Part shown: positions 1 to 28,864 of the stretch, in pieces
Layout of the letters: each line of letters starts with the position of its first letter
How positions within the stretch are numbered: position 1 is the stretch's first letter
Assembly: GCA_019057815.1 (NCBI GenBank)
Contig: JAHLWR010000032.1
Coordinates: 1 to 28,864, forward strand
DNA from: Candidatus Heimdallarchaeota archaeon
Lineage (GTDB): Archaea; Asgardarchaeota; Heimdallarchaeia; Heimdallarchaeales; Heimdallarchaeaceae
Reading direction: 5' to 3'
Length of the DNA: 28,864 nucleotides
The notes under the pieces: model-generated
What the model was told of the DNA's origin: nothing
Databases searched by the model: none
Seen by the model: the letters and a program-made list of their open reading frames with translations, nothing else
Translations under genes and position numbers: made by a program

Positions 1-118
1 TCTTTTACTTCAGCGTCTTTCTTATCGGCGTCTTTCTTTTTAGAAACCTTCTTAGGCTTGTCTTCTTTTACTTCAGCGTCTTTCTTATCAGCGTCTTTCT
101 TTTTAGAAACCTTCTTAG
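1..118 (-). repeat. 63-nt period coding tandem repeat (21 aa, KPKKVSKKKDADKKDAEVKED) in the uS3 tail
   Basis: Bases 1-55 match bases 64-118 with one substitution; the array is cut by the window edge. Confidence 0.93.
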
Positions 119-950
119 TGAAAAGCTTCTTCTTAGGCTTACCTTCTTCTACTGTTATAATCGCTTCCTTCTTCGAGCTAATCGCATCCACTTCATCTAA
201 TTCTTTAAATTCGTCATCAGGTATTATTTTTGTTTCACTAATTTCATCAGTTATTTCAGGGAATTCTTCTAATTCGTCCAGTGTTTCCTCAGTTATTTCA
301 ATAGTTTCTTCTTCTTGTTCTCCTTCTGGTAGTACAACCATTGAGGTAGAAGTTGGTTCAGCAATTATTTCAATATCATCAGGAAGGATTGCATCACCAC
401 GCATAATTTCGACTTGAACACCAAGCAACCCTCTTCTTATTAGTGCTTGAGCTTTTCCAACATCAACATATTTGGAAGCTGGTTCACCACATTTAGCTAC
501 AAAACCTGCTCTAAATGTTTCAACTCTTGCTCTCTGACTTGTAATTTTCCCGCTAATTTTAATTTCCACGCCTTTAGCGCCTGTAGATACGATTCGCCTA
601 ATAATTCCATGAGCAGAACGACGAAAATGTCTACCTCTTTCTAATGAAGATGCAAGTCTATAAGCCATAATTCTGGCATCTGTTTCAGGATTTTCAACTT
701 CAGTAACTTCAATTTGTGGGTTATCTAACTGATATTTACCTTGTAATACTTCAGTAATTTTACGGATATTTTTTCCTCTTCCACCTATAGCTAGACCCAC
801 TCTTCCAACACGCAAAACAACTCTGTCTCCAAGAGGGGTTCTTCTCACTTCTACCCCCCCATATTCTGCATTTCGGAGAGTATCAGCTAAATATTCATCA
901 ATTTCATTTTTCTGATATTTTTTTAAGAGATAATCTTTTGTGGCAGGCAT
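1..950 (-). CDS. rps3: 30S ribosomal protein uS3 with long acidic then Lys/Asp-rich repetitive C-terminal extension; 3' end runs off the window
   Basis: Not in the ORF track. Manual translation from ATG at 950 gives MPATKDYLLKKYQKNEIDEYL...RRTPLGDRVVLRVGRVGLAIGGRGKNIRKIT (KH domain)...LERGRHFRR...GAKGVEIKISGKITSQRAR...GLLGVQVEIM. It lies 3 nt after the rpl22 stop and the frame stays open to the window edge. Confidence 0.97.
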   Translation of the reverse strand, partial: MPATKDYLLKKYQKNEIDEYLADTLRNAEYGGVEVRRTPLGDRVVLRVGRVGLAIGGRGKNIRKITEVLQGKYQLDNPQIEVTEVENPETDARIMAYRLASSLERGRHFRRSAHGIIRRIVSTGAKGVEIKISGKITSQRARVETFRAGFVAKCGEPASKYVDVGKAQALIRRGLLGVQVEIMRGDAILPDDIEIIAEPTSTSMVVLPEGEQEEETIEITEETLDELEEFPEITDEISETKIIPDDEFKELDEVDAISSKKEAIITVEEGKPKKKLFTKKVSKKKDADKKDAEVKEDKPKKVSKKKDADKKDAEVK

Positions 951-953
951 TTT

Positions 954-1418
954 TTATACCTCTTCTACTTCTGCGATTAATTCAATATGTACAAGTTGTC
1001 GAATTTTAGGAGAAGATCTACCATAAGCTCTGTAGAATATTCCTCTTTGTTTGACTCCTTGCAATGAGGCAGCATGAATAATAGTACATTTGTCCAGTTG
1101 AAGTTGATTTTTTTCCGCATTATTTTCAAGATTTCTTACGATTTTTAATATCGCCTTCGCAGCTTTTATGGGATAACGTCCTGGTTTCCATTTTATGAGC
1201 CCACGCTTGTGTCCAACATCTCTTTTATGTCTGCGATATGGAATCGCTTGTTTTTTTTCAATTACGTCCTCTAAATACTCTATACATTTGTGAACAGATT
1301 TACCTTTAATCGCTTTACAAATTTCACGTGCAGCTTTTGGGCTAACATCTAAATTTCGCCCTGAGGATTTTGCTGACCTATCAGGATCGGTTTGAATTGA
1401 ATATCGGTAATTTGGCAA
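954..1418 (-). CDS. rpl22: 50S ribosomal protein uL22 (archaeal type)
   Basis: Motifs SPKAAREICKAIKG, AIPYRRH, GRYPIKAA, RAYGRSSP and HIELI. The probable start is TTG at 1418 (MPNYRYS, preceded by AGGAG), not the track start at 1460. Confidence 0.96.
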   Translation of the reverse strand: MPNYRYSIQTDPDRSAKSSGRNLDVSPKAAREICKAIKGKSVHKCIEYLEDVIEKKQAIPYRRHKRDVGHKRGLIKWKPGRYPIKAAKAILKIVRNLENNAEKNQLQLDKCTIIHAASLQGVKQRGIFYRAYGRSSPKIRQLVHIELIAEVEEV

Positions 1419-1505
1419 TCTTGATTCTCCTTTACACTTGATACTTTTAGCTATCTTCACTAACTACATTAGCGGGAATGGGTATAACTTTTAAGGTTTA
1501 TTAAC

Positions 1506-1525
1506 GACTACAATTTTTTGTAGTC
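1506..1525. promoter_or_regulatory. Perfect inverted repeat GACTACAA-tttt-TTGTAGTC upstream of the rpl22-rps3 unit; candidate operator or hairpin
   Basis: 8-bp arms with a 4-nt spacer, seen directly. It lies just upstream of an AT-rich TATA-like run at about 1488-1494 on the minus strand. Function is inferred. Confidence 0.4.
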
Positions 1526-1636
1526 TATTGCAAGCTATTCGTTTTATGTTCCTTTAAAACGCTTTTCTTTCTTGAGCATAAAATTAACTAAGACTCCCTC
1601 TGAGAGAATTAATAGAAGAATAAAGGAGAATTGTGA

Positions 1637-4114
1637 TTAAAGGGCTAATAGAATATAATCATTCTCTAATCCAACTTTATCTGCTATATTTTCCATCGAT
1701 TTGGGAACATCAATTATCTCGTTTATTCCGTGCATTGAAGCCAAATCTTCAGAGAAAAGTTTTAACTTGGGAGGAAGATATGCTTTTGAAATTGGGGTGT
1801 TTAAAGGCAGTTTTTTGTCTTTTTTATACTTCCAAATAGCTGAATTGACATCGAGTAACAAAGTGGTTAATTCTGTTAGTTTCTTTTCTTTACTTATTTT
1901 CTCGGGTCTTGGAAATGATTCTAAGTGTACACTCTTTTCAAATATACCTCTATATATTATATCAGTTACAAAAGGGATTAATGGTGCGAATGAGCGAGCT
2001 AAAGCATTAAGAACGGTGTGCAATGTGTACCATGCTGCTTTTTGCTCCTTATCGGTGAATGAATTATTACGATTATAAGCTCTTCCTTTAACTAATTCAA
2101 TATAATGAGAAGCAAATATCTCCCAAGTAAACGATCTCAATATTCTAGCAGGTATATGAAAGTCAAAGATTTCATATCCTTTAATCGTTTCTTCTACAGT
2201 TTTGGCTAATTCTGCTAGAATCCATTTATCTGCAAGTTGCAAATTTACTTCTTTTTCATTATCTATTATGGGAAAGAAACTGATGAATTTGGCGATGTTG
2301 TAAATTTTGTTTATAAATTTTGATATTCCTTGTAATCTTTGTTCATGGAATCGTATATCTGAGCCATGGCTAGCCTCTGATGCGCCAAATAATCTTAAGG
2401 CGTCACCGCCATATTTTTCTATCATTAACTCTGGCTGAATAATGTTTCCTCGACTTTTCGACATTTTTTCGCCTTTTCTATCTACTACATGTCCTGATAT
2501 CCATACTTCATTAAAAGCAGGTTTTTTATGAAGTTGTAACCCTCTCAGCATTGTGTAGTGTAACCAAGTTCTCACGATATCCTTTCCTTGAGGACGTATA
2601 TCGCAGATATAATTTCGATTTAGCAATTTTTCAAATAGTTGCTCATTACTTCTATTGAGAGGGTATTTTTGAATATAAATTTCAGAGATAGATGAATCCA
2701 TCCAAGTATCAAAAGTGCGCGTATCACCCTCAAAACCTTCAGAACTACCACAATTCTCGCATTTGTCAAAAGGAGGATCGGTGTACCATGGTTGATAATA
2801 ATTACCTGGTTCAGGAAGACAAGCATGATTACATTTTAAGCAATACCAAATAGGTACCTCTGTTCCATAGTATCTTCTTCGACTAATTGGCCAATCGATT
2901 GAGACATTTTTTAACCAGTCTAACCACACTTGCTCCATAAATGGTGGATAAAATTGCATTTGACCAGCATATTCACGTAATTTCTCTATGTAATCAACTT
3001 GTTTAAGATAATACTCGGGCATAGCAAGATATTCTACTTCGTTTTGACAACGTGAACATGTTGGATAATTATGTGGTACATCTTCTTTATCTACAACAAA
3101 ACCGTTCTCTTCCAATTCCTTAATTATATCTTTTCTGGCTTGTTTAACCTTTATACCCGCATATTTTGGAAGAGCATCAGTGATTTTACCATCTGTGCCA
3201 ATTACAGGTCTTGGAGTTAGTTTTAGTTCTCTAAATATTTGCACATCAACAATATCACCATATGCACATATCATTAATGCGCCAGAACCAAAATCCATCT
3301 TTGCAAAATGGTGTGCTTGAATAGGGACTTCAACTTCAAAAATAGGCGTTACAGCTGTTAAACCTTCTAAATGCTTGTATCTATCATCATGTGAATTATA
3401 AATTACTGTACCAGTAGCTGGAATAAGCTCAGGTCTAGATGTAGCTATTATTAGATCTTCACCAGTTTCCTTTACTTTGAACTTAATGCTATAGAGTGTG
3501 TGAGTTCCAGTTTTATAATCAATTTCATTATCAGCAATCGTTGTCTTGCAACGAGTGCAATAATTATTTGGGCGATCATCCTCATAAACTAAACCTTCTC
3601 TGAACAGCTTAATAAATGTGGATTGAGTAAGAGCTCTATATTGTGGATGATCTGTTTTGTAAATTTCTTCCCATTCAAAAGAATTGTTACTAAAACCAAG
3701 AATCTTGCAAACGTGTAAAATCTTGCCACCAACACGATCAAGTATAAATTTACATTTTTGAAGAAATTCTTCTCGAGGAATATCGTGCATGGAAATTTTA
3801 AATTCCTTCTCAGTCTGCACTTCAATAGGAAGTCCATTTCTATCGAGACACATCGGAAAAAGCACTTCAAAGCCACTCATTCGCTTATAGCGTGCTATCA
3901 TATCAATTCCACTATAATGAATTGCGCCCCCCATATGCCAAGGAGCATTAGCATAAGGAGGAGGAGTATCTATACTATAGATTGTTTTACCAGAGTTCTC
4001 ATTGAAAGAGTATAATTTTTCTTCTTGCCATTTGTTGAATAATTGAATATCCTTAATCTTTGGATCATATGTTCTTTCAGTAAGTTTTGGGACGAAATTA
4101 TTCACAGTTGACAC
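1637..4114 (-). CDS. valS: Valine--tRNA ligase (archaeal type)
   Basis: Motifs DTPPPY..WHMGG (HIGH variant), DRNGLPIE, IATSRPE, GSGALMIC (editing domain), DWPISRRRYYG, FDTWMDSS, PQGKDIVRTW and KMSKSRGN. Confidence 0.97.
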   Translation of the reverse strand: MSTVNNFVPKLTERTYDPKIKDIQLFNKWQEEKLYSFNENSGKTIYSIDTPPPYANAPWHMGGAIHYSGIDMIARYKRMSGFEVLFPMCLDRNGLPIEVQTEKEFKISMHDIPREEFLQKCKFILDRVGGKILHVCKILGFSNNSFEWEEIYKTDHPQYRALTQSTFIKLFREGLVYEDDRPNNYCTRCKTTIADNEIDYKTGTHTLYSIKFKVKETGEDLIIATSRPELIPATGTVIYNSHDDRYKHLEGLTAVTPIFEVEVPIQAHHFAKMDFGSGALMICAYGDIVDVQIFRELKLTPRPVIGTDGKITDALPKYAGIKVKQARKDIIKELEENGFVVDKEDVPHNYPTCSRCQNEVEYLAMPEYYLKQVDYIEKLREYAGQMQFYPPFMEQVWLDWLKNVSIDWPISRRRYYGTEVPIWYCLKCNHACLPEPGNYYQPWYTDPPFDKCENCGSSEGFEGDTRTFDTWMDSSISEIYIQKYPLNRSNEQLFEKLLNRNYICDIRPQGKDIVRTWLHYTMLRGLQLHKKPAFNEVWISGHVVDRKGEKMSKSRGNIIQPELMIEKYGGDALRLFGASEASHGSDIRFHEQRLQGISKFINKIYNIAKFISFFPIIDNEKEVNLQLADKWILAELAKTVEETIKGYEIFDFHIPARILRSFTWEIFASHYIELVKGRAYNRNNSFTDKEQKAAWYTLHTVLNALARSFAPLIPFVTDIIYRGIFEKSVHLESFPRPEKISKEKKLTELTTLLLDVNSAIWKYKKDKKLPLNTPISKAYLPPKLKLFSEDLASMHGINEIIDVPKSMENIADKVGLENDYILLAL

Positions 4115-4279
4115 CTTTTTGTATTTGTGATTTGTTTTACTTTAAAAATTGAGTGATTATACACCCAATCAGCATATTCTATAATTAAGCGAAACAGCTT
4201 ACCATTTTAAAAACGTGGTTAACTTATTCTAGCTTGGAGGAAGAAAAACTCTGTTTTCCAAGTAGTCTCTATTCTATAT

Positions 4280-5731
4280 CTAATAAAGGGCATTTTTGTC
4301 TCTAGGTCCTCTCAAATAGGAAATTGCTGCAGCTAAAAGAATCATAACCACAAATACCCAAAACACTACTTTCAAACTAGGAATATAATTTACTACATCC
4401 ATTAATTCTCCTCCATTGTTTTTTTGGAAAAGAATGAGACTTACGGATAATACAGCTGTAGATAGGGCTGTTCCCAAAGTGAAACCTACTTGAGCTGAAA
4501 TATTCAACAACCCACTAGCTACACCCAACTTTTCTTTGGGAGCTGATGTCATTACAGAGTTTGAATTGGGTGAAATGAAAGCACCTAAAGATGCTCCAAT
4601 AATTACGGAAATTAAGTAAAATATCCACATAGGTAACTCGGGTTTTAACACAATACTAAAGAATCCTAAGGCAATAGCGATGCCTAACAATCCAACAGTA
4701 GCAATAATACGTGCATCGATTTTATTTGAGAGTTTACCAGAAATTGGTCCAACAACTGCCATTGCTAGTGGAGCACCTAAGATGACTAAACCGGTTTCAG
4801 TAGCTGTTAAATTCATTCCATCCTTAAATTGTAGATAAAATGGAAGCTGGAACAAAAGAACGTTTAATCCAACATACGCTAAAACAGATACAAGTATTCC
4901 ATAAGCATATTTCCTATTTTTGAACATTTTAAAATCAATAGCAGGATTTTCCACTCTTTTCTCCCACCATACAAATACAATAAACGCAGGAAGTGCAACA
5001 CTTAAAGCTATAAAGCCCCACATTATGTTGTTACGCAGTTTTGTTTCAACAAAGAAGGTTAAACTGCCAATACTTGAAAACATAAACAATACAAATGAAA
5101 TAGAGCCCAAAACGTCACCTTTCTTATCATATGATGATGGTGGTGTAGATGGGATAGCCAATTGAACCCAAATAAGCCCTAAGATACCTAAGGGTACATT
5201 GATGAGAAAAATACTAGGCCAGCCCCATTTATCAGTTAACAAACCACCTATAATTGGGCCTAGAGTTATTCCTAGAGCAACAATTAATGTATTAAGACCT
5301 ATTGCTGTACCTCGATTTTCTGTTGTTGTAAATTTAGTTATAAGTGCCGTACAATTAGCTAGAGTGGCAGCTGCTCCTAAGGCTTGGAGTGTTCTTGATA
5401 GAATAAGGAAAAGCAAAGTATCTGACAAAGAACACAATAATGAACCAATAGAGAATATAAATAAACCAATTTGGAAAACACGTTTATTACCGAACCTGTC
5501 ACCAAAATCCCCGAAAATAGTGGTAAAAGCTATCAATGTAAGCAAGTAAGTTAAAATAACCCATTGAACAAGATGCATCTCAACTCCCAACTTTTCCTTA
5601 ATTACAGGTAAACTGATGGTTGTAATAGTTGCATCAACTGATGACATAAATGTTCCAATGCCAGTAGCACTAATTAAAGTAACTATCCTGAGGGTTGTCT
5701 TGGGTTCTTTTTCAAGGCTTATTGGAATCAC
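4280..5731 (-). CDS. MFS transporter, DHA2 (EmrB/QacA-like, about 14 TMS) efflux family
   Basis: Motifs FMSSVDATITTISLP, GDFGDRFGNKR (motif A), RTLQALG, LGPIIGGLL and WPSIFLINVPLG; many hydrophobic helices. Confidence 0.93.
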   Translation of the reverse strand: MIPISLEKEPKTTLRIVTLISATGIGTFMSSVDATITTISLPVIKEKLGVEMHLVQWVILTYLLTLIAFTTIFGDFGDRFGNKRVFQIGLFIFSIGSLLCSLSDTLLFLILSRTLQALGAAATLANCTALITKFTTTENRGTAIGLNTLIVALGITLGPIIGGLLTDKWGWPSIFLINVPLGILGLIWVQLAIPSTPPSSYDKKGDVLGSISFVLFMFSSIGSLTFFVETKLRNNIMWGFIALSVALPAFIVFVWWEKRVENPAIDFKMFKNRKYAYGILVSVLAYVGLNVLLFQLPFYLQFKDGMNLTATETGLVILGAPLAMAVVGPISGKLSNKIDARIIATVGLLGIAIALGFFSIVLKPELPMWIFYLISVIIGASLGAFISPNSNSVMTSAPKEKLGVASGLLNISAQVGFTLGTALSTAVLSVSLILFQKNNGGELMDVVNYIPSLKVVFWVFVVMILLAAAISYLRGPRDKNALY

Positions 5732-5851
5732 ACACGTTGTTATTAATATTTCTTTGAGTAGATGATTCTTTTTTAAAATTTTCTGAAAAAAAAATGTAAT
5801 TTAAAAGCTTATAGAAAGAGAAATTCTATTAAATCAACACTAAGATTGCTT

Positions 5852-6418
5852 TCATATTCCATTTTGGAACTCAGTGTATAAAATGTCCATTTCTATTATG
5901 TCATAATATTTTCCTTCGAAAAAGGCTGCTTCACGTTTCTTACCAACTTTCTTAAAGCCAACCTTTTCATATACATGAATACCTCTCTCATTATATTCAT
6001 AAACCCAGAGTTCTATTCGGTGGAGATTAAGTACCAAAAAACCAAATTTAATAAGACACAACATCGTATCTGTTCCATAGCCCTGATTGTGATTAGCCGG
6101 GTTATGAATGCCAATCCCAAGAGTAGCAGATCTGTTAACCCAATTAATATCCTCAAGACCACAAGTGCCTAGAAATTCTTTTGTTTTCTTGTTTTCTATT
6201 ACAAAATGATAGCCTTTTTGTGATTTAGCCATATTATGTACATAATTAACCCAATCTTCTTCCATTTTAGTGCTCATGGGAATGGTATTACCCAAATACT
6301 TACGTGAGTCGTAATCATTCCAGTGTTTCATTATAGCATTAACATCTTCCATCTCTACCGTTCGCAAACGAACTTTTGTCCCAACATAAGGTTCTCCTTT
6401 AAAGGTAATACTAACCAT
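5852..6418 (-). CDS. GNAT N-acetyltransferase, RimJ/RimL/SpeG-like
   Basis: Motifs VRLRTVEMED, HNQGYGT (acetyl-CoA loop), GFLVLNLHRI and NERGIHVYEKVGF. ATG at 6418 is preferred over TTG at 6427. Confidence 0.9.
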   Translation of the reverse strand: MVSITFKGEPYVGTKVRLRTVEMEDVNAIMKHWNDYDSRKYLGNTIPMSTKMEEDWVNYVHNMAKSQKGYHFVIENKKTKEFLGTCGLEDINWVNRSATLGIGIHNPANHNQGYGTDTMLCLIKFGFLVLNLHRIELWVYEYNERGIHVYEKVGFKKVGKKREAAFFEGKYYDIIEMDILYTEFQNGI

Positions 6419-6538
6419 AATTAACAACAGTGAGAGTCATTATAATTATTTTTGTAGACATGTTATTTTATATATCCAATTCTAAGATAGAATAATAGAT
6501 AATTAGTAGAAACCACACTTTGTATTGGATGAATTTTT

Positions 6539-8929
6539 ATGGAAAATGCAGAATATATCAACCATCCCCTCATTAAACCGGATAAAATTGAAGCAAGACT
6601 CTATCAGCAAACGCTTTTCGCTTCTTGTGCAAATAAGAATTCTTTAGTGGTATTACCTACAGGTCTTGGTAAAACAATACTCTTTATCATGGTTGCAGCA
6701 CATAGATTACAAAAATTTCCAGAATGCAAAATCATTTTCTGTGCACCAACTAAGCCACTATTAGATCAACATTTGCGAACAACTAAAGATTTGATGGAAA
6801 TTGAGGATAAGCAAATTATACTATTATCAGGAGCGATTGATCCGTTAAAAAGAGAAAATATTTGGAAACTTGGAAAGATTTTCATCTGCACTCCTCAAAC
6901 ATTACAAAATGACATCATACAAAAAAGAGTTAATCTTGATGATGTGGTTTTACTTTGTTTAGATGAAGCACACAAATCTGTTGGAGATCACAGTTATGTT
7001 TTCATCGCTGAACAATACCACAAGAAAGCAAAAAACCCCCTATTACTAGGAATAACAGCTAGTCCTGGTTCGGATAGCGAAAGAATCCAAGAACTACAAG
7101 ACAATTTAGGTATTACAAATATTGAGATAAGAGACGAAACTTCAGATGATGTTCGACAGTATATTCATGAAATTGAAGAGGTTTGGGAAAAAGTTGCTTT
7201 GCCTGAAGAATTTGGAATAATACTAAACACATTTGATGATCTATTTCGGAAAATTCTAGAAGAACTAAAAGAGATGAAGATTATAAAATCTGCTAACCCC
7301 CGAAACAATCCAAGACGCGAGTTGCTTAAATTAAGGCAAAAAGTGAATGAGAAATATAGCCAAACAATGGAGGAGGATAGAGGAGATTTCTTTAAAGCGA
7401 TGGGACTCGTGGGAAATTCAATACGTCTATCACATGCCATTGAACTCATCGAAACTCAAGGTGTTCCATCTTTAGGTAAGTATTTAGAAAGACAAATCAA
7501 TGAGATAAGAATGGGTAAAGGGAGTCGAGCTTTGAAGAATTTAATGCTTTCTGAAGAGATAATCACAGTTGTTGAATCGGTTAAACAATTACAAGAACAG
7601 AAGATAATTCACCCAAAATTACAACGTTTGAAAGAAATTATAGCTGAAAACGTTGAAAATAATCCTTTCAATAGAATATTAGTGTTCGCTCATTTCAGGT
7701 CTGCGGTGAAAGCTATTAACGAGGAGCTTAATAAAATACAAGGAGTTAGCTCCCACTGGTTTGTTGGTCAATCTTCTATGCGTGACGATAAAGGATTGTC
7801 ACAAAAAGATCAAATAGAGATAATGCAATCTTTTCGTGATGGTTCATATAATATTCTAGTTTCAACAAGTGTTGCAGAGGAAGGTTTGGATATAGGGGAA
7901 TGTGATTTGGTTATTTTTTATGATTCAGTACCTAGTGCCATACGACTTATTCAAAGGAAAGGCAGGACAGGAAGAAGAAGGAAGGGGAGAGTCATAATGC
8001 TTATTGCTGAGGGTACACGTGATGAAGGATATATGTGGGCTGCAAAAAAACGCACACAGAAAATGAGGAGATTAGTAAAAGAGTATGATATATTAGAAAA
8101 AAATCGTTCAGTATCAGCAAAAGATAAACAAAAGGGACTATTAGAATATCTTAAGGAAGGGAAGAAAGAGGAAATCAAGGAAAAAACCAAACCAGAAATA
8201 TCAGATGAAGGTAAAATATCTGTAATTTGTGATATTAGGGAAAGAAATACTACTATTATTAAAGAATTAATGAAAAAAGAAGTAAACTTGGGGTTTGAAA
8301 GACTGGATGTTGGAGATTACATATGTTCAGATCAAGTAATCATTGAGCGAAAAGAGGTAAATGATTTGGTCAAATCAATTATTGATAAAAGACTGTTTAC
8401 ACAAGCTAAAGTCCTTACAGAAAGTTGTTCTAAATCTCTCATTATTATTGAGGGAGACCTTGACTTGCATAAAACCTCATTACATCCGAATGCCCTTACT
8501 GGAGCACTATCCTCTCTTGTGACAGACTTCCGTATTCCTCTAATTTACACAAAAAATCAGAAAGAAACAGCTGAAATGATATTAGCGATTGCAAAAAGAG
8601 AACAGCTGGAAAGGAAAAGAAGGGTTTCTGTTGGTAAAAGAAAAGGATTAGGAATGAAAATACAAATGGAAGAATCTATTGCTTCGTTGCCACACGTCGA
8701 CCATAAAATTGCTACAAGGTTACTGAAACACTTTGGTTCAATTAGAAATGTTTTTACCGCGAAGCTCGAGGATTATTTAGTAATAAGGGGAATAGGAGAA
8801 AAAATTGCTATAGATATAATCGATTATCTTTATGCTAACTATAATGAGGTTGAAACAGGAGAAATTGAAGAAGCACTTGATGAACTCGAATGGTTGAAGA
8901 AAGAGAAAGAAAAAAAGACTAAGAATTGA
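6539..8929 (+). CDS. hef: Hef: FANCM-like SF2 DEAH helicase fused to ERCC4 nuclease and HhH
   Basis: Motifs RLYQ, LPTGLGKT, DEAH, TASPG, STSVAEEGLDI and QRKGRTGR; nuclease motif GDY...ERKEVNDL; C-terminal HhH (RGIGEK). Confidence 0.96.
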   Translation: MENAEYINHPLIKPDKIEARLYQQTLFASCANKNSLVVLPTGLGKTILFIMVAAHRLQKFPECKIIFCAPTKPLLDQHLRTTKDLMEIEDKQIILLSGAIDPLKRENIWKLGKIFICTPQTLQNDIIQKRVNLDDVVLLCLDEAHKSVGDHSYVFIAEQYHKKAKNPLLLGITASPGSDSERIQELQDNLGITNIEIRDETSDDVRQYIHEIEEVWEKVALPEEFGIILNTFDDLFRKILEELKEMKIIKSANPRNNPRRELLKLRQKVNEKYSQTMEEDRGDFFKAMGLVGNSIRLSHAIELIETQGVPSLGKYLERQINEIRMGKGSRALKNLMLSEEIITVVESVKQLQEQKIIHPKLQRLKEIIAENVENNPFNRILVFAHFRSAVKAINEELNKIQGVSSHWFVGQSSMRDDKGLSQKDQIEIMQSFRDGSYNILVSTSVAEEGLDIGECDLVIFYDSVPSAIRLIQRKGRTGRRRKGRVIMLIAEGTRDEGYMWAAKKRTQKMRRLVKEYDILEKNRSVSAKDKQKGLLEYLKEGKKEEIKEKTKPEISDEGKISVICDIRERNTTIIKELMKKEVNLGFERLDVGDYICSDQVIIERKEVNDLVKSIIDKRLFTQAKVLTESCSKSLIIIEGDLDLHKTSLHPNALTGALSSLVTDFRIPLIYTKNQKETAEMILAIAKREQLERKRRVSVGKRKGLGMKIQMEESIASLPHVDHKIATRLLKHFGSIRNVFTAKLEDYLVIRGIGEKIAIDIIDYLYANYNEVETGEIEEALDELEWLKKEKEKKTKN

Positions 8930-9362
8930 GAGTTTGAAGAGATTCTATTATAGACCGAATGCTTGAAGATAATTGTGAAATTTCATCAGGACTACTTGTT
9001 TCCTTTAGTTTATTGTTCAATTCAGAAAGTTTAACTAATAAAATAGAAGCTGTTTCTAAAAGCTCAGGAGGAAGGTTGGAAAAATCATAAGAAAAAGGGA
9101 TTTTCTGCGTTTTTATATAAGATGAATCTGTCTGAGGAAGAGCAGAGGATGAAGCTGTAGGAGAACTTGATTTTGGTATTTCTTGCTCAGTATCAACTAA
9201 AATTAAATGCTTCTTACATTTCACGCACAGAGTTTTGCCTTGAAGCTTGTATAAAGGAGAAAAACAATCAGGGCAGGCTTTATTAAGCATAACCCCACCT
9301 TTTAGCAATATCTCAGCACCTGCTCGAATAACTTCATCATTTGTAATGGATGGGTTTGACAT
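8919..9362 (-). CDS. Zn-ribbon protein, autoantigen p27/SSSCA1 (UPF0148)-like
   Basis: GAEILLKGGVMLNKACPDCFSPLY...CVKC, followed by a Ser/Pro linker and a C-terminal helical hairpin. Overlaps the hef 3' end by 11 nt. Confidence 0.85.
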   Translation of the reverse strand: MSNPSITNDEVIRAGAEILLKGGVMLNKACPDCFSPLYKLQGKTLCVKCKKHLILVDTEQEIPKSSSPTASSSALPQTDSSYIKTQKIPFSYDFSNLPPELLETASILLVKLSELNNKLKETSSPDEISQLSSSIRSIIESLQTLNS

Positions 9363-9402
9363 AAATTATAATGAATGTTTTAATATAAAATTTTAACTGA
9401 AC

Positions 9403-9444
9403 ATAGCATAAATCCCCGCCTTTTAGGTGGAGGAGGAAGGCTAT
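9403..9444. mobile_element. Isolated GC-rich hairpin resembling an IS200/IS605-type element end (remnant)
   Basis: ATAGC-ataaa-TCCCCGCCT-ttt-AGGTGGAGGA-ggaag-GCTAT is an imperfect hairpin in AT-rich DNA. It resembles the aatccccgcctttaggcgggg-type ends of IS200/IS605 elements. No transposase is nearby. Confidence 0.4.
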
Positions 9445-9470
9445 ATATAAATTGCATTGAAAATAAGTTT

Positions 9471-9567
9471 TGGTGGGCCATGGCGGAGTTGAACCGCCGA
9501 CCTCACGGTACCTGCACGTCTGTTAGTATATCAGCCGTGCGCTCTAACCAAACTGAGCTAATGGCCC
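9471..9567 (-). tRNA. tRNA-Ile(GAT) with 19-nt intron at 37/38 (9510-9528) and encoded CCA
   Basis: Reverse complement folds as: acceptor GGGCCAT/ATGGCCC, D stem GCTC/GAGC, anticodon stem CACGG/CCGTG with loop CT-GAT-A[intron]A, T arm GGCGG-TTCAACT-CCGCC, then ACCA. Confidence 0.96.
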
Positions 9568-9596
9568 AAATTATCTGTTTTTCCCTTTCTTCTTTC

Positions 9597-9613
9597 TTTT
9601 AAAAATCTTTTCT
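9597..9613 (-). promoter_or_regulatory. Putative BRE/TATA promoter of tRNA-Ile
   Basis: Minus strand reads AGAAAAGA-TTTTTAAAA, about 30 nt upstream of the mature tRNA 5' end. Confidence 0.5.
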
Positions 9614-9757
9614 TATCTTTCTCTTTCTGTCCCTCTATTACAAGTTAATTATTCTATATGTAGCAATTATTTATTACGATGTTTTCCTTAACTCTAATTT
9701 ATCAGCTGATTACAGAAGAAATATGTGTTTCTGAAGGATTTGAAAGAGTAAAAATCT

Positions 9758-10516
9758 CTATATAACAAATAAAGAGGAATCAGGCTCTATTAAAGCGTAA
9801 AGGGTTTTAGGATTATATGCATAAGAAGCATAAATTGGAAAACCACGTTTAATAGTTTTCCAATTATTTTGTGGAGGTTCTAAACGTAGCATAGCAATCT
9901 CTTCAAAATTTTCATTGTATTCCCATTTTCCATCTGAAATTCGATAATAACAAGCACCTCTTGTTCTCTCAAATTCAACTTTTATCTCTTCTGCATTTCT
10001 TGCTCTGATTCTTGCAATTACAGTTTTTCTATCACTTGGGTTTATTATTGTTACTCCATAAGATGGGGGCACGAGCAAGATTTCAAATCTTTGAACTCGC
10101 AGCATCACTGCATCCTTTACTTTTTCATGTTTAGTTTCAGGCTTTTGAAGCAGGAATTCAGCATATCCTTCGGCAACTTGATATACTTCAGGATAATGGA
10201 AACCATTATCTGCAAAACTAGTATAATAGCTAATTGTTTTTGCACATTCATTCCCGAGAATTATTGGGTTAATCAGTAAAACATCAAATATTGCTAACTC
10301 CCAGACTTCTTTGTGTTCTATTGCTTTTACATCCTCATATATTTTGTAAATTTCAGTAACATTTTCATTTTCATCCCATTTCTCTTTTTTCAAATAGCTC
10401 TGAAGGTCTTTTATTTTCATGGAAAAAATGTTTTTCACAGAAATTTCATTTTCCTTATAGAATAGTTCATTTTCTTTTCTATCTATAGGTAAACCAATAT
10501 ATTCTCGAAGATTCAT
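9758..10516 (-). CDS. Cupin-type glucose-6-phosphate isomerase family homolog with degenerate metal site
   Basis: Scaffold motifs IYKIYED, INPIILGNECAKT, YPEVYQVAEGYAEFLLQK, VPPSYG.TIINP and GACYY. The GHxH motif and the distal His are substituted. Confidence 0.75.
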   Translation of the reverse strand: MNLREYIGLPIDRKENELFYKENEISVKNIFSMKIKDLQSYLKKEKWDENENVTEIYKIYEDVKAIEHKEVWELAIFDVLLINPIILGNECAKTISYYTSFADNGFHYPEVYQVAEGYAEFLLQKPETKHEKVKDAVMLRVQRFEILLVPPSYGVTIINPSDRKTVIARIRARNAEEIKVEFERTRGACYYRISDGKWEYNENFEEIAMLRLEPPQNNWKTIKRGFPIYASYAYNPKTLYALIEPDSSLFVI

Positions 10517-10534
10517 TGTAATCGCTCTTGTATT

Positions 10535-10798
10535 TTACAGGTCTTCAAAATATTCAATTCCCTCTTCTGTAATTTTCCAGCTATTTAGTATTCCAACCTT
10601 ATAAGTCTTCAAGTACCCTATTTCAGTTAATTTATCAAGTATATCTTGCAACATTTGCTGTTCTAATTTTTCACCAGATCTCATATACATGCTATTTAAT
10701 TGCATTAAAACATCAGCTATTGAAAGACCTCTTTTTGCAACACAAAATACATCTAAAACATCAATCCTAACTCGTTCTTTATCAAGCATATTCATCAC
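10535..10798 (-). CDS. Small winged-helix domain protein
   Basis: 87 aa with the wHTH pattern GLSIADV...LQDILDKLTEIGYL...WKITEEGIEYF. Alternative ATG starts at 10795 and 10789. Confidence 0.7.
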   Translation of the reverse strand: MMNMLDKERVRIDVLDVFCVAKRGLSIADVLMQLNSMYMRSGEKLEQQMLQDILDKLTEIGYLKTYKVGILNSWKITEEGIEYFEDL

Positions 10799-10976
10799 TG
10801 AAATATCAGGTTCTACATCTAAAAAATTTTCGCTATAAAATTGAACAGATGTTTTGAAAATCTCAACTATAAGAAAATAATAATAGTAACCACATTATCT
10901 CAAATTAGATCTGCAATACATCCAATAATTTATTAATTAAGCACGTTTCCAATATTTAGACCTAGAGGCGAAAGAA

Positions 10977-12242
10977 GTGGTTAAAGAAGACAAAGAGGAA
11001 AAAAGGTCATCTGTAGAACTTTATATGTTAAGGCAATCTATTAAAAGATTAGAACAAAAACGCAGTTTTAACATGAGTACATCACTTGTCACGCTTTATA
11101 TTCCACCAAAGACAAGATTATCCGACATAACCAACCAACTCCGTGATGAACTTGGAACAGCTACTAACATAAAAGATAGAAGCACAGGAAAAGCCGTTGC
11201 CGCTGCATTACAATCGATTATTAGCAGAATGAAAAATGTCATAAATGGAGAGAATGGGCTCGTTATCTATTGTGGGATGACAGGGCTCAATAACATGGAA
11301 TATCACCTAATAATTCCTCCTGAACCTGTAGGCATAAAATTATACATGTGTGACAACACATTTCATACTGATCATCTTAAAGAGATGCTCGAGCCAAAGA
11401 AAAAGTATGGGCTTATGATTGTTTCTAGAGGGGGCGCAACTTTCGCTACACTAACAGGTTCAACTCTAAACATCATTAAAAATGAGGATTCCTATGTTCC
11501 TAAGAAACATAAAATGGGAGGGCAGTCTCAAAGACGTTTTGAAAGATTAGTTGAAGAAGCTGCAACCAGATGGTATAACAAAATGGGAGAAATGATGAAC
11601 CAAATCTATCTGGAAGATTATCCTGTTGAAGCAATAGTTGTTGGTGGTCCCGCTATTTCAAACTCACAATACTTAGAAAGTAAATCAATAGATTACAGGA
11701 TTAAAGAGAAGGTTATTGGTATTTATGACGTGGGTTACACAGAGTATGCAGGAATTAAAGAACTAATGGGGCAAGCTCAAGATAAGCTAGCAGATTTTGA
11801 ATTGATTCAAGAAAGAAAATTAATGAACAGATTTTTAGAACATCTTGGTAAGGATACGGGTTTAGTTACATATGGTGAAAAAGCAGTAAGAGATGTTCTT
11901 GAGAAAGGGGCTGTTGACATCGTCCTTATTTCTGAACAGGTTGATAAAGTTAACATAACACTCAAGTGTAATGGTTGTAATCATTCATACACTGAAACAA
12001 TCATAACAAGCAAATATGATGAGTTCATAAAGAATTTATCAGATATGAAATGCTCAAAATGTGGTGGAACAAGAGTAGAAATCAAGAGTGAAAGCGATTT
12101 TGTGGAAGAAATTAACGAAATCGCAAAATCCTCAGGTGCTACAGTTGAAATGATAAGTTCATCACACGAAGATGGGGCGATTTTGTACAATACATTTGGA
12201 GGTATAGCAGCTATACTTCGATACAAGGTATTTGAGTACTAA
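10977..12242 (+). CDS. prf1: Peptide chain release factor aRF1
   Basis: Motifs SLVTLYIPP, TATNIKD (NIKS loop), YMCDNTF (YxCxxxF), KHKMGGQSQRRFER and FGGIAAILRY; C-terminal CxxC/CxxC minidomain. Confidence 0.97.
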   Translation: MVKEDKEEKRSSVELYMLRQSIKRLEQKRSFNMSTSLVTLYIPPKTRLSDITNQLRDELGTATNIKDRSTGKAVAAALQSIISRMKNVINGENGLVIYCGMTGLNNMEYHLIIPPEPVGIKLYMCDNTFHTDHLKEMLEPKKKYGLMIVSRGGATFATLTGSTLNIIKNEDSYVPKKHKMGGQSQRRFERLVEEAATRWYNKMGEMMNQIYLEDYPVEAIVVGGPAISNSQYLESKSIDYRIKEKVIGIYDVGYTEYAGIKELMGQAQDKLADFELIQERKLMNRFLEHLGKDTGLVTYGEKAVRDVLEKGAVDIVLISEQVDKVNITLKCNGCNHSYTETIITSKYDEFIKNLSDMKCSKCGGTRVEIKSESDFVEEINEIAKSSGATVEMISSSHEDGAILYNTFGGIAAILRYKVFEY

Positions 12243-12250
12243 CAAACAAA

Positions 12251-12940
12251 CTAGGAATCAATAATTATTGTTCCTATTTTATCTCCATCAACAATTTTCA
12301 GGATATTTTCAGGTTTTGAACCATCAGTAAAGATAAGAGTAATTTTAGATCTTTTTGCAATCTCACATCCAACTCTATCAAATAAGTCGTATTTCCCTGG
12401 CAAGGATTTTTGCTGATTAATTAGTTCTAATAAAACATCATATGTCATTTGATCAAATGGTCTGGCATCTGGATGTTCATCTGGATTTTTATCGTACACC
12501 TTTTTCACATTTGAGAGGTTTATCAGTAAGTCTGCTTCCCAAAATTCTGCAATTAGTGACGCTACTGCATTAGTTGACTGCCCTGGTTGAAGACCTCCAA
12601 CAATGACAATTTTATCAGTTGAAAGAGCCTTTCTTATTTCATCAAATGAGCGTGGAACAAGATGATATGCTTTATCTTTTAGTGATGCAACTAGAATTAA
12701 TGCATGAATGCGAGTAGCTTCAACACCCAAAATATCTTGATATGTTTGAGAAACATTTAATTTATTGCTTGCTTTTATTAAGATTTTTGCTAGTTTTCCT
12801 CCACCAACGACTACAGATACTTCGTTACCTTCATCAACAAGTTTGTTGATAACGTCTATATATCTCTTAACTAACCCTGTTTCCAGCTCTAAGCTGTTTT
12901 GATAGAGAAGAGATCCACCTATTTTCAGAACAACCTTCAT
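12251..12940 (-). CDS. pyrH: UMP kinase (archaeal type)
   Basis: Motifs VVLKIGGS, VVVGGG, DILGVEATR, GGLQPGQSTNAVA, VYDKNP and IGTII. Confidence 0.95.
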   Translation of the reverse strand: MKVVLKIGGSLLYQNSLELETGLVKRYIDVINKLVDEGNEVSVVVGGGKLAKILIKASNKLNVSQTYQDILGVEATRIHALILVASLKDKAYHLVPRSFDEIRKALSTDKIVIVGGLQPGQSTNAVASLIAEFWEADLLINLSNVKKVYDKNPDEHPDARPFDQMTYDVLLELINQQKSLPGKYDLFDRVGCEIAKRSKITLIFTDGSKPENILKIVDGDKIGTIIIDS

Positions 12941-13163
12941 TATTATCTCCTAACAAGTGTGTGTATGTTGAAATAAATAACATTTTCCTCTGATACTTAT
13001 AATTATAAAAACTACTATATTTTGTATGATTATCTCTTAATATATGCACTATAGCCATTTTTATGATTATTTGTTGGTCAATTTCAAAACATAAAGAAAA
13101 GTTTTAAAAAACAAGTTAATGTGAGATATTAATAACCATAAAAAAACATCGTTTTCGCAACAT

Positions 13164-13284
13164 GCGGGGATAGCCAAGCGGCCAACGGCGGCGGACTTAA
13201 GATCAAAGATATCCAAAGCATAAGGGCTAGATAAGTTATCCGTTCCTTAGTGGTTCGGGAGTTCGAATCTCCCTCTCCGCACCA
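13164..13284 (+). tRNA. tRNA-Leu(TAA) with 36-nt intron at 37/38 (13202-13237) and encoded CCA
   Basis: Acceptor GCGGGGA/TCTCCGC, anticodon stem GCGGA/TCCGT with loop CT-TAA-G[intron]A, long variable arm, T arm GGGAG-TTCGAAT-CTCCC, then ACCA. The BHB central helix is CTTA/TAAG. Confidence 0.96.
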
Positions 13285-13466
13285 AATCTATCTTTTACTC
13301 CAATCCTTAATAATGCAGAAAAAAGAATATAGAAGGCGTTTTACTTAATTTAACCTTTCGGTTTATCAATTCAACTTAGATATTACAAGACTTTAACCAG
13401 ATGATTAAAACGATATCCTAAATAATTAAGAAAAGCATTAAATAAAAGCTTGATAAACATAACATA

Positions 13467-14369
13467 GTGATGCAAATGAGTTACAAAGAAGTCAAAATGT
13501 ATGAAGAAATGCTTGAACTCCTTGAAGAAAGGCATAGTAACAGCGAAATTGATGAAGATAACTACAATGAACTTAAAAGTCGCTATTCCCAAAAGTTAGA
13601 AAGTGCAAAAAAGAGTCAAAAGGATCAAGAAAAAGCACCAAGTGTTCTCACAGCAGGTTTTAAATCTGAATCTGAAAGCGCAATATCAATTGCTGGTTCA
13701 GCTAAGTTTTCAGCTGGTGAAGTTGTTAAAGACATAAAGATTGCAGGCAGTGCAAAATTAGATGGAGATATTATTTGTAAAAAATTGAAAGTTGCGGGTT
13801 CAATAAAATCTAATGGAAACATTACAGCCCACGGTGATGTTAAGTGTGCAGGTTCATTTAAGTGTGAAGGATATTTACATGGTTTTGAAGACGCAAAATT
13901 TTCAGGTTCAGCTAAAATAGGTGGAGAGACCGTAATTCAAGGTAAAATAGGCGTTTCCGGTAGTTTTGAAAGTGGAAGCAATGTTCAAGCAGACAAGGGA
14001 GTAGGATTCTCTGGATCTGTAGCTATTGGAGGTAATTTAATATCTCAAGCAACCATAGAGGTTGAGGGAAAGATTATTGTAGATAACGATTTGGTTGCTG
14101 AAAATGTTTTCATAAACGAAAAAAAAGGTGTTCTAAGATCTAGAAGAAGTCTAAGAACATCAGAAATTTGTGGAAATGTATTTGCTACTGGTGAAATATT
14201 TTTAGCAAATATAGAAGTAAAAGGAGATGTCAAAGGAAGAAAAGTGACAATTGGACCCAGGACAAAAATCGGTGGAAACATCTATTATGTCGATGATCTT
14301 TTGCTAGAAAAGAAAATCGAACTAAAAAATGAACCAATTCAGATTACACTAGATCAATTGAAACTTTAA
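13467..14369 (+). CDS. Bactofilin/CcmA-like (polymer-forming cytoskeletal) beta-helix protein with N-terminal SHOCT-like helical hairpin
   Basis: Many ~17-aa repeats of the type I.IAGSAK..GD (KIAGSAKLDGDI, KVAGSIKSNGNI, KFSGSAKIGGET, GFSGSVAIGGNL) and a YhbE/YhbF-like ending VKGRKVTIGPRTKIGGNIYY. The true start may be ATG 13470 or 13476. Confidence 0.75.
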   Translation: MMQMSYKEVKMYEEMLELLEERHSNSEIDEDNYNELKSRYSQKLESAKKSQKDQEKAPSVLTAGFKSESESAISIAGSAKFSAGEVVKDIKIAGSAKLDGDIICKKLKVAGSIKSNGNITAHGDVKCAGSFKCEGYLHGFEDAKFSGSAKIGGETVIQGKIGVSGSFESGSNVQADKGVGFSGSVAIGGNLISQATIEVEGKIIVDNDLVAENVFINEKKGVLRSRRSLRTSEICGNVFATGEIFLANIEVKGDVKGRKVTIGPRTKIGGNIYYVDDLLLEKKIELKNEPIQITLDQLKL

Positions 14370-14418
14370 AGCACCTTTTCCTTATTTTTCTTCATTTTCA
14401 AGTTTATTGGTGATAATT

Positions 14419-14433
14419 AAAGTAGACTACTTT
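14419..14433. promoter_or_regulatory. Palindrome AAAGTAG-A-CTACTTT upstream of the 7TM-longin gene; candidate operator
   Basis: 7-bp perfect arms, seen directly, about 50 nt upstream of a TATA-like TTTTTATAT at 14482-14490. Confidence 0.3.
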
Positions 14434-14508
14434 CTGAGTATCATCAAAAACGAACCATTTTCACATGAAATTGCCCTTACATTTTTATATTTCAAATAAT
14501 TTAACTAG

Positions 14509-15609
14509 ATGGTTAGAATGACTAGAATGGAAACACAAGGGGACTTAATTGTAAAAATTATTCAAATTGCTTTTATGATCTTTGTACTTTCTATTTATTT
14601 ATATCGTCGCCAGAAGAAGAATACACGTGGTTATGAGTGGTTTATTGGAGCGGTCTCTTTTGGGTTATTACAAAGTTTAATTGAAATAATATTTTTCATT
14701 AAGGGGGACATACCAAATGAATCCGTTATTGCTCAAATTGATGGTATTCCCTATGCTATCTTACTTATGTTTTTATTATTGCATTTTGAATACTTTTTAG
14801 GTGTCAAATTTTACAACTTATTTATTGCATCTTCACTGATGGTTATATACGTTGCTACTTACTTTATTGAATTAAGTTTGGGCTTAGAATCAATCTTGGG
14901 AATAGATGTAAATAAAATGGTGTTCAATTTAGTTTTTTATATTTATCAATTGTATATTTTCATAGTATGCGTGATATCTAGCATTTATATGTTTGTAAAA
15001 ACGAGAAAAACTAAAGTCTGGCCACAAACATTAGTGTTTGCACTCAGTTTTATAGTAATGTTGGGTACCGCTATAACTGAACTTATTCAGAATTATGCTG
15101 GTTTCGAGTTTTATGGAGCAATAGGATTTGGAATAGCTATATTCATTCTATCACTTATTTATATTATTTTCAGATCCTTTGTGTATGTTTCAGCAACCCC
15201 CATCAATAGTTTTCTAATAGTACATAAAGATGGTTCTACATTGTTTGCTTGTGATTATGGAAAGAGGGGATCTCTTGTAGACAGCATTCTTGTTGGTGGC
15301 GGTATTTCTGCATTTGTCACTTTTCTCCGAGAAGTTACAAATATTAAGGATCAAAGTATTCAATCAATTGTACTAGATAAAAGCGCAATTATGGTTAAGG
15401 AACACAAAGAACTGTTTGGAGTACTATTCGCACCGAAACGTATGAAATTATTAGCTAATTCTATTGAGCATTTTACAATTGAATTCCACAAATGTTTTGA
15501 GAAAGAATTAAAAAACTTCAGAGGAAGCACTGGCGAATTCCGTAAAGCAGTTGATTTACTACCAAAAATATTTGTTTACCTAGATAAAGACAAACTCTAT
15601 CCTGTTTAA
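14509..15609 (+). CDS. Seven-TM membrane protein with C-terminal longin-like domain (Asgard type)
   Basis: Seven hydrophobic segments in aa ~12-221, then FLIVHKDGSTLF...LVGGGISAFVTFLREV...IQSIVL...F.IEFHKCF...L.NFRG.TGEF...IF, the pattern of Asgard longin-like domains. Confidence 0.75.
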   Translation: MVRMTRMETQGDLIVKIIQIAFMIFVLSIYLYRRQKKNTRGYEWFIGAVSFGLLQSLIEIIFFIKGDIPNESVIAQIDGIPYAILLMFLLLHFEYFLGVKFYNLFIASSLMVIYVATYFIELSLGLESILGIDVNKMVFNLVFYIYQLYIFIVCVISSIYMFVKTRKTKVWPQTLVFALSFIVMLGTAITELIQNYAGFEFYGAIGFGIAIFILSLIYIIFRSFVYVSATPINSFLIVHKDGSTLFACDYGKRGSLVDSILVGGGISAFVTFLREVTNIKDQSIQSIVLDKSAIMVKEHKELFGVLFAPKRMKLLANSIEHFTIEFHKCFEKELKNFRGSTGEFRKAVDLLPKIFVYLDKDKLYPV

Positions 15610-15742
15610 GGGAGCACTCAAACCAACAATCCATTTTTTGCTTCGTCTTCTTAAGTTTATTCGGTTAAATAATTGTATTAATAGAAAATTACAATAAATC
15701 AAAATATTCTTTAATATGTATATAAGTTTCAAATTGGTGTAG

Positions 15743-17083
15743 ATGTTAGGTAAACTTGGTTCCGCTCTAAACAATGCAATTAGCAAAGTAATTCGTGGAG
15801 GACCCGCGGATAAACAAGTAATTAAAGAACTGAAAAACGCATTGTTACGAGCATTATTAGAAGCTGATGTAAATTTTGATTTAGCAGTCAAAGTAGTTAA
15901 TGAAGTTGAGAGAAAATCTCTTGAGACAGAACTTCCTGATGGCCTTTCTAGAAAGAACAGTATTATCAGCGTTATTTATGATGAGTTAACAAGATTCTTG
16001 GGAGAAAAACATTATCCTTTAACATTACATCCCAATAAACCTACTCTTATTGAGCTAGTAGGAATCCAAGGTTCAGGAAAAACTACAACAGTAGCAAAAC
16101 TTGCTAAATACATAAAAAAGAGGGGGAAGAAGGTTGCCGTCGTTACAGCAGATAATTTCAGACCAGGAGCTTATGATCAATTAAAACAACTTTGCGCTCA
16201 AATTGAAATACCTGTATATGGTGACCCCAAAAATAATAATGCAGTAAAAATCGCAACAGATGGAGTAAAAAAATTTCTTTCTGAAAAATATAACGTTATC
16301 ATAATTGACACAGCAGGAAGGCACAAAGAGGAGAAGTCATTATTAAAAGAAATGAAAGTTATCACTAGCAAAGTCAACCCTGATGAAATAATTTTGGTAA
16401 TTGACGGTAATTTAGGTCAAGCCGCTTATTCACAAGCGCTCGCATTTGCTCAAAATACGCCCATAGGTTCTATAATTGTCACAAAGCTTGATGGTTCAGC
16501 AAAAGGAGGAGGAGCCCTTTCAGCAGCAGCTGCAACAAAAGCACCAATTAAGTTCATTACAGACGGAGAAGACATTGATTCTATAGAAGAATTCAACCCT
16601 AAATCATTTGTTGGACGATTAGTAGGAGTTGGCGATTTAGAAGGACTCCTGAAAGAAGTTCGAGACCTTGAGACTCTTCCTTCAAAAGAAGATGCTCTCA
16701 GTATGATGAGTGGAAAGATTTCCTATCGCCAGATGATGGAACTCCTAGACATGTTCTCAAGTACGGGAAAGATGAAAAGAATGCTTAGCATGGTTCCAGG
16801 CATTGGAGCGAATTTAGATGACAATATGCTCAACATGTCAAAAGAAAATATGCGAAAATACAAGGTAATCATGTCGTCAATGACTGATGATGAATTAGAT
16901 GGGAAAGCAAAACTTAACGCAAGCCGCATAAAAAGGATAGCACAAGGAAGCGGAAAAAACATTACTGAAGTTAAGGAGCTTATTACACAACACAAAACAG
17001 TCACAAGTTTAGTCAAGAAAATGAAACGTGGTCGAAGAGGTGGATTCAATATACCAGGCCTTCCACCAGGGATGATGGGCTAA
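15743..17083 (+). CDS. srp54: Signal recognition particle protein SRP54
   Basis: Motifs ALLEADVN, GIQGSGKTT, DNFRPGAYDQL, DTAGRH and TKLDGSAKGGGALS; M domain IMSSMT...SRIKRIAQGSG. Confidence 0.98.
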   Translation: MLGKLGSALNNAISKVIRGGPADKQVIKELKNALLRALLEADVNFDLAVKVVNEVERKSLETELPDGLSRKNSIISVIYDELTRFLGEKHYPLTLHPNKPTLIELVGIQGSGKTTTVAKLAKYIKKRGKKVAVVTADNFRPGAYDQLKQLCAQIEIPVYGDPKNNNAVKIATDGVKKFLSEKYNVIIIDTAGRHKEEKSLLKEMKVITSKVNPDEIILVIDGNLGQAAYSQALAFAQNTPIGSIIVTKLDGSAKGGGALSAAAATKAPIKFITDGEDIDSIEEFNPKSFVGRLVGVGDLEGLLKEVRDLETLPSKEDALSMMSGKISYRQMMELLDMFSSTGKMKRMLSMVPGIGANLDDNMLNMSKENMRKYKVIMSSMTDDELDGKAKLNASRIKRIAQGSGKNITEVKELITQHKTVTSLVKKMKRGRRGGFNIPGLPPGMMG

Positions 17084-17108
17084 ACTACTAGTAACTTTGA
17101 GAAAGCAC

Positions 17109-17684
17109 ATGTCAACACATTTTTTTGTGATCAAAACTCCTCCAATTAATTTTTCTAATAATGATATTTACAATCCCGATTTTTCATTTGGAGAAGCAAG
17201 TCAAGCTATTAAAGCAATATCTGACACATTTTTCCTCTCAAATGAATTTAGACATACTCACACACTGTATTTCCTTACAGAATATCTTGCAAAATCTTAC
17301 ATAATTACATTTAAAGGAACTAAAATTAGATATCTGGGACCAAGTTCTTATTCTTCGACTCATTTGCTACATCGGGCAATAAGAAATATTACAGATCCAT
17401 TTTCTAAGAGGGGAAAACTAACTCCAGGGATAAAGGTTAAACAAGCATCAATTAGATGGATTCAGAAAAAACACGAAAAAGATTATTTGATTAGAGTTAC
17501 AAAATCTCCCAAAATAGATAGACCCTCCTTCAATTTTTCTTTAAATTCTTCAATTGTGTGGTTTTTTGGTTATACAAAATCCAAGTCTGAATCAATAGTG
17601 TTTACAGATACTATATCTTGGGGATTATACGACATTGATGAGCAAGTAATTTTAACAAATCATTTCATCGACGGAGTCAATTAA
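17109..17684 (+). CDS. Divergent TrmY-like (tRNA m1-pseudouridine54 SPOUT methyltransferase) homolog
   Basis: Remnant TrmY motifs FFLSNEFR, ITFKGTKIRYLGP, LLHRAI, TPGIKV and ISWG...ILTNHFID; directly upstream of pus10. Alternative start TTG at 17097. Confidence 0.65.
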   Translation: MSTHFFVIKTPPINFSNNDIYNPDFSFGEASQAIKAISDTFFLSNEFRHTHTLYFLTEYLAKSYIITFKGTKIRYLGPSSYSSTHLLHRAIRNITDPFSKRGKLTPGIKVKQASIRWIQKKHEKDYLIRVTKSPKIDRPSFNFSLNSSIVWFFGYTKSKSESIVFTDTISWGLYDIDEQVILTNHFIDGVN

Positions 17685-17685
17685 T

Positions 17686-19014
17686 ATGAACATATCTAAA
17701 AAAGCGGAAAATCTAATTAAAGAATACGCAGTATGTAACTATTGTCTAGGGAGGCAATTCTCAAATTTGGGTACAGGAACAACAAATTATGAACGTGGTT
17801 CAACTATTAAATCATATTTGACAATGGAAATTTCTCATTCAAAATCAGATGACAATATTAATGTACTTCAACAACTTTCGCGTTCTAGCTCAAAAATGGC
17901 AAAAAGCCTTCTTTTAAAATGGGGGATTACACCGGAAGACACGGTAACTTGTCCCATCTGTGAGAATAAATTGAAGAATATTAGCGAATTAACTAATATC
18001 ATTATTGCAGAATTTGATGATTATGAATTAAATACGTTTCTAATTGGAACAATATTACCAAAGGAGTGGTTCGAAAGAGAAAGAAAATTGAAAGAAAGGT
18101 TTGATTTACACCAAACTGAATACTTGAAACAGGAATTTAATAGACTCATTGGTAAAAAAATATGCAAACAGAAGCCTTTGAATACAGATTTTAAGAATCC
18201 TGAAATAATTGCAGAAATCAATCCTCTCACACTCACAGTGAATCCAAGAATCGCGTCTCTCTATATCTTTGGACGTTATAATAAATACATTAGAACTATA
18301 CCACAAACTCGTTGGCCATGTTACAGCTGTAAAGGTAAAGGATGTGAAAAATGCAAGTATACGGGAAAACAATATCAAGAATCAGTTGAGGAGCTTATAG
18401 GATTTGAGGCAATTAAAACAGCAATGAGCGAGAAAATAGTTTTGCATGGTTCAGGAAGAGAAGACATAGATGCGCTTATGCTTGGTTCAGGAAGACCATT
18501 TGTTTTGGAAGTAGTAAAACCACGAATTCGTACTATTGATTTGAAGGAATTAGAAAGAAAAAGCAACGCATACACAGAAGGGAAAGTGAAAATTTCTGGG
18601 TATAGATGGTCATCAAAGAAAGAATTGGTTTATCTAAAAATGCATGCCCAACAAGCTGTAAAGAGATATCGAGCTTTAATCAAGTTTGATCAAGCTATCT
18701 CACAAGTTCAGTTAAAGAAAATAGAGTCGTTTTTTACAGATAGAAAAATTGAACAAAGAACGCCTATACGTGTAAAGCACAGGCGCGCAGATTTAATCAG
18801 AAAGAAAATGGTTTACTCAATCAGATGTATCATAAAAAAAGAAGATGAAATGGAAGCTATAATATCATGTGATGGGGGTTGTTATGTCAAAGAGCTAATC
18901 TCAGGGGATGATGGAAGAACTCTTCCAAACATCTCGTCAATAGCAGGAAGTTTGGGTTTTTGTAAAGAGCTTGACGTTTTAGAAATTGAAGAAAGAACAT
19001 ATAAAGAAATTTGA
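17686..19014 (+). CDS. pus10: tRNA pseudouridine 54/55 synthase Pus10
   Basis: Motifs CNYCLGRQF, THUMP region, GRYNK..R.IPQTRW, HGSGREDIDALMLGSGRPF, QRTPIRVKHRR and GGCYVKELISGD.GRT. Confidence 0.97.
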   Translation: MNISKKAENLIKEYAVCNYCLGRQFSNLGTGTTNYERGSTIKSYLTMEISHSKSDDNINVLQQLSRSSSKMAKSLLLKWGITPEDTVTCPICENKLKNISELTNIIIAEFDDYELNTFLIGTILPKEWFERERKLKERFDLHQTEYLKQEFNRLIGKKICKQKPLNTDFKNPEIIAEINPLTLTVNPRIASLYIFGRYNKYIRTIPQTRWPCYSCKGKGCEKCKYTGKQYQESVEELIGFEAIKTAMSEKIVLHGSGREDIDALMLGSGRPFVLEVVKPRIRTIDLKELERKSNAYTEGKVKISGYRWSSKKELVYLKMHAQQAVKRYRALIKFDQAISQVQLKKIESFFTDRKIEQRTPIRVKHRRADLIRKKMVYSIRCIIKKEDEMEAIISCDGGCYVKELISGDDGRTLPNISSIAGSLGFCKELDVLEIEERTYKEI

Positions 19015-19152
19015 TATAAAAATGCAGCCTAACATTAAAATACAATTTACAAAGAGCTAATTAGTAAAAAACTAAAACGACTAACGAAAAGATTAAAAAT
19101 TGCTTCTGGTTCAGCACACACATAACACTATTGTTTTTGATAGGTGTGGAAT

Positions 19153-19464
19153 ATGCGTAAATCCAAAGGATACCGAAGTAGAACTAGGTCATTGTTCAGA
19201 AAAGATGTCAGAAAGAAAGGCGTTCGACCACTAGACTATTTATTACGAGAATTTAATGAAGGAGATATAGTGGATATTATAATTGATTCCGCTATTCATC
19301 GAGGGATGCCACACAGAAGGTATCAAGGTAAGACAGGAGTAGTTGAGCGAAAACAAGGAAGATCTTATGTTATTGCCATAAAAACAGGTCGAATATTTAA
19401 ACATATAATCGCTAACAAAGAACACCTTCGTTTAAGTCGTTCAGTTATTTCAGCAAGTAAATAA
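19153..19464 (+). CDS. rpl21e: 50S ribosomal protein eL21
   Basis: MRKSKGYRSRTR, GMPHRRYQGKTG and EHLR. ATG at 19153 is preceded by AGGTG. Confidence 0.97.
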   Translation: MRKSKGYRSRTRSLFRKDVRKKGVRPLDYLLREFNEGDIVDIIIDSAIHRGMPHRRYQGKTGVVERKQGRSYVIAIKTGRIFKHIIANKEHLRLSRSVISASK

Positions 19465-19476
19465 AGATGTGATTTT

Positions 19477-19830
19477 ATGCCACGTGAAGTGTTGGAAAAA
19501 AAACCAATAACAATTGCAGAAGCTATGGCTTCTTTACAACAAAGAAGTGAAGAATCAGAGCTTTCTTACTGGCAACGTGTAGCATTTGAACATGCTATGC
19601 ATCATGCAAGAATAGAACCACAAGAATCAAGAGAAATAGTAGTAAAACTAACAAAGGATTTCGGGATATCAGAACTTTCAGCCTTTACAATCGCTAATAT
19701 TCTACCAACAACGCAAGAAGAATTAAAAGATTTACTTCAAAAGGATCCAGCGATATTATCAAACGCAGTTGCCAAAAAAATCTTTGAATGTATTAAACCC
19801 CTAGTAGAGAAATATTCCAAGGACAAGTAA
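19477..19830 (+). CDS. rpo4: DNA-directed RNA polymerase subunit Rpo4 (F)
   Basis: Motifs KPITIAEA, ELSYWQRVAFEHA and IANILPTTQEELK; canonical position between rpl21e and DUF655. Confidence 0.9.
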   Translation: MPREVLEKKPITIAEAMASLQQRSEESELSYWQRVAFEHAMHHARIEPQESREIVVKLTKDFGISELSAFTIANILPTTQEELKDLLQKDPAILSNAVAKKIFECIKPLVEKYSKDK

Positions 19831-19900
19831 TTTGGATACTTTTTTCTACAAACGGAAGCAAAAACTTTTTTTGGTAGATATCATTAGAAATGTGAGAGCT

Positions 19901-20572
19901 ATGGTCGCAAAAAAGTTCACAAAGAGAGAAAATCACTCCGAAAAAACCTCTAGTAACGATGAGTTTGTTTTTGGTAGAATAACTCATACTAGACAGATAC
20001 CAAGAAAAATCGAAACAAGTTGTTTAGTCTTAGATTATTTACCAGAGGGTAAAGGATTTAGCTCAAAAATAAGAGAACCCATAGTGCAAGGAATTGGAAT
20101 AACATGGTTTAGTTTAGTTGAACTTGCTATGATAAAGAAAGGAAAGTATCAACAATTTACAGAACTTGCTCTACCTCAAAAGGATAAAGAGATAAAAACA
20201 CCAGTTAGACAAATTAAACGCAAAATGGCAGTGGATAAACTGACAAACACAGCTCATCAAGCATTAGAAAACGCTGTAATTAAGATTATAGAGAGAAATG
20301 AGAAAAGATTTACCTCTTTCTTCAATAAAGCACAACCTATAACTAATCGCATTCATTCATTACAATTAGTACCAGGTATTGGCAAATCAACCATGTGGAC
20401 AATCTTAGAGCAAAGAAAAAGTATTCCCTTTGTGTCACTTACAGATATAGAGGAACGTACAAAAATCTCGGATATCCGTAGAATGGTTAGTAAAAGAGTT
20501 TTGCAAGAAATAGAAGGTGAAGAAAAGCATAGAATTTTTACAACAAGCTTAGAATCTACTGCTAGAAAATAA
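19901..20572 (+). CDS. DUF655 family putative RNA-binding protein (HhH)
   Basis: Motifs VLDYLPEG, PIVQGIG..WFSLVEL and FFNKAQPITNRIHSLQLVPGIGK. Probable ATG at 19901. Confidence 0.9.
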   Translation: MVAKKFTKRENHSEKTSSNDEFVFGRITHTRQIPRKIETSCLVLDYLPEGKGFSSKIREPIVQGIGITWFSLVELAMIKKGKYQQFTELALPQKDKEIKTPVRQIKRKMAVDKLTNTAHQALENAVIKIIERNEKRFTSFFNKAQPITNRIHSLQLVPGIGKSTMWTILEQRKSIPFVSLTDIEERTKISDIRRMVSKRVLQEIEGEEKHRIFTTSLESTARK

Positions 20573-20595
20573 TCATTCAATTTTCGGTTTTACTA

Positions 20596-21483
20596 ATGCG
20601 ATGCTGGAATTCAACAAGTGATTTGAAGAAACACGTTTTTAATTCACTAAAAGAAGCAAATATCAGTCCGTCCAGACATAGAGGTCAAAACTTTCTTATC
20701 AATGCAGATGTTGTGAATTTTCAGATCAATCAAGCTAACATAAGCCCATCAGATATTGTTATGGAAATAGGAGGGGGAAACGGAACATTAACGCTATGCT
20801 TAGCTAAGTTAGCGAAAAAATTATACGTAATAGAATCCGATAAAAGATTGGTCAATTATTTAGAGGAATTAATGAGCTCTTTCTCCAACGTAGAAATACT
20901 GTTTGGTGATGCTGTTAAAATTCCCTTTCCAAATTTCAATAAATGTGTTTCAAATTTACCATATCAAATTTCATCACCCATAACTTTCAAACTTCTTGAA
21001 AATCAATTTGATAACGCGATTCTTATGTATCAAAAAGAGTTTGCTCAAAGACTTATAGCAAAACCTGGAACGAAGAACTATTCCAGAATAACGGTTATGC
21101 TTAGATTACTTGCTTCATGTAAATATCTCCGTACAGTAAAGAGAGGTTCATTATATCCTCAGCCTAAAATTGATTCAGCGCTAGTGAGAATAGAGCCAAC
21201 AAAAGAAAAGAAAGTAGAAGATGTAAAAGATTTTGAAATCTTCAATACAGTGCTCTTTACACTTAAGAGAAAGCTAGTTTTAAGTGCTTTAAACGGATTT
21301 TTGAAGAGAAAAGCAAAGGAAATAACGCTTCACCCACACACAATCCTTGATTCTCTTCCCTATGCAGAACGAAGGATTTTTACATTAACGCTAGAAGAAA
21401 TAATTGAAATATATTCCCATTTAAAAAAACAAACGGGGGAAGAAGTATGGAAGAATATCATGTATTCCCGAAGTATGATGTAA
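20596..21483 (+). CDS. rsmA: 16S rRNA adenine dimethyltransferase RsmA/KsgA/Dim1
   Basis: Motifs GQNFL, EIGGGNGTLT, SNLPYQISSPI, MYQKEFAQRL and PQPKIDSA. Confidence 0.96.
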   Translation: MRCWNSTSDLKKHVFNSLKEANISPSRHRGQNFLINADVVNFQINQANISPSDIVMEIGGGNGTLTLCLAKLAKKLYVIESDKRLVNYLEELMSSFSNVEILFGDAVKIPFPNFNKCVSNLPYQISSPITFKLLENQFDNAILMYQKEFAQRLIAKPGTKNYSRITVMLRLLASCKYLRTVKRGSLYPQPKIDSALVRIEPTKEKKVEDVKDFEIFNTVLFTLKRKLVLSALNGFLKRKAKEITLHPHTILDSLPYAERRIFTLTLEEIIEIYSHLKKQTGEEVWKNIMYSRSMM

Positions 21484-22082
21484 AACTAAGGCTTCCCAAA
21501 GAAGTTTATTTTCCCTCTGATGATTCATTTCTTATGTTAGATAACATTGAACTACCTTCAAACTCGAAGATTGTTATGGAAATAGGAGGAGGTTCTGGAA
21601 TCATTTCTATTTATTTAGCTAAAAAACACCCTGAAGTAAACTTCATCGTAACTGACATTTCCTATCAAGCTACAGAAACAATCTTACTGAATCACAGGTT
21701 AAATAATCTCTGTAATCCTTTTGATATCATATGTACAAATAAATTGCAATCCTTTCACAAAGTCAGTCCAGATGTAATTATTTGGAATCCACCATATCTT
21801 CCTTCTGATGCTACTTCTGATACTTTACCCGCTTTTGAAAAAAACATGTTTATTGGTGGAAGAAAAGGAAGCGAAGAAGCTTATGATTTAATCGCAAAAA
21901 TAAGTGAATCTAACATTTCAACAGTTTTTTACACAATTTTTTCATCTTTAGGATGGAACAAAATTTTAGTGTCTCAGTTGGAAAACGAATCATGTAAGGC
22001 TGAAATTGTAAAAGAAACAAAACTTTTCTTCGAAGAATTATATTTAGTAAGAATAATAATTGGTGATAAGAACGTTAAATGA
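21447..22082 (+). CDS. HemK2/Mtq2-like protein glutamine N5-methyltransferase
   Basis: Motifs VYFPSDDSFL, EIGGGSG, NPPYLP and GGRKG; canonical neighbour of rsmA. Confidence 0.88.
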   Translation: MEEYHVFPKYDVKLRLPKEVYFPSDDSFLMLDNIELPSNSKIVMEIGGGSGIISIYLAKKHPEVNFIVTDISYQATETILLNHRLNNLCNPFDIICTNKLQSFHKVSPDVIIWNPPYLPSDATSDTLPAFEKNMFIGGRKGSEEAYDLIAKISESNISTVFYTIFSSLGWNKILVSQLENESCKAEIVKETKLFFEELYLVRIIIGDKNVK

Positions 22083-22836
22083 AAATAAAATAAATATTAG
22101 CGTTATTTTACTAGAGCCAAAAACACCAGGTAATATTGGTGCAATTGCAAGATTATGTAAAAATTTCCAAGTGAACGAACTAGTTCTGATAGCACCTTTA
22201 GGTGATTACTTATCAGATTTAGCAAAAGCAAGAGCTATGCACTCAATTGAAATCCTTCAGCAAGCTAAAATTCTAAATTCTCTTCAAGAAGTAAGAGATG
22301 ATGTAGACATTCTTATTGGGACTTCAGCAAAGGCAGGAGAAGCATACAAAGCTTACAGACAACCAGTTTTTCCATGGCAATTATCGGAATTACAAGCTGC
22401 AAGAAATAGTAAAGTAGGAATAGTTTTTGGTCGAGAAAATAGTGGGTTGTCTAACGAAGAAATACTATTCTGTGATTTTTTAGTTAACATTCCAGTTCCT
22501 GGAGAACACAAAGTTCTGAATCTTTCACACTCTGTAGCTATTGTTTTATATGAGATTTGGAAGTTAGTAACGCAAATTGATGTGAAAAGTACCGCACAGA
22601 GGACATCAACATATAAAGAACGAAAAGTACTGTTTGATGAATTTGATGAAATTGTAAAAATCTTGCCTTATAAAGAATACAAAAAACCTAACATTATGCA
22701 TTCATTTCGAACCATAATCAATAGGAGCATAGCTTCTGATGTTGAGATTCATGTTTTAATAGGTACATTTAGGAAAATGTACCAATTATTGTTCAAACAA
22801 ATAGAGGGCGATATCAATGAAACAGAAAGATATTGA
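22060..22836 (+). CDS. trmJ: TrmJ/LasT family SPOUT tRNA 2'-O-methyltransferase
   Basis: Motifs EPKTPGNIGAIAR..KNF, ARAMHS, IGTSA, IVFGRENSGLSNEE and VLNLSHSVAIVLYE. Confidence 0.9.
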   Translation: MVIRTLNENKINISVILLEPKTPGNIGAIARLCKNFQVNELVLIAPLGDYLSDLAKARAMHSIEILQQAKILNSLQEVRDDVDILIGTSAKAGEAYKAYRQPVFPWQLSELQAARNSKVGIVFGRENSGLSNEEILFCDFLVNIPVPGEHKVLNLSHSVAIVLYEIWKLVTQIDVKSTAQRTSTYKERKVLFDEFDEIVKILPYKEYKKPNIMHSFRTIINRSIASDVEIHVLIGTFRKMYQLLFKQIEGDINETERY

Positions 22837-23416
22837 AATTCTTCTTTCAAATCTTAAAACATTTGAGAAACCAAAAATACAGCTAGAACAATATCAAATA
22901 CCATCAAGGCTTGCAGCCATGATAACATGGAGGGCATTACAACTAGGGGATTTAAAGGAGAAAGTTGTAGCAGATTACTGTTGTGGAACTGGAATGTTTT
23001 CCATAGCTGCACAAGCATTAGGAGCAAAAAAGACTTATGGAATAGATATAGATCTTGATGCCTTGAATATAGCTAAAGCCAATGCAAAAAAAGCAGGAGA
23101 AAATGTCATTTGGTTACAAGAAGACATAAGGGAAGTTAATATGCACTTTGAAACTATTTTTATGAATGGTCCCTTTGGAATTCAGAGTGATACTAAGGAC
23201 AGAGAATTTCTTTCAGCTGCTCTAGAACATTCTGATGTTTGTTATTCTGTCCATCTTTCACTACCGCAAAACATTAATTTTTTAACAAAAATTATCGAGA
23301 AACATGGAAAAAAATTGACAGAAACAATTGAAGCAGAATTTGAAATTCCAAAAATATACTATTTCCATAAGAAGAGATATCACATAATCGTAGTTGCAAT
23401 ATTAAGAAGTGCTTAA
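22817..23416 (+). CDS. METTL5-like RNA adenine N6-methyltransferase
   Basis: Motifs FEKPKIQLEQY, CGTG, MNGPFG, DREFL, YSVH and IPKIYYFHKK. Confidence 0.9.
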   Translation: MKQKDIEILLSNLKTFEKPKIQLEQYQIPSRLAAMITWRALQLGDLKEKVVADYCCGTGMFSIAAQALGAKKTYGIDIDLDALNIAKANAKKAGENVIWLQEDIREVNMHFETIFMNGPFGIQSDTKDREFLSAALEHSDVCYSVHLSLPQNINFLTKIIEKHGKKLTETIEAEFEIPKIYYFHKKRYHIIVVAILRSA

Positions 23417-23423
23417 AACCAAT

Positions 23424-23600
23424 TTATTTGTTCTGTTCAGTTTTTAGTAGCATGAGCCGGTATTTTGAGTATTTTTGTGATTTTTCAATTGAAAATCTAG
23501 CAGGTCGAGGAGAAACAGTTTTACCTCCACATGCAGGGCATTTATCATCAGATAAACTATATGTTTTACACTCTATGCATCGAAAAATGGATTTTGTCAT
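23424..23600 (-). CDS. nop10: H/ACA RNP protein Nop10 (58 aa)
   Basis: Not in the ORF track. Manual translation: MTKSIFRCIECKTYSLSDDKCPACGGKTVSPRPARFSIEKSQKYSKYRLMLLKTEQNK*. Canonical position downstream of aIF2-alpha. Confidence 0.94.
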   Translation of the reverse strand: MTKSIFRCIECKTYSLSDDKCPACGGKTVSPRPARFSIEKSQKYSKYRLMLLKTEQNK

Positions 23601-23619
23601 TTGTTTTTTTGCTCATCTT

Positions 23620-24429
23620 TTATTTCTTGGTTACTTCTATAACCTGTACTGTTGCTTTATAGTTTGACAAGTGTTCTTCTAATTTATCAATTGTTTTAGA
23701 CATTAATTGTTCTGCTAGTTTGTAATCTCTAGCTTTTATCACAACCCGATAAATGGGTGCTCCTCTCGTAAAAATATTAAGGCTTAATTCCCCATCTTCT
23801 GCTTCAACTTTTTTATCCTCTTTTTTTGCTTCAAGGAGCGCATCACGAATAACAATAATGCCATTTTTTTCCCAACAAATTAGTTCTATATCCCTAACAA
23901 TCTCAACTGTGGGAATAGAAAGATTATCTTTAGCAATTGTTGTAAGAATTATCGCCCATTCCTCGGAAACGTCAGCTTCTAAAAAAGCGGATTCTGCTTT
24001 AAACAGGGCTTCCTCAAAAGCTACATAAAATGAGCCGTAATAATTTGTACAAGGATCTTCGACTTCAGTTCTTGCAATTTCAAAATCAACTTTTCTTTTC
24101 TTAGCACCCATTTCTAGAAGAGTTATGGCAGTTTTGTAGTGTTTAATTTCTTGAATTTTTTCTCGTTTCAAGCTCTCTGAAACTCTTTTAATACTAATAT
24201 CAATTTGATTTTCTCTTATGCGCATTACTCGACCTACAACTTTTTTACCAATACGCATAACGTTGCGAATATTGCGCACCCAAGTATTGGAAACCTCACT
24301 AACATGACAATATGCTTGAAGTGACTCTTCAGTGTATTCGTCTAGACTCACATAAACACCATGGTCATAGATTTTAACTACTGTACCTATCACTAAGTCT
24401 CCAAATTCGGGCAAATTCCTTCTGCTCAT
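23620..24429 (-). CDS. eif2a: Translation initiation factor 2 subunit alpha (aIF2-alpha)
   Basis: LPEFGDLVIGTV (S1 domain), HVSEVSNTWVRNIR, IDISIKRV and GAPIYR. Probable ATG at 24429. Confidence 0.95.
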   Translation of the reverse strand: MSRRNLPEFGDLVIGTVVKIYDHGVYVSLDEYTEESLQAYCHVSEVSNTWVRNIRNVMRIGKKVVGRVMRIRENQIDISIKRVSESLKREKIQEIKHYKTAITLLEMGAKKRKVDFEIARTEVEDPCTNYYGSFYVAFEEALFKAESAFLEADVSEEWAIILTTIAKDNLSIPTVEIVRDIELICWEKNGIIVIRDALLEAKKEDKKVEAEDGELSLNIFTRGAPIYRVVIKARDYKLAEQLMSKTIDKLEEHLSNYKATVQVIEVTKK

Positions 24430-24537
24430 TTCATTATGTTTTTGACTTGTTCTCTTTAAAAACTTCATCTTTATTGTGAGGTGAATGACTATATTAAAGT
24501 GGAAATTTACTTAAACCATTGAAACTAAAGTTATTAT

Positions 24538-25122
24538 GTGAAAGATAATGTTCGTTTTATAGGAATTGATGATGCGGCTTTTAACCGAGAAAAATCAAAA
24601 AAAACATTTGTTTTTGGTGTTGTAATGAGGGGTTATAATCTCATTGAGGGAATTCTACGAACCGATATCATGGTAGATGGATTGGATGCAACTACCAAAA
24701 TTCGTAAAATGATTAACGAAAGTAAATTTATTGGCCAACTAAAAGCAATTATTCTTGGGAGTTCAACCATAGGAGCTTTTAATTTAATCAATTTCGAGAA
24801 ATTATATACAAAAACAAACATACCTATTATTTCTGTTCTTTCAACTCTACCTGATGAAATGAAAGTAAAAGCTGCGCTAAAGCATCTTTCAGATGGTGAT
24901 GAAAGATTCAATATGCTATTGTCTAATCCTCCAATACAAGAAATTGAATATGTAAATCAGGCAGGTAGAAATTGTAAAATGTATGTTCAACAAATTGGAT
25001 TAAGTAGTCTAGAAGACGTAAAAGAGATTCTTAAAATCAGCACTTTTACTAGTTCTCTTCCAGAATGTCTAAGAATAGCAGATCTTATAGGCCAAAGCTT
25101 TAAAGACCATATCATATCGTAA
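24538..25122 (+). CDS. DUF99 family protein (endonuclease V-like fold)
   Basis: Motifs RFIGIDDAAF, GVVMRG, VDGLDAT, GAFNLI and LPECLRIA.LIG. Confidence 0.88.
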   Translation: MKDNVRFIGIDDAAFNREKSKKTFVFGVVMRGYNLIEGILRTDIMVDGLDATTKIRKMINESKFIGQLKAIILGSSTIGAFNLINFEKLYTKTNIPIISVLSTLPDEMKVKAALKHLSDGDERFNMLLSNPPIQEIEYVNQAGRNCKMYVQQIGLSSLEDVKEILKISTFTSSLPECLRIADLIGQSFKDHIIS

Positions 25123-25157
25123 GATTTCAGGCGCAGAATTAACCTTTTTTGTTGTTT

Positions 25158-25571
25158 TTAGAAATTGACATCTTCCCATACCTTGTGAAGGAGATGAGTA
25201 AATGCAGCAGCACAAAGCTCCTTCGGATGCATCTTTTCTTTATCCCAATAATGTTCAATGTATTTGGTTAAGACATCAATAAAATATTCTATTTCCGATT
25301 TCCTTTTAATATAAAGATAACCAACGAAAGCTTCAACCGCATCACCAAGTTCTCCTGCATTTTTTTTACTCCCAACATAGCTTCGCAAAGGTGAATTTTT
25401 ACAAGCCTTTGCTAAACTATAATCCCATACTTTTACACCTTGCAATTTGTGTGATGCACGGTATATAGCAGCATTATAAATGAAATTTACTACGGAATCT
25501 CCGAATTGACTTAAATCCTTATCACTTAAAACTTGCTTAATATCAGGTTTTTGAAAATAAGATTCTTTCAC
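25158..25571 (-). CDS. Archaeal ribonuclease III-like (Mini-III-type) protein
   Basis: DLSQFGDSVVNFIY and GDAVEAFVGY correspond to the RNase III signature helices; no dsRBD. Confidence 0.8.
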   Translation of the reverse strand: MKESYFQKPDIKQVLSDKDLSQFGDSVVNFIYNAAIYRASHKLQGVKVWDYSLAKACKNSPLRSYVGSKKNAGELGDAVEAFVGYLYIKRKSEIEYFIDVLTKYIEHYWDKEKMHPKELCAAAFTHLLHKVWEDVNF

Positions 25572-25587
25572 AGAGTTTCACCTGGAT

Positions 25588-25872
25588 CTATGCTAGTTTA
25601 ATTTTGCACAAATCCACAAACTCAGAAGACTGTTCTTTTATCTTTTCTAGTGCACTATAGATAGCTTGGATAGGATCTTCAGATTCATCTTTCATTCTAA
25701 CTTGAAAAATGATAGATTCATAGAATGATTCGTTTCTCCAGTATCCAGAAAAATCAACCTTAGGGTTTTTCGTTAGCTCATTTCTGAGTAGGTTAAATAG
25801 AGTGTGTGGGTCAGATTTCTTAATATTTATTTTTGCATAACCGTTTTCGTTTTTTAGGATTTCAATCTCCAT
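25588..25872 (-). CDS. rpo11: DNA-directed RNA polymerase subunit Rpo11 (L)
   Basis: MEIEIL...HTLFNLLRNEL...VDFSGY...DPIQAI; located in the csl4 cluster. Confidence 0.88.
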   Translation of the reverse strand: MEIEILKNENGYAKINIKKSDPHTLFNLLRNELTKNPKVDFSGYWRNESFYESIIFQVRMKDESEDPIQAIYSALEKIKEQSSEFVDLCKIKLA

Positions 25873-25953
25873 TTTCCTTCCTCGGTTTTGGTTTTTTTAT
25901 TATTTTATATTTGTTTTGATTTAGAACAGCTAATTTATTTATCCTCAATAAAT

Positions 25954-26646
25954 CTAGAGAGTATTCTCATTGAAAGAACAGAATTCACCAATAGATTTGT
26001 TATATTCATTCCTTACTTCTACTTTAGATAAATTGTCTATTAATTTAGCGATAACATTTTCCGGTGATTCTGTCAAAGATAATGAAGATCTATGCTCTCG
26101 AAAGTAATTGTCTTTTAACCCTTTAGCGATCACAAAATCTGGGAGAAATTGTGTTTTGTAGCAAACAGCGAGGATTACCCGTTTCATTGATTGAATTCTT
26201 ACATTATTGGGTAGTTGTTGAATAATTTCATATAGTTGTAAAACTATTTCCTTAATTTCCTCAATTTTTGCTTTAGAAATAAGCGTTTGATCTATCACAC
26301 GCGAAGAATAACCAGATATATTTAATACTGTAGCTATACTTTCTAAAGAAATAATTCTTGTACTCACTCGTTGAATTAGCTTGAGATGATGAGCATAAAA
26401 TCCTTCTTTATCAGGCACTACTGATGTTGAAAACATGCGACTTAATGTTTTTACGATTTCAACAGATTGCATAATTGATTCCCTTTCTCCAATTAAGCGT
26501 ATTTTCATGCTACCTAGTTTGTAACTTAAAGAAAACTCTACAAATCTCAAGGTGTCAGAAAGTAATTCGATAAAAAATTGAAGATATTTTTTGTCAGGTA
26601 AAGTAATAACAATGTCCTTTTGGGTCGTCTTTGCCAAAATTCTCAC
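25954..26646 (-). CDS. Conserved archaeal protein, possibly DUF2067 family
   Basis: 230-aa ORF between csl4 and rpo11, where DUF2067 is found in other archaea. N-terminus reads IVITLPD...FFIELL...MKIRLIG. The family call rests mostly on gene position. Confidence 0.55.
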   Translation of the reverse strand: MRILAKTTQKDIVITLPDKKYLQFFIELLSDTLRFVEFSLSYKLGSMKIRLIGERESIMQSVEIVKTLSRMFSTSVVPDKEGFYAHHLKLIQRVSTRIISLESIATVLNISGYSSRVIDQTLISKAKIEEIKEIVLQLYEIIQQLPNNVRIQSMKRVILAVCYKTQFLPDFVIAKGLKDNYFREHRSSLSLTESPENVIAKLIDNLSKVEVRNEYNKSIGEFCSFNENTL

Positions 26647-26671
26647 CTATTTAATTAATATGGTACAGAAA

Positions 26672-27274
26672 TTATAATTTATAACCCAAATGTCCACTAC
26701 CAAAATCAATTGCAGTGACTCTTTTTTCTATATTATAACATTTAGAACATTTTAATTTGTCCCTACCTATCTTGTCCATTTTACCACCACATAGTGAGCA
26801 ATGCGAAATAAGAACACCAAGTTGAGATCCGATAAAAGTTGCTTGTAATGGTATTGTTTTAGCGTCTATTATTTTACAACGAACAACATCCCCAGGATTT
26901 AAAACCTCATCAGCAGATTCTAAATAACCTTTGTAAATCTGTGAAACATGTACAACACAAGTGTATGTAGGATAAATTTCTACATTATCAACAAATCTTA
27001 AAGCTATTGAAACCATCCGACGAGAAACGTTTGAAATATTGCCTACCACGATAGAACCAATTCTTGGAATTGTTACCATCTTAGCTTTAGAGATTACCGT
27101 TATTTCGTGTTTCTCCATGTCTATAGCAACAGCACCGGTTACAGCTGCGAAGATATAACCATTATCTGAATAAGTCCCAGAACCACTGATAAACTCTTCA
27201 GTAACAGCTAACCGTGTACCAGGATAAACAAGTTCTTGGCTATCTTTTGTTCGATCAAAAATATCAGTTGTCAT
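26672..27274 (-). CDS. csl4: Exosome complex RNA-binding protein Csl4
   Basis: VYPGTRLAVTEEFISGSGTY, S1 domain (HVSQI, GDVVRCKI), and LGVLISHCSLCG...CSKC...EKR Zn ribbon. ATG at 27274 is preferred because the track start overlaps atpD. Confidence 0.95.
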   Translation of the reverse strand: MTTDIFDRTKDSQELVYPGTRLAVTEEFISGSGTYSDNGYIFAAVTGAVAIDMEKHEITVISKAKMVTIPRIGSIVVGNISNVSRRMVSIALRFVDNVEIYPTYTCVVHVSQIYKGYLESADEVLNPGDVVRCKIIDAKTIPLQATFIGSQLGVLISHCSLCGGKMDKIGRDKLKCSKCYNIEKRVTAIDFGSGHLGYKL

Positions 27275-27402
27275 TACAGCCACATTTTCCTCTGTTGAGT
27301 AAAAGTTATACAATAGTATAAAATATCTTTCTATTGAAGTAATATCGTCTGTTATCATTATACAACAAAAACTATATAACTTCAATTTTTTTTCTACCAT
27401 TA

Positions 27403-28050
27403 ATGTCTTCAACTGAGTTTGGTAAAGTAAATGCGACACGCATGGAACTTTTGAATACGCGTGCTAAGATCCGTTTAGCTCAAAAAGGACATGATTTATT
27501 AAAAGAAAAAATGGATGCTCTAGTTATAGAATTATATGCTATAAAAGATGAGGTTCATCAAGCACAGAAAAAAATTGAAAAAGAATTAGCAATAGCATAC
27601 CAATCACTAGCGAAGGGAGAAATGATTATTGGTCCAGATAAAATACGCGATTTAGCTCAATACGCACCCGCAGTACTTGAAATCAGGACAGAGACTATAA
27701 GTATAATGGGTGTAAAATCACCTAGATTTATTGTCAAAGAAGTAGAAAAAGAAGGAGAGGGAATTTTTTATGGATTAACAAGCTCAAGTGCTCAACTTGA
27801 TCGTGCTATCATGTATTTCCGTAAAACATTAAAAACTCTCATGGTTATTGCAGAAAAAATGACACTTCTTGAAAAACTTGCTAGTGAAATCAATAAAACT
27901 AAAAGAAGAGTAAATGCTCTTAACTATATTCTACTACCAAGGCTTAGACAAACAGCTACTTTCATAGCTAGTACATTGGAAGAACAAGAAAGAGAAACAT
28001 TTTCTAGATTGAAGCGAGTAAAAGCAATTTTAGAGTCTAAGAAAGCGTGA
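27403..28050 (+). CDS. atpD: A/V-type ATP synthase subunit D
   Basis: Motifs TRMELL, AQKGHDLLKEKMDAL, SIMGVKSP, EINKTKRRVNAL and LEEQERETFSRLKRVK. Confidence 0.96.
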   Translation: MSSTEFGKVNATRMELLNTRAKIRLAQKGHDLLKEKMDALVIELYAIKDEVHQAQKKIEKELAIAYQSLAKGEMIIGPDKIRDLAQYAPAVLEIRTETISIMGVKSPRFIVKEVEKEGEGIFYGLTSSSAQLDRAIMYFRKTLKTLMVIAEKMTLLEKLASEINKTKRRVNALNYILLPRLRQTATFIASTLEEQERETFSRLKRVKAILESKKA

Positions 28051-28273
28051 AATTTCTGCTCTATTTTAGCGTCAGAGATGTAGAAAACAAATAGTATTCA
28101 CTCTTGAAAAATTAGTTTTGAACACATTATATTTTCAAGATAATATCATTGTTTATCAATTGACAACTTTAATAGGATTTAAAAATATACGTTACAAGTA
28201 TACTTATAGTAGTATTACATTAATAGAGAAAAATATAAAAGCATCGTAAATAAAAAAAGTAAGAGGAAAAAAA

Positions 28274-28864
28274 ATGCCGTTTGATGATTGGTTTAATAAT
28301 TTACCACCTGTTGGTATAGGTGATAGTGGATTAAAATTACTTATGTATCTTCTTATAATTTATACATTATTAAGTGCGTTAATTGTGTTTTTACTAACCA
28401 GAAAGTTCAGACAAATATCAGTTGGACCATCTTTGTTAGGTATAGACACAGGTGACGATGAACCCATATCTACTGATATTCCTCCTTCGGAGAGAATAGC
28501 AATTTTAAACATTGAAAAGGCTAAAAATGTTGCTGCACAAAAAACACTTTCTGATGTTCATAGGAAGAAAGAAGTTAGCGACACGATCTTTAATAGGCTT
28601 TCTGTTAGATATGCTACAGAAGTTCAAAAAATAGAAGAAGAGATAGAAAAAACAACTCGTGAAGTCGAAGTTTCACAATTGGAACAAGAACTAAAGAAAA
28701 TGCAAGGAGATTACTTAACCAAAATTAAAGGAGATGAAGCTAAAAGCACATCAGCGCCAGCACCACCAGGAACAGCGCCAACAGCGCCAACAGCGCCAGC
28801 ACCACCAGGAACAGCGCCAGCACCACCAGGAACAGCGCCAGCACCACCAGGAACAGCGCCAGCA
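28274..28864 (+). CDS. Single-TM membrane-anchored coiled-coil protein with Pro-rich repeats; 3' end runs off the window
   Basis: Not in the ORF track. 197 open codons from ATG 28274 (GAGG upstream): MPFDDWF..., TM LLMYLLIIYTLLSALIVFLL followed by TRKFR, helical/coiled-coil region aa ~72-152, then APAPPGT repeats. Confidence 0.88.
   Translation, partial: MPFDDWFNNLPPVGIGDSGLKLLMYLLIIYTLLSALIVFLLTRKFRQISVGPSLLGIDTGDDEPISTDIPPSERIAILNIEKAKNVAAQKTLSDVHRKKEVSDTIFNRLSVRYATEVQKIEEEIEKTTREVEVSQLEQELKKMQGDYLTKIKGDEAKSTSAPAPPGTAPTAPTAPAPPGTAPAPPGTAPAPPGTAPA
28752..28864 (+). repeat. 21-nt coding tandem repeat CAGCGCCAGCACCACCAGGAA (APAPPGT) interrupted by two 9-nt CAGCGCCAA (APT) units
   Basis: Four complete identical 21-mers plus a partial fifth at the window edge. 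Confidence 0.95.

Follow-up and report, generated by a model that had tools for sequence, protein, structure and literature searches.

The 28,864-nt stretch of DNA analysed here (the window), which is the entire contig C41 of a Heimdall-group Asgard archaeon, ends with an ORF that encodes a real, previously undescribed membrane protein. We propose that it serves as a tether at the membrane and offers a docking helix there, a reading to which we give a probability of about 0.55; this figure covers the tether with its docking helix and does not extend to actin as the partner. In the proposed mechanism, a single-pass protein would carry a helical hairpin, a disordered arm and an end helix on the cytoplasmic side. 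The arm would provide reach from the membrane, and the end helix would act as a docking peptide that keeps a conserved partner from the cytoplasm bound to the inside of the cell membrane. No published description of the protein family was found and the only database label was 'hypothetical protein'.

The ORF, as read from the sequence, spans 28274..28864 on the forward strand, with an ATG start, 197 codons and an open 3' end. It makes up the 5' three-quarters of one gene, at least 264 codons long, that was interrupted by an assembly break, as the assembly ends within a repeat array. The end of C41 and the start of a second contig, C12, share an exact overlap of 49 nt, and neither end has any other partner. 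Joining the two keeps the reading frame and gives one stop and a protein of at least 264 residues, by which the end of the gene called for in the earlier note was recovered. The join was confirmed by an intact orthologue from the same genus with identical neighbours: this protein of 270 residues is encoded without interruption between atpD and rpiA and is 89% identical over the N-terminal part. The division of the gene between two contig ends would account for its absence from the ORF track, stated in the earlier note. A long antisense ORF overlies the gene. The spacer that separates atpD from the gene probably provides the latter with a promoter of its own and with its ribosome-binding site, and contains the sequence AGAGG at 28262-28266, 7 nt 5' of the ATG. 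A promoter scan of the spacer was of the sigma-70 (bacterial) type and was uninformative for an archaeon. The features of the gene are collected in Table 1.

Table 1. Features of the gene, its upstream spacer and its continuation on the second contig
Feature	Residues	Position	Strand	Remarks
Intergenic spacer, atpD to gene		28051..28273	+	AT-rich, 223 nt; read directly from sequence
N-terminal stub	1-21	28274..28336	+	Acidic; conserved W..NLPP motif; predicted outside
Single transmembrane helix	22-41	28337..28396	+	Hydropathy and AF2
TRKFR	42-46	28397..28411	+	Basic cytoplasmic flank, stop-transfer (predicted); basic residues conserved here in the alignment
Antiparallel helical hairpin / coiled coil	~71-154	28484..28735	+	AF2; predicted cytoplasmic
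Pro-rich arm, start		28736..28864	+	Disordered; includes the 21-nt (APAPPGT) array, 28752-28864, running off the contig
3' part of the gene		Contig C12, locus L004, bases 2-253		Last repeats, two QGIPAPAA units, acidic patch EEEGDLF, C-terminal helix, stop

The membrane anchor was evident from hydropathy, with a Kyte-Doolittle maximum of 2.66 in 19-residue windows across residues ~18-45, and from the AF2 model of the 89%-identical same-genus orthologue, in which residues 17-49 form a helix with a pLDDT of ~90. In front of it, P11, P12 and K20 of the stub are nearly invariant (22-39 family members aligned). The flank on the N-terminal side has no K/R and three D/E, and the 15 residues past the transmembrane helix have three K/R and no D/E. 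Because of this charge bias, the positive-inside rule, on which the topology rests, would place the N-terminus outside and the C-terminus inside, with the remainder of the protein in the cytoplasm. The first cytoplasmic domain is an antiparallel hairpin with helices at 70-96 and 102-153 (pLDDT 85-91 in the same AF2 model), in which L77, I79, E80, L91, S101, L108 and Y112 are conserved in the family alignment. The hairpin is probably the oligomerising part of the protein, pairing two or more chains.

No fold could be assigned to the hairpin. A fold search (VIA-align, 48,161 chains) returned only generic helical hairpins with Z between 8 and 9.6; HIV gp41 was the top match, and ESCRT-III, CdvA, OST1 and the ESCRT-I core were tied with unrelated proteins. 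Pfam gave no family above the cut-off for this protein, for 39 relatives or for 10 diverse carriers of its C-terminal helix, and hmmscan of the C-terminal 83 residues against Pfam-A (E <= 10) likewise gave none, with the proviso that HMMER filters may lose very weak matches to short models. A search of PDB sequences with the family profile gave best matches to OST1 (8WHN, E 0.03) and CdvA (E 0.06), both non-significant. The OST1 match covers two stretches of the cytoplasmic domain of the MK-D1 protein (Z 8.7), a domain that pulls down ribosomes (PMC11417166). It could be taken to indicate a translation- or translocon-associated membrane protein in which the hairpin acts like the ribosome-binding cytoplasmic bundle of OST1/ribophorin I, and the neighbourhood is in line with such a role, as NAC and an exosome Csl4/Rrp4-type protein are translation- or RNA-related and nearby ORFs resemble, by eye and unconfirmed by Pfam, a tRNA-splicing endonuclease and a Trm5-like enzyme. 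We consider this very improbable, since the match amounts to 16% identity at E 0.03 over a generic hairpin, the neighbours are ordinary housekeeping genes of which rpiA alone is conserved, and both the arm and the invariant tail would be left unexplained.

The arm that follows the hairpin is about 30% proline, ranges from 46 to 157 residues across the family and has a pLDDT below 50 in the AF2 model of the orthologue (residues 155-239). It evolves freely, in this gene through a recent expansion of the 21-nt unit. Tandem Repeats Finder (TRF) reported a period of 21 nt, 5.5 copies and 87% matches within the window, and the minimal joined gene has four exact 21-nt units, that is four copies of APAPPGT against two in the same-genus orthologue; the copy number is a minimum, as the assembly break falls inside the array. 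Among the 25 members with delimitable linkers, 12 have arms in which PPPPP and IPAPxxPxPKPP are conserved, whereas the arm in this genome has PP runs only. The architecture set out in the earlier note from the letters alone was thus largely borne out: the single N-terminal transmembrane helix by the hydropathy peak and the AF2 helix, the TRKFR stop-transfer segment with a cytoplasmic remainder by its agreement with the charge bias, and the helical hairpin with coiled coil by the two AF2 helices. To call the array 'expanding' was fair in view of the copy numbers, and the caveat that the proline runs are only PP holds for the organism's own genus but not beyond it.

The recovered C-terminus is an amphipathic helix of ~30 residues, FAKSTSIAALRxEMLKELxRLKKFM, which spans 240-269 in the AF2 model. 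Across the order (39 sequences), F242-AKSTSIAAL-R252, M255, L256, E258, L259, L262 and K263 are invariant, so that conservation covers charged positions as well as hydrophobic ones, while the N-terminal part drops to ~30% identity. The same disparity is seen against the same-genus orthologue, with 32 of 32 residues identical in the tail and 89% identity in the N-terminal part. Judged from these alignments, the pattern is typical of a docking peptide. The tail also shows a heptad-like hydrophobic stripe, which leaves room for self-association.

The tail is also found far beyond this family. Profile-profile comparison (hhalign) of the transmembrane-type and soluble-type carriers aligned only the 24-residue tail (probability 98.7%, E 3.8e-16), and detected no relatedness between the hairpin of the former and the head of the latter. 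An exhaustive search of 1.84 billion proteins gave 116 representatives in three length classes, with the match nearly always at the extreme C-terminus. The carriers comprise single-TM, polytopic and soluble proteins, fusions with Ras/Roc GTPases and Zn-ribbons, and one TM...TIR protein; a sister family has an identical tail type on a polytopic membrane domain, and in P0097, P0160, P0171 and P0176 two to three copies per chain stand in tandem with disordered spacers. In the homologue search across Asgards suggested in the earlier note, 189 Asgard genomes with a completeness of 90% or more were covered; 141 of them have the tail, in most cases as a single copy. It is present once in the genome studied here (E 4.4e-19 against the pan-Asgard tail profile), in a protein that has both defining features, a C-terminal LRxEMLxELxRLKKxM helix and a Pro-rich disordered arm before it. 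The tail core is a portable pan-Asgard module on unrelated heads. Family f12 at first seemed to be without the tail (0 of 19), but this was caused by a profile biased towards Heimdall sequences: when the pan-Asgard profile was used, the tail was found in all five f12 genomes tested, all of which also have both ESCRT-III and actin, so its presence or absence is uninformative as a discriminator between the two systems.

Placement of a helix at the extreme C-terminus behind a Pro-rich region is also the layout of VASP. The end helix could accordingly be an oligomerisation coiled coil like the Ena/VASP tetramerisation helix, with the proline motifs of the arm as the ligands, for example of profilin. 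The heptad-like a/d stripe (L, I, L, M, L, F; hydrophobic moment 0.4-0.5) and the proline motifs kept in about half of the delimitable arms are consistent with this idea, as is the affinity, though weak (Kd 0.3-3.3 mM; PMC8410842), of a profilin from Heimdall LC3 for a poly-Pro peptide of VASP. We nevertheless regard self-association as the role of the helix as quite unlikely. The surface residues K244, S245, T246, S247, R252, E258 and K263 are likewise invariant, unusually for a simple coiled coil, tandem helices fit a repeated ligand motif better, and the hairpin is already present as a possible oligomeriser. Moreover, Pfam found no VASP tetramerisation domain, and the arm in this genome offers no proline run longer than PP.

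If the end helix is a docking peptide, as we favour, the leading candidate for its partner is a protein of the actin family, which would grip the helix through its hydrophobic groove as crenactin does with arcadin-2; by this analogy we put the candidate forward tentatively, at odds well short of even. The lead is indirect and comes from another Asgard family, f20 (13 genera), in which a soluble tail carrier and a divergent actin paralogue lie on one contig in 109 of 114 genomes, a figure that overstates the evidence as the genomes belong to one family and are non-independent. The gap between the two genes has a median of 923 bp, and they run in the same direction in both loci examined. This adjacency is confined to one family and to soluble carriers, which have only the tail in common with the present protein, so the relation to actin could lie in the head of the f20 carrier rather than in its tail. 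In the genome studied here no clear orthologue of the divergent f20 actin was found, its best match being the canonical actin (41-43% identity). At the gene's own locus no actin, profilin or ESCRT gene was found nearby: the gene is flanked by atpD, a neighbour in two genera, and by rpiA, a housekeeping gene and the conserved neighbour, and all three actin-family genes of this genome are on other contigs, at C38:239293-240429, C35:48190-49395 and C27:38491-39957. The Pfam profilin model had zero matches both here and in 14 control genomes, which is no evidence of absence. The more general notion that the invariant end helix is an Asgard-wide ligand of the actin groove, an archaeal counterpart of WH2 or of arcadin-2 tails, we find doubtful.

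Another candidate is the ESCRT machinery. The end helix might be a MIM1-type motif for the MIT domain of Vps4 or of another MIT protein, and the protein a recruiter or regulator of ESCRT-III/Vps4, CdvA-like as in TACK archaea. The two ESCRT-III proteins of this genome end in ..ELEAELEGLRKK.. and ..DLEAEIQKLRKKEE, which match EMLKELDRLKK in spacing and in the basic end, and Leu-rich, MIM1-like C-terminal helices have been published for Asgard Vps2/24/46 proteins (PMC7240154). The pattern [DE]-hydrophobic-x-x-E-hydrophobic-x-x-L-[KR]-K near the C-terminus is matched, among 2,961 ORFs, by both ESCRT-III proteins only; this count was set aside as circular, the pattern having been written post hoc from all three sequences. 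Against the MIM1 consensus (D/E)xxLxxRLxxL(K/R), the hydrophobic residues and the basic end fit (M255, L259, L262 and K263), but the consensus Arg is replaced by Glu, as it likewise is in the genome's own ESCRT-III tails. When the 2,961 ORFs were ranked with the family-tail profile, ESCRT-III_1 came 251st and ESCRT-III_2 was not among the best 400. As far as the sequences can tell, the end helix resembles the MIM1 tails of the genome's ESCRT-III proteins in its spacing alone, and the similarity is not significant at profile level.

The hairpin gives the ESCRT comparison a further footing in its weak match to the CdvA filament (E 0.06; 9s9g, Z 8.8, rmsd 1.5 over 71 residues), to which may be added that a distant family member, L043, matches Pfam CdvA with E 5.7e-4 and one member matches Vps23_core with E 0.024. 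The fold matches are, however, a flat list of generic hairpins, and a whole-genome search with Pfam CdvA (PF18822; E <= 1) picked up two other ORFs but not this gene. Homology of the hairpin to CdvA was rejected for this protein, as PF18822 gave no match to it and L043 alone scored 20.3 bits against a cut-off of 30; PF18822 is likewise absent among the families of the 39 relatives, and no PRC barrel was found. Pfam found no Snf7 domain in the protein or its relatives; in this genome PF03357 matches two ORFs only, both on contig C38, and the gene does not lie near this ESCRT locus. The genome's Vps4 MIT domain is also encoded on C38, and two weaker MIT-like ORFs are on C21 and C33. A further argument against, though a weak one, is that the MIT domain is 39-44% identical within the order, whereas the tail is invariant. 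Modelled as a complex, the tail and the Vps4 MIT domain scored 0.04, which counts neither for nor against binding. Overall, we judge a MIM1-type role for the helix to be unlikely.

The idea put forward in the earlier note, that of an actin or ESCRT adaptor at the membrane, therefore stands in its anchor, hairpin, Pro-rich arm and cytoplasmic orientation, but no WH2, VASP or Snf7 was recognised by Pfam. The C-terminus, on which that note had looked to WH2-like, VASP-tetramer or MIM motifs for a decision, has no recognisable relative among WH2, VASP, CdvA or ESCRT-III. It is a short conserved helix of docking type, neither an enzyme nor an S-layer domain, and the outcomes named as telling against the adaptor did not arise. 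The more specific proposal of profilin-actin or ESCRT recruitment found no backing in the gene's own neighbours, atpD and rpiA, or in the MIM1 likeness, which was non-significant at profile level.

How the actin and ESCRT machinery of Asgard archaea is attached to the membrane bears on models of the origin of eukaryotes. The tail family is nearly universal in the phylum and usually single-copy, with a strongly constrained peptide of 20-30 residues, and the Heimdall-group form brings a true membrane anchor. The characterised Asgard actin regulators are profilins and gelsolins only (bioRxiv 10.1101/2025.11.30.690169). If the tail were an actin-groove ligand, the protein would connect the membrane directly to actin, or promote its assembly, in the nearest archaeal relatives of eukaryotes, and would belong to a class of regulator as yet unreported for Asgard archaea. 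An adaptor of this kind, whether to the cytoskeleton or to ESCRT, would have no sequence relation to its eukaryotic counterparts.

Several known systems share parts of this design. WASP/WAVE, WIP, Ena/VASP and MIM/MTSS1 likewise combine a membrane-binding or oligomerising head, a Pro-rich region and, at the C-terminus or close to it, a short amphipathic helix ending in LKK. MIM/MTSS1 has an I-BAR as its membrane-binding head, followed by a Pro/Ser-rich region and, at the C-terminus, a WH2; Spire and Cobl have tandem copies, and the tandem tails of some carriers recall them, other carriers being fused to small GTPases. Unlike these WH2-bearing regulators, the present protein has no EVH1, FH2 or I-BAR and its anchor is a true transmembrane helix. 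The WH2 consensus consists of an amphipathic helix (LLxxI), an extended spacer of ~5 residues and LKK[TV], whereas in the tail (MLKEL-DR-LKKF) two residues stand between Leu and LKK, inside one continuous AF2 helix. WH2 (PF02205) was absent from the Pfam scans of the C-terminal 83 residues, the 39 members and the 10 diverse carriers. The likeness to Ena/VASP is limited to the Pro-rich region and the C-terminal helix, as neither an EVH1 nor a tetramerisation family was found by Pfam in the protein, the 39 relatives or the 10 carriers.

On the ESCRT side, CdvA and the steadiness-box hairpins (PF18822, PF09454) resemble the protein in being membrane-bound, with a hairpin from which a flexible linker leads to a conserved peptide at the C-terminus that would dock a partner, but here the PRC barrel of CdvA is absent and the anchor is a transmembrane helix. 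CdvA binds CdvB by adding a strand of its tail to the winged helix; the present tail, by contrast, is a helix, and to our knowledge Asgard ESCRT-III is without a CdvB-type winged helix. The MIM1 tails of Asgard and eukaryotic Vps2/24/46 proteins share with this one an amphipathic helix that closes the chain behind a flexible linker, spaces its hydrophobic residues by 4 and 3 and finishes on basic residues; the differences are that the ESCRT-III core is absent here and that the conserved helix is longer, with FAKSTSIAAL in front.

Among prokaryotic actin systems, a similar description applies to the crenactin regulator arcadin-2 of Pyrobaculum (PDB 5LY3), likened here together with ParR and its partner ParM. 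Arcadin-2 ends in a small conserved helix that follows a non-conserved, unstructured linker, is active alone and binds the hydrophobic groove of crenactin with a Kd of 31 nM, and the gene lies beside that of its actin (PMC5173319). The conserved C-terminal helix on a variable disordered linker is also present in our protein, by description; the actin-adjacent gene is seen for the f20 soluble carriers and is absent at the protein's own locus. Arcadin-2 differs in having no membrane anchor and no Pro-rich arm, and in binding through a Trp, a residue that the tail here is without. For the membrane-bound layout as a whole, an analogy, with no sequence relation, may be drawn with ZipA of gamma-proteobacteria, in which a globular end domain binds the tail of FtsZ, whereas here the tether itself would bear the peptide. 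ZipA is the membrane tether of FtsZ and ties a cytoskeletal polymer to the membrane by means of an N-out N-terminal transmembrane helix, a charged region, a long and flexible Pro/Gln-rich linker and a C-terminal partner-binding module, an order of parts that the present protein resembles.

The gene at the end of the window is best read as coding for a membrane tether, in which a flexible proline-rich arm would hold out an invariant C-terminal docking helix, the tail, toward a conserved cytoplasmic partner. The protein is outside every known family, and no published description of its own family was found in the searchable literature.

The open reading frame runs for 197 codons from its ATG without a stop before the contig end. 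The assembly comprises 48 contigs (3.74 Mb, 33% G+C), and contig C41, identical with the window, terminates within a tandem array of 21-nt units (5.5 copies, 87% matches). Comparison of all contig ends showed that this repeat recurs, on the same strand, at just one other end, the start of contig C12; the two overlap by 49 exact bases and neither has an alternative partner. The joined gene keeps its frame, has a single stop and codes for at least 264 residues, including four exact 21-nt units that give four copies of APAPPGT, a number that may be higher because the assembler broke in the array. The join was confirmed by the same-genus genome G001, where an unbroken 270-aa orthologue is likewise flanked by atpD and rpiA. 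This orthologue has only two APAPPGT copies, so the copy number of the array varies within one genus. Both the open frame and the expanding array described in the earlier note were thus borne out.

Many contigs of this assembly break off within short tandem repeats of coding sequence and can be paired by exact overlaps of 41–56 nt, further pairs recognised by eye being C2/C27, C10/C21, C16/C21, C8/C35, C38/C42 and C22/C39. Such breaks flag genes with internal repeats, which annotation is likely to truncate or overlook. A long, Gly/Ala-rich antisense ORF (127–211 aa) also lies over the arm in every relative, so that gene prediction might be led to the wrong strand.

Features of the gene, its predicted protein and related loci (pLDDT from AF2 on the G001 orthologue)
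Feature	Location	Strand	Remark
Gene of the proposed tether	window 28274-28864	+	continues on C12 (L004)
Antisense ORF opposite the arm	window 28711-28863	-	
Antisense ORFs in relatives (examples)	L006:965-1531; L007:1935-2465	+; -	
Contig end paired with C13	window 1-60		overlap 55 nt
Contig end paired with C12	window 28805-28864		
A-type ATP synthase subunit D	window 27403-28050	+	
Subunit F	C12 5752-6081 (L004)	-	
TM-containing helix	residues 17-49		pLDDT ~90
Hairpin helices	residues 70-96 and 102-153		pLDDT 85-91
Disordered stretch	residues 155-239		pLDDT <50
Final helix	residues 240-269		pLDDT about 75
275-aa ORF, weak PF18822 match	C38:82877-83182 (L102)	-	
Tandem f5 paralogues (example)	L046:1289-2959 and 3496-5187		
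f20 gene trio	L055:380-3165; L058:1812-4503		co-directional

The anatomy was examined by hydropathy and by AF2, using a 39-sequence alignment and folding the G001 orthologue (89% identical). A single N-terminal TM helix (hydropathy maximum 2.66, residues ~18–45) is separated by a gap from the helical hairpin, and both elements agree with the earlier note. The N-terminal flank of the TM helix holds no K/R and three D/E, the C-terminal flank (TRKFR...) three K/R and no D/E, a bias which by the positive-inside rule places the bulk of the protein probably in the cytoplasm, as had been proposed from the basic flank. The recovered C-terminus adds further proline-rich units, an acidic patch (EEEGDLF), one amphipathic helix and the stop, and contains no enzymatic or S-layer domain.

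Of 24 genomes sampled from its own family, 23 had the gene, and 9 of 16 from the order's other three families had it with lower scores. It matched 89 database clusters, named only Heimdallarchaeota or Heimdallarchaeaceae, and both closed Ca. Heimdallarchaeum genomes are represented among them. No cluster carries a Pfam domain, and all are labelled 'hypothetical' save two automatic 'DNA polymerase III gamma/tau' entries. The N-terminal part retains as little as about 30% identity, and the arm ranges over 46–157 residues with 28–36% Pro (25 members with delimitable linkers), while F-AKSTSIAAL-R..ML.EL..LK is unchanged in 39 of 39 aligned sequences. A free linker bearing a frozen short peptide, with charged and small residues conserved besides the hydrophobic ones, is a pattern suggestive of a docking peptide.

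Profiles of the tail matched far beyond the order, invariably behind proline-rich sequence and, with few exceptions, at the very C-terminus. With a pan-Asgard profile, the homologue search proposed in the earlier note found it in 141 of 189 genomes at least 90% complete (133 of 149 once one family with few, weak matches is excluded), mostly in single copy, and once in the window's own genome. The heads that carry it differ: the single TM helix with hairpin of the window's gene; a polytopic domain of ~380 residues with hairpin; and a soluble helical head of ~55 residues in proteins of ~200–260 aa, including WEU40329.1 of Ca. Odinarchaeum yellowstonii LCB_4. Profile-profile comparison of the TM and soluble types aligned the 24-residue tail alone (probability 98.7%, E 3.8e-16) and detected no relatedness between the heads. 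The polytopic type belongs to f5, a sister family from the same class, where it is found on ~560-aa proteins (L046, L047), often as two tandem paralogues adjoining rpiA.

When 1.84 billion representatives were searched exhaustively with HMMER, 116 proteins reached E <= 0.001. They include chains bearing the helix two or three times in tandem with disordered, often proline-rich spacers between, Zn-ribbon GTPases of Ras/Roc type, and one TM protein with a TIR domain at its end. Tandem or fused variants are represented by the metagenomic proteins P0097, P0160, P0171, P0176, P0103, P0194, P0207, P0198 and P0183; several of those with tandem copies have in common a CPxCG...CCxC Zn-ribbon and, behind it, a C-terminal domain without Pfam name. 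That the tail associates with itself seems improbable, since helices in tandem would be easier to understand as repeats of a ligand motif than as a domain for oligomerisation.

ESCRT/Vps4 is an improbable partner. Two ESCRT-III genes and Vps4 are grouped on contig C38 of the own genome, and both ESCRT-III C-terminal helices resemble the tail in hydrophobic spacing and basic end, with Glu at the position of the consensus Arg. Out of 2,961 ORFs, a pattern derived from all three retrieved these two alone, and is circular for that reason, whereas a profile of the family's tails alone placed one ESCRT-III 251st and the other outside the best 400 listed. The hairpin gave weak matches to CdvA and OST1 and a flat list of generic hairpins in a fold search; one distant family member matched Pfam CdvA below cut-off, and that model run on the own genome did not match the window's gene. 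Elsewhere on C38, the L102 ORF (PF18822, CdvA-like coiled-coil, 27 bits against a cut-off of 30) is a possible hairpin protein of steadiness-box or CdvA type. Only family f12 seemed tail-less, until the better profile found its tail; as it has actin and ESCRT-III too, presence and absence do not help in choosing a partner.

An actin-family protein is the foremost candidate partner, at well below even odds. Family f20, a large Asgard group of 135 genomes in 13 genera, has the soluble carrier as a single copy in 117 of them. This gene and a divergent actin paralogue were both listed in 114 genomes, and in 109 of these they occupy one contig (median gap 923 bp, maximum 6.2 kb); in the five exceptions the two are on separate short contigs. 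They are co-directional in both loci examined (L055, L058). This linkage is real and conserved, but confined to one family of non-independent kin, whose soluble carriers share just the tail with the window's protein. A PIG-L-type deacetylase gene sometimes stands between, so that part of f20 shows a conserved trio; a gap of <500 bp, seen in 34 genomes, cannot hold it. The three actin-family genes of the own genome all lie away from the window's gene, and no clear orthologue of the f20 paralogue was found there. As for profilin, a PPPPP run is kept in 12 of 25 delimited linkers and the own genus has PP runs only; binding of a VASP poly-Pro peptide by Heimdall LC3 profilin is weak (0.3–3.3 mM; PMC8410842). 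The remaining odds go to some other partner.

A WH2-like C-terminal motif, sought at the suggestion of the earlier note, was rejected: there is no Pfam match, LKK lies 2 residues past the helix's Leu, and the helix is continuous. The membrane-tethered proline-rich scaffold proposed there was supported in part, in its anchor, hairpin, arm and predicted cytoplasmic side, with a docking-type helix at the C-terminus.

Pfam assigned AtpD upstream, with an exosome Csl4/Rrp4-type gene and DUF2067 beyond, and RpiA, PIN plus secretion-type ATPase, NAC and AtpF downstream on C12. As rpiA is a neighbour retained across several Asgard families, its adjacency probably reflects retained gene order, not function. 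The atpD gene is solitary, outside any atp operon and facing the Csl4-type gene; atpF lies about 6 kb beyond, past the join, and at L060, in another family, an AtpF-like ORF read by eye only adjoins rpiA and a TM-type gene.

The proposed tether may be likened to arcadin-2 and CdvA, as tethers carrying a docking peptide, and to ZipA in reverse. Arcadin-2 offers a verified archaeal precedent for a conserved C-terminal helix on a variable linker: its small helix follows a non-conserved linker, its gene adjoins that of crenactin, and the protein binds the hydrophobic groove of crenactin with a Kd of 31 nM (PMC5173319).
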